DNA of 55,553 nt. Origin: a virus (lineage: Duplodnaviria; Caudoviricetes). Positions 1 to 55,553 of the stretch are shown here, one piece after another. Position 1 is the first letter of the stretch. Each line of letters begins with the position of its first letter. The stretch is from positions 1-55,553 of the IMG/VR virus record IMGVR_UViG_3300045526_000237. The stretch is one strand, 5' to 3'. The notes under the pieces were generated by a model. The model did not search any database, had not been told where the DNA came from, and saw nothing but the letters and a program-made list of their open reading frames with translations. The position numbers and the translations under genes are program-made.

Positions 1-140
1 TAGTAAGGTTTTGAATTCCCCGAATGTGTATAATTACATTCACTGATTACAAAATAATCAACAACATCTTTAAGATAATTTAATCTCAATCTAAGAATAT
101 CAAACTCATTAAAGAATAAAAAACTATCAATAACTTTCAT
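1..140 (-). CDS. GT17-like glycosyltransferase, 5' part (runs off window)
   Basis: Not in ORF track; ATG at 140 reads MKVIDSFLFFNEFDILRLRLNYLKDVVDYFVISECNYTHSG, closely similar to the 45329..46129 N-terminus; ATGA overlap with the upstream stop. Confidence 0.8.
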   Translation of the reverse strand, partial: MKVIDSFLFFNEFDILRLRLNYLKDVVDYFVISECNYTHSGNSKPY

Positions 141-1816
141 TCAAGAACCTCTTTCAAAAAGTTTTCCATTGGTGATTTCTTAAAGATTTCAAGACCTTTT
201 TCTGCTTGAGCATCAAGTTCTTCTGGTTTCTTGAGTAGTTTATAGGCAGTATCCACAAAACGATTATAAGTTGAGGTAAATACAGTATCTTCCATATAAT
301 CAGGGAAATCAGTATCAGGATTTCTTTCGCAGAGAACAGGAACTTTATTTTGAATCAGATGAGATACTCTTACCATTTCAAAAATTTGATTATCATAATT
401 ATGCAAATTAATGACTAACTTTGCTCTCTTGATGTATTCATCTCTTGCATCACCGTAGGTAGATTGAATTAATACAAAATTAATATTTGGATTATTTTCA
501 AACTGCTTCATAATGTGTTGTCTTCTTGGAGAAGGGCACATATAGGCAAGAATATCAATGTCTCTTTCTTCAGGTTTATTTCTTTCAAAATAAGAAATCT
601 CAGGAACATAACCAATCTTGCAGTGCTTAATATTTTCCACACCAGTCTTTTTAAGAATTTCTATATTTCTTGTGGAGTAATCCCATACTTCAAGACCACG
701 ATACTTACGACACCATCTTAGACACTCTGGTTGTTCTTTCATTTGTTCCAGAGAATAAACAATCGTATCCTTTGGAATATCGTGTCTCACCACATCTACG
801 GGGCAGTGATGCATTCCAAAGACAATATTTCTTCTGCCAGATGCAAAGTCATTTACACTGTTAGTTACATCATATCCCAATTTCTGTAATGAAAAAAATA
901 CTGATGCCTCAATTTCGTGAAAGACCTGTGCATGAACATCAAATCCATTATCGGGTACAATTCTGACTAGATTAAATTTATTAGTTTTAACTTGAGCATA
1001 GTTTTTGATAGGTTCTTGACTCATAGTTTTTGACGTTTCCTCTAGTATTTCAATTTTATTTGAATACACTTTTTGTGATTGTTCCTCTGTTTCTTGGTCC
1101 ATATAAAATATCTTTGGTTTCTCAGTTCCTATCCAAAGTTCAAAATTAAATCGATGATTTTCCTTTGTGTAGTGTTGATTATATGCCTGAGGATACAAAG
1201 GATTTTTAAGTTTTCTAATATGATCCGTGGATGCCCACCAGAAATTCCCTGCAAATGGATAATAATTAGAATCAAAATTAGTTCCTACCGCATCGTATCC
1301 TTCATCCAGTTTCTTTACACAGTCTTTCCATCCTTCTACACAATACTTCTGCATATGATGACGCCACTTCTTGTCTTGCCCTAACAATCCATGAACTCTA
1401 AAAAATGTATCTAAAACACCTTTACTATGAAAATAGAGCACATATGCATCATTATTTTTGGCATACTTATAAACCTCATTTAAGGTTTGCCCCTCATAGA
1501 TATTTTCCTCTTGTATTCCTCTAACATTCAGAATATTTACAAATGGATATGTTTCCATTATGTAATCAAGAATTGGTTTTTCAAAGAATACATCAATATA
1601 TTCTGCTTGTTGGTCTAGTGGGTCAAATTTACATCCCTTTTCATATTTTTTAATTTTACCTACCAAATTAGTGGGCATTGTAATACACATAAAAACTTTT
1701 GCTTCATCGGCAAGACCCGATGATTTTAAAAGTCCCATTTGTTCATCCACCCACCATACCCACATTCCAGAAGTATCTGGAATATAAAGGTGATAAAAAA
1801 CTGCTAGATTTTTCAT
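137..1816 (-). CDS. Two-domain putative glycosyltransferase (shared N-terminal domain + GT-B-like C-terminal domain)
   Basis: N-terminal YFHSKG...WR..M...F.GNFWW domain shared with 1818..3227; C-terminal KLVINLH..FEMVRV...VPVLCE resembles GT1/CgeB-type domains. Confidence 0.6.
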   Translation of the reverse strand: MKNLAVFYHLYIPDTSGMWVWWVDEQMGLLKSSGLADEAKVFMCITMPTNLVGKIKKYEKGCKFDPLDQQAEYIDVFFEKPILDYIMETYPFVNILNVRGIQEENIYEGQTLNEVYKYAKNNDAYVLYFHSKGVLDTFFRVHGLLGQDKKWRHHMQKYCVEGWKDCVKKLDEGYDAVGTNFDSNYYPFAGNFWWASTDHIRKLKNPLYPQAYNQHYTKENHRFNFELWIGTEKPKIFYMDQETEEQSQKVYSNKIEILEETSKTMSQEPIKNYAQVKTNKFNLVRIVPDNGFDVHAQVFHEIEASVFFSLQKLGYDVTNSVNDFASGRRNIVFGMHHCPVDVVRHDIPKDTIVYSLEQMKEQPECLRWCRKYRGLEVWDYSTRNIEILKKTGVENIKHCKIGYVPEISYFERNKPEERDIDILAYMCPSPRRQHIMKQFENNPNINFVLIQSTYGDARDEYIKRAKLVINLHNYDNQIFEMVRVSHLIQNKVPVLCERNPDTDFPDYMEDTVFTSTYNRFVDTAYKLLKKPEELDAQAEKGLEIFKKSPMENFLKEVLE

Positions 1817-1817
1817 A

Positions 1818-3227
1818 TTACTTCAACCTCACTGAAGAAGGGTCAATAGTTTCGGCAAATTCTTCATATATTTCCTTTAATAATTCTACATTTTTTGTAA
1901 CTACACCAAGTCCATGAGAAACAGAAAAATTAAGTTTTGGTGAATTAATCTCATTAAAGAATTGTTTTACACCAAAACCAGGACTTTCTACACAGGTATC
2001 GTGCATTAAAATAATACCATCATCGTCTAAAAATTTAGTCCAGGTGTCGTAATCATTTTTAACCTCATTATAAGAATGAAATCCATCAATATGAAGAACA
2101 TCAATTTTTTTGTCCCATATTTTAGCAATCTCATCAAAGTATCCTTTGATGAAAGTAATGTGGTCAAAACCAAGTTCTTCTTTCATTTCCATTACATATT
2201 CATAAGTGTTTCTTCTTCCGGCAAGTTCATCTCCCTCAAAACTATCAATACCATAAACTTTTCCAATTTTTGGAATACCAAATGAAAAGGTAGAATATCC
2301 ATAATCAACACCCAAATCAACCACTACTTTTGGTTGTTTTTTTCTTACAATCCACTGAGCAAAATGAATGTGCTCTCTCCAGTTAAAACAATTTTTACTT
2401 CCAACTTCTTGCATTAAATTTTGAATGCTTACCTTTTCTTTAGGTTTAATTTGATTATTATTTACATACTTTTCTCTTGGATAGTTTTCAAAATAATGAT
2501 GAGTATTTGACTGATGGAATGAATAATACTTTGTATTTTCATCACCAATCCAAACTTCAAATGCATACCTATAAGTCTTAAAACTATCCATTAAAGAAGG
2601 TATATGAACATACTCTTCTACTTTTAATGGGTCTGGAAGTCTCTTAATATAATCACATCTTGCCCACCAAAAATTACCAGAGAAGTGATTTCCAATATAT
2701 CGTTTTCCTTCTGTTGGAATATTACCGGCAAGGTCTTCTCTCTTAATCCAACTCACACCACAACAATCATAACCTTCGTCCAATTTTTCAACACAATCTT
2801 TCCATCTTTCGATGTTAAAGTATTGCATATAATGTCGCCAATCTTTAAGTGCTGATGAAATGTGAGTTCCATAAGAACTCATTCCTTTGTTATGGAAATA
2901 GAAGACATAACCATCATTCTTCAAACAATATTGATAAAGTTGGGACATTGTTTGTCCTTCATATAAGTTTTCTTCGTGAGTTCCTCTTACATCCAGAATA
3001 TTCACAAACGGAAAGTTCTCACGAATATAATTCACAACCAATTGGTCAAAAGTAAATTTCCCGCCCGTATCTCCAATATTAAAGGGAACGGTAATACACA
3101 TATAAACATTAGAGGCATCTGTAAGACCTGTCGATTTCAACAGTCCCATTTGCTCATCCACCCACCAAGTCCAAATACTTGAAAGTTCTGAAATATAAAG
3201 GTGATAAAAAACTGCTATCTTTTTCAT
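1818..3227 (-). CDS. Putative glycosyltransferase-like domain fused to class I SAM methyltransferase (Methyltransf_24-like)
   Basis: VDLGVDYGYS, GIDSF, LHIDGFHSY, ILMHD motifs in the C-terminal half. Confidence 0.7.
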   Translation of the reverse strand: MKKIAVFYHLYISELSSIWTWWVDEQMGLLKSTGLTDASNVYMCITVPFNIGDTGGKFTFDQLVVNYIRENFPFVNILDVRGTHEENLYEGQTMSQLYQYCLKNDGYVFYFHNKGMSSYGTHISSALKDWRHYMQYFNIERWKDCVEKLDEGYDCCGVSWIKREDLAGNIPTEGKRYIGNHFSGNFWWARCDYIKRLPDPLKVEEYVHIPSLMDSFKTYRYAFEVWIGDENTKYYSFHQSNTHHYFENYPREKYVNNNQIKPKEKVSIQNLMQEVGSKNCFNWREHIHFAQWIVRKKQPKVVVDLGVDYGYSTFSFGIPKIGKVYGIDSFEGDELAGRRNTYEYVMEMKEELGFDHITFIKGYFDEIAKIWDKKIDVLHIDGFHSYNEVKNDYDTWTKFLDDDGIILMHDTCVESPGFGVKQFFNEINSPKLNFSVSHGLGVVTKNVELLKEIYEEFAETIDPSSVRLK

Positions 3228-3919
3228 ACAACAATGTGATTCTTAACGTGTCCTACAATTATACCTGGGTCTATATAAACCTTATGTCCCTGTTCTGCAA
3301 CTCGTTCGCAGAAATATAAATCTTCTCCTAATGGAAGTTCATAAGTTACTCCATCAACTTCTTGAACAACCTTTCCAAGACCAAACCAGGGTCTTTTAAG
3401 TGATTCAAATACACCAGACTTAATGCACATAAATCCCATACCAACACCATAAACTTCTATTGGTTCTCCAAGTTGTTGAAGAAGTTGAAGTTCTTCTCTG
3501 GTTGTTGGACGATAATCATTTTTGTTTCGGTGTATCATTGCATCCATTCCTTGTGCTTCAAAATAAACTCCAGAAATGACTTCCTTATCACTTGCATATA
3601 ATCTCAAAAATTGCTCTGGAGTCCAGGCAATGTCACTATCAATACAAAAGATTTTATCATAAGTGTATTGACCTTTTCCTGGTGAAGAATTAAAGACTTC
3701 TAGATTTCTGGAACCGGTAATTGTTGCTTCTCTTGCATTTGTAATAATAGAAGCATACTCATTTTGAAATAACCAGGAAATATTGTTTGCCTGAAGAGTA
3801 TGAATGGTTGCCATTAAACACTTTACATAATCGGCACACATCGAACTTCCGGGTGTTGTAATGACGACATTGAAGTGTGGTTTTTGAGGTTGTTGTGTTG
3901 CGTTTGAATAATTTAACAT
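3224..3919 (-). CDS. GT-A fold glycosyltransferase
   Basis: CIDSDI (DxD), SGVY, GMGFMCIKSGVFE, GED..FC, GHVK; likely start MLNYS at 3919 just after the upstream stop. Confidence 0.7.
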   Translation of the reverse strand: MLNYSNATQQPQKPHFNVVITTPGSSMCADYVKCLMATIHTLQANNISWLFQNEYASIITNAREATITGSRNLEVFNSSPGKGQYTYDKIFCIDSDIAWTPEQFLRLYASDKEVISGVYFEAQGMDAMIHRNKNDYRPTTREELQLLQQLGEPIEVYGVGMGFMCIKSGVFESLKRPWFGLGKVVQEVDGVTYELPLGEDLYFCERVAEQGHKVYIDPGIIVGHVKNHIVV

Positions 3920-3924
3920 AAGAT

Positions 3925-4647
3925 TTAAATCGTAATCATTTTCTGGTGTCCTACACGAACTCTTGGATTTACCCAAATATCAAACCCGTGTTTCCTAAAG
4001 TCCTCACACATAGAAATGTCTTCGGAACAGACATCCTCAAGAATTGTTCCGTCTGGTTTCTTGAGTTGAATGACTCTTGGAACAAACCAAGGATAAGGAA
4101 TCTTCTCATAAACTCCTTTCTTAATCAACATCCAACCAAAACCACAATAATCAACTTTAAAAGGTTCTGACCTTCGGGACATATCTTCAATGGTCTCATA
4201 CTTATTTGAACCCTTTTCATAAAGTTCTTGTTGATTCATCTTTTCTACAACGGTGGTTTGATTGGAAAGAGCACCACCATTTGATTGAACGTACCATCCA
4301 GAGGCAATATCCTTATTCATTTTAAGAAGTTCCAAAAGGTCTTCTGTTTTAAAAATAATATCACTATCAATCCACATAATATAATCATAAGGAACCTGCC
4401 CTCTAAAAGGAGTCAGCATCGTTCCCGCATAATTATCTGCCTGTAGACAATCAGTTCGTGCATGATTGACCATCGAACTGTATTGTTGAGAGATATAAAA
4501 GTTAATTCCTTGTTGGTTGAGGTCAAAGAGTAACCTCACAAACTGCGTCATAAATGTTCCGGAATACATCAATCCCGGAAGACAAAACGCAATTGTTTTT
4601 CCTTTAAGACTTGTACTTGTTGTTTGATTTGTATAATTCAGAGGCAT
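3925..4647 (-). CDS. GT-A fold glycosyltransferase (paralog of 3224..3919)
   Basis: WIDSDI, SGWY, GFGWMLIKKGVYE, SEDISMC, VGHQK. Confidence 0.7.
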   Translation of the reverse strand: MPLNYTNQTTSTSLKGKTIAFCLPGLMYSGTFMTQFVRLLFDLNQQGINFYISQQYSSMVNHARTDCLQADNYAGTMLTPFRGQVPYDYIMWIDSDIIFKTEDLLELLKMNKDIASGWYVQSNGGALSNQTTVVEKMNQQELYEKGSNKYETIEDMSRRSEPFKVDYCGFGWMLIKKGVYEKIPYPWFVPRVIQLKKPDGTILEDVCSEDISMCEDFRKHGFDIWVNPRVRVGHQKMITI

Positions 4648-4692
4648 AAAACGAAGTCACATTTAACTCATTCTATCATATGTAGTGAAGTT

Positions 4693-7600
4693 TTACCACC
4701 AAGTAATTCTTACATATCCAGAACCACCATCACCACCAGTACCAAATGTATTTTGTTCTATTGCATAACCACCTCCACCACCTCCACCACCACGAGTTCC
4801 AGCACCTCCGTGCCCTGCTACTGATGCTGTGGTGGGTTCTGCTACTAATAACGTAGTAGCAAGAGAAACTACAAATAAATTATTAGAATTAATAGTAGAA
4901 ACAAAACTACCTACACTTACTGTGCTAGTTCTTAAAATCCACGTAATTGCATCTGTTGAAGTTCTTAATGTTGCACTATCACCGACAAGAACATAATTGT
5001 TATTCATATAAGAAAGACCATTTAGATTGCTAGTGGTTCCAGAAGTTCTCAAAGTCCAATTAATATTATCTGTAGAACTAACTATTACTCCAGAGTTGCC
5101 GACAGATACATAAACATTTCCAAAAACTGAGTCATTAAGATTGACAGTAGTTCCAGAAGTTCTCAAAGTCCAATTAATAGTATCTGTAGAGACACTTAAA
5201 ACTCCACTATGACCAGAAATTAAATAAACATTACCATCATAAGTCAAAGAATTTAACTGAACCGTAGTTCCGGAAGTTCTTAATCGCCAAATTATAGAAT
5301 CTGTAGAAGTTGTTATGAGAGAATTTCCACTAACATTTCCTCCACAAGATATAAAGTTATTACTTATGAAAGATATGTCAAGTAAAGACGTACTCGATAC
5401 ACCACTAGTTCTGATTTGCCAGGTAATTGAATCTGTTGATGATGCAATTATACCTACATTAGTACCTATAAAACTACCACCAATTACATACACAGAATTT
5501 CCATACGAGGAAGAGAAAAGCGTACCAGTCAAACCTGAAGTTCTCAAAATCCAAGTAATTGTATCTGTTGAGGTTGATACTGTTCCGGAATTTCCAACAG
5601 TCAAATAAATGTTATTTAAATAATTAATTCTATTAATAGTAGTACCACCAAGCGTTCTTGCATACCAACTATTCAACCCGGTGCTCAAAGCACCTCCACC
5701 ACCTCCACCAGAACCATAAGACCCGGTAAGAGTTCCATCAATACCATCTGCGCCACTTCCTCCGGTATTACTTCCACCATTAGTATAGGTATTTCCATAA
5801 TAATAAGTAGTTGCACTTCCTCCAGAGAATGAACCAAATGCTCCTGCTCCACCACCAGTCACTTGTTGTGAATTTGCCTGTGTGGAGTTGTTTGATGGTG
5901 CTGGTGTTGTTAGACCAGTACCACCAGCAAGACCAGCAGTTGTGTATAGAGGATTTAAAAGAACTGATGCTGCTCCACCAGCAGTTCCTGCTATAGTTGA
6001 TGTATCGCTTGCTCCTGCACCATTTGCCGAAGTTAATGTATAAGTCGCAGTACCCGTTGGAGTGTTTCCAGTCCAAGTAACCGTTGAAGAACCTCCATTA
6101 CCACCACCACCAGAACTTACACCACCAGCAACGAACAAGGTTCCATATGTGAGTGCGTTAATGTTTTGTGCCTTAAACAGTGAGGTTCTTTGAGTCCAGG
6201 TGATTGTGTCTGTGGATGTTGAAAGAACTCCACCAGCACCTGCTGCTATGTAGAGGTTGTTTGTATATGAGAGAGCATTTAGTTGCTGTGTGGTTCCTGA
6301 AGTTCTTAAAGTCCAAATGATTGAGTCTGTTGAGACACTAAAGTATCCAGATATACCAAAATAAAAATAATAGTTATTCGCAAACCTTACATTAGTGGTA
6401 CTACCAAAACCACTAAATCCATAAGTCCTCAAACTCCAAATTATAGTATCAGTTGAAGATAACAAATTGGGAGGAGCAGTATTGTTAGATGCAATAAGAT
6501 AGTATCCATTGCCATAAGTAGAAGAACCAATAATAAGTGTAGGAAAACCTGTTGTTCTTAATTGCCATACAATCGAATTTGTCGAAGAAAAAATCTGAGT
6601 GGCATTATTACTGCTACCTGCAACAAAATACCCATTCCCATAAGTAATAGTATTAATAGAAGAGGTTCCAACGGGCGCAGTTCTTAATTCCCAATTGTTA
6701 CCATCAGTCGAAGAACTTAACCTTGCATTTGTACCACCAATAATATAAAATCCTCCACCATAATTTGAAGTTAAAATAGAAGATGTCGAAAACTTTGAAT
6801 CTTTTAAAGTCCAATCAACTCCATTAGGAGAAGTGCTCAATACCCCACTATTACCACCTGCAACATAGAGTCCCCCACCATAAATCAAGGTATTGAGAAA
6901 ATTAGTACCAAAATTACTATTCCGGGTCTCCCATACAATTCCATCAGTACTGGTGCTCATTCCACGATTGTTTCCACCATGACCACCGGCACCAATGGTT
7001 ACAGACATTGTAGAAGCATTTCCAAGTTCTCCTTTACGGATTAACCAAGAATTATAAGCACCAGAACCACCTCCACCACCAGAACCTTGTGATGTAACTG
7101 GTCTTCCTGATGCTCCACCACCACCAGCACCGATTGCTTCAATATAAAACTGTGTTGCTGTGGGTGGAATGTAGAAGGTTCCAGAACTTGTAAATTCCTG
7201 AGAACCTTTGTATGATGCTGGGTCTTGTAGTGTGGTTGTTGAAGAGTTTAGTGGTTCCCAGATTTGTTGAGATAATCCAGAAGAAACGGCAATATTTCCA
7301 CTTAGCCCAGAAATTAAAAAAGTATTGTTTGCATGTGTAGCTGCTTGAATATCAACGCCACTAAAATTAGAAGTTCTCAAGGTCCATATAATACTATCTG
7401 TTGAAATGCTTAATTTTCCATTTTGTCCTCCTGCAACATAAACACCATTTGCATAAGATAAACCGAAAACAATTTCACTAAAACCAGAAGTTCTTGTAGT
7501 CCAAACAATAGTATTTGTTGAAGTAATAATGCTATTGGAAGACCCTCCACCAGAAACATAAACAGTTCCATAAGTAAAAGCACTTCTTTGTGATTCGATT

Positions 7601-8277
7601 CCAGAAGTTCTTGAAGTCCAAAATATAGCGTTTGTTGATATACTTAATGTTCCAACAGAACCACCTATAATCCAAGTATTATTAAAAAAACCAGATGAAA
7701 GAATTCCGTTAGTACCAAGACTAGAAGTTCTTAAAGTCCATACAATAGAGTTTGTGGATGTAGATAATGCTGCATTTGCAGTAGTACCCGCCAAATAAAT
7801 ACCATTACTATAATTTAATGTACCGAGTATATTTCCACTAAAATTAGAAGTTCTTGCAATCCAAACGATTGCATCTGTAGAACTGAATAGTTGACCAAAT
7901 TGTGTTCCAATAACATAACCATCATTTCCATAAGTTATTTCACTTATAGTTGAACCAGTTCCAGAAGTTCTTAAAGTCCAAGTGATTGTGTCTGTTGAAG
8001 TGATTAATCTTCCAGAAGTGCCACCGGCAACATAAAGATTATTTCCAAAAGTAAAACCATAAATTGCATTAGTACCAAAACCAGAAGTTCTCAACACCCA
8101 ATAAGCAGCACCTGGATAAACTGCCAGAAACTTGCCTGCGTTTCCAGTTTGAGACGTAACATTTATTGAATTTGGAAAAGAAGCAACCTTATTTTCTATA
8201 TACTCTTTATAAACAGCATCAGTTGCATTTGTTGCGGTACTTACACCAGTAACTTTATCAGTATCTAATGTTGCCAT
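4693..8277 (-). CDS. Gly-rich virion/adhesin protein with three blocks of Asp-box-like (STDxxxWTLRTS) propeller repeats
   Basis: ~40-aa repeats; GAGGGG scaffold; C-terminal GYVRITWW. Confidence 0.65.
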   Translation of the reverse strand: MATLDTDKVTGVSTATNATDAVYKEYIENKVASFPNSINVTSQTGNAGKFLAVYPGAAYWVLRTSGFGTNAIYGFTFGNNLYVAGGTSGRLITSTDTITWTLRTSGTGSTISEITYGNDGYVIGTQFGQLFSSTDAIVWIARTSNFSGNILGTLNYSNGIYLAGTTANAALSTSTNSIVWTLRTSSLGTNGILSSGFFNNTWIIGGSVGTLSISTNAIFWTSRTSGIESQRSAFTYGTVYVSGGGSSNSIITSTNTIVWTTRTSGFSEIVFGLSYANGVYVAGGQNGKLSISTDSIIWTLRTSNFSGVDIQAATHANNTFLISGLSGNIAVSSGLSQQIWEPLNSSTTTLQDPASYKGSQEFTSSGTFYIPPTATQFYIEAIGAGGGGASGRPVTSQGSGGGGGSGAYNSWLIRKGELGNASTMSVTIGAGGHGGNNRGMSTSTDGIVWETRNSNFGTNFLNTLIYGGGLYVAGGNSGVLSTSPNGVDWTLKDSKFSTSSILTSNYGGGFYIIGGTNARLSSSTDGNNWELRTAPVGTSSINTITYGNGYFVAGSSNNATQIFSSTNSIVWQLRTTGFPTLIIGSSTYGNGYYLIASNNTAPPNLLSSTDTIIWSLRTYGFSGFGSTTNVRFANNYYFYFGISGYFSVSTDSIIWTLRTSGTTQQLNALSYTNNLYIAAGAGGVLSTSTDTITWTQRTSLFKAQNINALTYGTLFVAGGVSSGGGGNGGSSTVTWTGNTPTGTATYTLTSANGAGASDTSTIAGTAGGAASVLLNPLYTTAGLAGGTGLTTPAPSNNSTQANSQQVTGGGAGAFGSFSGGSATTYYYGNTYTNGGSNTGGSGADGIDGTLTGSYGSGGGGGGALSTGLNSWYARTLGGTTINRINYLNNIYLTVGNSGTVSTSTDTITWILRTSGLTGTLFSSSYGNSVYVIGGSFIGTNVGIIASSTDSITWQIRTSGVSSTSLLDISFISNNFISCGGNVSGNSLITTSTDSIIWRLRTSGTTVQLNSLTYDGNVYLISGHSGVLSVSTDTINWTLRTSGTTVNLNDSVFGNVYVSVGNSGVIVSSTDNINWTLRTSGTTSNLNGLSYMNNNYVLVGDSATLRTSTDAITWILRTSTVSVGSFVSTINSNNLFVVSLATTLLVAEPTTASVAGHGGAGTRGGGGGGGGYAIEQNTFGTGGDGGSGYVRITWW

Positions 8278-8305
8278 TTACTTATACTCCCCTTCAAGGT
8301 ATTTA

Positions 8306-10081
8306 TCACCACCAACTGATTTTGACATAACCATCACCACCATTACCACCAGCACCAAAAGTAGAACCAATAGAAGCACCACCACCTCCACCACCTCCAC
8401 GAGAACCATTACCACCTGTTGCGGCAATCGAAACACTTGCACCTCCACCACCTCCACCATAACCATAAGGAAGTCCAGAGATTGCTACTGCATTAGTTCC
8501 ATTTGTTCCTGTAGAGTCTCCACCTGATGCTGATGTTGAGATTCCATAAACATTAATTGCACCACCAGAACCACCAGAACTTTCAGTAGAACCAGCACCA
8601 CTTCCACCACCCGTTGGTTGGAATTGATTGGTTTGTGTGAATGCAGTAAATCCAGAACCGATTGGAGATGGTGATGCTCCAGTAAGTCCTGCAGTGGTGT
8701 AAAAAGAACTTGATTGACTTGTAAGTTGTGCTGCTCCTGCTGCTGTTCCAGAACCACCAGAAGCAGTAAGAGTATAAGTTCCTCCAGGACCAGTCCAGGA
8801 TATTGTTGTTCCTGCTCCTACTGAACCATTAAATCCATCAGTCGTTGCTCCTGCTCCACCAACACCAGGATTAACTGTGAGGTTTGAGGATACAATTGCT
8901 TTAGGAATATACCAGGAAGTATAAGAACCTGCACCTCCTCCTTGTCCTGATGCTTGTGAATATGAAGTTGCTAATGCTCCAAAATTACCAGAAGCAACAT
9001 AAGTATTGTTTGCAAATGTAAGTGCATTAAACCTAGATGAAGTTGTAGAAGTTCTTAAAGTCCATATGATTGTATCTGTTGAAATAATCAATACTCCTGA
9101 ATCACCTGCAACAATATAAGTATTGTTATCATAAATGAGAGCATTTAGTTGTACTGTAGTTCCCGAAGTTCTCAAAGTCCAAGTAATTGCATCTGTTGAA
9201 GTATTTAAAACTCCATTGCTACTAGCAGAGACAAAAATATTATTTTCAAAAATAAGAGCATAAGTAAATCCAGAATTAATACCCGAAGTTCTTGCCGTCC
9301 AGATAATCGTATCTGTTGATGTTCTTACTCTTGCAACACTACCAGCAGTAACATAAAAGTTGTTTCCAAAAGCAAGTCCCAAAATACTATCAGAAATACC
9401 ATGAGTTCTTAAAGTCCAAATAATTGCATTTGTTGAAGTATTTAATCTTCCATCAGAACCACCTGCAATATAAATGCCATTTATATATTTAAGAACAGCA
9501 ACAGATGCAGCAGTAAAACCAACGGTTCTTAAAGTCCAAGTAATTGTATCTGTTGAGGTAAGTAACACATCTGAGTTGCCACCAACGACATAAAGATTAT
9601 TACCAAAAGTCAGACAAGTTAAAAATTCGGCAGTTTGTCCAGAGGTTCTCAATGTCCAAGCAATTGCATCTGTTGAAGTGTTTATTGCGCCATTACTAGC
9701 AGAAGCAACATAAAGATTGTTTCCAAAAGTAAGAGCACTAAATTGTGATGTACTACCAATAGTCCTCAAAGTCCAAGTAACTCCTGCCTGTGCTGTTGTT
9801 TGCCCTGCACTTCCACCACCACCAGCACCAACTGCTTCAATATACAAAAGATTGGAATAACTTGGAACATTAAAAGTACTAATTCCAGGTGTTGTGAATT
9901 CTTGCGAGTTTGATAAGTCTGCAAAAGAAAGATTAATTCCATCAGTTGTAGTAAGAAACTTACCAGTCGGAAAAGTAACTCCGGTGCTTATGGCATCATC
10001 CACAAACTTACGATTTACAACATCAGTAGAATTAGTTGAAGTTGTAATACCTGAAATAAAATTAGAACCTAATGTTGTCAT
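8306..10081 (-). CDS. Gly-rich virion/adhesin protein with one propeller-repeat block
   Basis: Paralog of flanking genes; ends GYVKISWW. Confidence 0.65.
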   Translation of the reverse strand: MTTLGSNFISGITTSTNSTDVVNRKFVDDAISTGVTFPTGKFLTTTDGINLSFADLSNSQEFTTPGISTFNVPSYSNLLYIEAVGAGGGGSAGQTTAQAGVTWTLRTIGSTSQFSALTFGNNLYVASASNGAINTSTDAIAWTLRTSGQTAEFLTCLTFGNNLYVVGGNSDVLLTSTDTITWTLRTVGFTAASVAVLKYINGIYIAGGSDGRLNTSTNAIIWTLRTHGISDSILGLAFGNNFYVTAGSVARVRTSTDTIIWTARTSGINSGFTYALIFENNIFVSASSNGVLNTSTDAITWTLRTSGTTVQLNALIYDNNTYIVAGDSGVLIISTDTIIWTLRTSTTSSRFNALTFANNTYVASGNFGALATSYSQASGQGGGAGSYTSWYIPKAIVSSNLTVNPGVGGAGATTDGFNGSVGAGTTISWTGPGGTYTLTASGGSGTAAGAAQLTSQSSSFYTTAGLTGASPSPIGSGFTAFTQTNQFQPTGGGSGAGSTESSGGSGGAINVYGISTSASGGDSTGTNGTNAVAISGLPYGYGGGGGGASVSIAATGGNGSRGGGGGGGASIGSTFGAGGNGGDGYVKISWW

Positions 10082-10092
10082 TTCTTATCTCC

Positions 10093-12630
10093 TTAATACC
10101 AACTGATACGAACATAACCATCGCCACCACGACCGCCAGCACCAGCGGTGTCTGTGGTTTCTTCATACCCACCTCCACCACCTCCGCCACCTTTAGAACC
10201 GTTGCCTCCGGAACCTACGGTTCCTGTGATTGGTGATGTTCCTAAGGCACCAGAGTTTCCGCCATAAACATAAAGATTGTTTCCGTAGGTGAGGGCACTA
10301 ATTTGGGAAGAAGTGTTTGATGTTTGACCTATCCAAGTGATTGTGTCTGTTGAGGTTCTTATGATTCCACCACCACCACCAGCAACATAAATATTATTTA
10401 CAAAAATAAGAGCATTAATAAAAGCACCACCAAAACCAGAAGTTCTTAAAGTCCAAGTGATTGTATCTGTTGATGTATTTAATACTCCACTATTACCACC
10501 AGCAACATAAGTATTGTTTGCAAAAGTGAGTGATTGAATAGAATTAGAAACAAAACTAGAAGTTCTTAATTCCCAAACAATGGCGTCTGTTGAAGTGCTT
10601 AATCGTCCATTGGCACCACCAGCAAGATAAAGATTGTTTCCAAAAGTAAGAGATAATATATTGTTAGCACCAATAGCAGAAGTTCTTATAGTCCAAGTGA
10701 TTGCATCTGTTGATGTGCGTATGAATCCCCCATCACCACCAGCAACATAAGTGTTGTTTGCAAAAGTAAGAGCAAAAGTTTGATTAGAACCAACACCAGC
10801 AGTTCTTAAAGTCCAAATGATTGCATTTGTTGAAGTATTTAATGCTCCATTAGTACCACCAGCAACATAAAGATTGTTTCCAAAAGTAAGAGAACTAATA
10901 CCATTAGCACCAAAACCAGAGGTTCTCAAAGTCCATAAAACCGCATTACCACTCACAGCACCACCACCACTTCCACCACCACCATAAGAAAGTCCAGATA
11001 TATTAGGACCAAAACTTCCATTCACTTCAATTGATGCATTTGCTGCTGTGTTGTTATAATAGTTAATTGTTCCTCCAGAACCACCCAAAGAAGAAATGGT
11101 AGAACTATAAGCACCTCCCCCTCCACCAGAAGTCTGGAATGCTGCTGTTGTGGTTGCGGCAGAGTTCCCGCCAAATGGAACTACTCTTCCTTGTTGTCCG
11201 GAAAGTCCTGCCGTTGTTTGAAGAAAGTTTGTATTTGCCGATGGTGGTACTCCTCCAGAACCACCAAGTAAAAGTCCGGTGTTACTTCCAGCACCTCCAC
11301 CATTTACTGTTATACTATTGGTTCCCAATGCACCAGTCCAAGATATTGTGGTTCCTGCTCCTGCCGTACCTGCTGTTCCTCCTGCACCAACATCTACGGT
11401 TAATGAAGACCCTGTGATTTGGTCTTTTGAGAGTATCCAAGATGCTGTTGCTCCTGAACCACCAGAACCTCCTGACATTCCTGGCGGAGAGAGAGGTGAT
11501 ACCAAGAGTCTAGATGAATCTCCAGAAACTACATATAATCCATTTCCATATGTAGATGAATTTATGGATACAGAAACGGAATCTAAAAAATTTATTGATT
11601 GCCAAATAATTGCGTCTGTTGATATTGACCTAGAATTCCCACCAGCAGCAAAATAAAAATTATTTTCATATAGTATTTTTCTATACCCTCCAATTGCAGT
11701 CCTTAAAGTCCATACAACTGTATCTGTTGAGGATATTAAAACTGCACCACCAATAAGATACAATCCATTCCCATATCCAACAGAATTCAATTGAGAAGTA
11801 GTCTCCGAAGTTCTTAACTGCCATACTATGGTATCTGTAGAAACTGCAATTCTTGATCCTGTAGATGAAATAATATAATATCCTCCACCATATCCGCTTC
11901 CATATATTGTGCCAGAACCACTCAACACAGGTACAGTTCTAAGTATCCAAATTATGCTGTCAGTGGATGAAATTATTGGTGCATTAAGACCAGCAGCAAC
12001 ATATAAACCATTTCCGTAAGACAATGTAAGTATGGTATTATTTCCATAAGATGAAGTTCTTGCAGTCCAAATAATTGCATCTGTTGAGGTAATCACAACT
12101 CCACCAGAACCAACAGATGTATATAATGAATTTGCATATATCAAACCAGAAAGGTTAGTCACAGTCACACCAGAAGTTCTTGCAGTCCAAATAATTGCAT
12201 CGGTTGAAGTTCTTAAAAGACCACCAGTACCGCAAAGTAAATAAATATTATTCGCAAAAATAACATTTTCAAGTACTGCAGAAGAAGTAGTTCCAGAAGT
12301 TCTCAAAACCCAAATACTTGCTGCCTCATAAGAACTACTATCACTATTTCCGGCAGCACCACCTCCACCGGCACCGGTTGCTTCAATTAAAAGTTCCTTT
12401 GCTTCTACCGGAATGTTATAAGTATAATTTCCCGCAGAGGTATATTCTACAGATTCTCCTATTGATTTCCAGACAAACTTTGTTCCATCATTTCCAGAAA
12501 ATTTATTCTCATTTCCAATGATACTAGGAGGGTCTAGTTTATCATTGATATACTGAACGTATGCGGCATCAGTGTCATTTGTTGCCGAAGAAATACCACT
12601 AATAAAATTAGACCCAAGTTCAACAGGCAT
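10093..12630 (-). CDS. Gly-rich virion/adhesin protein with two propeller-repeat blocks
   Basis: Same scaffold and repeats; ends GYVRISWY. Confidence 0.65.
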   Translation of the reverse strand: MPVELGSNFISGISSATNDTDAAYVQYINDKLDPPSIIGNENKFSGNDGTKFVWKSIGESVEYTSAGNYTYNIPVEAKELLIEATGAGGGGAAGNSDSSSYEAASIWVLRTSGTTSSAVLENVIFANNIYLLCGTGGLLRTSTDAIIWTARTSGVTVTNLSGLIYANSLYTSVGSGGVVITSTDAIIWTARTSSYGNNTILTLSYGNGLYVAAGLNAPIISSTDSIIWILRTVPVLSGSGTIYGSGYGGGYYIISSTGSRIAVSTDTIVWQLRTSETTSQLNSVGYGNGLYLIGGAVLISSTDTVVWTLRTAIGGYRKILYENNFYFAAGGNSRSISTDAIIWQSINFLDSVSVSINSSTYGNGLYVVSGDSSRLLVSPLSPPGMSGGSGGSGATASWILSKDQITGSSLTVDVGAGGTAGTAGAGTTISWTGALGTNSITVNGGGAGSNTGLLLGGSGGVPPSANTNFLQTTAGLSGQQGRVVPFGGNSAATTTAAFQTSGGGGGAYSSTISSLGGSGGTINYYNNTAANASIEVNGSFGPNISGLSYGGGGSGGGAVSGNAVLWTLRTSGFGANGISSLTFGNNLYVAGGTNGALNTSTNAIIWTLRTAGVGSNQTFALTFANNTYVAGGDGGFIRTSTDAITWTIRTSAIGANNILSLTFGNNLYLAGGANGRLSTSTDAIVWELRTSSFVSNSIQSLTFANNTYVAGGNSGVLNTSTDTITWTLRTSGFGGAFINALIFVNNIYVAGGGGGIIRTSTDTITWIGQTSNTSSQISALTYGNNLYVYGGNSGALGTSPITGTVGSGGNGSKGGGGGGGGYEETTDTAGAGGRGGDGYVRISWY

Positions 12631-12631
12631 A

Positions 12632-13978
12632 TCACACCTCCCCTAATCTTCTTTCCAGTTCTTCTATTCTTACATTCTGTTCTTTAATTGCTTCAATCAA
12701 TAATCCAACAAGATTCGCATAAGCAACTGATTTAGTCTCATAGTTTGGCATTGGAGATTTTGGATAAACAACTTCCGGCATAATCTTTTCAACCTCTTGA
12801 GCAATAACTCCGATTTGATGTTCTCCGGTATCTATACGGTCAAACTCCACACCACGCAAAGAAAGAACTTTATCTAATGCATTATCTATAGTTTTGATGT
12901 TTGCCTTGAGTTTCTCGTCAGAGTTTGCGGTAACCGTACCTCCTGCAACAAGATTTCCGGTTGAAGGATTAAAGGTAAGTTTTGTTGATGATATATTCAG
13001 AGAAGTTGAAAGTCCAGAAAGTGATGATGTAATACCAACATAAAAAGTTGAGTTTGTGGTGGTATTATCAATGATAGATACTCCAGATTCTGCAGTAACA
13101 CCAGATAATTTTGAACCATCACCATAATAAGTTATGACACCAACAGTTGCCGTGACAATACCAGCAGAAATTTGAAGAGTTCCTAAGGTTGAAATTCCAC
13201 TAATTGATAATGAAGTTCCTACAATATTACTTGAAATAGCAACGGTTACAACATTTCCAGATGCTGTTGCTAAGACATTATCACCCTTAAATTTTAAAGT
13301 AGTAACACTTCCAGATGTACCTATAATGGTTTCTTCATCATAAACAGTGATTCCACCAAAAGAACCATTTGCTGCACTTACATTTCCCCAATATGGTGTA
13401 GAACCATCAAATAATAAAACCTGACCTGAAACTCCATTATTTACAAAATTAGTTGTATCAATTGCAGATTGATACACAACATTTCCAGAAGACCCACCTT
13501 TTAAGTTAGTTGCTATACCGGCATTAGTTGCATAAGTCGATATACCGCTTGAGGTTGCATAAGTTGCTATACCGCTTGAGGTTGCATAAGTAGCAATGCC
13601 AGCATAGTCGGCATAAGTAGCAATACCAGAACTGGTTGCATATGATGCACTTGTAGTATTACCATCAAAACTTGATGCGGTAACAACTCCAGTGATTCTA
13701 ACATCACCAACTACATAAAGTTTTGATGTTGGATTTGTGGTTCCTACTCCAACATTACCATCATAAGGATTTAATAAAACAGTCTTATTATTACTAATTG
13801 AAAATAAAGTTCCTTCAGTACCATCAAAACTTAAAGTACCATTATTCGTAGAGTAAATGGTCGCAGTAATGGTAGATGGTCCGGTATCTGTGCTGGCACC
13901 AACAAACTCTATCTTTGGGTCAGTATTTGTAGAACCAATACTTGGGGTAATTATGAGATTTTTATCGTTAAGTGCCAT
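12632..13978 (-). CDS. Tail fibre protein with C-terminal intramolecular chaperone (peptidase S74)
   Basis: SDEKLKANIKTI...LRGVEF...GVIAQEVE...VAYANLVGLLIEAIKEQ; GNVGVGTTNPTSKL fibre repeat. Confidence 0.85.
   Translation of the reverse strand: MALNDKNLIITPSIGSTNTDPKIEFVGASTDTGPSTITATIYSTNNGTLSFDGTEGTLFSISNNKTVLLNPYDGNVGVGTTNPTSKLYVVGDVRITGVVTASSFDGNTTSASYATSSGIATYADYAGIATYATSSGIATYATSSGISTYATNAGIATNLKGGSSGNVVYQSAIDTTNFVNNGVSGQVLLFDGSTPYWGNVSAANGSFGGITVYDEETIIGTSGSVTTLKFKGDNVLATASGNVVTVAISSNIVGTSLSISGISTLGTLQISAGIVTATVGVITYYGDGSKLSGVTAESGVSIIDNTTTNSTFYVGITSSLSGLSTSLNISSTKLTFNPSTGNLVAGGTVTANSDEKLKANIKTIDNALDKVLSLRGVEFDRIDTGEHQIGVIAQEVEKIMPEVVYPKSPMPNYETKSVAYANLVGLLIEAIKEQNVRIEELERRLGEV
13512..13650 (-). 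repeat. 27-bp tandem repeat encoding ATYATSSGI-type units
   Basis: Repeated gcataagt.gc.atacc units. Confidence 0.8.
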
Positions 13979-14006
13979 CCCCTTATTTACCTTTATTAAT
14001 TATTTA

Positions 14007-14756
14007 TTATAATCCAAAACGACCTCTAAGTGCATTGAAGTTTTGTTGGACTTCTGCTGCAGAGAGTGCTTTGTTGTATGCACCAAATTGATAAAAGATG
14101 CAACTAGTCACTCTACTAGAATTTAATGTCCTTCTACCAAGAAAAACATTAGGACTTGTACTCCTAGTTATACTTCCTGTTGTTGCATTAGAAGTTATTA
14201 AATTTCCGTTTCTATATAACTTTCCACCTTCAGTTGAGGAATATGTATAACACCAAAAATTCATAGAATTTGCATCTGCTAATGAAGTAAAGATATAACC
14301 ACATCCACCGCCAGCAGTTATATATGAACCACCGGTTTGATATCTATTAAACCCAATAGACCCAAATGGTCCACCAAAAACATTATTATCATCATACATA
14401 GTCACATCCCAACCTCCGCCTGAATCACCATCACCATTACTTGCGATAGCAGGATAGTTTGCATTATGTTTTAGTGTTTTATTCCTTGCTATAATTTGTA
14501 AAGTAAATGATGTATTACCATTAAATGCTAGTGCCTCAGTATATGCTCTCTCAATATAATCATCAGTTCCATCCTGCTCTATTCCACCAAGGTTATTTGA
14601 ATTAAATGTTGGTCCATTTATCAAGGTAAAGTTTCTTCCATTACCACTCAAATCAGTCCAAGTGGTTCCACTTCCAGGATAAGACTTACGATTTCCTGCA
14701 TCAAGACACAAGACCAAACCATTCATTACCAGCGATGGACTGTGAGACAATCCCAT
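14007..14756 (-). CDS. LamG/concanavalin A-like lectin domain protein
   Basis: GLVLCLDAGNRKSYPGSGTTWTDLSGNG ... YNKALSAAEVQQNFNALRGRFGL; start MGLSHSP at 14756. Confidence 0.85.
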   Translation of the reverse strand: MGLSHSPSLVMNGLVLCLDAGNRKSYPGSGTTWTDLSGNGRNFTLINGPTFNSNNLGGIEQDGTDDYIERAYTEALAFNGNTSFTLQIIARNKTLKHNANYPAIASNGDGDSGGGWDVTMYDDNNVFGGPFGSIGFNRYQTGGSYITAGGGCGYIFTSLADANSMNFWCYTYSSTEGGKLYRNGNLITSNATTGSITRSTSPNVFLGRRTLNSSRVTSCIFYQFGAYNKALSAAEVQQNFNALRGRFGL

Positions 14757-14757
14757 T

Positions 14758-15009
14758 TCACACTTCCTCCATCGGTGCAGTCCATTCAGAACCACTCAGT
14801 ATCTCTAAGATTTCTTCATAAGTATAAGGACCTTCTGCACCTACAATATCGTTTATAAATGATGGTGCTTCAGCATCCCACTTAATAAATGACTTGGTAG
14901 AATCTAACGAAAGTCTTAAAGTTTCTTCTGAACTTTCACAGACTTGTGTAAAATCAATTTTCGATACTTCAGTGATAGGAAAAATAAGATATTTTCTATT
15001 TTCGTACAT
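14758..15009 (-). CDS. Small protein accompanying LamG genes (cyanophage-type hypothetical)
   Basis: Start MYENRKY at 15009 downstream of a TAAATA box; motif PYTYEEILEILSGSEW. Confidence 0.65.
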   Translation of the reverse strand: MYENRKYLIFPITEVSKIDFTQVCESSEETLRLSLDSTKSFIKWDAEAPSFINDIVGAEGPYTYEEILEILSGSEWTAPMEEV

Positions 15010-15032
15010 AATTTTAAAGGTTTTATAAGTAT

Positions 15033-15719
15033 TTAGATTCCAAATCTTCCACGAAGAGCATTGAAGTTTTGTTGGACTTCTGCTGCTGTGAGTGCTCTGT
15101 TGTATATTGAGACTTGTGCTACATTTCCATTTAAATATCTTCCCCCATTTTGCCAATATCCAATACTTATATTTGGTTGCACTGTGCGGATTCCAGATCC
15201 AGTATTTGAAGTTGAATGATTCAAAGATCCGTCAATATACATTCTTGCTTCTGTTGTTCCCGAAATAGTTATCGCAATAAAATGCCAGTTCCCATCACCA
15301 ACAGTAAATGTAGAAGATAAGTTGCCAGAGGCAGTTAGTGGTTTTCCAGACAAATCTGGTCTATCTTGAATAACAAATCCTTGGGTTCCAGTATGATTAT
15401 TATCTAATAGAATTTGTATATCAGATATAGTATTTCCAGATTTAGTAGTCCATTTTGCATACATACAAATGCTGATATTTCCACCAGTGGTTATAGAACT
15501 TGGGCGGGTAGTAATTACATAATCATTCGTTCCATCAAAGACAACACTTCCACCATTAGAACTACTATAAGTCGGTCCATTTGTTAGAGTTCCATTATTA
15601 CCATTACCACTCAAATCAGTCCAGGTAGTTCCACTTCCAGAATAAGACTTACGATTTCCTGCATCTAATGCAAGAACTAAACCATTTTCTACTATTTCAG
15701 GACCTGCATAAACTCCCAT
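15033..15719 (-). CDS. LamG/concanavalin A-like lectin domain protein
   Basis: Same conserved termini; WHFIAIT, MYIDG. Confidence 0.85.
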   Translation of the reverse strand: MGVYAGPEIVENGLVLALDAGNRKSYSGSGTTWTDLSGNGNNGTLTNGPTYSSSNGGSVVFDGTNDYVITTRPSSITTGGNISICMYAKWTTKSGNTISDIQILLDNNHTGTQGFVIQDRPDLSGKPLTASGNLSSTFTVGDGNWHFIAITISGTTEARMYIDGSLNHSTSNTGSGIRTVQPNISIGYWQNGGRYLNGNVAQVSIYNRALTAAEVQQNFNALRGRFGI

Positions 15720-15731
15720 TTTTATTTCCTC

Positions 15732-17681
15732 TTAGATTCCAAATCTTCCACGAAGAGCATTGAAGTTCTGTTGGATTTCTGATGCTGTGAGTGCTTTGTT
15801 GTATATTTGTACTGAATATGTATTTGAATTTACATACCTATTCAAAATGGAAGATATTCTGTTTATTTCTAAAGTTGTTTTAGTTGTTGTAAATAAAGAT
15901 GTTGCGGGAGCAGTTGGAGATATTTGTCCATTATTAATATAACATATTGCAGTTGTAGCATCATAAGTTGCTACTATATTATATATTGTATTGTTTGTTA
16001 ATATTGGACTAGCAATAAGATCAAATACAATAATTCCATTATTTCTATAAGAAAATCTTAATTGATTACCAGCAGTTGCTTCAAGGAAAACTCCATCATT
16101 ATTAGCATCATTGTAGTTACTGATAAGTGTTTTTGATAATAGAGGTACAGATATAAAATTTGTCCATATAGATAATGTAAATGGTGTATTAAATCTGTAA
16201 CTAAAGTTAGAAATAGAGGCATAATCATTACTTCCATCAAAAACTAAACTTCCGCCATTACCACTATTATACCCAACACCATTCTCCAGAGTTCCATTAT
16301 TACCTCTACCACTTAAATCAGTCCAAGTGGTTCCACTTCCAGAATAAGACTTACGATTTCCTGCATCCAAATGTAAAACCAATCCATCATTTACAATTTG
16401 ACTATAACCATCTTGAACGGTACTAAAAACTCTCAAAGCAGGTGTTGTAAGTTCTCTTGGATAGTAAATAAGTTTTTTAATGTGCCCACTAAATCTGTTT
16501 CCACTTCTATCATGACCTATTCGCATTGTTGTAATGCCAACAGGAAGAGAACCTGAAGTTGTCGTAACTACACCAATTCCCTCACTTGCTAAACTAAATT
16601 GATTGTCTTTTGCGGATAATGAAACTCTATATTCTAAATTTGTAGTAGAAACATTTGGTGCAGTTCCAATTGCAACTGTGGTTACTCCGGCATTTACCAC
16701 ATTTAAAGTTGGTGTAGTTGTTGCAATGGATACTTTAACTTCATTGTTTGTGGTATTATCATCGAAAGATAACAATGGTTGAGTACCCGTGGTTGATTTT
16801 GGAACATAATGAAGAATAATAGAAGAACTTGAAGAATTGTAAAAGTTTGGTGAGGAAATAGTAAAATTATCTGTTCCTCTTGTGACTGTTGAACCTGATG
16901 TTGGAATGTAGGAAGTTGGAAAAGTTCCAGTTTCTAACTGTGCTCCCCAAAACAAAACACCTTTTATTCCATCTGCCCCCACTACTCCATCTAAATTAGT
17001 TCGATCGAAATTATGTCTAGGTGCTAATTTTATTACAGCAGCACCGTTATGTATTGGTGTATAAAAATGCAATCTCCACCAACTATTAAACAAAGGAATC
17101 GAATATCCAACAATTCCTCCTCCGTCCTGTACGCCAAACTGTCCCGTTGTAAGATCAAAACAAAATTTAGGAAATCCTCCTGAAGACGTTTGTATTTGTC
17201 CACCTAAAAAATTAAATCCGTCAGCTTTGGCATATATGGTAAACATATAAGTTCCTGCTGTCGAATTTGTATATTGCAATCTAGCGTTAGTTGCACCAGA
17301 ATTTGGAATAACTTTTGTTACATTTGATGTTCCTGATGGTGATAAAACACTAGATGCTCCTAAACTTGCCGCAAACAATGACCATGGAGAAACTGAAAAA
17401 TTTTCACTATATGTTGATAAATTAGTCCTCTGTTCTTCAATCAACAATCCCAAAGGATTTCCGCTAGAATCATACTCAAAACGTGGTTCAAAAGCAGCAG
17501 CAGTCTTAATCAATCCATCAGAACCAACATAAGTTCCTGTTGTAGTTCTGCCAATACTAATATAATCATTTCTTTTACTTATACCATCACGAAGATTTCC
17601 TGCTCTTGCAAAGTCATACACAAGACCAGGAAATCCATAGGTTTCATAATTAACTTCTCTTTGATTATAAACTACACCCAT
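15732..17681 (-). CDS. Head-spike/fibre-like protein with C-terminal LamG domain
   Basis: GLLIEEQRTNL and WGAQLE.G.FPTSYIPT motifs, followed by a LamG module. Confidence 0.75.
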   Translation of the reverse strand: MGVVYNQREVNYETYGFPGLVYDFARAGNLRDGISKRNDYISIGRTTTGTYVGSDGLIKTAAAFEPRFEYDSSGNPLGLLIEEQRTNLSTYSENFSVSPWSLFAASLGASSVLSPSGTSNVTKVIPNSGATNARLQYTNSTAGTYMFTIYAKADGFNFLGGQIQTSSGGFPKFCFDLTTGQFGVQDGGGIVGYSIPLFNSWWRLHFYTPIHNGAAVIKLAPRHNFDRTNLDGVVGADGIKGVLFWGAQLETGTFPTSYIPTSGSTVTRGTDNFTISSPNFYNSSSSSIILHYVPKSTTGTQPLLSFDDNTTNNEVKVSIATTTPTLNVVNAGVTTVAIGTAPNVSTTNLEYRVSLSAKDNQFSLASEGIGVVTTTSGSLPVGITTMRIGHDRSGNRFSGHIKKLIYYPRELTTPALRVFSTVQDGYSQIVNDGLVLHLDAGNRKSYSGSGTTWTDLSGRGNNGTLENGVGYNSGNGGSLVFDGSNDYASISNFSYRFNTPFTLSIWTNFISVPLLSKTLISNYNDANNDGVFLEATAGNQLRFSYRNNGIIVFDLIASPILTNNTIYNIVATYDATTAICYINNGQISPTAPATSLFTTTKTTLEINRISSILNRYVNSNTYSVQIYNKALTASEIQQNFNALRGRFGI

Positions 17682-17712
17682 TTTCTTATACTTCTAAACC
17701 TTTTCATTTTTA

Positions 17713-19854
17713 CTAAAATTCAACTTTCAAATCTTCAACATCTTTTCTGATTGCGGTAAAGTCCCAATAAAAATCATATTCACCAGTTTTTTCTTCCATC
17801 ATTACAACAAAGTTATTTTCAGAAACATTTACTTCTTCAACCCAAATAACTTTTCCGTGTTTAATATTTGTAATATGAATATTTATTCCCTCTTCCTTAA
17901 CAAGATTGTGAATATATTCTGGAAGTTCAACAACACACATTCCATTTTGAATTGTTGAAGAACCAGTCAGGCGAATTCCGTGATATGGACTTTCTAAAGA
18001 ACCATACTGAAGTTTCTTACCTTCCTTTGTTGGGTGTGGAATAATGAATGACTTGGTGGTTGCACCGAAGGAACCAACAACATGAAGTTTATATGTTGGA
18101 CTTGTGGTTCCAATACCAACATCACCAGTTGTTGTAATCGCAACTCTGGTGGTTCCATCTGTCTGGAGTTCTAGTTGTCTTGCGGTTCCACCAGCAGTTC
18201 CTTTTTCGGTTCCGATTATAAAAACATTATTAGACCAACCTAAAGAACCTCTTTCAAAATTAGTTGATGAAGTGAAGGTGTTGTAGATACGTGAGGTTTG
18301 TGCATTGGTGTCACGGCGCTGAGCTAGTACGTTTACGGATTCACCGTGTAACACGGTTGTGTTGTAACCACCTATGGCAATAGATATATTTTCTCTGGTA
18401 TAAAACCTAGCAGCATCTGCAGCAAATATCTCAGTCCCCGCTCTTGCAACACTTATGTTTGTTCCGAAGTCAATTCGGCTATTGCCAAAGGATAGTGCTC
18501 TCGTTCCATTTACCTGCAAGTCCAACAAGTTCCCACTATAACCACTCGGAGCATTTACAACTAAAGTAGAACCAGGTTGTGTAGAACCAATACCAACAAA
18601 AGTTGTACTACCAACACCAACAGTTGTAATGATAGTTCCACCAACACCAACATTTAGAAGACCTGTTGTTGTTACACCAGAAACTAAAGTATTGCCAACA
18701 ACATGAAGTTTTGATGTTGGATTTGTAGTTCCAATACCAACATTACCACCATAAGGTCCGATTTGAATTATTCCATTTGCATCTACATCAATACTAGGAA
18801 TACCAGAAACATCATTAACAGCAAAAATAGAACCAGTGGTAAGATTATTGGTAATAGAAAATAACTGACCTGCAGAACCTTCCCAAGATAAAGTCCCGTT
18901 ATTTACTTCATATGCTCTTTGAGTAATGTGTTGTCCCGTAGAAGAACCTGCGGCAACAAGAAGATTACCAAGAACATGAAGATTTTGTAGTGGTATTGTA
19001 GTTCCTATACCAACAAGACCCGTTGTGGTAATGGCGACTCTGGTGGTTCCATTGGTTTGGAACTCCATTTGTCTTGCGGTTCCAGTTCCATCAGTTTGAG
19101 TTCCTACTACAAATGTGTTTGAAGTCCAACCTAAATATGCTCTTTCGAAATTAGTATTTCCTGTCCCAGTTACATTATTATAGATACGGAAGGTTTGTGG
19201 ATTGGTGCCGTTTCTTTGTTCTAAAACATTAGGATTATTTCCATAAAGAGCAGTAGAATTAGTTGTAGTCCAGGAAATATAATTTCCACTGAAAAGAGTT
19301 AAACCTGGACCAGTCGAATTCATATTTCCAAGATTTAATACTGTACTATTAGCACCTGAAAATTGAAGTCCATTTCCACCATCTAATGATAAAGTTTGCC
19401 AACCACCTGTGTTGGATATTTGGAATGAAGCACCATTTCCACCAAATCTTCCAGACTTTCCAACATAAAAACTTTGAGTTCCGCCAATTCTTAAGTCAAG
19501 CAACCTACTACTTGCATTAGAAGAAGTATCAGTTACATTAACTGTAAGTGCAGTTGCAATACCGGAACCAGCAGTCCAGGTTTGGTTGATTTGAAGTGGT
19601 TGTAAATTACCAGAACTAGCAGAACCTCTTATGGTAGTAATTCCATTAATATTCAAAGGTCCAGTGCTAGTAACACCACTAACGTTCAAAGAAGTAGCAT
19701 TTAAAGTTCCAGTGCTAGTAACACCACTAACGTTCAAAGAAGTAGCATTTAAAGTTCCAGTGCTAGTGATTCCAGTAACATCAAGTTTTGATGCTATGAC
19801 ATCATTTAACTGTAATGGTTCATTTAAATTGTGCTTATAGTTATTAATTGCCAT
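17713..19854 (-). CDS. Tail fibre-like structural protein
   Basis: VGIGTT repeats; C-terminal KSFIIPHP...LQYGSLESP...RKDV domain. Confidence 0.75.
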   Translation of the reverse strand: MAINNYKHNLNEPLQLNDVIASKLDVTGITSTGTLNATSLNVSGVTSTGTLNATSLNVSGVTSTGPLNINGITTIRGSASSGNLQPLQINQTWTAGSGIATALTVNVTDTSSNASSRLLDLRIGGTQSFYVGKSGRFGGNGASFQISNTGGWQTLSLDGGNGLQFSGANSTVLNLGNMNSTGPGLTLFSGNYISWTTTNSTALYGNNPNVLEQRNGTNPQTFRIYNNVTGTGNTNFERAYLGWTSNTFVVGTQTDGTGTARQMEFQTNGTTRVAITTTGLVGIGTTIPLQNLHVLGNLLVAAGSSTGQHITQRAYEVNNGTLSWEGSAGQLFSITNNLTTGSIFAVNDVSGIPSIDVDANGIIQIGPYGGNVGIGTTNPTSKLHVVGNTLVSGVTTTGLLNVGVGGTIITTVGVGSTTFVGIGSTQPGSTLVVNAPSGYSGNLLDLQVNGTRALSFGNSRIDFGTNISVARAGTEIFAADAARFYTRENISIAIGGYNTTVLHGESVNVLAQRRDTNAQTSRIYNTFTSSTNFERGSLGWSNNVFIIGTEKGTAGGTARQLELQTDGTTRVAITTTGDVGIGTTSPTYKLHVVGSFGATTKSFIIPHPTKEGKKLQYGSLESPYHGIRLTGSSTIQNGMCVVELPEYIHNLVKEEGINIHITNIKHGKVIWVEEVNVSENNFVVMMEEKTGEYDFYWDFTAIRKDVEDLKVEF
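19661..19767 (-). repeat. Perfect 48-bp tandem repeat (2.2 copies; TSTGTLNATSLNVSGV)
   Basis: ccagtgctagtaacaccactaacgttcaaagaagtagcatttaaagtt x2. Confidence 0.9.
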
Positions 19855-19885
19855 TTAGTTTAATCCTCCTTGAGGCAATTAATAG

Positions 19886-22800
19886 TTACGCCTGTGCCTC
19901 TGTCCAGGAAATTCTACATGCTAGACTCTTACTACCACTTGCCTCAATATTTGTCGCGGCAATAAGAAGAATATCTGGACCAACTGGATATCCAGGATTT
20001 ATTGTACCAACACCACCGTTTCCACTGAGAATCGAAGTTCCAAGGTCACGAACTTTTTCTAGGTTAAATGAAGTTGCGGAAAAGTTAGTACCACCAGAGT
20101 TTTCAGTATAGAAACCGAAAATTCTATCTCCGCCAGTAAAAACACCAGTTGCCGTTGCCGGAGTTGCATTATAATTTTGAGTTCCATCAAAATAAACAAC
20201 CTGAGCAAGAGAACCAGATCCTACCGGAACTGTTTCCCAATTCGTTGGGAAAGTTAAACTTCCACCGGTAATTGTTTGTGGATTCAAAATACCCTGAATA
20301 AGAAACTGTCCCTGAGAATAAACACCCATATTTACCAAAGTTAATTGCATTCGATTAATAATTTCACGAATACCAAAGTTCTTACCAATGCCAGAATCAA
20401 CAGATGGGGAAATTCTAATTGCAATAAGAGGTCTTGTAGTTCCTGCAAGAACACTAAGATACCTATTCATACCAGCGGTAAAAATAATTGATTTGTCATC
20501 ATCTTGTCTTCCGTCCATAATAACAGAAACACCCCAATGACTTACGATAGGAGCACATGTATTTTGCAGATATTGTACGGAAACTTGAGCAGTTCCAGCT
20601 CCACCAACTCCAGCATCGGGAGTAAATGTTACTGAAGAAGCAGTTCCAGAGAAAGTATATGCGGTTGCGGAGAAAGATCCAGTTGGATTAATGCCTGCAA
20701 TTTGGTAAGTGGTTCTTCGGGTCAACCCAGTTAAAGGATATCCTCTTACAGTTGAATTATAAGCACCAATGCCAGTATAACGAATAAGTTCACAATTTGT
20801 TCCATCCTGAAGCATTACAAATCCACTTGTTGGCCATCCAACTGCATTTTCAATATGAAGGGTGGTATCTCCAGATGCCAAAGCAGATCCTCGGGTTGCA
20901 GTTGCACCAGCAACAAGTCTTGAGTATGGTCCCTGGTTAATTGCCTCAAATCTACCTGGCAAGTTTCCAGAACGCATATATGCCGATGTATTCACATTAT
21001 TATTCGGCATTTTGTGGCAGTAAACAATCTCGCCATTTACTGCCCTGAATCCAAAACGAATAAATCCAGCACCATACCAAGTATAGTCAATATATGCCAT
21101 CTGCATCTTAGAAACATCTAAGTTATATCCAGATGGTCCAGTTCCATCCATCTTATCCATATTCCACTGAGATTGTGGAACACGATTTGTCTGAACCTTC
21201 AAGTACTTAATATTAGATCTAGATGGTCCAATATATTGAGGATTAACTCTTAGAGAAGTATCGGAAAGAATTTGAGATATTTCATATGTTTGGCCCTTAA
21301 TCACAATTTTATCACCAGTAACTAATTGTTCTCTAAATCTAGTACTAGTACCAGTGATTGATGCGCTATTTTGAGTTGTTGTAATTGTTCCAAACAATTC
21401 CTTAACGGAATCTCTTCTACATGCATAAAGGGTTATACCATCATATTCAAAGAAAAATCCATTTTGCTCATCATATAAACCAGATCTAACTGCAGCTCCA
21501 GTCCAATTTACTGCAGTAATAAAGACATTAGTTCCTCCAGGAGCAAGGTCTGTTGGAGTTGCTGTAGTTGTAAAGGTAAAACTTTTAGACCCAGTTACAG
21601 TAGCAACAGTTCTCGTTCCATTATAAAGATTACTATCAGTCAATCCAGCACTAGATTCAACTCCCTCCACTTTAATAGTAACTCCAACTTGCATATTATG
21701 ATCTTGCAAAGTTGTTACAGTTACAGTAGAACCAGAAGCACTAATAGTAACAACGTCAAACGTTGGAGTAAGTTTTGCACCAGTAGAGAATTGCATTCCC
21801 TTACCAGACTGATAACGGAAATATCTTCTTGTCTGTCTAATTTGCTGAACACCAGTTACATTACTACCAGTAGTAATCAAAACTCCACCATCAGTTGCTC
21901 TATGCTGCTGATAACTTTCTGGTCTTGTATATAAGAGACAGTTTGCAAAGTTTGTTCCAGAAGCAAGAGTTCCAGTTGGAGCAGCAGCAGCTACAAATTG
22001 AAATTGCGTTGGAGTAGAGACGTTTGAAACAATCCAAGCACCATTTGGTGGATTAGTTGTTGCCGTTACACCAGAAACTAAAATTGGAGTTCCTGGAAAT
22101 AAACCATGTGGGTTTGCTGTGTTTACAGTAATTGTTGTTCCTGAAAATGTCATTGCACTTGCAGAAACGGCAAGTGTAATTCTTGCTCCTGGGAAAAGAC
22201 CTCCACCAGTAACTGTAGTGTAACCCAAATCTAAAATTGATCCATTTACCTGTCCTTTTGCAAGATAAGTAAATTGAGTTGAACTTGGAATAGACTCAAT
22301 TAAAAATGTTCCGTCAGCAGTTTGATTTGTTGAATCTTGTACAGATACAATATCTCCAATAGAAAGTCCGTGAGATCCAGAAGTCGTTACTGTAATTGTT
22401 GATCTTGGAGTTTGGTTTCCACCAGATAAAGCAGTTACATCAAATGCAACAGCAGTACTTCCTCTTGCGTAAAATGAAGGATAGTTCTGTACTAATGAAA
22501 GACCCTCCCACTTTGATGGTTGAACAGAGTATTCAAAGTCGGTATCAATTAATGCCTGAGGAGTTGATACTCTAAACTTTGATACTGGATCTTGGAAAGT
22601 TTCGGATGGACTAAACTTTTCTTCATATTCATCAATTGTAATCTGAAGTTTATCGGTACTACTCATAGAAGTAGTATTATAATTCAAAACAACAGTTGTT
22701 GTATCCTTGGCACCGGTAATTACACCCGTTCCAGAAGCGACAATAGATCCCTGTTGATAATTAGAAGCATTAATACTATATGAAGTTGCTCTTAAATTTG

Positions 22801-22945
22801 GATCAGAAAAATTATAAATGACTTGATTTGTTGTAGTATTTGTAATTAATATTAATCTTTCTCTCTGAATCGCCTTATTAAAAAGAATAGTCCTTGTAGA
22901 AGGAGTAAATGTATATCCAGTTTCCAGTAATACTTTTCTTGCCAT
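19886..22945 (-). CDS. Large virion structural protein
   Basis: MARKV..YTFTP start, LIDTDFEYSVQPSKWE, repeated T...HGL..G modules, RRYFRYQSGKG. Confidence 0.65.
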   Translation of the reverse strand: MARKVLLETGYTFTPSTRTILFNKAIQRERLILITNTTTNQVIYNFSDPNLRATSYSINASNYQQGSIVASGTGVITGAKDTTTVVLNYNTTSMSSTDKLQITIDEYEEKFSPSETFQDPVSKFRVSTPQALIDTDFEYSVQPSKWEGLSLVQNYPSFYARGSTAVAFDVTALSGGNQTPRSTITVTTSGSHGLSIGDIVSVQDSTNQTADGTFLIESIPSSTQFTYLAKGQVNGSILDLGYTTVTGGGLFPGARITLAVSASAMTFSGTTITVNTANPHGLFPGTPILVSGVTATTNPPNGAWIVSNVSTPTQFQFVAAAAPTGTLASGTNFANCLLYTRPESYQQHRATDGGVLITTGSNVTGVQQIRQTRRYFRYQSGKGMQFSTGAKLTPTFDVVTISASGSTVTVTTLQDHNMQVGVTIKVEGVESSAGLTDSNLYNGTRTVATVTGSKSFTFTTTATPTDLAPGGTNVFITAVNWTGAAVRSGLYDEQNGFFFEYDGITLYACRRDSVKELFGTITTTQNSASITGTSTRFREQLVTGDKIVIKGQTYEISQILSDTSLRVNPQYIGPSRSNIKYLKVQTNRVPQSQWNMDKMDGTGPSGYNLDVSKMQMAYIDYTWYGAGFIRFGFRAVNGEIVYCHKMPNNNVNTSAYMRSGNLPGRFEAINQGPYSRLVAGATATRGSALASGDTTLHIENAVGWPTSGFVMLQDGTNCELIRYTGIGAYNSTVRGYPLTGLTRRTTYQIAGINPTGSFSATAYTFSGTASSVTFTPDAGVGGAGTAQVSVQYLQNTCAPIVSHWGVSVIMDGRQDDDKSIIFTAGMNRYLSVLAGTTRPLIAIRISPSVDSGIGKNFGIREIINRMQLTLVNMGVYSQGQFLIQGILNPQTITGGSLTFPTNWETVPVGSGSLAQVVYFDGTQNYNATPATATGVFTGGDRIFGFYTENSGGTNFSATSFNLEKVRDLGTSILSGNGGVGTINPGYPVGPDILLIAATNIEASGSKSLACRISWTEAQA

Positions 22946-22948
22946 TTT

Positions 22949-25900
22949 TTAATATCCTAATAAAATGTCTGCTGGTTTAAAGGGGTAAAATTTAATTCTT
23001 GTTGCGGTATTAGAAACTGGTAATACTCTTGCAACAATTTCAGATCCGGTTGGAATAGACTCAGTGAATTTAATATTATTGTCAGTGTCTATTGTATATC
23101 CATTGTTAGATCCTAAGAAATTCGACTGATAAACGTAATCTGTATTATTTATAAACGCGGACTGTGGTATTCCATTTACCGTAATTGTAAGTCTAAATGG
23201 ATTTGTAATCGTAACACGGTCATAATTAAATCTAGGAACAAAGGTATTTTCTTGACCATCTGTTGCAGTAGAAATATCATCAAGTTCATATGATTGGAAT
23301 GCAGTTCCATCAATAAATCCATCAGTCGTAATGGCAACTCTGGTGGTTCCATCAGTCTGAAGTTCTAGTTGTCTTGCGGTTCCACCGGCAGAACCTTTTT
23401 CGGTTCCAATTCTAAAGACATTGTTAGACCAACCTAAAGAACCTCTTTCAAAGTTGGTTGCTGATGTGTAGGTGTTGTAGACGCGGAAGGTTTGGGCGTT
23501 GGCGCCGTTGCGCTGGGCGAGGGTGCCTGCGGTGTCGCGATATATGACAATATCTGTGACCGATGCGCCTAGTGTGCCAGAAGCCCAAGATATGTATCTG
23601 GTTGACCCAAGTATAATGCCACCATCACCAGAAGAGGATATTGCTGCTTGTGCTGCGGCATTGGTACCGCCTAAGTATAAGTTAAATGGTGAACTACTGG
23701 GACCGCATATTTGTGGCGAGCTTGAGCCTCCACTAAAACCAAATTCAATTCTCCCACTACTCGCAACTCGCGTAAGACTCGACCCATTCACCTGCAGATC
23801 CAGCAGGTTCCCTGTAAACCCACTCGGCGCATTCACTAATACAGAAGTACCAGCAGTACCAGCAGTATTTAATACGAGATTACCTGTAGTTGCTCCTATA
23901 GAAAGTCTAGTGGTTCCATTGGTTTGGAACTCCATTTGTCTTGCTGTAGAAATCCCAGCAGTATCAACACCGATTTGGAAGGTATTATTGTTCCAACCTA
24001 GATATGCTCTTTCGTATTGTGATGCGGAGGTATAAGTGTTGTAGATACGGAAGGTTTGTCCTGCACCTACATTTCTTTGTGCTAGGACATTAGAACTATC
24101 ACGGGCAAGTACTACATCTGGAAGACTTTCAATTCCTCCAGCAGTAAAACCTATTGTAGTATTATAAAAGGCAAATCCATAATATGAGAACCTTAAACCT
24201 TGACCAGTTCCAACAATTCTAAATCCATTATTACTTCCAGTTGGGCAACCAAAATAGTGGTCATTTACTAGACCACTACCAAGAGCATTAATATTTGCCC
24301 GAACTGCCCCATATTTTTCAACAGCAAATCTACTGCTTCCGCCAACTTGTAAATCAAGCAACTTACTTGAATTATTAGAAGAAGTATCAGTAACATTAAG
24401 AGTAAGAGCAGTAGCAATACCAGTTCCTGCAGTCCAGGTTTGGTTGATTTGAAGTGGTTGTAGTGTATCACCAGTATTAGAACCAGCAGCACCTACAAGA
24501 CTTATTGACCTTGCTGTAGAAATCCCAGCAGTATCAACACCGATTTGGAAGGTATTATTGTTCCAACCTAGATATGCTCTTTCGTATTGTGATGCGGAGG
24601 TATAAGTGTTGTAGATACGGAAGGTTTGTCCTATACCTGCGTTTCTTTGTGCTAATACTCCATTGCCATCACGCAGTAAAACTGGATCAATATCACCACT
24701 ACCACCAAAATTTAAACCTCCAGGTGCTGTTACTCTAACAGCTTGAGTTCCATAAGCAGAACCATAAAAAGCAAATATCTGTGTATCAAAAACTTTTATG
24801 ATACCAGCTTGTGAAGTTCCGCCAATATCAAGAACAACTGGATTACCGCCTGAAGTAGTTTTACTAGCTCTTAATAAGTAACTTCCACCAACCTGTAAAT
24901 CTAAAATATTCCCACTATAACCACTTGGAGCATTTACAACTAAAGTAGAACCAGGTTGTGTAGAACCAATACCAACAAAAGTTGTACTACCAACACCAAC
25001 AGTTGTAATGATAGTTCCACCAACACCAACATTTAAAAGACCTGTTGTAGTAACACCAGAAACTGTCAAAGAACTGATAGAACCAATACCACCTATGACA
25101 TCAATAGCAGTTGTTGCGGTACCGATAACATCAATATTATAAGTTCCGGATAATCTCTGATTACTAATGGTTCCAGTTGTAATATTTGCCGCATCAGAAA
25201 GATTAAGAGCAGTCGTTGCAGTACCAGTAAGACTTCCAACAAAACCACCACCGGCAGTTACAATACCAGAGGCATTAATATTTCTAACAACCGCTAAATC
25301 TTGTTCGGTAAATTGAACTGAACCTGCGGCAAGTCTGGTTCCCGATGGAAACTGAGTGCTACCAATACCAACGGCATAGTTAATCAACCAGGCATCAGTA
25401 TTCAATCCGGCAAAAGCACCTGCCTTAAACCACATAATTTTCTTATATGTGGCAGGCAATGTCTCAATACCAGTAATATTTAAAGTTACAAGAGGATTAC
25501 CTTCGCTTGATGCTACAGCAATACCACCGTGATTTGCCGTTGTATCGGTAGAAACATCATTTCCATTAGAATCAGTCGTAAATCCAAGAACAATGTCTGC
25601 ATCACTAACTCTAAAATTTTCTACAAGAATATAACCTGCAGTACCACCAACTGTAATGTTTCCAGTTACATTTAAGTTATTATTAACTTGTAAATCATTT
25701 GCAATTGTTACGCTTCCAGGAAGAGTTGGATTATCCGCAATAGAAATAACTGGATTAGAACCTTCACCAGTTCCATCAGAAACATTAATTTGATTTGGAG
25801 TTCCCGAAATAGTTTCAACATAATCTCCAGTTGTATCACTTCCAAGTCCAACGGAGTTTGGTTGAATTTCTACAGTTAAAACTACATTTTGCGTTCCATT

Positions 25901-26653
25901 AAAATCAATTGGTAAAGATACAACATCTCCTTGAATTTCGAACGTTCTTGTGTTTTGAAGTGCCGTTGCAACTCCAGAGACAGATGCATAAGATGCAATG
26001 TTAGATGAAGTAGAAAACCCTGAAGTATTTGAATAATCTGAAGACACGGCATAAGTAGCAATACCGGCATCAGTCGCATAAGTTGCTATACCAGAATAAT
26101 CGGCATAAGTTGCTATTCCAGAGTAATCAGAATAAGATACTATACCAGCAACAGAAGCATAAGTTGCTATACCAGAATAATCGGCATAAGTTGCTATTCC
26201 AGAGTAATCAGAATAAGATACTATACCAGCAACAGAAGCATAAGTTGCTATACCAGAATAATCGGCATAAGTAGCAATACCAGAATATTGAGAATAAGTA
26301 ACAACTCCGGCAACAGATGCGAAGGATGCTATACCGGAATTAGTTGCATAAGTTGATATACCAGCAACAGAAGCATAAGTAGCAATACCAGAATATTGAG
26401 AATAAGTGGCAACTCCAGCAACAGATGCTATACCAGCATTATCTGCATAAGTGGCATATGAAACATTACCATCAAAATTTGAAGCAGTTACAATGCCGGT
26501 AAAATACCCATTCCCAACAACATAGAGTTCAGAAGTTGCATTAGAAGTGCCTATTCCAACATTACCAATAACCTCTATTGAAGTTAAATTTTCACTATAT
26601 GATGATATTCCAACTTTAAGATTTCTTTGTCTGCCGCTAGTATACTTTGCCAT
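22949..26653 (-). CDS. Tail fibre-like structural protein, modular
   Basis: ATYA 9-aa repeats; modules shared with 17713..19854; internal duplication. Confidence 0.7.
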   Translation of the reverse strand: MAKYTSGRQRNLKVGISSYSENLTSIEVIGNVGIGTSNATSELYVVGNGYFTGIVTASNFDGNVSYATYADNAGIASVAGVATYSQYSGIATYASVAGISTYATNSGIASFASVAGVVTYSQYSGIATYADYSGIATYASVAGIVSYSDYSGIATYADYSGIATYASVAGIVSYSDYSGIATYADYSGIATYATDAGIATYAVSSDYSNTSGFSTSSNIASYASVSGVATALQNTRTFEIQGDVVSLPIDFNGTQNVVLTVEIQPNSVGLGSDTTGDYVETISGTPNQINVSDGTGEGSNPVISIADNPTLPGSVTIANDLQVNNNLNVTGNITVGGTAGYILVENFRVSDADIVLGFTTDSNGNDVSTDTTANHGGIAVASSEGNPLVTLNITGIETLPATYKKIMWFKAGAFAGLNTDAWLINYAVGIGSTQFPSGTRLAAGSVQFTEQDLAVVRNINASGIVTAGGGFVGSLTGTATTALNLSDAANITTGTISNQRLSGTYNIDVIGTATTAIDVIGGIGSISSLTVSGVTTTGLLNVGVGGTIITTVGVGSTTFVGIGSTQPGSTLVVNAPSGYSGNILDLQVGGSYLLRASKTTSGGNPVVLDIGGTSQAGIIKVFDTQIFAFYGSAYGTQAVRVTAPGGLNFGGSGDIDPVLLRDGNGVLAQRNAGIGQTFRIYNTYTSASQYERAYLGWNNNTFQIGVDTAGISTARSISLVGAAGSNTGDTLQPLQINQTWTAGTGIATALTLNVTDTSSNNSSKLLDLQVGGSSRFAVEKYGAVRANINALGSGLVNDHYFGCPTGSNNGFRIVGTGQGLRFSYYGFAFYNTTIGFTAGGIESLPDVVLARDSSNVLAQRNVGAGQTFRIYNTYTSASQYERAYLGWNNNTFQIGVDTAGISTARQMEFQTNGTTRLSIGATTGNLVLNTAGTAGTSVLVNAPSGFTGNLLDLQVNGSSLTRVASSGRIEFGFSGGSSSPQICGPSSSPFNLYLGGTNAAAQAAISSSGDGGIILGSTRYISWASGTLGASVTDIVIYRDTAGTLAQRNGANAQTFRVYNTYTSATNFERGSLGWSNNVFRIGTEKGSAGGTARQLELQTDGTTRVAITTDGFIDGTAFQSYELDDISTATDGQENTFVPRFNYDRVTITNPFRLTITVNGIPQSAFINNTDYVYQSNFLGSNNGYTIDTDNNIKFTESIPTGSEIVARVLPVSNTATRIKFYPFKPADILLGY
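23940..24632. repeat. Identical 123-bp direct repeat (23940-24062 and 24510-24632)
   Basis: Base-by-base identity. Confidence 0.9.
26045..26460 (-). repeat. 27-bp tandem array with a perfect 81-bp super-repeat (about 26077-26272)
   Basis: GIATYADYS/GIATYASVA/GIVSYSDYS units. Confidence 0.9.
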
Positions 26654-26654
26654 T

Positions 26655-26996
26655 TTAATTAAGTGTTTCTAAGATACTTCCTAAAAATTTAATATCTGTA
26701 TTATTACTCGCAGACAATACAAGAACATCACCGGACTCAAGAACTAACTTTCCGGCAAGAAGATTTGCGGTATCACTAGAAGAAATAGGAAAATTTTGAA
26801 GAATTTCTGTGGTGACTGCAATTCCAGAAACTGTTCTTCTATGAGAAAATGATACACTTTGAGTATCGGTTCCAACATTTGCCGCCTGTGCAAGTAAAAC
26901 AACTCCAGTATATCCAGTAGGTGCAGTATATATTCCTACCGGAGTTGTTGTTGCAATTTTTGTAATTGTTTTAAATACATTAAGTGCTAATGGCAT
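26655..26996 (-). CDS. Small virion structural protein
   Basis: IYTAP...GKLVLESGD motif; position in structural operon. Confidence 0.6.
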   Translation of the reverse strand: MPLALNVFKTITKIATTTPVGIYTAPTGYTGVVLLAQAANVGTDTQSVSFSHRRTVSGIAVTTEILQNFPISSSDTANLLAGKLVLESGDVLVLSASNNTDIKFLGSILETLN

Positions 26997-26997
26997 T

Positions 26998-29900
26998 TTA
27001 ATCTCCCCCGAGTGCTAAAATAAATGGTGTTAGTGTTGAAAATAAACTCTTCGAATAAAACTTACCGGAGATTGATCCAGTTTGTTGATTAATAATTACC
27101 CCATCACCAATTCTAAAATTACCAGATTGATCAGTAGAAGTAAATACAACTAATCCACCATTTTTAGCAACTGTTTCATTATCTTGAATAGGAACTCCAC
27201 CTGTTGCGGGAAGTGCTTTTGAAATTTCAGTACCAGATCCAATATATTCTAATGAATGACCAGAAGCAAGAACACGACTTTGCTTATAAAAAAGAACTTC
27301 TGTACCTATTCCGATAGCATAAGGAACATTATCATTTACAGTAATTGTACAAATTCCAGAAGAAATTGGAGTAGACTTTAGAACAGAATAATAAGTTGGA
27401 ACTATTAGAGCAGTTGCCTTTGCTGTATTTATTCCTACTTCCGGAGAAGAAATTGTGACTTTTGGTGGATATGTATATCCCCTTCCATTTGAAATAATTT
27501 CAAACTCGGTCACAGATCCGGACTTTACAACAGAAGCTGCCTGTGCAACGATTCCCCAAGAAACTTCTGGAGACTCAATAGTAACAAAAGGATTAGAGTT
27601 ATATCCAGAACCTCCAGATTCAACAACAATTCTATCAACGGTATAAAAAAGATCTCCAAAATAAATAACCTGCCCATCGAATGGGCGAATTATATTAATA
27701 TTTGCAGTTCCTCCACCAACATAAACTTGATTTGGCGTGGTAGAAACTCCGACATTACAAGTAAAAACAGTGCTTGCCACAGATACTGAAGGAAGATTAA
27801 GTTTTGTTGTGGCAACACCAACAGAAGTAGAATTCACAGTGGCAATCAAATTATCAATAAATGACTGAACGTTTGCACAAGAATTAGGATCTTTATTTGT
27901 TGGATCACCAACTAAAGTAAGATCTTGATAATTTAATTGATTTGTAATGGCCTTTTTGGCATAGTCTCTAACAGCATTAAAAGATGTAGCAGATTCTGCA
28001 AGTTCACCAACAATTCCATTATTTAATGGGTTTCCATTCGCATCAAAATAACCCTTAATAAATTTACGAATGTTTTGATTTGTAAAATCTCTCACATCAA
28101 GTGAAAGAGCGTCAATTAAATATCCAATATCTCTATAACACTTATTACTACCAGAAGGAAATGATCCTACATTCTCACTAAAAGTATTCAAGTAATTTTG
28201 ATTTCCAGATCCAATTACCGTCGTAACAATACCAACAAGAGTATTAATATTTGCCTGAACATCAGTACAAGAGTCTGGATTTCCTGAAGGATAAACAGTA
28301 ATCGCAATTCCTGGCCCACCATAAGTTGCAGGGCCAGAACTAATACCAATTTCCTTATAATTCAATTGATTTGTAATTGCTTTTTTAGTATAATTTCCAA
28401 GACTGTTAAAGGCATATACAGACTGTAACCTTTCACTAGTTCCAATACCGACAGATACATTACCATTAAAATAAAAATTAGTGAAATCCCTAGAATACTT
28501 GTTACCACCAGTAAACACATCTATAGAAATAGCATCTACAAGATAACCAAGATCTCTTGCACAAACATTACTAGTAGAAATTCCTAGAGTTTCATTAAAA
28601 GTTCCAAGATAACTTTGAGCACTTGAAGTTGTGGCAGATCCAATAACAGTTGTAACAATTCCTACAAGTGTATTAATATTTTGTTGAACATCAAAACAAG
28701 AACCAGGATCAGTATTTGAATAAATGGATCCTCCTCCACCATATGTTGATGTTCCGACAGAAACATTTAAATTCGAATAAGCAGCACCAACAAGAGTATT
28801 GGTGATTGCTTTTTTCATATATTCTCTAGCTCTTTCAAAGGCATAGATTGTCTCAGTTTTTTCACCATCCAAAGAACCTGCACCAGTCCCAGTAAAATAC
28901 TGAAGTCCAAAATCTCTAGAATACTTGTTACCTCCAGTGAATACATCAGTGGCAACAGCATCAATAAAAAATCCCAGGTCTCGTTTACAAGTCGTTGCAG
29001 TACCACTAATACTTGGATATTCAACAACAACATCATTCCATGCAGAATCAACAATAACAGATCTGTTTTGCTGAATCAATCCCGAGGCATCATAATATCT
29101 ATTTCTTTCATATGGAACTGGATCATCGGGAAATGCAAATCCTGATGGAAATCCAACGGCAATTGAAGATAAAGATTTATCTATAATTTCTTGTTTATTT
29201 TTTTGAATTAATCTATAAGAATCATAATACCTAAATCTTTCACTTGCGGCAGGATCTCCGGGAAAAACAAAATCAGTATGTGCAATAGAAATTGCTGCTA
29301 AAGATTTATCTTGAATTTCTTTTTTATTTTTTGTTATTAAATTATATGCATCAACATATCTTCCGGGAGCAACTGTCTTCGCCTCAAAAACATACCCCTT
29401 ATTACCACTAGGATATGTAGCAATTCCACCAACACCGGTGCAAGTAAATTGTAAGTTAGAAAGAGAAATGCCCATTCCAACAGAAAACTTATGTGCTTCA
29501 GTGGTATAGGCGGTTAAAATGCCAGTTGTATTATCATAATAAGCAGTAGAAATACTCAGTGTTGGAGTATTTAAATCTATGGTAAAAGTATCTTGATTAG
29601 AACTAGCAGTTTGAGTAATAATCCCGGTATACTTTAAAGGACCTACACCATCGGCAACAAGAGCATAATTGCCAAAAGAAGAGTTTGAGTTTGTTAAATC
29701 ACATGCGGCACCAGATCCACAAAAAACCGCAATATCATCACAAATTGTAAAAAGAGAAACTAATTGAGCGTATCCCTCATTTGTAATTGAAACTCCTATT
29801 CCACCTTGATTATATTGAGTATAAGAATCAAGAACCATGGATTTTAATGGACCTATCGCATTATTTCCATCAATTTTGAGACCTATACTATTTGGAATAA

Positions 29901-30444
29901 AATTAGTACAGTTCTGAACATAGGGTGACTGATCAATGTATCTCAATTCATTAGGATCAAATTCAAAAATAGGATTTGGATTTGGAGATCCTATAAAAGA
30001 CATTTCGGCAACATAATTGCCTTTACCAATTTGGAAAAGTGCTTTTTGATTAAGAGGAGTGACTGTCACTTCTCTTAAACTATCACCAACAATACTTACT
30101 TGATCAGGAAGAACTATAGGATTATCTTCTACATAAGTCCCAGCACTAACTTTAATAACAGTTCCTTCTGTTGCTTCTGCGACTGCTGCTTTAATTGTTG
30201 CCTTGGCATCTCCAAGTTTTTTTCCGGTATTTGTATCTTTTCCGTCTTTTGTGACATATAAAATATTCGTAACTGTCGCACCGATACCCAATTTAACCAC
30301 ATCGGTACCAATACCTGGACGAGACCTTATTGCAAAAAGATCGGCATCAAAAGTATTAAGAGCTAATTCACCTAATTGTAAATCAGTAATTTGAGGTTGT
30401 TTTCCCGGTACGGCAGATCTTTTTATTCTAATCGGTGTCGCCAT
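26998..30444 (-). CDS. Large virion structural protein (beta-helix-like N-terminus, C.RD.G..IDA repeats)
   Basis: IRIKRS...GELALN; LYVTKDG.D.NTG; three C.RD(L/I)G repeats; C-terminal STDQSGNFRIG. Confidence 0.65.
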   Translation of the reverse strand: MATPIRIKRSAVPGKQPQITDLQLGELALNTFDADLFAIRSRPGIGTDVVKLGIGATVTNILYVTKDGKDTNTGKKLGDAKATIKAAVAEATEGTVIKVSAGTYVEDNPIVLPDQVSIVGDSLREVTVTPLNQKALFQIGKGNYVAEMSFIGSPNPNPIFEFDPNELRYIDQSPYVQNCTNFIPNSIGLKIDGNNAIGPLKSMVLDSYTQYNQGGIGVSITNEGYAQLVSLFTICDDIAVFCGSGAACDLTNSNSSFGNYALVADGVGPLKYTGIITQTASSNQDTFTIDLNTPTLSISTAYYDNTTGILTAYTTEAHKFSVGMGISLSNLQFTCTGVGGIATYPSGNKGYVFEAKTVAPGRYVDAYNLITKNKKEIQDKSLAAISIAHTDFVFPGDPAASERFRYYDSYRLIQKNKQEIIDKSLSSIAVGFPSGFAFPDDPVPYERNRYYDASGLIQQNRSVIVDSAWNDVVVEYPSISGTATTCKRDLGFFIDAVATDVFTGGNKYSRDFGLQYFTGTGAGSLDGEKTETIYAFERAREYMKKAITNTLVGAAYSNLNVSVGTSTYGGGGSIYSNTDPGSCFDVQQNINTLVGIVTTVIGSATTSSAQSYLGTFNETLGISTSNVCARDLGYLVDAISIDVFTGGNKYSRDFTNFYFNGNVSVGIGTSERLQSVYAFNSLGNYTKKAITNQLNYKEIGISSGPATYGGPGIAITVYPSGNPDSCTDVQANINTLVGIVTTVIGSGNQNYLNTFSENVGSFPSGSNKCYRDIGYLIDALSLDVRDFTNQNIRKFIKGYFDANGNPLNNGIVGELAESATSFNAVRDYAKKAITNQLNYQDLTLVGDPTNKDPNSCANVQSFIDNLIATVNSTSVGVATTKLNLPSVSVASTVFTCNVGVSTTPNQVYVGGGTANINIIRPFDGQVIYFGDLFYTVDRIVVESGGSGYNSNPFVTIESPEVSWGIVAQAASVVKSGSVTEFEIISNGRGYTYPPKVTISSPEVGINTAKATALIVPTYYSVLKSTPISSGICTITVNDNVPYAIGIGTEVLFYKQSRVLASGHSLEYIGSGTEISKALPATGGVPIQDNETVAKNGGLVVFTSTDQSGNFRIGDGVIINQQTGSISGKFYSKSLFSTLTPFILALGGD

Positions 30445-30458
30445 CTATTTTTATTCGG

Positions 30459-30464
30459 TATTTA
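30459..30464 (-). promoter_or_regulatory. T4-type late promoter box TAAATA (similar boxes near 8300, 14001, 15030, 36050, 37759, 48985, 53344)
   Basis: TAAATA a short distance upstream of start codons; resembles gp55 TATAAATA consensus. Confidence 0.55.
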
Positions 30465-30502
30465 CCAAAATGGGAGGTATCTATTACCTTTAATTTATTT
30501 AT

Positions 30503-30874
30503 TCAACTTAGATTATTCCTTCTTGGTTTATACAAAAATAAATCTTTTGGAAGATCTGGTTTCATCCAGGTTTTTATTTTTTTATATTTTTCTACAGAAA
30601 AAAATTCTTGCGAAGAGTACCAATCTTCCCAATAAGTATGACCTTTACTTTGATTACAAGAATTGCAACAGGAAACTACATTTTTAGAACAATCCATTCC
30701 ACCCTTTGATTGAGGAATTATATGATCTATTGTCAGATTTTTATTAGATTCGCAATAGGCACACTTATGATCCCATTTCTCCAGTATTTGTTTCCTCCAT
30801 ATTCGTTTTGCTTCTGATGAACTTGTGGTATGGAGATAATACAAATACTGATCTGGAGAATGTAAGAGATCCAT
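30503..30874 (-). CDS. HNH endonuclease
   Basis: CAYC...LTIDHIIPQSKGG....NVVSCCNSCNQSKG. Confidence 0.9.
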   Translation of the reverse strand: MDLLHSPDQYLYYLHTTSSSEAKRIWRKQILEKWDHKCAYCESNKNLTIDHIIPQSKGGMDCSKNVVSCCNSCNQSKGHTYWEDWYSSQEFFSVEKYKKIKTWMKPDLPKDLFLYKPRRNNLS

Positions 30875-31000
30875 AAGTTTCTACAAACTTATGATTATTT
30901 ATTTCTAGTTTTTATGACTTCAACCAATTCTTTCAGAGTAATATAAATGTAATGAAATTCTTCGTAAAGAGTAATATCTTTATCTCTTTTAAGAAAATAT

Positions 31001-31144
31001 CTAATTTTTTCCAGCATGTTTTTTACAAATACTGCGAGCATATGCTCTCGTCATAGAATCTACATTAGAACAAGATAAATTTTTTTCTCCACAATAGGGA
31101 CATTTAGAATCTGGTGGATCATTTGGATATTTAAATTTACTCAT
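31001..31144 (-). CDS. Small Cys-rich hypothetical protein (47 aa)
   Basis: MSKFKYPNDPPDSKCPYCGEK...; ATGA overlap with upstream gene. Confidence 0.5.
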   Translation of the reverse strand: MSKFKYPNDPPDSKCPYCGEKNLSCSNVDSMTRAYARSICKKHAGKN

Positions 31145-31416
31145 ACAATTACAGGATCTCCTTTTCCTTCAGAAAGTTTTTCTTTATATGAATTGAGCAC
31201 TTCTATCTTTCCAGCAGGAAGTCCAGTCTGTCCAGGAAGTTGATTATCAATTTTTGAAGAAATATCAATGACCTGATCCATTAAAAATCGATGGCGACTA
31301 TAGACTCTATTTGAAGGATCAAAATTAACCATCATTATTGCATCATTTATATCCGCACAATGACAAATAACTTTTCCGGTTTTATTATTTGTTACAATCC
31401 AATATTCGTTTATCAT
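31141..31416 (-). CDS. Hypothetical protein
   Basis: ORF in operon context. Confidence 0.6.
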   Translation of the reverse strand: MINEYWIVTNNKTGKVICHCADINDAIMMVNFDPSNRVYSRHRFLMDQVIDISSKIDNQLPGQTGLPAGKIEVLNSYKEKLSEGKGDPVIV

Positions 31417-31506
31417 TTAATTTCTTTTTTTGATTATGGTTTATGTAAAGACCTGGCCAAGTATCACGAATGATCTCGGCAAGTTTGTAAGGTGTCTCAG
31501 TTGTAA

Positions 31507-32541
31507 TCATCGAACGTGATGTCCTCCAAACATATATCTCATTCCATTCAGAATCTTGGCAGCGAAAGTGCCCAGATTGCGTGAATTAAATCTCTCATAA
31601 AGAGCAGTGGTGATGACAGGAGCGGGAACCCCCAGATCCACAGCGGCAGTAACAGTCCAACGACCCTCACCACTGTCGGATACTCCACCAGAGAATTGTT
31701 TAAGCTCTGGGCTGCGGCGCAACACATCAGCAGTAAGATCAAGTAACCAACTACTAACAACGCTACCGCGACGCCATAACTCAGCCACTTCAGCAACATC
31801 AATATCATAGCAGTAATTTTCTGGATCCGCCATCGGTGCGACTTCGGCATCCCCTTCCTTAACGTATCGTGCTCCATCGTTAGCATTTTTCAGAATATTG
31901 AAACCCTCTGCATATGCCTGCATCATACCATACTCGATGCCATTATGCACCATCTTCACAAAATGCCCTGCACCAGGGCCACCACAATGCAACCAACCAT
32001 GCTCTGCTGAGGTTATAGATGAGTCAAACTCAGTCCTCGTGGCAGAGTGGATGTCTGGAGAGAGGGCATCAAAAATGCTTTTACAAGTGGCGACTGCAGT
32101 ATTTCCACCACCAACCATAAGACAGTATCCACGATCCACACCGTAAATACCACCGCTAGTGCCACAATCAATATATTGGATACCCAATTTTGCCAAACGT
32201 TCTGCTCTCTTCCGACTGTCCTTAAAATTGCTATTGCCATGATCAATAATAATATCTCCTTCACCACAAAATCGTAGTAACTCATTAATCGTTTCCTCTA
32301 CTGTTTCTGCTGGAACAACCATCTGAAAAATTCCTGGTTGTGCCCCACCATTTTTATTTCTTTTAATTATTTTTACAAGAGTTTCAATATTAGCAGCATA
32401 TCCATAAATGTAACCTTTTTCAAAAGATTCATTTGCTTTTTCAAGATTTCTTCGATACCCCCACACTTCAATACCCGCTTTCATCATACGACGGGACATT
32501 CCTTCTCCCATTCGTCCTAGTCCAATTAATCCTACTCTCAT
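31507..32541 (-). CDS. gnd: 6-phosphogluconate dehydrogenase (decarboxylating)
   Basis: GLIGLGRMG, IIIDHGNS, DCGTSGG, GAGHFVKMVHNGIEYG, SGEGRWT, MRYMFGGH. Confidence 0.95.
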   Translation of the reverse strand: MRVGLIGLGRMGEGMSRRMMKAGIEVWGYRRNLEKANESFEKGYIYGYAANIETLVKIIKRNKNGGAQPGIFQMVVPAETVEETINELLRFCGEGDIIIDHGNSNFKDSRKRAERLAKLGIQYIDCGTSGGIYGVDRGYCLMVGGGNTAVATCKSIFDALSPDIHSATRTEFDSSITSAEHGWLHCGGPGAGHFVKMVHNGIEYGMMQAYAEGFNILKNANDGARYVKEGDAEVAPMADPENYCYDIDVAEVAELWRRGSVVSSWLLDLTADVLRRSPELKQFSGGVSDSGEGRWTVTAAVDLGVPAPVITTALYERFNSRNLGTFAAKILNGMRYMFGGHHVR

Positions 32542-32748
32542 TTAATTCTCCCATTCTTCATAAACTTTTCTGAAATATGCATCCAGATTGACTAAACTAT
32601 CTAGATGTATATTACAGATGTAATTATTATCGTCACACCATTGTAGTGCAATTTCATGAAATTTTTGTTCACACATCACTGTATTTACACCATAACTTCT
32701 AGCAAATGAGGACATTATGAAATTCCAACATTCATGTTCCTTTTTCAT
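32542..32748 (-). CDS. Hypothetical protein
   Basis: Coupled ORF between PTOX and gnd. Confidence 0.6.
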   Translation of the reverse strand: MKKEHECWNFIMSSFARSYGVNTVMCEQKFHEIALQWCDDNNYICNIHLDSLVNLDAYFRKVYEEWEN

Positions 32749-33248
32749 CGAACTAATTCCATTGCTCTAATAAGTTCAATATAATGATTCATTTCATCCA
32801 CTGATATACTAGCAATCTTTTCATCTTTTGGGTGTTTCCAAAGATACGATAAGTATGTCTCAGTTGCATGAAGTTCAATGCCTGCATTTAAATGATAAGC
32901 ATCCACAGCATCAATGAAATAATAAGCAACCATAATCCAGTAATAGACCAGAACCAAGTGCCAAGCAAATAAACGATCAATCCAACGATCAGCACCACCG
33001 ATGCTTTCCATATACTCCAGGTGTTCAGTTTCATTGACTGTCTGTGCAAAGTGTTCTTTCATCAGGTATAAGTGATCTTCTCCCCTTAATCCTAATGATT
33101 CTCTTAAATGAAGAACACTTAAAAATGCAAAGTAAGGTGCCCTAGCAATAGTCTCCAGAACCCAAAATCTTTGTATTGGATGATTACGATACAGAAAATC
33201 TATGATTGATATAGTAAATGATAAAACTATATTATTAAACTTTTTCAT
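32745..33248 (-). CDS. ptoX: Plastoquinol terminal oxidase
   Basis: RFWVLETIARAPYFAF, NETEHL, E.HA.ETY, DEMNH di-iron ligands. Confidence 0.92.
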   Translation of the reverse strand: MKKFNNIVLSFTISIIDFLYRNHPIQRFWVLETIARAPYFAFLSVLHLRESLGLRGEDHLYLMKEHFAQTVNETEHLEYMESIGGADRWIDRLFAWHLVLVYYWIMVAYYFIDAVDAYHLNAGIELHATETYLSYLWKHPKDEKIASISVDEMNHYIELIRAMELVR

Positions 33249-33909
33249 TTTCCTCTTTGATCTTTAAAACTTCGTTCCAATCTTTTTCAAACAAATTTAA
33301 TCCCATTTCAGTCATTATATTATTATACATTGACCAAAATACAACTGGGGGTATTGTTACGACATTTGTTCCCGATAATGCAGATTGCTCAACTTGTCTC
33401 ACATCTCGAATAGAAGCTGCAAGAATTTGTGTAGATGTTTTAGAGTAATCAAATGCCTGACGAATATTTTTAAGTAATCCAATACCATCAATAGAATTAT
33501 CCATCCATCTTCCTACGAATGGTGAAATATAAGTTGCTCCTGCTTTTGATGCCAGAATTGCCTGGGAAACTGAAAACACCAGAGTTACATTTGTTTTAAT
33601 TCCTTTATCAGAAAGAAACTTACATGCCTTTAACCCTTCTATTGTGCAAGGAACTTTAATTGTAATATTGGAAGAAATTGAATAATAATTTTTTGCCTCA
33701 GAAAGCATTTCTTCTGATGTATTTGCAACAACTTCTGCAGAAATACTTTCTAAATCCGGAAACGAAGATGAAATTTCTTGTATAACTTCATTAAGTTGTC
33801 TACCACTTTTGAGAATTAAACTAGGATTTGTAGTGACTCCATCTAATAATCCTGTTCTATACGCTGACTCGATGAGTGAAACATCTGCAGTATCTAAAAA
33901 GATCTTCAT
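33235..33909 (-). CDS. talC: Transaldolase (TalC/FSA family)
   Basis: IFLDTA, GVTTNPS, IKVP, TNVTLVFS, YISPFVGR, ILAASIR. Confidence 0.95.
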   Translation of the reverse strand: MKIFLDTADVSLIESAYRTGLLDGVTTNPSLILKSGRQLNEVIQEISSSFPDLESISAEVVANTSEEMLSEAKNYYSISSNITIKVPCTIEGLKACKFLSDKGIKTNVTLVFSVSQAILASKAGATYISPFVGRWMDNSIDGIGLLKNIRQAFDYSKTSTQILAASIRDVRQVEQSALSGTNVVTIPPVVFWSMYNNIMTEMGLNLFEKDWNEVLKIKEENEKV

Positions 33910-33986
33910 ATAAAAAGAAAGAACTCCTTATTAATTATAAGAAGTTCTTATTTGAGAATGAACTTTGTTACGATTTTAAGATAATA

Positions 33987-34346
33987 TCACTCGGACACTT
34001 CTTCAACAGCAGGTGCTTCTTCAGCAACTACTTCTTCAGCAGGAGCAGCAGGTTCTTCATGAAGTGCTTCAACGGATCTCAGAACCTCTTCCAGAGCAGC
34101 GTCCTCAGCAGCATCAGCATCTACAAGACCCTGAAGGCGTGCAGATTCTGCAGCAGCGGCATCAGCAGCGGATCTGGCGGTTGCTGCTTCCTCTTGAGCA
34201 GCAGCAACAGCAGCAGCGTCAGCAGCGTCAGCAGCAAGAGCAGCAGCAAGTCTTTCTCTAAGATCTGCATTTTCGGCAAGAAGAACTTCATGCTCTCCTC
34301 TTAAAATAGAAATAACTCTATGTACACGAGCAGCGAAATTTGCCAT
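33987..34346 (-). CDS. Ala/Glu-rich coiled-coil protein
   Basis: Likely start MANFAAR; low-complexity helical sequence. Confidence 0.6.
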   Translation of the reverse strand: MANFAARVHRVISILRGEHEVLLAENADLRERLAAALAADAADAAAVAAAQEEAATARSAADAAAAESARLQGLVDADAAEDAALEEVLRSVEALHEEPAAPAEEVVAEEAPAVEEVSE

Positions 34347-34443
34347 GATTTTTCTAAGCGATGGGAATTTTATTAACATAATGTGAATTATGTCATTTTA
34401 ATTATTTAGAGAAATGACACTAATTTTTAATATTAAGTTACCA

Positions 34444-34578
34444 TCAAGGGTTATGATTTTTGTTCTCTTTAATTTTAGTATATCCCCAGACTGCTAGGGA
34501 ACCAATACCGAGTCCTACCAAGCAACAGACTAACATATGAATTAAATGAATACAAGTTGAATGATCGTGATTATGCAT
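34444..34578 (-). CDS. 44-aa His/Cys-rich single-pass membrane peptide
   Basis: MHNHDHSTCIHLIHMLVCCLVGLGIGSLAVWGYTKIKENKNHNP; TAATG overlap with petE stop. Confidence 0.6.
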   Translation of the reverse strand: MHNHDHSTCIHLIHMLVCCLVGLGIGSLAVWGYTKIKENKNHNP

Positions 34579-34901
34579 TATGAAACATGTACATGTCCAA
34601 TCATACCCGCACTTTTGTGAGGGTCACACCAGAAAGTATAGTCCCCTGCCTCTGGAAAAGCAATATCAAAACTCTCTCCGCCAGCAAATGCTAACCCAGT
34701 ATGTGAGAGTTCTGGGTGGTCTTCAACAATGACGTTATGAGGTGGAAGCATACCATTGACGAAGTGAATTGACTCACCAGCAGCAATAGAGACTTCTGCT
34801 GGTTCAAAAATAAGATTGCCGTTTGCCCCCATTGTTACATCCACTGCCCAAGCAGGAAGAGTGAAAAAAAGTGATGCAAATAGTGCTAGAAGAAACTTCA
34901 T
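34578..34901 (-). CDS. petE: Plastocyanin
   Basis: Signal peptide (AWA), PHN, C-x-P-H-x3-GM copper ligands. Confidence 0.95.
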   Translation of the reverse strand: MKFLLALFASLFFTLPAWAVDVTMGANGNLIFEPAEVSIAAGESIHFVNGMLPPHNVIVEDHPELSHTGLAFAGGESFDIAFPEAGDYTFWCDPHKSAGMIGHVHVS

Positions 34902-34928
34902 AAAAGTTTATGTAACTACATTATCTAT

Positions 34929-34954
34929 AAAAAAAGAGGGTCCAAAGACCCTCT
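34929..34954 (-). terminator. Intrinsic terminator
   Basis: AGAGGGTC-TTTG-GACCCTCT followed by a T run. Confidence 0.8.
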
Positions 34955-35005
34955 CTGTTAGAGTTTTCTAACTTATATCAACCGACAATACTTTGTCTCC
35001 ACTCT

Positions 35006-35089
35006 TCACTCATATTCACCATCAATCAGTCCAGTCTCATATGCTGGGCGAATGAGGTCTACATCTGCGGTATCAAGAAAGATTTTCAT
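35006..35089 (-). pseudogene. talC: Truncated second transaldolase (N-terminal 24 codons) fused to the tail of another gene
   Basis: MKIFLDTADVDLIRPAYETGLIDG-EYE*, matching the start of 33235..33909. Confidence 0.8.
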
Positions 35090-35325
35090 TTGGTTTCTTC
35101 AATAAACATTTTTGTAATACTAAAACTATGTTCACTAATAGATGGTCTTTTCTCCATATAAAGAATATATTTTCTTCCATCTTCCTGACAATGTGGATTT
35201 TGAAGTTGTTCTTCAATTCCTTCCATTGACTTGTAGATATAAGTACTAGTTTTTGGTTCATCTTCTGGAAAGGTTGCAAAGGCATCTTCCAGTGTTTTGA
35301 TTTGTTCTTGTGTGAGTTGGTTCAT
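35086..35325 (-). CDS. Hypothetical protein
   Basis: ORF with RBS (AAGGGGA); stop overlaps the talC remnant ATG. Confidence 0.55.
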   Translation of the reverse strand: MNQLTQEQIKTLEDAFATFPEDEPKTSTYIYKSMEGIEEQLQNPHCQEDGRKYILYMEKRPSISEHSFSITKMFIEETK

Positions 35326-35347
35326 AGTTCATTCCCTTTAAAATTTA

Positions 35348-35566
35348 TCAACACCTATACATTTCATTACCACCATGAATACTATTTAACACTGTTTGTT
35401 GTTTTGGTGGTCCTGCTTGTGGGTCAATGTCGTGCTTAAAGACCAGTGCAAGATGCCTCTGAATGACCTCTACCTGCTCTCCTGAGAGGGAGTTCCCAGG
35501 TTTTGATGATGCCTGGTCCAGTTCAAAATAACCCTGTAACCAATAACAAAATTCTGTTGCTTTCAT
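35348..35566 (-). CDS. Phage hypothetical protein
   Basis: FCYWLQGYFEL...I..HL.LVF motif; likely start MKATEF. Confidence 0.6.
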   Translation of the reverse strand: MKATEFCYWLQGYFELDQASSKPGNSLSGEQVEVIQRHLALVFKHDIDPQAGPPKQQTVLNSIHGGNEMYRC

Positions 35567-35613
35567 AATGCTTTGCGTCTTTGTGAGTATTTTAGCGTAC
35601 TTTGGGTTTTGTG

Positions 35614-36024
35614 TCAAAAAGGATTGTGTTTGTTTAGGTACTTTATCATTTCTGCGAGCAATTCAACATTATCTCCAACTTGTCCCAAAACCATATTGCA
35701 GTTTCTACAAAGAAGTTGACGGACATTTCCAGTCTTATGGTCGTGGTCTACACAGAGTTTCTTCCACTTCCCATCACCTTCACCTTTACAAATAGCACAG
35801 ACACCATTTTGTTCTTCAAACATTTGAGTATGTTCTTGAAGAGTTATACCATAGTTTCTCTTTAAATGTGCATCAAACCACATAACAGGTTTATGTGCTT
35901 CTTTAACTTGCTTCACTTTACAGTTTTTACAATATCCAGCAACACCATATTTACCCCTTTCTTTTTTATAGAAATCTGAAACTGGTTTTTCTATTTGGCA
36001 TTTAGAACAGAGTTTAGTTTGCAT
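35614..36024 (-). CDS. Free-standing homing endonuclease, Endonuclease VII family (F-CphI-like)
   Basis: CAIC...VDHDHKTGNVRQLLCRNCN (DHHRN-type motif), N-terminal Zn-finger Cys pairs; directly downstream of intron-containing psbA as in S-PM2. Confidence 0.85.
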   Translation of the reverse strand: MQTKLCSKCQIEKPVSDFYKKERGKYGVAGYCKNCKVKQVKEAHKPVMWFDAHLKRNYGITLQEHTQMFEEQNGVCAICKGEGDGKWKKLCVDHDHKTGNVRQLLCRNCNMVLGQVGDNVELLAEMIKYLNKHNPF

Positions 36025-36056
36025 AAAAAAAGAGGGAAAGTTTCCCTCTTATTTAG
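36025..36056 (-). terminator. psbA terminator overlapped by late promoter box
   Basis: CTAAATAAGAGGGAAACTTTCCCTCTTTTTTT-ATG. Confidence 0.7.
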
Positions 36057-36075
36057 TATTCAGTTTTTAAGAAAC

Positions 36076-37365
36076 TCAACCAATAGTAGGAGCAGTAAGT
36101 GCAACAGGAGTTGCTTCTGCTGCTGCTAGGTCAAGAGGAAAATTGTGAGCATTCCTTGTGTTTTAACCTTTGTCGCCAAAGGGAGCGGACTATATCATCA
36201 CTCATAAGAGTGTCGGACGCTAGTGGCGTATTACGGATGAAGCGTCATCCACCGCCTAGTCTCTGAACCTTCCTTACACGCTTGCAAGGCTTGGCTGCTG
36301 ATTGTCTACAAGAGAGTTCCAGCAATTCATCCGATTTAACGAGCGCCATGCGTTCACAAAACGCTCGTGCATCACTTCAAAACCAAGATTAGCACGGTTC
36401 AGAATATCTGCCCAAGTGTTAATCACACGACCGTCAGAAGACAGTAGGGACTGGTTGAAGTTAAATCCGTTGAGATTAAAAGCCATCGTAGAAACACCAA
36501 GAGCAGCGAACCAGATGCCTACAACAGGCCAGGCAGCAAGGAAGAAGTGAAGACTGCGGGAGTTATTGAAGGAAGCATATTGGAAAATAAGGCGACCAAA
36601 ATAACCATGAGCGGCAACAATGTTATAAGTTTCTTCTTCTTGACCGAACTTATAACCGTAGTTTTGGGATTCGGTTTCAGTAGTCTCACGAACCAACGAA
36701 GAGGTCACAAGTGAACCGTGCATCGCTGAAAAGAGTGAACCACCGAAGACACCTGCTACTCCCGCCATGTGAAAAGGATGCATAAGAATGTTATGTTCTG
36801 CTTGGAAGACGAGCATGTAATTGAACGTGCCCGAAATACCGAGAGGCATACCATCAGAGAAAGAACCTTGACCAAAAGGATACACCAGGAATACGGCAGT
36901 TGCAGCAGCGACGGGAGCACTGTAAGCAACGAAAATCCAAGGACGCATACCAAGTCGGTAAGAAAGTTCCCATTCACGACCCATATAGCAGAAGACGCCA
37001 ATGAGGAAGTGGAACACTACCAGTTGATAAGGACCACCATTGTAGAGCCATTCATCAAGACTTGCTGCTTCCCAAATAGGATAGAAGTGAAGTCCAATAG
37101 CGTTGCTTGAAGGAACAACAGCACCAGAAATGATGTTGTTTCCGTACATAAGAGAACCAGCAACTGGTTCGCGGATGCCATCAATGTCTACAGGAGGTGC
37201 AGCAATGAAGGCGACGATGAAACAAATCGTTGCGGCAAGCAACGTTGGAATCATCAGAGTACCGAACCAACCAACATAAAGGCGGTTGTTCGTTGAAGTA
37301 ACCCACTGGCAAAACTGTTCCCAGGAGTTATTATTAGATCGTTGTTGAGCAATTGTAGCAGTCAT
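36076..37365 (-). CDS. psbA: Photosystem II D1 protein, spliced: exon 1 37365-36361, exon 2 36153-36076 (360 aa; Glu130 high-light type)
   Basis: Near-canonical D1; exon 1 ends GFEVMHER, exon 2 [25 protein letters not shown]. Confidence 0.97.
36154..36360 (-). mobile_element. ORF-less group I intron (207 nt) in psbA
   Basis: Exon CGAGCGU pairs with IGS GCGCUCG (U.G at 5' splice site); P AAUUGCUGGAAC, Q AAUCAGCAGCC, R GUUCAGAGACUA, S AUGAUAUAGUCC; terminal G; removal restores the frame. Confidence 0.95.
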
Positions 37366-37384
37366 TTGTTTTTAAAAAGAAATA

Positions 37385-37508
37385 AGTATGAGTATAGGGA
37401 TTACTCTTTTACATTATTTCCTTCACTACCCTCAAGTGAAGGTATAATAAGAGACATTTTTTACTTGCCTAGTCTCGGTAAGGAGTTATCGTCCCTTTTC
37501 GGCAAGTC
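37385..37508 (-). ncRNA. Structured psbA leader, PhotoRC-II-like
   Basis: ACTTGCC/GGCAAGT and GAGAC/GTCTC pairings; hairpins CCTTCACT..AGTGAAGG and GAGTA..TACTC with complementary loops AGGG/CCCT; family assignment from memory. Confidence 0.55.
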
Positions 37509-37548
37509 ACAGAGTTGAAAAGTTGTTACATTTCTTAACCCGTTGATG

Positions 37549-37583
37549 TATTTATCATAACACTGAAGGTAAAGACCTGTCAA
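37549..37583 (-). promoter_or_regulatory. psbA sigma70 promoter with overlapping late box
   Basis: TTGACA-18-TATGAT then AAATA. Confidence 0.7.
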
Positions 37584-37735
37584 GCCCTGTACTCTTCGAT
37601 CTTATCCAAGACTCTATTGAGATACTTGTGAGCAAGTGCCTTTGGATCCGAAGTCCACCCCTCTTTATCTAAATCCTTTTTTATTTTTAAAATCTGAATT
37701 TTGATTTCTTCTTTAGTAAGTTGCCCTCTTGGCAT
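37580..37735 (-). CDS. Small hypothetical protein (51 aa)
   Basis: MPRGQLTKEEIK...AHKYLNRVLDKIEEYRA; below ORF-track cutoff. Confidence 0.65.
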   Translation of the reverse strand: MPRGQLTKEEIKIQILKIKKDLDKEGWTSDPKALAHKYLNRVLDKIEEYRA

Positions 37736-37741
37736 AACAAC

Positions 37742-37776
37742 AAAAAAACTCTGCCTCTTATTTAGAGGCAGAGTTT
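37742..37776 (-). terminator. Intrinsic terminator with TAAATA across the loop
   Basis: AAACTCTGCCTCT-AAATA-AGAGGCAGAGTTTTTTT. Confidence 0.8.
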
Positions 37777-37795
37777 AAAGATTATTACTTACAAA

Positions 37796-38323
37796 TCAAA
37801 CAAGTTCTAATTCAAGAACAGTAGATCGTACATAATCTAGTACCCTTTGAGGAGTTGTTTCCAGATAGGGATCGTCGGTTGCATTGTCGCACATACCATC
37901 TTCAATGAAAAGTTTTTGGATGATTCCATTATCCACGACCATAGCATAACGCCAAGAGCGATCACCGAAACCAAGGTTAGACTTATTGACGAGCATACCC
38001 ATAGAACGTGTAAAATATGCATTACCATCAGGAATGAGTTTTACATTTTTGATGTTCTGGTCTTGTGCCCAGGCATTCATCGTAAAAGCGTCATTAACAG
38101 AAATGCAATAAATAGCATCAATGCCAAGATCCCTGAATGTTCCATAGTTCTCTTCAAATCCTGGAAGTTGATAGGCACTACAAGTCGGAGTAAATGCACC
38201 AGGGAGTGAAAAAACTACAACTTTCTTATCATCAAAAAGATCTTTTGAGGTGCGAGTTACAAATTCACCTGCTTCACGAAATACAAATTCTACTTGAGGA
38301 ATTTCATATCCTTCTTTACGCAT
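37796..38323 (-). CDS. Peroxiredoxin (Prx5/type II)
   Basis: LPGAFTPTCS, SVNDAFTMNAW, IPDGN, RSWRYAM; GGAGG RBS before MRKEG. Confidence 0.92.
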   Translation of the reverse strand: MRKEGYEIPQVEFVFREAGEFVTRTSKDLFDDKKVVVFSLPGAFTPTCSAYQLPGFEENYGTFRDLGIDAIYCISVNDAFTMNAWAQDQNIKNVKLIPDGNAYFTRSMGMLVNKSNLGFGDRSWRYAMVVDNGIIQKLFIEDGMCDNATDDPYLETTPQRVLDYVRSTVLELELV

Positions 38324-38334
38324 AGTAACCTCCA

Positions 38335-38454
38335 TCACCAAATTCCTGGAATTACTTGCCCAGTTACCAGATAAGAACCAGCAGCAGCAATGAATCCCAT
38401 CATAGCAAGACGACCGTTCCAACGCTCAGCAGTTTCAGTAAAGATTTTTTCCAT
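38335..38454 (-). CDS. hli: High-light-inducible protein (39 aa)
   Basis: MEKIFTETAERWNGRLAMMGFIAAAGSYLVTGQVIPGIW; missed by ORF track. Confidence 0.92.
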   Translation of the reverse strand: MEKIFTETAERWNGRLAMMGFIAAAGSYLVTGQVIPGIW

Positions 38455-38726
38455 TAGTTTTCTCCTTTGTAAAAATGTTGTTGTTTAAGTTCGGGGTTGG
38501 GTTGAGAAGGAACTACGGGGTTCCTTGATTTATTTTTTATGATGATGAAAGCATCATTTTGATAAGATACAGTTCCAAATGGTTTTGCCAATTTGGCATT
38601 TGCATCTGGGTGTGTGGCAGTTCCTGTGACTGCTACACCACCAATCTCAACGACAATTTCATCATCATTTGACCATCCAAGTTTTTCAAGAGCAATTGCA
38701 AATTGCCCGAGCATACCAGCACTCAT
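38454..38726 (-). CDS. Hypothetical protein
   Basis: Coupled ORF between hli genes. Confidence 0.7.
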   Translation of the reverse strand: MSAGMLGQFAIALEKLGWSNDDEIVVEIGGVAVTGTATHPDANAKLAKPFGTVSYQNDAFIIIKNKSRNPVVPSQPNPELKQQHFYKGEN

Positions 38727-38812
38727 CAGTAAGTTTCGCAGACTTTCTCTACAGAATAACTCAGAAGCACCAAAAATGCAACCCCAGTGATGGTAAAGAT
38801 TACTTCAGTCAT
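38726..38812 (-). CDS. 28-aa membrane peptide
   Basis: MTEVIFTITGVAFLVLLSYSVEKVCETY; TGATG overlaps at both ends. Confidence 0.6.
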   Translation of the reverse strand: MTEVIFTITGVAFLVLLSYSVEKVCETY

Positions 38813-39006
38813 CAGAAGATCCCGAAGAAGAAGTTGCCAGTGATAGCATAAGAAATAACACCAGCAACAAAACCGACCATAGCCCAGCGTCCATTAGTTC
38901 GCTCTTTGACTTGATTGGGAGTCAACATACCATAATTTTGGTAGTACATTGTGGGTTCTTTTGCCCACATATTTTGTTGTCCGTACTCATTCGTTGTTAC
39001 AGTCAT
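38812..39006 (-). CDS. hli: High-light-inducible protein (64 aa)
   Basis: NMWAKEP N-terminus, ERTNGRWAMVGF, TGNFFFGIF. Confidence 0.9.
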   Translation of the reverse strand: MTVTTNEYGQQNMWAKEPTMYYQNYGMLTPNQVKERTNGRWAMVGFVAGVISYAITGNFFFGIF

Positions 39007-39012
39007 ATAAGT

Positions 39013-39062
39013 TTTGTAAAGAACTGTTACAGTAGTATATAGTAGAAAGGGGGTCATGTCAA
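39013..39062 (-). promoter_or_regulatory. Sigma70 promoter for hli operon with HLR1-like (RpaB) box downstream of -10
   Basis: TTGACA-17-TATACT; GTAACAGT-TC-TTTACAAA at 39030-39013. Confidence 0.65.
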
Positions 39063-39109
39063 CCCCCCCCTTTGTCAGGACTTCTTAACTTTATAAGTAT
39101 AAATGCTTA

Positions 39110-39898
39110 CTATTCACTTTGAGAAGGTTGGGTAATTCTTCCAAGATAAGGATCATAATTCATCAGAGAATCAATAGACATGTCGCATCCTTGCTTTTGC
39201 CAGAATTCAATTAAACCATCATGACTCGCACGATGAAAAACGTCAATATGTTCTGGATGAATTGAAGATCCTAATTCAATTTTATAGAGAAATAATGGAA
39301 TTGAAAATGTATTTCCAGAATTATAAATTAAATCATCCGCAACTGCTCTTGGCTTTACATTTTGATCTAACTTATACTTATCACCTCTAACATGAAATTT
39401 GATGAGTTTTTCTGCATGATGGCGAGTAATCATATAAGCAGCGGTTGAGAAATCATTAATGAATCTTTTATGCAATTTTACATGAAGATCACCCGTACAA
39501 ATAATTGCAAGTTGAATTACATCCCAATCATAAGGAACTTTTGATACAAAATCCATCCAAGTAAAATTCCAAAATCTTACAGTCTGCAAATCAACATCAT
39601 CTTCCATAAAGATAGCATAAGAACTATCAGAAGTATCATACCAGTGCTTTATTGCTTTGAGGTGAGATGTTGTGCATCCAATTTCACCAGAAGTCATGTT
39701 ATCAGGATATTTACCTTTAATAATATCACTTAAATCATCATTGCGACCATCATAAGCAGAAATACGTGTATAGTTTTCTATCTCCCAATACCTAAATTGC
39801 TCTTCCATATATTGTGCTCTTTCTGGTTGCCCATCAAGATTTAAATAATATATTGGAGAGATGTTTTTAAGTTTATATACTGATTTATTTTTATCCAT
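39110..39898 (-). CDS. Glycosyltransferase family 25
   Basis: YYLNL....ER, RISAYDG, GEIGCTTSH, IFMEDD. Confidence 0.85.
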   Translation of the reverse strand: MDKNKSVYKLKNISPIYYLNLDGQPERAQYMEEQFRYWEIENYTRISAYDGRNDDLSDIIKGKYPDNMTSGEIGCTTSHLKAIKHWYDTSDSSYAIFMEDDVDLQTVRFWNFTWMDFVSKVPYDWDVIQLAIICTGDLHVKLHKRFINDFSTAAYMITRHHAEKLIKFHVRGDKYKLDQNVKPRAVADDLIYNSGNTFSIPLFLYKIELGSSIHPEHIDVFHRASHDGLIEFWQKQGCDMSIDSLMNYDPYLGRITQPSQSE

Positions 39899-40703
39899 TA
39901 TACTTTTTAAGATAATCTTGATTTGAGTAGTACTCTATAAGTTGATTTTTGTTCATTTTTTGAAGTTTCTCCCATAGTATATTATTATTGTCCATATAGG
40001 GATTATTGATCCAAGAATTATAACTTCTTGAATGTTCCAAATGATAAACAAAATTATCAATTCTACCTATATTATACCCCATGGTGCTAAATCTGTAAAA
40101 TCTTTCCTTATCTTCTGGAGAATATGCTATAAAATTTTCATTCTCCATGCCTCCTTCAATATAAACTTTACGATTAAAAAATTGAACCCAACCAAAATCA
40201 GAAGTATATGAGGTTGAATTTTTTTCAAGATAATTATAATCTAAAGTTTGAAGAAAGTGGGAAACAATTTCATCGCTTGGAGTAACTTGCCTCTGATACA
40301 TTCCTCTACCATAGGGATAAACTACATCATATTTACCACTCAGAATCATGTCATATGCAATTTTGTATGACTGTAAAGGAAGTAAAACATCACAATCATA
40401 ATTTACTATTAAATCGGTTTTACATTGAACAATCATTTCATTCAAAACCCTTTGTCGATGAAATGATGGGTTATCACTTCTTTCAAACATATGAATGATA
40501 TTGATATCAACTTCAAGTATATTTTTTAATATAGGCAGTGCCTCTTTTTCAAAAATAGACTCTTTATCAACTTCTTTAATTATAATATTAGTTGAAAAAT
40601 TTTCTAATAAAAATGCAACCGTAGTGATTATGTTTCTAAGTCTATCTGTTGATTCTATGCGTATAGGAATAATAAAAGTGGATTTTTCTAAGTCAATTTT
40701 CAT
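39891..40703 (-). CDS. GT-A glycosyltransferase (GT7-C/GT2-like)
   Basis: YDCDV, GGMENENFIAYSPED, YHLEH. Confidence 0.7.
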   Translation of the reverse strand: MKIDLEKSTFIIPIRIESTDRLRNIITTVAFLLENFSTNIIIKEVDKESIFEKEALPILKNILEVDINIIHMFERSDNPSFHRQRVLNEMIVQCKTDLIVNYDCDVLLPLQSYKIAYDMILSGKYDVVYPYGRGMYQRQVTPSDEIVSHFLQTLDYNYLEKNSTSYTSDFGWVQFFNRKVYIEGGMENENFIAYSPEDKERFYRFSTMGYNIGRIDNFVYHLEHSRSYNSWINNPYMDNNNILWEKLQKMNKNQLIEYYSNQDYLKKYNG

Positions 40704-41445
40704 CTGGATAATTTCTAGTATTTTTATTCTTGTTTAAAACATAATTTAATTCTTCTTCATTTACCATCCATGATCCTTCTGGACATTCTATTACTTTATT
40801 ATATTTTATACATGAAGAACTAATTCTATTATTGTGCTCTCTATTTGAAGTAAGATAATCTTCAATAATAAATGGCATCCCATGTTCATATCTCATTCTA
40901 TGATAAAAATCAGTATCCATTAAAAGTTGTAATTTTTCATCAAATTTTTCAAACTTTTCAGTTAAAAAAGAAACACAAGATGGACTACCAAGAAGATTTT
41001 GACCCTCTAACATCATATTAGTCCATTTTGGAATCATTGGCCTAAAATGTTGGTATCCATTATTAGTATGAGCAAATCCATTAAAACACCAATTATTTAA
41101 TTGATTATCAAAAACAGATTTTATTTTTGATAATGCAAATTTATTAATAAAAAGATCATCTTGAAAAATTAATTTGGTTATTTTACCATTACACATTTCG
41201 ACAGCAGAATTTGTGTTAAATGGACTATTCCCAAATTTATCTTCATTTTTATAATACTGAATTTGAAAATAATTTGCATACTTTTCACATACTTCAAGAA
41301 TATTATTATTTTTAGAATGATCAGAAACACAAACTTCAAACTTTTTAAACTCTTGAATTTTAATAGTTTCAAATAATTCAGAAAGGTATTGGCATCCAAT
41401 ACCTCCCATTTCATAAGTTGGAATAGCAATAGATATTTCTACCAT
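40693..41445 (-). CDS. Glycosyltransferase family 2
   Basis: ISIAIPTY, VCVSDHS, IFQDD, DTDFY. Confidence 0.8.
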   Translation of the reverse strand: MVEISIAIPTYEMGGIGCQYLSELFETIKIQEFKKFEVCVSDHSKNNNILEVCEKYANYFQIQYYKNEDKFGNSPFNTNSAVEMCNGKITKLIFQDDLFINKFALSKIKSVFDNQLNNWCFNGFAHTNNGYQHFRPMIPKWTNMMLEGQNLLGSPSCVSFLTEKFEKFDEKLQLLMDTDFYHRMRYEHGMPFIIEDYLTSNREHNNRISSSCIKYNKVIECPEGSWMVNEEELNYVLNKNKNTRNYPDEN

Positions 41446-42227
41446 TAAATTTTAATCCACCTTTCAGGAATAATGTCTTCAGTATTGTGATTTGCAGTAT
41501 ATCCAGTATCCCCAAACCAACGAGATGGTGCAATAACATTATCTGATCCAGACAACCAAGCACCCCACCAAGAAAAAGAAGAATTTGCAATGATGTGATG
41601 AGTACACATAGTCATCAAACACATATCTATAAGATTCCACCCAGACTCCGAAATCATAAATCTATCCGATTCAAAGATTTTTTGCCTTTTACACCACTCA
41701 GTATCATCTGAAAAAATAAGAACTGGAAGATCTGTATCAAATCTACTCAATGCTTCCTCATAATAGTCCAATGAACATGGTGGATGATCTGCAGATTTTT
41801 CAATATAATCTGTTCTTCTTACATGTAAAGAAATAATTTCATCAAACTCAAATGCTTCTTTACAAGGATTTAAAATTTCTGATTTAAAAGTAAAATCTTC
41901 ACGAATACTGTTGGCAATATGAGAAAAATATTTTTCAGTTTGAAAATATCCAAATAAATTTACATTGTCTGGACATTCATCAACATATTTTTGAGAGTAG
42001 TTAAACTGCTTTTCTTGATAATAATTAGCAGATAAAAACTTTTTATTTTTTAAGTTAGGAAGTTCAAATGATTCAAATAATTGGTGGTCTTCCCATTCAT
42101 TTTTAAAGTCTGATTCTGGAATACAAAATTCATATCCTTTGATTGCAGCAATTCCCCGAAGTGCTGCATATTGAAACATTTGATTTCCAAGACGACCATG
42201 ACGACCAATGTGATTAAATCCAATCAT
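41445..42227 (-). CDS. Glycosyltransferase family 11 (alpha-1,2-fucosyltransferase-like)
   Basis: GRLGNQMFQYA, GYFQTEKYF, LHVRRTDY, NSSFSWWGAWL; start MIGFNH. Confidence 0.9.
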   Translation of the reverse strand: MIGFNHIGRHGRLGNQMFQYAALRGIAAIKGYEFCIPESDFKNEWEDHQLFESFELPNLKNKKFLSANYYQEKQFNYSQKYVDECPDNVNLFGYFQTEKYFSHIANSIREDFTFKSEILNPCKEAFEFDEIISLHVRRTDYIEKSADHPPCSLDYYEEALSRFDTDLPVLIFSDDTEWCKRQKIFESDRFMISESGWNLIDMCLMTMCTHHIIANSSFSWWGAWLSGSDNVIAPSRWFGDTGYTANHNTEDIIPERWIKI

Positions 42228-42337
42228 AATTTTATACCTTATTATTTGACCATTTATCGGTAAACCTATCGCTATATGATTTTTTTCGATTATATGCAAA
42301 ATTAAATTTTTCAATAATTTCTATCATTATTTTTCTT

Positions 42338-43204
42338 TCACAAAAATTTTAAAATATTATTAATGCGATTTACATATGTATGTTTATCTTTAATGAATTG
42401 CATTGCTTCTCTCATATTAATTTTATTATTTAAAGAATCTTCTACTAGATTATCATACAAACTTTCTGGGGTTCCACCAAAAACCACATAATCACCAAAT
42501 GCTTTTTTAATGAAAGGTGAATTAGTTCCCTGAACTTGACCATAACTAATATTCTTTTGTATTCTACACGGAATATATCCACATTGCAAGTGCCAATCAC
42601 TCCTAAAATCGGGACAAACAAAAGAATCCTTAATTAATTGCATATTTTCTTCATAACTTACTGATTGGGTAAAAAGTTTGACCTCTTTATTATGTTTTTT
42701 GGCATAATACGCAAATGTTTGAACCCAATAAAATCCTTGCTCATACATCATTCCAACATAATTTATATTAGGTTTATTCCAATCAAATTTCACATGGTTG
42801 TCAACGTCAATTTCATGAGGTAAAAGATCAGTACCCCAAGTTTGATATAATGTCCTAGTTGAATTATCCCAGTGACACAAATCTTCTACTTTTTCAAACT
42901 TTTCAGTCTCTTGAATACAATTACCAAGTTTTAAAACATTTTCATAAGAAATACCAGCATCAATTAGATATTTTGTGTCAACATGATGAGTTATGTATTT
43001 GCAATCTTTTCTCAAAGGCATGTAAGATTTTTGAGAATCTTCTACAAAAAAAACTGAGTTTGAAAAATCTAAATCAACGTCTGGAGAATTAGGAACCCAA
43101 TTAACTTCATACCCAAGATATTGAAATGCTTTTGTATAAGTGCTATGAATATATCCGTGTGTAGATGAATGTAATGGGTAATGACCCCATATTATTATTT
43201 TCAT
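42338..43204 (-). CDS. Putative GT-B glycosyltransferase
   Basis: THGYIH...AF..LGY; GYIPCRI; KHTYVNRIN. Confidence 0.55.
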   Translation of the reverse strand: MKIIIWGHYPLHSSTHGYIHSTYTKAFQYLGYEVNWVPNSPDVDLDFSNSVFFVEDSQKSYMPLRKDCKYITHHVDTKYLIDAGISYENVLKLGNCIQETEKFEKVEDLCHWDNSTRTLYQTWGTDLLPHEIDVDNHVKFDWNKPNINYVGMMYEQGFYWVQTFAYYAKKHNKEVKLFTQSVSYEENMQLIKDSFVCPDFRSDWHLQCGYIPCRIQKNISYGQVQGTNSPFIKKAFGDYVVFGGTPESLYDNLVEDSLNNKINMREAMQFIKDKHTYVNRINNILKFL

Positions 43205-43875
43205 AATACTGTCCCCGCTGGTAAATGATAATGAAACCCAAAAGGAACTATTCCCTCAGTTTCTTGAATAGGTTTTTCGTGAGCAAATTTTGCAGCGATT
43301 TCTATTGGAGCAAATTTGCATCCACATCTTTCATATATATGCCTATTATGAACGCAAATATTTCCATCTTCTGCAAAATTATTTGCACTCATATGTTTAT
43401 AGAAATTTCCATGATTAACGTTCCACTCAACATACTCATGCTTAGGAACGTCTAGCAATTTTTTACTCCTTAAACTAAATCCACCATTTCCAACTCTTTG
43501 ATGATTTCCAAATGGATCAATATAAGCGTTTTCACTATATTGCCAAGGAGCACCAATATAATCATACTCTAACCAACAATTTTCCCATTTATCTGGATTA
43601 ATAACAAATCCATCTGCTTGAATCAATAAACAATGTGAGGTATCTACATGATTAGTCAAATTATAAATGCAGTAATAACTGTAATCATTAATATTATTAA
43701 TTTTATAACTCTCAGAATATTCTATAAAATTTGGAAGATCTTTTGGTCTTTCATGTGTAACTAACTTTACAGAACCAAAATTAATACCCTCAACACTTTT
43801 TTGAAAGGCAAAATATGTTTGATGTAGATTTACTGAAGATATGCAAATTAAAGTCACATCAGGCAAATTAATCAT
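43201..43875 (-). CDS. DUF5672-like putative glycosyltransferase
   Basis: LLIQADG, YDYIGAPW, VGNGGFSLRS, AED, PFGFH. Confidence 0.8.
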   Translation of the reverse strand: MINLPDVTLICISSVNLHQTYFAFQKSVEGINFGSVKLVTHERPKDLPNFIEYSESYKINNINDYSYYCIYNLTNHVDTSHCLLIQADGFVINPDKWENCWLEYDYIGAPWQYSENAYIDPFGNHQRVGNGGFSLRSKKLLDVPKHEYVEWNVNHGNFYKHMSANNFAEDGNICVHNRHIYERCGCKFAPIEIAAKFAHEKPIQETEGIVPFGFHYHLPAGTVL

Positions 43876-44441
43876 TTTTTAATTCCCCAAAAATATAAAT
43901 CACAGTGATTTGTCTCTACCTCAAAACAATATTCTGTAAAAATTTTATCGACATCTAAACATTCTCTAATATCTTCTTCTGTTAAATTTTTATAGTAATC
44001 ATTATTCCAATTTTCAAGAGAAACATTTGGCATAGTTTTCCAATTTTTATCTTTATTTTTGAAATAACTTTCTAGAATCTTAACGCCATGAACTGGTCTT
44101 CCTGTAGTTGCACATGTAAATAAAAATAGTCCCCCAGATTTTAAAAGTCTCACAGCGTTCTGAATACTTTCTCTATAAAATGGATTATGCTCCCAACATT
44201 CACATGAAATTATAGTATCATAGGATTCATTTGGAGCGTCATATTCATGAGCAGAGCAAACAATATCAACTCCAGGGCCTTCTGATAAATCTAGTCCATA
44301 AAATTCACAATTATCAAATAAAAATTCTTCATTACCATTAACATCAAAAGATCCAATATCTAAAACTTTTACTTCCTTAAAATGATTAGGAAATTTTGTT
44401 TTCACTTTTTTGCAAAATATCCATTGTTCAGAGTGTGCCAT
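43872..44441 (-). CDS. Class I SAM methyltransferase
   Basis: VLDIGSFDVNG, GLDLSEGPGVD, YDTIISCECWEH, LKSGG. Confidence 0.85.
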   Translation of the reverse strand: MAHSEQWIFCKKVKTKFPNHFKEVKVLDIGSFDVNGNEEFLFDNCEFYGLDLSEGPGVDIVCSAHEYDAPNESYDTIISCECWEHNPFYRESIQNAVRLLKSGGLFLFTCATTGRPVHGVKILESYFKNKDKNWKTMPNVSLENWNNDYYKNLTEEDIRECLDVDKIFTEYCFEVETNHCDLYFWGIKK

Positions 44442-44448
44442 GTTTTTT

Positions 44449-45342
44449 TTAATTTAATTTTTTTGTTTTTGTGTATTCTTTAAATTCTATTAGGCATTCT
44501 TCATAAGTTTGAAGATTTCCATTTCTATCTTGATAACTCCAACCCTCATACATATTTTGAGAGCTTGACCAATATCCATCAGAAACATTATGTCTCGCCC
44601 AGTACTTTGGAGCTATTATATTTTTAATTGTCTCACTTGTAAATACTGCAAAAAATGGAAAAGTTGAATTAGAAAGAATTACATTCTTTGAATTTTTAAT
44701 TATAACATAGTCTTTATCAACTGAAAAATGGTATGCAGGTATTTCTGGTAACATTTGATTTGCCGATACAATATCATCCGTAACTATGACAAATTCCATG
44801 TTTGGATTTATTTTAACCATATTATCCATGGCATCCAACCAATATTTTCTATTTAAATATAGTTCATGAAATCCAACATATTCACCACCACGAAAATTTA
44901 AAACACAAATATTATCGTCTGTATAGTCATAATCATCATACTCAGGTTTAACTTTTAACCACTCTTTAATAAGTTGTCTATTATGAGAAAAATATTTTTG
45001 ATCCTGCATGTTGCCAAAAATTAAAGTGTTGTCTGGAACATTATAGAGATCATTATCATATCCTCTAATATCACATCCATGAATCATATCATGAATGCAT
45101 GTATCAGTTTTGATTCTTTTATCCTTTTCATAGTAAATTTCCATTTCATCTGAAACAGGTTTCCCCATATCTAAATCAAACCAATAAAAACCATCTTGAT
45201 TATATCTTTTATCACCAGCAGACTTAGAAGAATCTTTAATACCAAAATCTAACCCCCTATCATAAGCAATAGATCTTGTTGTCACATAACAAAAAAGTTG
45301 ATTACCTATTCCCTGTCCTCTTAATATTTCAGTTGCTAACAT
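44449..45342 (-). CDS. GT11-like glycosyltransferase
   Basis: GQGIGNQLF, NFRGGEY, VTDD, SNSTF. Confidence 0.75.
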   Translation of the reverse strand: MLATEILRGQGIGNQLFCYVTTRSIAYDRGLDFGIKDSSKSAGDKRYNQDGFYWFDLDMGKPVSDEMEIYYEKDKRIKTDTCIHDMIHGCDIRGYDNDLYNVPDNTLIFGNMQDQKYFSHNRQLIKEWLKVKPEYDDYDYTDDNICVLNFRGGEYVGFHELYLNRKYWLDAMDNMVKINPNMEFVIVTDDIVSANQMLPEIPAYHFSVDKDYVIIKNSKNVILSNSTFPFFAVFTSETIKNIIAPKYWARHNVSDGYWSSSQNMYEGWSYQDRNGNLQTYEECLIEFKEYTKTKKLN

Positions 45343-46129
45343 CTTTAATTAAATGCGAATATTTTTCAATATTTTGAACAATGTATTCTGGAAAGTCATT
45401 TTCATTAATTGAAACTAACTTATAACTTTCATTTCTGCCGAGAATATCAATATTGTTATTAATACACTTTTCTATGTTTAATTTTATCCAATCATTATTA
45501 TATTCTTGATGACTAAAGGACTCTAATTTATATTTAATCATTTCCTTTCCACCAAGATAGGTGAAATGCCATCCACCATTTTCAATAATAAATCCAGTTA
45601 ATTTATCCTCGTCTTCAGTTGCTTGTCTAATATCGTCTATGGTTTTATCATTTAAAAATGATAAACTACATATTCTAGATCCAAACCATTGACTTGTCTT
45701 AAAATTATTAAGATAGTACATATACATATCTTGTTTTAAATGATATAAATTATCAATTTTGAACCAATCTGAATAATTTTTCAATACCTCTACTGAAGGT
45801 ATTTCATCTATATCACTAGTAATAATTAAGTCTTCTTCATTAAATTTTTCTCGAATTAAAGAAAGAGGAGAGTTTCTTTGAAAAATTTCCCTATCCCAAG
45901 TAATAGAAATATTTTCAGGAATAGTAATTTGATTATAAATTATTTTATCTTCAAATTTTTTAAATTTATTTTTATTCTTTAAGTAGTTAAATTGTTTCTC
46001 ATTTCCAGAAAAAGTCCGATCAGATTCCGTAATAACAAAACAATCGACATAATCATATAAGATATTTAACCTAAGATCTAAAAGATCAACTTCATTGAAA
46101 AACAAAAAGGAATCTATAATTTTAGTCAT
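45329..46129 (-). CDS. Glycosyltransferase family 17
   Basis: FFNE.DLL.LR, TFSG, QRN, SDIDEIP, GGWHF, K.ESFSH. Confidence 0.85.
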   Translation of the reverse strand: MTKIIDSFLFFNEVDLLDLRLNILYDYVDCFVITESDRTFSGNEKQFNYLKNKNKFKKFEDKIIYNQITIPENISITWDREIFQRNSPLSLIREKFNEEDLIITSDIDEIPSVEVLKNYSDWFKIDNLYHLKQDMYMYYLNNFKTSQWFGSRICSLSFLNDKTIDDIRQATEDEDKLTGFIIENGGWHFTYLGGKEMIKYKLESFSHQEYNNDWIKLNIEKCINNNIDILGRNESYKLVSINENDFPEYIVQNIEKYSHLIKDVSN

Positions 46130-46145
46130 AAAAAAGAAAATATAA

Positions 46146-46739
46146 TTATTTTTTTATTTTGGAAAAGTCTAGTGTAAGAAGTGATGTACCTTCAAATTTA
46201 TAAAGGACTACATAATCCCTATACTCTTCCGGAAATATTTCATACAGTACAAAATTTGGATCATATAAAATATCTTCAATTATGAAAATACCATCTTCAC
46301 TCATCTTAGGAAGATAATAATCAATAGCTTTAATATGACTTTCAACAGTATGTGGCCCGTCATCAATAAAAATATCAATATCGTTTGGAATTTTATCTAC
46401 AAACTCTTTTTGGTAAGCATCTCCAATAATATATTCAACATTATCACCAGAAACCCACTCTTGATTTACTGGAATACTATGACTATTATTAGTTTCTAAA
46501 TTGTCTAGTCCATAAATTTTTTTAGCTTTACTAAAATAATTTTTCCATAAAGCAAGAGAAGCTCCTCCTCTAACACCTATTTCAACCAAAACAATATTTT
46601 TTTCTTTTAATCTTAAAAAATTTTCATCATAATATTCATCAACGTATGGATGAACATCTTTGTCTGTTCCATAATTATCTATAGATTGATGAATAATACT
46701 CAATTTCTCATCTTCAATGATTTGCTTCAGTGTTTTCAT
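46146..46739 (-). CDS. Class I SAM methyltransferase
   Basis: GTDK, VEIGVRGGASL..W, IFIDDGPH, GIFIIED. Confidence 0.85.
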   Translation of the reverse strand: MKTLKQIIEDEKLSIIHQSIDNYGTDKDVHPYVDEYYDENFLRLKEKNIVLVEIGVRGGASLALWKNYFSKAKKIYGLDNLETNNSHSIPVNQEWVSGDNVEYIIGDAYQKEFVDKIPNDIDIFIDDGPHTVESHIKAIDYYLPKMSEDGIFIIEDILYDPNFVLYEIFPEEYRDYVVLYKFEGTSLLTLDFSKIKK

Positions 46740-46764
46740 TTTTAATATTTAAACAATAATTTAT

Positions 46765-47478
46765 TTAGACCATAAGAGAAAAGTTTTCTTCTAAAAATCC
46801 ACTCCAAGCCATATGTAAAATTCTTTCAAACCAATGTGCTTCTACAACATTAGAATGATGATAATCGGTATAATTCATCATTTTTTTATAAAAATTTCTA
46901 CTATATTTTAAAATGTTTTCTTTTGGAACAACATAATTTCCACCTGGAGCAAATAAAACATATTCTGGTATTTTTTCAATCAAGAACAAATCTTTCATAA
47001 ATTCTGGAAAATTTTTTATTCTTGGATAAATTTTGGTATCTGTTCTTATTTCGTGATTTACTCTCTCAACATAAGTACAATCATTAACTGTAAAAGGAGT
47101 ATTATACTTACTTTGATTTTGATTTAATTCTAAAGATACAAAAAAATTCGATTTTAATGACCTGTTTAATTTTTCTTCAGTAGTATAATTATTTTGAAGT
47201 AAATTGCACTTTAAAAAAATACTAAAATCTGGAAGATTATCATAATTATCTAATATATACTTCCCCATAACGTATATACTATATCCCACATTTGGAGTTC
47301 TAATAACAGAACCATATTTTTCAAGTCTTTTTGGATCTAAATTTACTCCATTAAATCCTTCATGTTCCCTATCATAGATGATAATATCATCTTTAGTATA
47401 TCCACTTTTTAGTAGAATATGATACCACTCGATAAACTTATCAGTATGATTAGTGATAATTATTTTTTTACTAAACAC
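46765..47478 (-). CDS. DUF3431-like protein
   Basis: PNVG......YILDNYDNLPD...F; FAPGGNY.V; AH.FER. Confidence 0.65.
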   Translation of the reverse strand: MFSKKIIITNHTDKFIEWYHILLKSGYTKDDIIIYDREHEGFNGVNLDPKRLEKYGSVIRTPNVGYSIYVMGKYILDNYDNLPDFSIFLKCNLLQNNYTTEEKLNRSLKSNFFVSLELNQNQSKYNTPFTVNDCTYVERVNHEIRTDTKIYPRIKNFPEFMKDLFLIEKIPEYVLFAPGGNYVVPKENILKYSRNFYKKMMNYTDYHHSNVVEAHWFERILHMAWSGFLEENFSLMV

Positions 47479-47484
47479 TTTAAC

Positions 47485-48531
47485 CTATCCTTTAATTTGC
47501 TGCAAAATCCATTTATAAGTCTTACGAATACCCTCTTCCAGAGTCTGTGAGTAATCCCAACCAAGTTCTTTTCGAATCAAATCATTATTAGAATTACGAC
47601 CACGAACACCAAGAGGAGCATCAAGAATATGTTTCTTCTCTACTGTTTTACCAGAAACTCTTGCGACAGTATCTACAAGTTGATTGATGGTGACCATTTC
47701 TTCTGAACCAATATTTACTGGTCCGATGAAATCAGATTCCATCATTCTTCTAGTAGCTTCAATACATTCAGAGATGTAGAGAAAGGATCTAGTTTGAATC
47801 CCGTCACCCCAGACATCAATGGTTCCACCTTCTTCTGGGAGATATGCAACCTTACGGCAGATTGCTGCTGGTGCTTTTTCTCTTCCTCCTTCCCAGGTTC
47901 CTTCGGGTCCAAAGATGTTATGATAACGAGCAACCCTGACAGGAATACCATAATTGCGATGATAGGCAAAATAAAGTCTTTCAGAAAAAAGTTTTTCCCA
48001 TCCATATTCTGAGTCTGGATTCGCGGGATAGGCGGATTCTTCACGGCAATCAGGATTGTCTGGATCAAGTTGATTATGCTCCGGATACATACAAGCAGAT
48101 CCAGAATAGAAAATTTTAGTGATGTTTTTACCCATACGCTCATTCATCTGTCTCTGCATTTCAAGAACATTCAAGTTGATAGTTGCAGAATTGTGCATAA
48201 TGTCTGCATCGTTCTCCCCGGTAAAAACAAATCCAGCACCTCCCATATCTGCAGCAAACTGATAGATTTCATCAAATACCTGAACATAACGATAAGGAAC
48301 TTCATGGAAAAAATTGCCACGATCTCCTTTATATTCAAGAGCACGACGGACAAAATCTACATCACGCAAATCACCTTGAACAAATTCATTTGCTTCGGTT
48401 TTAGAAAATTCAGGATATTTAAGATCCACACCACGAACCCAATATCCTTCAGAACGCAGTCTGCGAACCATATGACTTCCAATAAATCCACCAGCACCAA
48501 GCACTAATGCCTTTTTAACGTATTGACTCAT
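47485..48531 (-). CDS. NAD-dependent epimerase/dehydratase (GDP-mannose 3,5-epimerase-like, WcaG superfamily)
   Basis: GAGGFIGSH, AADMGGAGF, SACMY, YGWEK, EKAPAAICRK, GVRGRNS. Confidence 0.9.
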   Translation of the reverse strand: MSQYVKKALVLGAGGFIGSHMVRRLRSEGYWVRGVDLKYPEFSKTEANEFVQGDLRDVDFVRRALEYKGDRGNFFHEVPYRYVQVFDEIYQFAADMGGAGFVFTGENDADIMHNSATINLNVLEMQRQMNERMGKNITKIFYSGSACMYPEHNQLDPDNPDCREESAYPANPDSEYGWEKLFSERLYFAYHRNYGIPVRVARYHNIFGPEGTWEGGREKAPAAICRKVAYLPEEGGTIDVWGDGIQTRSFLYISECIEATRRMMESDFIGPVNIGSEEMVTINQLVDTVARVSGKTVEKKHILDAPLGVRGRNSNNDLIRKELGWDYSQTLEEGIRKTYKWILQQIKG

Positions 48532-48555
48532 AAAAACATAAACTCTATAGTATGT

Positions 48556-48591
48556 ATTATACCAAAAAGGGTGGACTATGTAAATCCACCC
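48556..48591 (-). promoter_or_regulatory. Hairpin/terminator overlapping extended -10 promoter of the glycan operon
   Basis: GGGTGGA..TCCACCC-TTTT then TGGTATAAT. Confidence 0.55.
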
Positions 48592-48602
48592 AATACGACT
48601 AA

Positions 48603-48728
48603 TAATTTTTTAACTGGAAATTAAAAACCAGGCGGGATTACCCCATCCGCACCACCAATCCTTGAAAGAGAGATTGGAAACTCTTTGGGTCATTGACTCC
48701 ACCACCTAATTTTGAGAAACTAGGAAAA
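48603..48728 (-). ncRNA. wcaG/manA-like cyanophage RNA: tandem pseudoknot units
   Basis: Units GGTGGAGTCAATGACCC-AGAG/CTCT + CCAATC/GATTGG and GGTGCGGATGGG..CCCGCC-CTGG/CCAG + TAATT/AATTA; located upstream of an epimerase gene. Confidence 0.65.
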
Positions 48729-48939
48729 GATGAATTAGTTTTGATGTTTCACTAACTCCAAAAAATGCACATAAAAATAGTACATCCCACAGTTTAAGTT
48801 TGATTGCGAAAGGAACTGTAAGTAATCCCCCAACAACTTTTAAAACTAAACCATATTTAAAATCTCCCCACAACATGGTTTGATAACCAATTATAAGAAG
48901 GAAGTTTCCAAGATATCGTAAGATACTTGTTTTTGACAT
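48706..48939 (-). CDS. Small membrane protein
   Basis: Three hydrophobic segments. Confidence 0.65.
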   Translation of the reverse strand: MSKTSILRYLGNFLLIIGYQTMLWGDFKYGLVLKVVGGLLTVPFAIKLKLWDVLFLCAFFGVSETSKLIHLFLVSQN

Positions 48940-48994
48940 AAAGGGGGTTGCTCCCGACCAGTGCTTTTAAAGTCTCTCCGTGACTATTTAATAC

Positions 48995-49210
48995 TCAAAC
49001 AATCTCAACAGTTTCTAGATCCTGAGAAACATATTCCATAAGAATATCATAATCATCAAGTGGATCTCCAGAAAATAGTACTCCTTCATTTTCATAATAA
49101 CGACGAACTTTTTTATAAAGTTTTGGATTCTTTACATCAAGATAAAATTCCCCATTAGCAGCAGAACGAAGAGTGCTAATATCTTTTTTGAATTTTGCAG
49201 TCAGAGACAT
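48995..49210 (-). CDS. Cyanophage-type hypothetical protein
   Basis: LDVKNPKLYKKVRRYYENEGV.FSGDP.DDY. Confidence 0.7.
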   Translation of the reverse strand: MSLTAKFKKDISTLRSAANGEFYLDVKNPKLYKKVRRYYENEGVLFSGDPLDDYDILMEYVSQDLETVEIV

Positions 49211-49233
49211 TGTTTTGAATGATTTACTCTAGT

Positions 49234-49286
49234 ATTATAAAGGTTTAAACGTCTTATGTCAAGTGTGCCAGAACTAAAAGTGTCAC
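49234..49286 (-). promoter_or_regulatory. Consensus sigma70 promoter with upstream GTGACA-N10-TGGCAC inverted box
   Basis: TTGACA-17-TATAAT (49262-49234). Confidence 0.8.
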
Positions 49287-49306
49287 ACCTACCATTTCAA
49301 GACATC

Positions 49307-49420
49307 TTATTTATTTCGATGTATGAACATTATGCCCAATATTGGAGGAACTATAAGTCCCCACCCACAAAGACCTATCCATATAGGATTCGATGCTAAA
49401 AATTCTACGATGTGTAACAT
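49307..49420 (-). CDS. 37-aa membrane peptide
   Basis: MLHIVEFLASNPIWIGLCGGGLIVPPILGIMFIHRNK. Confidence 0.5.
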   Translation of the reverse strand: MLHIVEFLASNPIWIGLCGWGLIVPPILGIMFIHRNK

Positions 49421-49422
49421 GA

Positions 49423-49506
49423 TCAATATGCGTGATTTAATGCCCAAAAAATCAAAATTCCAATAATTCCAAAAATTGTCATTGCGTTATAAAGATTTTT
49501 ACTCAT
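49423..49506 (-). CDS. 27-aa membrane peptide
   Basis: MSKNLYNAMTIFGIIGILIFWALNHAY. Confidence 0.5.
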   Translation of the reverse strand: MSKNLYNAMTIFGIIGILIFWALNHAY

Positions 49507-49789
49507 CATCTTCGTCCTCATAAGTTGATGGTTCTTCAAATAGTTCTTCCATTTTTTGTTTTAAAACTCTTTCTTGAAGTTTTGCTAGGTCTTCTTCGGT
49601 AAATCTTATCACTAGTAATGGATCTCCTGCTTTTACATTATTTAACTCCGGATGTTTAACTTTTGGACTTTTTGAATACCCATAATGAGCATTCATAATC
49701 ATCCAACCTTGAACAAACATTGATATTGAAATAATTAATAAAACAAACCAAGGAACCAGAAAAATTAATTCAGAGTGATTTTGAGCCAT
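49499..49789 (-). CDS. Membrane-anchored hypothetical protein (DUF2973-like)
   Basis: N-terminal TM, HPEL....G..LLV..F. Confidence 0.6.
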   Translation of the reverse strand: MAQNHSELIFLVPWFVLLIISISMFVQGWMIMNAHYGYSKSPKVKHPELNNVKAGDPLLVIRFTEEDLAKLQERVLKQKMEELFEEPSTYEDEDDE

Positions 49790-49968
49790 GGTAATAATGG
49801 CGGAATGACTCCTATCAATCTTAAAAGTCCCTCAGCAAATAAAGCAAGAACCACCCAACCGACGCACATGCTAATGATAGAAGCATTACGGTTGTGTCGT
49901 CGTATTGCTGCATCAATCATCTCCTGAACTTCAGAACGTGTAATAAACTCTTCCTGTTCGTACATCAT
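49765..49968 (-). CDS. Small membrane protein
   Basis: QEMIDAAIRRHNRNASIISM followed by TM segment. Confidence 0.65.
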   Translation of the reverse strand: MMYEQEEFITRSEVQEMIDAAIRRHNRNASIISMCVGWVVLALFAEGLLRLIGVIPPLLPWLKITLN

Positions 49969-50114
49969 TTCTCATCTCCAAGAAATTTTGCAAGAGGATC
50001 TCTACGGGTTTTTACAATTTCAACTGCTCTTTTATAAAACATATTATTGGTATTACCAGAGGATTCAAAAGTTTCTTTGATCTTCACCCAATTATCATAG
50101 GTGTGCTGATCCAT
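49965..50114 (-). CDS. 49-aa hypothetical protein
   Basis: MDQHTYDNWVKIKETFESSGNTNNMFYKRA; ATGA overlap. Confidence 0.65.
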   Translation of the reverse strand: MDQHTYDNWVKIKETFESSGNTNNMFYKRAVEIVKTRRDPLAKFLGDEK

Positions 50115-50227
50115 AGGTTTTAAGATGAATACTACTAGTTATACTAGTGAGTTTTTTGAACCTGTCAACTATGTGTTGAATTCAAGAAAGTGCTTAAGAC
50201 AATCTTAAATTTTGTAATATTTCTAAA

Positions 50228-50314
50228 CGGAAGGTGGGAGAGTCGAACTCCCAAGGGCTTTAACACCTCAACGCTTTTCAAGAGCGGTTCCGTCGCCAAT
50301 CGGATTGACCTTCC
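50228..50314 (-). tRNA. tRNA-Ser(UGA)
   Basis: Acceptor GGAAGGT/ACCTTCC, anticodon loop CTTGAAA, long variable arm, GGGAG-TTCGACT-CTCCC. Confidence 0.93.
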
Positions 50315-50323
50315 AAAAAGTTC

Positions 50324-50581
50324 TCAACGAACTTCAAAATCTAAACGTCTTACTTTACGTTGACGACGAGCTTCTTGCCACATAATATCTTCGTTTGTAA
50401 GAACATTAGATTTTATTTTATTCTGATAAGAGTTTAGCATGACAAGTTTAGATAAGTCAAGTGCAGAAATCTTATCTCCACGAATTGTTGCCATATTTGG
50501 ACAACCACATGTTATAGTTTTACTAGGATGCCCTTCCAACTCTTTACCACAAGAGCGGCATCTAATCTTTAAATTTTCCAT
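50324..50581 (-). CDS. Zn-ribbon hypothetical protein
   Basis: CRSC...CGC. Confidence 0.7.
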   Translation of the reverse strand: MENLKIRCRSCGKELEGHPSKTITCGCPNMATIRGDKISALDLSKLVMLNSYQNKIKSNVLTNEDIMWQEARRQRKVRRLDFEVR

Positions 50582-50591
50582 AATTAAACAA

Positions 50592-51164
50592 TTAATATGC
50601 AGGTGCTTGTTGCGGAACTACCTCTTGAGGAACAACGATTGGAGTTTGTTCAGAGTCTTCCACAGATAATTTAGAAGTTTTTTCTACCATTGATCTTAAC
50701 ATCCAAATAAATTTACCATGAGATTCCATTAAATCTTGAAGTACATTTTCAGTTGCATAAGATCTTTGATTACCAGCTTCTTCAGATGCTTCGGTTAAAA
50801 GTTCGAGAAAAATCATATTATCCGTCATTAATCTTTTAATCATATCATCTGACTTTGTAATTGACTTACCGGGAATTATTTGCTTTTGACCCAATTCATC
50901 AATTTGATTTACATTAGATCCTTCTCCAATTGTAGAAACCTCTACAATTCTAGATAAAGTTCCAATTGGACGAACATTTAAATATCTCATATGTTCAGAA
51001 AGACGATCAATTTCTTCAAACATTATTTGATACTGATCGCCAAAAAGAGTATGAAGTTGTTGAAAATCAGATCCTACAACATTCCAATGAAAAACCCAAG
51101 TTTTATGAAATAAAATAAAAAGATTTGCCTGAATATCACTCAGTTGTTTAAAGAGTTTTTCCAT
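50592..51164 (-). CDS. dps: Dps family ferritin-like protein
   Basis: KTWVFHWNVVGSDFQQLH.LF, IDRLSEH, H.KFIWMLRS. Confidence 0.9.
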   Translation of the reverse strand: MEKLFKQLSDIQANLFILFHKTWVFHWNVVGSDFQQLHTLFGDQYQIMFEEIDRLSEHMRYLNVRPIGTLSRIVEVSTIGEGSNVNQIDELGQKQIIPGKSITKSDDMIKRLMTDNMIFLELLTEASEEAGNQRSYATENVLQDLMESHGKFIWMLRSMVEKTSKLSVEDSEQTPIVVPQEVVPQQAPAY

Positions 51165-51194
51165 TATACTTTTTTAAGTATTTATATTTAAAAA

Positions 51195-51359
51195 TTAAAA
51201 GTGATTCATAAAATTTTCCACGATAGTTGAAATATCATTCATGGCATCATTTAAGTTATCTCTTTGCCCAGACTCTTGTCTGATAATGGGGCGATGATCA
51301 TCGGTCAATGTCCAACGCCACTGATCCATATCTTTACAATACCATAAATTAATTTTCAT
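51195..51359 (-). CDS. 54-aa hypothetical protein
   Basis: MKINLWYCKDMDQWRWTLTD... Confidence 0.6.
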   Translation of the reverse strand: MKINLWYCKDMDQWRWTLTDDHRPIIRQESGQRDNLNDAMNDISTIVENFMNHF

Positions 51360-51394
51360 AATATTTTTTACTAAAGACTACCGTACAAAATCAA

Positions 51395-51703
51395 TCACAA
51401 AGAACTTCTAATTTCATTTCTAAGATTTACTGAATTATCTCCGGCAGTAATAATAATCGCCTCAGATCCTCTACACCAAACTCCAATAGTGGCATTGTTA
51501 TTAATATATCCCCAAACACTATCAGAATCTGAAGTCATTCCGGTTGCACCAATAGCATAAAACTTATTCATTGCTCGCTGAAGACATCCAAATCTACCAT
51601 ATGGAGTAGCAGTTATAGTAGTAGCAACAGCGGGAGATGCCGCAAAAGCAGAAGGAACTGATGTAAAAATAACAACAGCAGAAGTAAAAATTGTCTTAAA
51701 CAT
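51395..51703 (-). CDS. Secreted/periplasmic hypothetical protein
   Basis: Signal peptide ending AFA; two Cys. Confidence 0.65.
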   Translation of the reverse strand: MFKTIFTSAVVIFTSVPSAFAASPAVATTITATPYGRFGCLQRAMNKFYAIGATGMTSDSDSVWGYINNNATIGVWCRGSEAIIITAGDNSVNLRNEIRSSL

Positions 51704-51719
51704 TTATCTATACCTTAAT

Positions 51720-51743
51720 AAAAAAGGGAGGATTTCTCCTCCC
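51720..51743 (-). terminator. Intrinsic terminator after porin
   Basis: GGGAGGA-GAAA-TCCTCCC-TTTTT. Confidence 0.8.
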
Positions 51744-51750
51744 ATATTTA

Positions 51751-53232
51751 TCAGAAAGTGAACTTCGTTTGGATTACTCCACCCCAATTAGAAGAATCCT
51801 CAGTCAATCGCTGATTATCACTTGCATAGAAGATAGCAGGAGTGATGCTGATGTTATCAGATACTTGATACTTGTAGAAGATTTCTAGAAGAGTAGAAGA
51901 CTCTAGATCCTCTCCAGTAGGTGCCTGACCTACGGCAATACCGGCAGAATTTCCCTTAACGAACACATTAGACCACTGAAGACCGGCGAACCAAGATTCG
52001 CTATCAGTAGCGGCACTTTCGGTACCACTCACAGTATTCCAACCATATCCAGCAGAGACGGAAGGAATCAAACCAGACTGCTCAGGTTGCCAATAAGCAT
52101 TCACGGAGTAACTATTAGAAGTTTGACCGGGAACCAGAGTACCAGAAGCACCGTTCAGACCATTGTAAGTGCGAACACGGGTGCCTTCAGTACCATAACG
52201 ATAACCAAAAGCAATACCATAGTTAGTACCACGATAACCAATTTGTGCCAGAGTATTCAGAGCACCAGATTCATCAAATGCCCCGGTTTCACTGCTGTCG
52301 CCATCTTGAGCAACATAGTTCAGACCAGCAACAAATCCTTTCTTACCTTGAGTCCAGAGAGCACCAACACCTGCACCGGTTGCCTTATTATAAACACCAG
52401 GAGCACCGGCAACGGTAAAGAAATCAAGAATCTCAGACTTATATGCAGTTGGGATCCATGCCATTTCCGTGTTACGAACTTTGGCACCTGCGGTAATAGT
52501 AGTGCTATTGTTAAAAGCAGGGAACTGATAATACAGACGATCAATAACTACGGTATCATTACCATAGGTTTGAGTATTGTCTGCCTTGTCAAGTTTGAAC
52601 AGTGACGAGGAAGAACCAAAAGGATCAGCACTGAAGTTTGAAGAACGCAGACGGGTACGAAGCAGATCCTTACCGGTAAATGAGGTATCAAGATTCAGAC
52701 GAACATCATAATTGAATGCGGTCTTAGTAACATCATCACCAAGGAATTTAGTCTTCTCACCAGACTTTGGACGATAATCATCCACACCACCCAGAACGAA
52801 GGTTGCTTCACCACGAAGTTTGGTAGTGGTAGAGAACTGAGTTGCTTCCAGAGTGCCGATGCGTGCCTCAGCAGCATCAACACGACCACGAAGAACGGCA
52901 AGTTCAGCAGCAAATTCTGCCTGCAGACGCTTCAGTTCATCGGTAACTTCGGTTACACGATCCAGGCAAGCATTCAGAAGTGCTGCTGCTTCATAACGGG
53001 TCATCGACTGACCACCAACAAAAGTACCATTGGGATAACCAGCAACACAACCATAACGCTCTACAAGGTTGTTAAGTGCTTGGTAAGCCCAGTCAGTAGG
53101 ACGAACATCAGAGAACTGGGTGATGCTCGTAACTTGAGGCATATCCACATAAGGGCCATAAGGTTCTGCGAACGCAGCACCGGCGACAAGTGGAGTTGCA
53201 GCAAGAGTTGCTGCGAAAGCGGATTTAAACAT
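51751..53232 (-). CDS. Cyanobacterial outer-membrane porin (Som/iron-uptake porin type, SLH domain)
   Basis: FSDVRPTDWAYQAL..LVERYGCVAGYP, TRYEAAALLNACLD, FSTTTKL.GE, TSFTGKDLLRTRL, C-terminal F; start MFKSA after GAGG. Confidence 0.92.
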   Translation of the reverse strand: MFKSAFAATLAATPLVAGAAFAEPYGPYVDMPQVTSITQFSDVRPTDWAYQALNNLVERYGCVAGYPNGTFVGGQSMTRYEAAALLNACLDRVTEVTDELKRLQAEFAAELAVLRGRVDAAEARIGTLEATQFSTTTKLRGEATFVLGGVDDYRPKSGEKTKFLGDDVTKTAFNYDVRLNLDTSFTGKDLLRTRLRSSNFSADPFGSSSSLFKLDKADNTQTYGNDTVVIDRLYYQFPAFNNSTTITAGAKVRNTEMAWIPTAYKSEILDFFTVAGAPGVYNKATGAGVGALWTQGKKGFVAGLNYVAQDGDSSETGAFDESGALNTLAQIGYRGTNYGIAFGYRYGTEGTRVRTYNGLNGASGTLVPGQTSNSYSVNAYWQPEQSGLIPSVSAGYGWNTVSGTESAATDSESWFAGLQWSNVFVKGNSAGIAVGQAPTGEDLESSTLLEIFYKYQVSDNISITPAIFYASDNQRLTEDSSNWGGVIQTKFTF

Positions 53233-53376
53233 AAGTACCTCTATAGTTTCTCGCAGAATAATACCTGCGGATGTAAGGAGTCTCGACATGACTCCGTTGA
53301 TTCAAGTGACTAGTGCGAGTATTTGAGGCATTCATCACGGATATATTTAGAGAATTCTCTAAATACCATCTTAAAA

Positions 53377-53406
53377 ATTATAAGACAGAAAATATTATCC
53401 TGTCAA
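53377..53406 (-). promoter_or_regulatory. Sigma70 promoter for porin gene, -35 abutting tRNA-Thr 3' end
   Basis: TTGACA-18-TATAAT. Confidence 0.7.
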
Positions 53407-53477
53407 GCCCCCCATCGGATTTGAACCGATGACCGCTCGCTTACAAGGCGAGTGCTCTACCACTGAGCTAGAAGGGC
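53406..53477 (-). tRNA. tRNA-Thr(UGU)
   Basis: GCCCTTCTAGCTCAGTGGTAGAGCA CTCGC-CTTGTAA-GCGAG ... ATCGG-TTCAAAT-CCGAT GGGGGGC. Confidence 0.95.
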
Positions 53478-53487
53478 ATGTTTTATC

Positions 53488-53542
53488 TAGGTGATTTTTT
53501 TTCCTTTAGCAAATAAGAAAGTAAAAATTGCTGAATCACCTA
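53488..53542 (-). ncRNA. CAGCAA stem element C
   Basis: TAGGTGATT-CAGCAA...AATCACCTA 9-bp terminal stem. Confidence 0.7.
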
Positions 53543-53543
53543 A

Positions 53544-53661
53544 CGCCGAAGTCGGGAATCGAACCCAAACCTCTCCCTGACAATGGAATTTAGAGTAATT
53601 GCTGTCCGTATCTAAAACTAGATAACCGCTTTTTAACGTGCTACCATTACACTACTTCGGC
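53544..53661 (-). ncRNA. tRNA-like RNA with CAGCAA module replacing the anticodon arm
   Basis: Acceptor GCCGAAG/CTTCGGC, D arm GTGT-AATGGTA-GCAC, T arm TTGGG-TTCGATT-CCCGA; ~70-nt centre with TATCTA-GTTT-TAGATA-CGGA-CAGCAA. Confidence 0.8.
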
Positions 53662-53664
53662 AGG

Positions 53665-53751
53665 GGGGAAATATAAGAGTCGAACTTATTAAGAACGGTG
53701 CAGTATTTATCTTTAACTAGATAACCTCCGGTCCCCCAGAGTAATTTCCCC
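53665..53751 (-). ncRNA. Shorter, divergent tRNA-like RNA of the same family
   Basis: Acceptor GGGGAAAT/ATTTCCCC, T arm ATAAG-TTCGACT-CTTAT, centre GGTTATCTAGTTAAAGATAAATA-CTGCA. Confidence 0.65.
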
Positions 53752-53776
53752 ATAAAACAGACAGAAAACTGTCTGA

Positions 53777-53895
53777 TACCAGAACCAGGAATCGAACCTA
53801 GACTTCCTCCTCCCTATGGATTAATAGAAATTGCTGTCCGTATCTAAAACTAGATAACCGATTGTTTAAGCGTGCTACCATTACACTATTCTGGT
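53777..53895 (-). ncRNA. tRNA-like RNA with CAGCAA module replacing the anticodon arm
   Basis: Acceptor ACCAGAA/TTCTGGT, same D arm, T arm CTAGG-TTCGATT-CCTGG; compensatory changes relative to 53544..53661. Confidence 0.8.
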
Positions 53896-53900
53896 GAAAC

Positions 53901-53947
53901 TAGATGATTTTGTTTGCATAACCAGCGGAGAATTGCTGAATCATCTA
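53901..53947 (-). ncRNA. CAGCAA stem element B
   Basis: TAGATGATT-CAGCAA...AATCATCTA. Confidence 0.7.
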
Positions 53948-53987
53948 TAAGAGGGGAGGAAGAGATTGTCAACCCCCCTCACACTTA

Positions 53988-55451
53988 TCAGGCGAACACT
54001 TCGCCAATTGGTGCATAACGCTCATCATACACCGCATCGTTCATCGTGTCAACTGGAGTGAGAACACTGTCAGTAAGCACGGACTTCAGAATTGAAGGAC
54101 TGCAACCAGACACAAGGCAGGTACCAGTATCATGTGCTTTGATTGGAACATCACCATAAGAGTTTACATTCCAGAAGACCAGTTGAGGCATTTCATACCC
54201 TGCCTTACGGTAGAGTTTTTGAATTTGCTCAAAGTTGCTTCGCTTGTTAGAGCGGCAGCACTGGTCAAACTGCATGTCAGAGACAATGATCAGTTTTTGA
54301 GGCATGTCCTCTGCGGAAACATTATTCTTTACCCCGGCATCAAGAACAGTCTTGAACACTGCCATGAGGTCAGTATTCATTTGCCAAGCAGCACGGGAAA
54401 GATTACCAATCCGAGAACCGATGGTAGAACCAACAATGGATTGAAGTTCAGGACGTTCAGAGAAAGTCAGGAACTTGTTCTTCCACACTTGAGCAGTATT
54501 ACGCTCTGCAATATACATTGCAAGAGAGATAGACACTGCCATAGGACGACCCATCATAGAACCAGAAACGTCTGCAACAACGAGTCCGTTGAACTCCTTA
54601 CCTTCCATGTAGTTAGGAAGTGCTTCCCACTGCAGGTCGATAGTCTTGTCATTTCGAGCACCCTTGTAGAGATATTGTTCGACAATATCGTAAGGGTACA
54701 GAGTTGCAGCGTTGATCTTTGCTTCACCTTTTGAAACAGCATTCAGATACTCTTGGTAACGAGTGCCGTCTTGCTTTGCAAATGCCTTGCGGTACATGAA
54801 AGCGGCACGAGAAGGTACTTTAGAATAGTCAATTGCAGACCACTCCTTAGAGCACATCGCCTTCTCAACGACATTGATATGAGTACGCAGATTGCTCAGA
54901 ATCTTACGATACTCACGCTCAGTCAGTCCAAGATGCTCTGCAATCTTGCGACCAAGACGCTTGGTGTCCTTGCTGGAAGCGTTGATAGAAGGCAACCACT
55001 TGGCAAGCAGAGAAACGGATTCTCCTGCCTTGTAAGAGATGCGATCCACGTTCAGTTGAGTCTGAATTACATTCAGCACAGTTTCCCATGCAGAAGTGTT
55101 TTCCAGAACGAGCAGGTCATCCCAGCGTCCATAGACAGGAACCAGAGAAACCAGTTTTTGACCGATTTCACCATTTTCCTCTACAAGATATTTGAATAGT
55201 TGACGGAAAACAGCACGTTCTCCCTGACCACCACGAATGTCCCGTGCCCAGAAGAGAATACGAGTTGCAGTCTCAGGATTCTCAGCATATGCATGGGCGA
55301 ACAGTTTTTGTGCCTGATTGACATTGTTACGGCAAGCACCAATTTTTCCAAACAAATCCAGACACTTGTTCAGCGTGGACTTATAAGATTTTGCACCGTT
55401 TGCAGTCACGGTGTCGTTCATTTGAGTTTCGAGAGCAGTAATGAAAGTCAT
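53988..55451 (-). CDS. DUF2828 family protein (TROVE/Ro60-like helical domain + vWA domain)
   Basis: TANGA, CLDLF, LFWARDIRGGQGER, YGRWDDL, AKWLPS, YSKVPS.A; MIDAS DVSGSM, NTD, SDMQFD, FWNV, VSG.SP. Confidence 0.88.
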   Translation of the reverse strand: MTFITALETQMNDTVTANGAKSYKSTLNKCLDLFGKIGACRNNVNQAQKLFAHAYAENPETATRILFWARDIRGGQGERAVFRQLFKYLVEENGEIGQKLVSLVPVYGRWDDLLVLENTSAWETVLNVIQTQLNVDRISYKAGESVSLLAKWLPSINASSKDTKRLGRKIAEHLGLTEREYRKILSNLRTHINVVEKAMCSKEWSAIDYSKVPSRAAFMYRKAFAKQDGTRYQEYLNAVSKGEAKINAATLYPYDIVEQYLYKGARNDKTIDLQWEALPNYMEGKEFNGLVVADVSGSMMGRPMAVSISLAMYIAERNTAQVWKNKFLTFSERPELQSIVGSTIGSRIGNLSRAAWQMNTDLMAVFKTVLDAGVKNNVSAEDMPQKLIIVSDMQFDQCCRSNKRSNFEQIQKLYRKAGYEMPQLVFWNVNSYGDVPIKAHDTGTCLVSGCSPSILKSVLTDSVLTPVDTMNDAVYDERYAPIGEVFA

Positions 55452-55463
55452 GATGATTTCTCC

Positions 55464-55528
55464 AAGTTGATTGTGAATTTGTCGATTTCACAGAAGATGT
55501 TGGAGACATTGTTCTGCTGAATCAACTT
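55464..55528 (-). promoter_or_regulatory. CAGCAG stem element A in DUF2828 5' leader, abutting the RBS
   Basis: AAGTTGATT-CAGCAG...AATCAACTT-GGAGA-AATCATC-ATG. Confidence 0.7.
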
Positions 55529-55553
55529 TAGACAAGATGAGTTTTTGGCTGGC

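What the first reader, a model, noticed from the sequence alone, without database searches (positions are those of the whole stretch)
55449..55528. Probable autoregulatory translational switch on the DUF2828 mRNA
Seen: the same stem motif ends immediately before the GGAGA Shine-Dalgarno. Inside it a small hairpin ATGT-CTCCA-ACAT presents TCTCCAA (55506-55500), exactly complementary to TTGGAGA over the RBS, next to a second hairpin TGTGAA/TTCACA. Inference: protein binding to its own leader controls RBS pairing, matching protein level to the RNA array. This is the best internal link between motif and protein.
Basis: partly seen in the sequence, partly recalled or inferred. Interest (0 to 1): 0.75.

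Follow-up and report, generated by a model that had tools for sequence, protein, structure and literature searches.

The report
Ro-like gene leader carries cognate RNA
The leader of a cyanophage Ro60-like RNA-binding protein gene holds a copy of the small RNA stem-loop that sits next to such genes in many phages, placed against the ribosome binding site, so the protein may limit its own synthesis, but the proposed anti-Shine-Dalgarno switch is not conserved.

Summary
On the minus strand, a 9-bp stem (55528-55520 / 55472-55464) opens with CAGCAG and ends directly at GGAGA. Inside it, hairpin ATGT-CTCCA-ACAT shows TCTCCAA, complementary to TTGGAGA, followed by hairpin TGTGAA/TTCACA.

The stem belongs to a strand-specific, covarying RNA module: a helix, then CAGCAA, then an A-rich 3' side, then G. 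This module flanks DUF2828/DUF7788 genes in cyanophages. It also flanks them in 11 of 18 other phage lineages sampled. The protein model has a Ro60 fold.

The gene-proximal module abuts the ribosome binding site in 35 of 35 cyanophage leaders. Comparable arrangements occur in KVP40-like, LAh_9 and Campylobacter phages.

The anti-SD pairing is present in only 2 of 25 distinct leaders, with no compensatory change.

Best reading (about 0.4): a target-mimic operator for autogenous translational repression by occlusion. Main rival (about 0.3): just another Y-like RNA in a tightly packed array. No binding or expression data were available.

The parts
55534..55553 (-). 3' part of the distal leader module 'A' (A-rich side plus 3' arm CTCATCTT 55541-55534), cut by the end of the window/record
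   Evidence: The full module A is seen in L019 and L004 (AAGATGAG-G-CAGCAA...CTCATCTT). It is present in 30 of 35 leaders. It covaries in B3 (AGATCAG/CTGATCT) and L017 (AGATGGG/CCCATCT).
55520..55528 (-). 5' arm of the proximal leader module 'B' (AAGTTGATT)
   Evidence: It pairs with 55472-55464. The arms are the same in all related leaders except L039 (shorter helix) and L047 (60% aa identity), where GTTAAT/ATTAAC covaries.
55514..55519 (-). Family signature CAGCAG (variant of CAGCAA) directly 3' of the 5' arm
   Evidence: CAGCA is invariant in alignments A1, A2 and A4. In leader B copies the sixth base is A in 17, T in 11 and G in 7 of 35. It is A in 18 of 18 downstream modules.
55497..55509 (-). 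Hairpin 1, ATGT-CTCCA-ACAT; the loop and flanks give TCTCCAA (55506-55500), complementary to TTGGAGA
   Evidence: pair probability 0.60-0.69. A hairpin with loop C(U/A)CCA recurs in long-loop leaders with other stems (TGT/ACA, AGA/TCT). Full complementarity to the SD is seen in only 2 of 25 distinct leaders.
55472..55492 (-). Hairpin 2, TGTGAA-ATCGACAAA-TTCACA; its loop AATCGAC (55487-55481) can also pair with the 5' arm
   Evidence: Other leaders carry it as GGTAA/TTACC, GGTTAT/ATAACC or GGCTA/TAGCC. The alternative pairing is not significant against loop shuffles (p 0.16-0.22).
55464..55472 (-). 3' arm of module B (AATCAACTT)
55459..55463 (-). Shine-Dalgarno GGAGA; its first G (55463) is also the family-conserved G that follows every module's 3' arm
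   Evidence: G follows the 3' arm in 35 of 35 leaders. The stem end lies 8-13 nt from the ATG. GGAGA is present in 25 of 35 leaders. The G after the arm is invariant in A2 and A4.
53988..55451 (-). DUF2828 + DUF7788 gene, 487 aa, Ro60-like fold
   Evidence: Pfam 1.8e-39 and 4.9e-49. PHROG 850 'RNA-binding protein'. AlphaFold2 model pLDDT 93.2, pTM 0.91. The top 12 Foldseek PDB hits are all Ro60/TROVE/Rsr, E 1.7e-7 to 2.4e-4.
53898..53950 (-). Sister module downstream of the gene (TAGATGATT-CAGCAATT...AATCATCTA-G)
   Evidence: R2 scores it 58.6 bits (it was in the training set).
53485..53545 (-). Sister module (TAGGTGATT-CAGCAATT...AATCACCTA-G)
   Evidence: R2 scores it 65.7 bits (it was in the training set).

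Best explanation
The 5' leader of the cyanophage Ro60-like (DUF2828/DUF7788) gene contains cis copies of the short RNA module that this protein family most likely binds. The module is a closing helix, then single-stranded (N)CAGCA(A), then an A-rich 3' side, then a G.

The proximal copy (module B, 55528-55464) is placed so that its 3' arm ends at the first G of the Shine-Dalgarno, 12 nt from the AUG. That is inside the region a 30S subunit must occupy.

Proposed mechanism: when free protein exceeds its abundant trans-encoded module RNAs, it binds the weaker leader copy and blocks 30S loading. This is autogenous translational repression by target mimicry and steric occlusion.

What is shown: module membership, covariation, linkage to the gene family across phages, the Ro60-like fold, and the invariant junction with the RBS.

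What is inferred: that the protein binds the module, that the mRNA keeps module B, and that binding lowers translation.

The TCTCCAA loop may add SD pairing in this one lineage. It is not part of the conserved mechanism.
For: 1. Family membership. Model R2, built from 18 downstream modules only, finds the window leader as the best non-training hit: 21.6 bits, rough E 0.025, with the next hit at 14.3 bits. In the 22 related loci searched, B-type leader copies reach E <= 0.01 in 11 loci (25-35 bits). All 70 of 70 hits lie on the gene strand.

2. Helix covariation in 28 cyanophage modules. 95.6% of cells are paired. There are 39 double-change cells against 12.1 +/- 2.4 in shuffles (0 of 500 shuffles reach it), and slid registers give at most 4.

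3. Link to the protein family. In 14 distant phage loci (35-44% aa identity), CAGCAA with a closing helix of at least 7 bp occurs 28 times on the gene strand and 0 times on the other. About 3.6 are expected on both strands together. Two more lineages were added.

4. The protein is Ro60-like. Ro60 proteins bind stem-plus-motif Y RNAs encoded beside them (PMC4201824 passages; PMC12135203 abstract and section 17).

5. Junction with the RBS. B is present in 35 of 35 leaders, and a G follows the arm in 35 of 35. The stem end lies 8-13 nt from the ATG. By contrast, the A-B gap varies from 5 to 12 nt, and A is missing in 5 of 35.

6. B departs from the consensus. Its sixth base is A/T/G in 17/11/7 of 35, against A in 18 of 18 downstream modules. 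Its model scores are also lower. This is what a weaker operator copy would look like.

7. Parallel cases.
- In KVP40 and VS2, the minimum-energy fold is a 6-bp helix GACAUU/AAUGUC. It encloses UUACAGCAAUU and the SD, with the AUG in the 3' arm.
- In Aeromonas phage LAh_9, the sixth tandem module ends 3 nt before AGGAG.
- In Campylobacter phage F374, the last module ends 11 nt before AGGA.

8. Contigs from RNA libraries of 3 runs in 2 studies join the CDS to the leader and run 37-387 nt beyond it. This is weak evidence: they are contigs only, and DNA carry-over is possible.
Against: No binding, 5'-end or expression data exist for this phage.

The module arrays are tightly packed anyway: A-B gaps are 5-12 nt. 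Abutting the SD could therefore be packing, not regulation.

The modules may be cut out of a tRNA/ncRNA precursor. The only good promoter-like site in L019 lies about 520 nt upstream, before two tRNAs, and the promoter scan is not above shuffle expectation (4 found against 4.5). The mature mRNA may then lack module B.

Thermodynamic folding gives the family stem only about 0.04-0.09 probability in the window leader. Across leaders the range is 0 to 0.97.

Of the 11 other lineages that have modules, 8 have none near the RBS. In CELFI, FelixO1, Staphylococcus 6ec and FBKp34 the modules are downstream only.

The 35 leaders are close relatives (60-93% aa identity, 25 distinct sequences), so conservation of the junction has limited depth.

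Six leader types have a degenerate SD yet keep the stem.
Confidence: 0.4

Rival explanations
1. Module B, and module A, are simply two more Y-like small RNA genes in a densely packed tRNA/ncRNA array that happens to surround the gene. They are processed away from the mRNA or act only in trans, and their position against the SD has no regulatory meaning.
For: Modules occur 3-6 times per locus with short spacers.

In many lineages they lie only downstream of the gene.

tRNA genes sit directly upstream in L019, with no convincing promoter between them and the ATG.

In a Listeria phage, non-coding regions within 2 kb upstream of the Rsr-like gene are discrete, promoter-driven and extremely abundant RNAs (PMC12282133, sections 8 and 19 read).
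Against: B is kept at the same place in 35 of 35 leaders, while A is lost in 5 and the number of downstream modules varies.

The module's conserved 3' G is the first SD base in every leader.

B deviates from the consensus in a way that other copies do not.

RBS-overlapping copies recur in KVP40-like and LAh_9 phages.
Confidence: 0.3
2. One reading: protein binding to the leader toggles pairing between the TCTCCAA loop of hairpin 1 and the TTGGAGA Shine-Dalgarno.
For: There is a 7-nt exact complement in the window and L019 (p about 0.015-0.018 by loop shuffle).

In a 124-nt construct, the anti-SD fold is the minimum-energy structure: -19.8 kcal/mol, against -19.5 and -17.6 for the two alternatives. 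Its pair probability is about 0.27-0.30.

Hairpin 1, with a C(U/A)CCA loop, recurs with different stems in the long-loop leaders.
Against: Only 2 of 25 distinct leaders have a complement of 6 nt or more. The other 23 have at most 5 nt (p > 0.2).

SD changes are uncompensated: GTAAA in L015-17, GAGGA in L044-46 and GGAAA in L004/5.

The loop change to CACCA in L030, L014 and L037/42 is also uncompensated.

Thirteen short-loop leader types lack hairpin 1 altogether.

With G-U pairs allowed, p is 0.12.

In the 114-nt fold the pairing does not appear.
Confidence: 0.07
3. The leader stems are cis-acting processing or stability elements. They could mark cleavage sites that release the mRNA from the tRNA/ncRNA precursor, or act as a 5' stem-loop that protects the mRNA. 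The Ro-like protein would not be involved in translation.
For: The leader lies in a polycistronic context with tRNAs.

A conserved (U/A)G follows every 3' arm.

The stem sits at the extreme 5' side of the coding part.
Against: This does not explain why the same CAGCAA signature follows DUF2828 genes in unrelated phages with different RNases and hosts.

Nor does it explain why in KVP40 the AUG lies inside the helix.
Confidence: 0.13

Closest known systems
Ro60 / Rsr with Y RNAs (YrlA, Yrn1; Thermus phage phiLo Ro60 with Yrl1/Yrl2)
   Same: The protein is a ring-plus-vWA RNA-binding type: the top 12 Foldseek PDB hits are Ro60/TROVE/Rsr, including phiLo Ro60.

Small RNAs are encoded beside the gene on the same strand. 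Each has a closing 5'-3' stem and a short conserved purine-rich motif at the edge of the loop. Some copies carry tRNA-like T and D arms (PMC4201824 passages; PMC12135203 section 17).
   Different: The protein does not hit Pfam TROVE, and it has no sequence match to any solved Ro60.

The RNA signature is CAGCAA, not GNCGAA/CGAA.

No Rfam Y_RNA or YrlA match reaches threshold.

The copies are shorter (45-70 nt) and tandem.

In no paper opened here did I see a leader copy at the RBS described for Ro60. This rests on searches, with passages or sections read, not whole texts.
Autogenous translational operators that mimic the protein's main RNA ligand (E. coli thrS leader / ThrRS; ribosomal proteins S8, L1, S15, L20) - recalled, not checked in a call
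   Same: A copy of the cognate RNA element sits in the protein's own leader next to the SD, and is expected to compete with 30S binding. The leader copy is a weaker variant of the main ligand.
   Different: Binding and repression are untested here. The ligand family is a phage Y-like RNA rather than tRNA or rRNA. The copy may also be a functional small RNA in its own right.
Phage RNA operators (MS2 coat protein/replicase hairpin; T4 RegA, gp32, gp43) - recalled, not checked in a call
   Same: A phage protein represses translation by binding a hairpin at or over the SD/AUG. The KVP40 arrangement, with the AUG in the 3' arm, resembles the MS2 operator.
   Different: In the cyanophage, the SD and AUG lie outside the helix. 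The protein is Ro60-like and has abundant trans RNA partners.
Abundant non-coding RNAs of Listeria phage CKA15 near its Rsr-like gene (PMC12282133)
   Same: Three CAGCAA modules lie directly upstream of the DUF2828 gene in A511 and cka4. In cka4 they map to record positions 26,359-26,622, within the span 26,236-26,727 reported for CKA15. The authors guessed these might be Y RNAs.
   Different: The coordinate match was made on a different isolate and is unverified. The paper defines no motif and proposes no autoregulation. There, each RNA has its own promoter.

Membership tests
DUF2828-linked CAGCAA stem-loop module (family defined here) | Closing helix of 7-9 bp supported by covariation | tested here: met
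   The window has a 9-bp helix, 55528-55520 / 55472-55464. For the family: 95.6% of cells paired, 39 double changes against 12.1 +/- 2.4 in shuffles. The orthologous stem in L047 covaries, GTTAAT/ATTAAC.
DUF2828-linked CAGCAA stem-loop module (family defined here) | CAGCAA directly (0-3 nt) 3' of the 5' arm | tested here: met
   CAGCAG lies at offset 0, and CAGCA is invariant. The sixth base is G here, a variant seen in 7 of 35 leader copies and in 0 of 18 downstream copies.
DUF2828-linked CAGCAA stem-loop module (family defined here) | 3' arm followed by G; A-rich 3' side of the loop | tested here: met
   G 55463 follows the arm, as in 35 of 35 leaders. The 3' side reads UUCACA, which is only weakly A-rich.
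DUF2828-linked CAGCAA stem-loop module (family defined here) | Detected by a covariance model that was not trained on leader copies | tested here: inconclusive
   R2 gives 21.6 bits with a rough E of 0.025. This is the best non-training hit in the window but near threshold, because of the 42-nt loop. Short-loop leader copies elsewhere score 25-35 bits, E 5e-5 to 8e-3. Long-loop leader copies in 10 other loci did not reach E <= 0.01.
DUF2828-linked CAGCAA stem-loop module (family defined here) | Same strand as, and within about 2 kb of, a DUF2828 gene | tested here: met
   All 70 of 70 model hits in related loci are on the gene strand. In distant phages the count is 28 to 0.
Y RNA / YrlA (Rfam RF00019, RF02553) | Match to the Rfam covariance model at gathering score | tested here: not met
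   There is no such hit in the window. In five loci searched at E <= 1, the only YrlA hit was 25.1 bits against a gathering score of 69, lying over true tRNAs.
Y RNA / YrlA (Rfam RF00019, RF02553) | Ro-binding helix with the conserved GNCGAA(N0-1)G / CGAA motif | tested here: not met
   The motif here is CAGCAA/CAGCAG. The YrlA motif is taken from PMC4201824 (figure legend passage) and PMC12135203 (section 17).
Y RNA / YrlA (Rfam RF00019, RF02553) | Encoded beside a Ro60 ortholog | tested here: inconclusive
   The neighbouring protein has a Ro60-like predicted fold. It has no Pfam TROVE hit and no sequence match to a solved Ro60.
Autogenous translational operator (functional class) | Operator resembles the protein's main RNA ligand and overlaps or abuts the RBS | tested here: met
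   That the modules are the protein's ligand is inferred from linkage and fold, not shown.
Autogenous translational operator (functional class) | Protein binds the operator and lowers its own translation | not testable with these tools
   This needs binding assays, toeprinting and reporter fusions.
Anti-SD sequestering switch | Anti-SD/SD complementarity conserved or covarying among relatives | tested here: not met
   Only 2 of 25 distinct leaders have it, and no compensatory change is seen.

The most novel reading that the evidence does not exclude
DUF2828 proteins are a large, sequence-divergent branch of Ro60. They have their own class of Y-like RNAs, marked by a helix plus CAGCAA. In at least three phage lineages (freshwater cyanophages, KVP40-like vibriophages, Aeromonas phage LAh_9) a weakened copy of that RNA has been placed on the gene's own ribosome binding site. 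Protein synthesis would then be titrated against the pool of Y-like RNAs. This would be the first autogenous translational circuit described for any Ro60-family protein.
Probability: 0.3. Interest if true: 0.75.

Novelty: new variant of a known kind. Interest (0 to 1): 0.55.

Why it matters
Relatives of this protein turned up in 711 phage records and in more than 7,000 protein clusters at 50% identity. Its RNA partners have only been guessed at.

A sequence-defined partner motif gives direct reagents for binding, CLIP and knockout tests. It may also explain the very abundant unexplained RNAs reported in a Listeria phage (PMC12282133). It bears as well on the reported counter-defence role of a Ro60-like protein in coliphage Bas63 (PMC11482910, passage).

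A leader copy at the RBS would add feedback control to Ro60 biology. It would also show how a phage keeps an RNA-binding protein matched to its RNA array.

Tried and rejected
- **Rfam.** Nothing was found at gathering score in the window, or at E <= 1 in five loci, for the leader or its sister modules.

- **Plain motif count.** GATTCAGCA with up to 1 mismatch gave 20 hits against 15.2 expected, so it is not informative. Only the 4 exact hits mattered.

- **Near-identical phage genomes.** None were found.

- **Alternative pairing of the 5' arm with an inner decoy.** The decoy is AATCGAC, or CAACTT in other leaders. This is the minimum-energy fold of the 114-nt construct and has probability 0.6 in the ensemble. 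It is not significant against loop shuffles (p 0.08-0.9), so I do not claim a two-state switch.

- **Cyanophage model on distant phages.** Model R1 finds true modules there only weakly (E 0.13-3.4), so cross-lineage evidence rests on a descriptor count with shuffles. I did not build a general model, because MAFFT misaligned the 3' arms of the longer copies.

- **Promoter scan.** Hits are not above shuffle expectation in L019 (4 against 4.5). In the window stretch there were 7 against 3.5 +/- 1.7. A TTGACA-17-TATAGA site that overlaps the 5' arm of module 53950-53898 was seen by eye but fails the scan's rule.

- **RNA-library contigs.** They cannot give ends, strand or level, and holes in their cover mean nothing.

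- **Upstream ATG.** The ATG at 55509 opens an out-of-frame 42-aa ORF. It is not conserved, so a coding leader was rejected.

- **Hairpin 1 and 2 covariation.** This is read from the sequences. It was not counted with the pair-count tool, because the alignment register differs between leader types.

- **Sequence search of solved structures.** This found no relative.

- **NCBIfam.** It had no family for the protein.
Full report
**What is at the site.** The window is a complete 55.5-kb IMG/VR virus record, estimated 27% complete. Its contents look like a T4-like cyanophage. All long ORFs are on the minus strand, and Rfam finds PhotoRC-II, wcaG RNA, a group I intron and tRNAs.

The finding lies in the last 100 bases, upstream of the minus-strand ORF 53988..55451. 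This ORF encodes 487 aa with Pfam DUF2828 (1.8e-39) and DUF7788 (4.9e-49).

Read on the minus strand, the leader runs as follows:
- AAGTTGATT (55528-55520)
- CAGCAG (55519-55514)
- hairpin ATGT-CTCCA-ACAT (55509-55497)
- hairpin TGTGAA...TTCACA (55492-55472)
- AATCAACTT (55472-55464)
- GGAGA (55463-55459)
- seven bases, then ATG (55451-55449)

TCTCCAA (55506-55500) is the exact complement of TTGGAGA (55465-55459).

**Is it more than chance?**
- The single-sequence fold is unremarkable: -18.3 kcal/mol, z = -0.78, and 40 of 200 shuffles fold at least as well.
- A 7-nt Watson-Crick complement between the loop and the RBS appears in 1.8% of loop shuffles.
- If G-U pairs and the 3' arm are allowed as targets, it appears in 12%.
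- In a 124-nt construct three folds are nearly isoenergetic. The anti-SD fold is -19.8 kcal/mol with pair probability about 0.3. The 5' arm paired with the inner AAUCGAC is -19.5 with probability about 0.6. The family stem is -17.6 with probability about 0.04-0.09.

The anti-SD pairing is thus physically plausible in this one sequence. Thermodynamics alone does not single out any structure.

**The stem motif is a real, repeated RNA module.** Two sister copies lie just downstream of the gene, at 53950-53898 (TAGATGATT-CAGCAATT...AATCATCTA-G) and 53545-53485 (TAGGTGATT-CAGCAATT...AATCACCTA-G).

I fetched 17 related loci from IMG/VR, 21 from metagenomes and Synechococcus phage B3, which is 71% identical at the protein level. 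Each carries 3-6 such modules, all on the gene strand, with many different but complementary arm sequences.

On an alignment of 28 cyanophage modules, the 9-bp helix is paired in 95.6% of cells. It has 39 double-change cells, against 12.1 +/- 2.4 in shuffles (0 of 500 reach it) and at most 4 in slid registers.

A covariance model trained on all 28 modules finds exactly three strong hits in the whole window, all of which were in its training set. The next hit scores 13.8 bits.

A second model, trained on 18 downstream modules only, gives a fairer test:
- It ranks the window leader third in the window, at 21.6 bits with a rough E of 0.025. The next hit is 14.3 bits.
- Among the 22 related loci searched, it finds B-type leader copies at E <= 0.01 in 11 (25-35 bits).
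- It also finds several A-type leader copies.
- All 70 of 70 hits are on the gene strand.
- The long-loop leader copies of 10 other loci stayed below that threshold.

**The module travels with the gene family.** tblastn finds the protein in 711 phage records. I sampled 19 loci from about 18 non-cyanophage lineages at 35-44% identity.

With a strict descriptor (CAGCAA, a closing helix of at least 7 bp, offset of at most 3 nt), 14 of these loci gave 28 hits on the gene strand and 0 on the other strand. About 3.6 would be expected on both strands together. A few of the 28 fall inside coding sequence and are probably chance.

Clear modules flank the gene in these phages:

| Phage | Modules and position |
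|---|---|
| Mycobacteriophage CELFI | 3, downstream |
| Bacillus phage Tsamsa | 2, upstream |
| FelixO1 | 3, among tRNAs |
| Listeria A511 and cka4 | 3, upstream |
| Staphylococcus 6ec | 3, downstream |
| Campylobacter F374 | 2, upstream |
| Aeromonas LAh_9 | 6, upstream |
| Klebsiella FBKp34 | 3-4, downstream |
| Enterococcus 113 | 2, upstream |
| Fusobacterium FNU2 | 1, upstream |
| KVP40 / VS2 | 1, in the leader |

No module was seen within the fetched flanks of seven loci. These are Aeh1, Ochrobactrum OC, GAP32, Erwinia pEa_SNUABM_19, Mammaliicoccus PMS3 and the 373-kb IMG/VR contig L018. In Vibrio D484 only the motif was found, over the start codon.

Rfam 15 has no family for these RNAs.

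**The protein.** There is no sequence match to any solved structure. PHROG 850 calls it 'RNA-binding protein'.

An AlphaFold2 model built from a 66-sequence alignment is confident: pLDDT 93.2, pTM 0.91. Its top 12 Foldseek hits in the PDB are all Ro60, TROVE or Rsr structures, including Thermus phage phiLo Ro60. E-values run from 1.7e-7 to 2.4e-4, and TM-scores up to 0.59.

Ro60 proteins bind Y RNAs encoded beside them. These have a terminal stem and a conserved motif at the edge of a large loop (PMC4201824 passages; PMC12135203 abstract and section 17). Some sister modules here even carry T-arm or T-plus-D-arm inserts, like YrlA.

The signature differs, however. It is CAGCAA rather than GNCGAA/CGAA, and the Rfam YrlA and Y_RNA models do not match. 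I therefore treat these as Y-like RNAs of a divergent Ro60 branch, not as members of the YrlA family.

Published hints point the same way. A Listeria phage paper reports hugely abundant non-coding RNAs near its Rsr-like gene and guesses they may be Y RNAs (PMC12282133, sections 8 and 19 and passages). A preprint notes a Ro60-like gp130 next to tRNA genes in coliphage Bas63 (PMC11482910, passage). Neither defines a motif.

Four literature searches turned up no description of the motif or of autoregulation. The supplements were not read.

**The leader across relatives.** I compared 35 leaders (the window plus 34 loci), which give 25 distinct sequences.
- All 35 have module B, with the arms AAGTTGAT/ATCAACTT. 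L039 has a shorter helix. L047, the most distant at 60% aa identity, has the covarying GTTAAT/ATTAAC.
- In all 35, a G follows the 3' arm. This is both the family-conserved flanking G and the first base of the SD.
- The stem ends 8-13 nt before the ATG.
- Module A is present in 30 of 35, and the A-B gap varies from 5 to 12 nt.
- The loop of B is not conserved. There are short-loop types (15-33 nt after CAGCAN) and long-loop types with two internal hairpins.
- Hairpin 2 occurs with four different stems: TGTGAA/TTCACA, GGTAA/TTACC, GGTTAT/ATAACC and GGCTA/TAGCC.
- Hairpin 1 occurs with stems ATGT/ACAT, TGT/ACA and AGA/TCT around a C(U/A)CCA loop.

**The anti-SD test.** Only 2 of 25 distinct leaders (the window and L019) have a complement of 6 nt or more between loop and RBS. 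The other 23 have at most 5 nt, with p > 0.2.
- Where the SD changed, the loop stayed CUCCA. This applies to GTAAA in L015-17, GAGGA in L044-46 and GGAAA in L004/5.
- Where the loop changed to CACCA (L030, L014, L037/42), the SD stayed GGAGA.
- Thirteen leader types have no hairpin 1 at all.

There is no compensatory change anywhere. At most it is a local addition in this lineage.

**What the conserved part suggests.** The constant feature is a protein-family-linked module whose 3' arm runs into the SD, inside the stretch a 30S subunit must occupy. The size of the 30S footprint is taken from established knowledge of initiation, not from a call.

B also differs from the trans copies. Its sixth motif base is A, T or G in 17, 11 and 7 of 35 leaders, against A in 18 of 18 downstream copies. 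Its model scores are lower too. This is what one expects of a lower-affinity operator that is bound only when the main ligands are saturated. The thrS and ribosomal-protein operators behave this way (recalled).

Independent lineages show similar geometry:
- In KVP40 and VS2, the minimum-energy fold of the leader is a 6-bp helix GACAUU/AAUGUC. It encloses UUACAGCAAUU and the SD, with the AUG inside the 3' arm.
- In LAh_9, the sixth module ends 3 nt before AGGAG. The annotated start there lies inside module 5 and is probably too far upstream.
- In Campylobacter F374, the last module ends 11 nt before AGGA.

**What argues against regulation.**
- The arrays are tightly packed everywhere, so abutting the SD may be packing.
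- In L019, which is identical over the first 55 residues and supplies the upstream DNA missing from the window, two tRNA genes precede modules A and B. The only strong promoter-like site is about 520 nt upstream, and that scan is not above shuffle expectation. The modules may therefore be excised from a precursor, leaving an mRNA without B.
- Eight of the 11 other module-bearing lineages have no RBS-proximal copy.
- Predicted probability of stem B varies from 0 to 0.97 among leaders.
- RNA-library contigs from 3 runs in 2 studies do join the CDS, the leader and 37-387 nt beyond. But contigs cannot show ends, strand or a single transcript, and DNA carry-over is possible.

My estimates for each explanation:

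| Explanation | Estimate |
|---|---|
| Target-mimic operator giving autogenous translational repression by occlusion | about 0.4 |
| Incidental member of a packed Y-like RNA array | about 0.3 |
| Processing or stability element | about 0.13 |
| The anti-SD switch as stated | about 0.07 |

This is a new variant of known kinds (Ro60/Y-RNA systems and autogenous operators). It is worth a bench test because the reagents are now sequence-defined.

Noticed in passing
window 53775-53895 and 53544-53661 (minus strand): Two tRNA-like elements of about 118 nt. They have D- and T-arm-like sequences and a roughly 45-nt insert carrying the hairpin UAUCUAG-UUU-UAGAUA followed by CGGACAGCAAUU. Rfam tRNA scores one at 43.2 bits, and ARAGORN calls neither. 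Phage B3 annotates its counterpart as a pseudo-tRNA. A third, degenerate copy of the insert lies around 53665-53760.
   Followed up: partly
L003 3920-3977; L010 3709-3763; L013 5226-5282; L022 3024-3143; L056 190-311: Some modules carry a T-arm-like GGTTCGA(T/G)TCC hairpin in the loop. The CELFI and Enterococcus 113 copies carry a T arm followed by a D arm, a permuted tRNA-like domain as described for YrlA.
   Followed up: partly
L052 (Aeromonas phage LAh_9) 338-790: Six tandem modules lie upstream of the gene. The annotated CDS start (locus 672) lies inside module 5. A likelier start is the ATG at 777, preceded by AGGAG 3 nt after the last module's 3' arm.
   Followed up: partly
L029 (Listeria phage cka4) 855-1118 = record 26,359-26,622: The three modules upstream of the DUF2828 gene fall within the coordinate span (26,236-26,727) that PMC12282133 gives for the most transcribed non-coding region of the related phage CKA15. 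That paper attributes up to about 67% of phage transcripts at 40 min to two of the small ORFs (CKA15_059-060) that I take to lie in this region. The mapping is across isolates and unverified.
   Followed up: partly
L020 1457-1496 (KVP40), L051 (VS2), L055 and L059 leaders: KVP40-like genes begin AUG-UCA-GCA-UUU, so a UCAGCAU string resembling the leader-type motif sits on the start codon. GAP32 and Erwinia pEa_SNUABM_19 share this start and a conserved leader, but have no clear module within 800 nt. This could be codon constraint (Met-Ser-Ala-Phe) or part of a site.
   Followed up: no
window 54024-54052 and about 53950-53985 (minus strand): Two sigma-70-like promoter candidates sit at the 3' end of the gene. 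TTGACA-17-TATGAT scores 11 of 12 and lies inside the CDS. TTGACA-17-TATAGA overlaps the 5' arm of the first downstream module. These suggest a separate start for the downstream RNA array.
   Followed up: no
window 36166-36400, 37406-37520, 48588-48685: Rfam finds three known cyanophage RNA elements: a group I intron (81.4 bits) overlapping the 5' end of the minus-strand ORF 36274-37365, PhotoRC-II RNA, and wcaG RNA upstream of an epimerase gene.
   Followed up: no
window 51751-53289 (minus strand): A 512-aa protein with an SLH domain plus an OprB-type porin barrel, and a weak match to the cyanophage outer-membrane-protein family. It lies just downstream of the RNA array.
   Followed up: no
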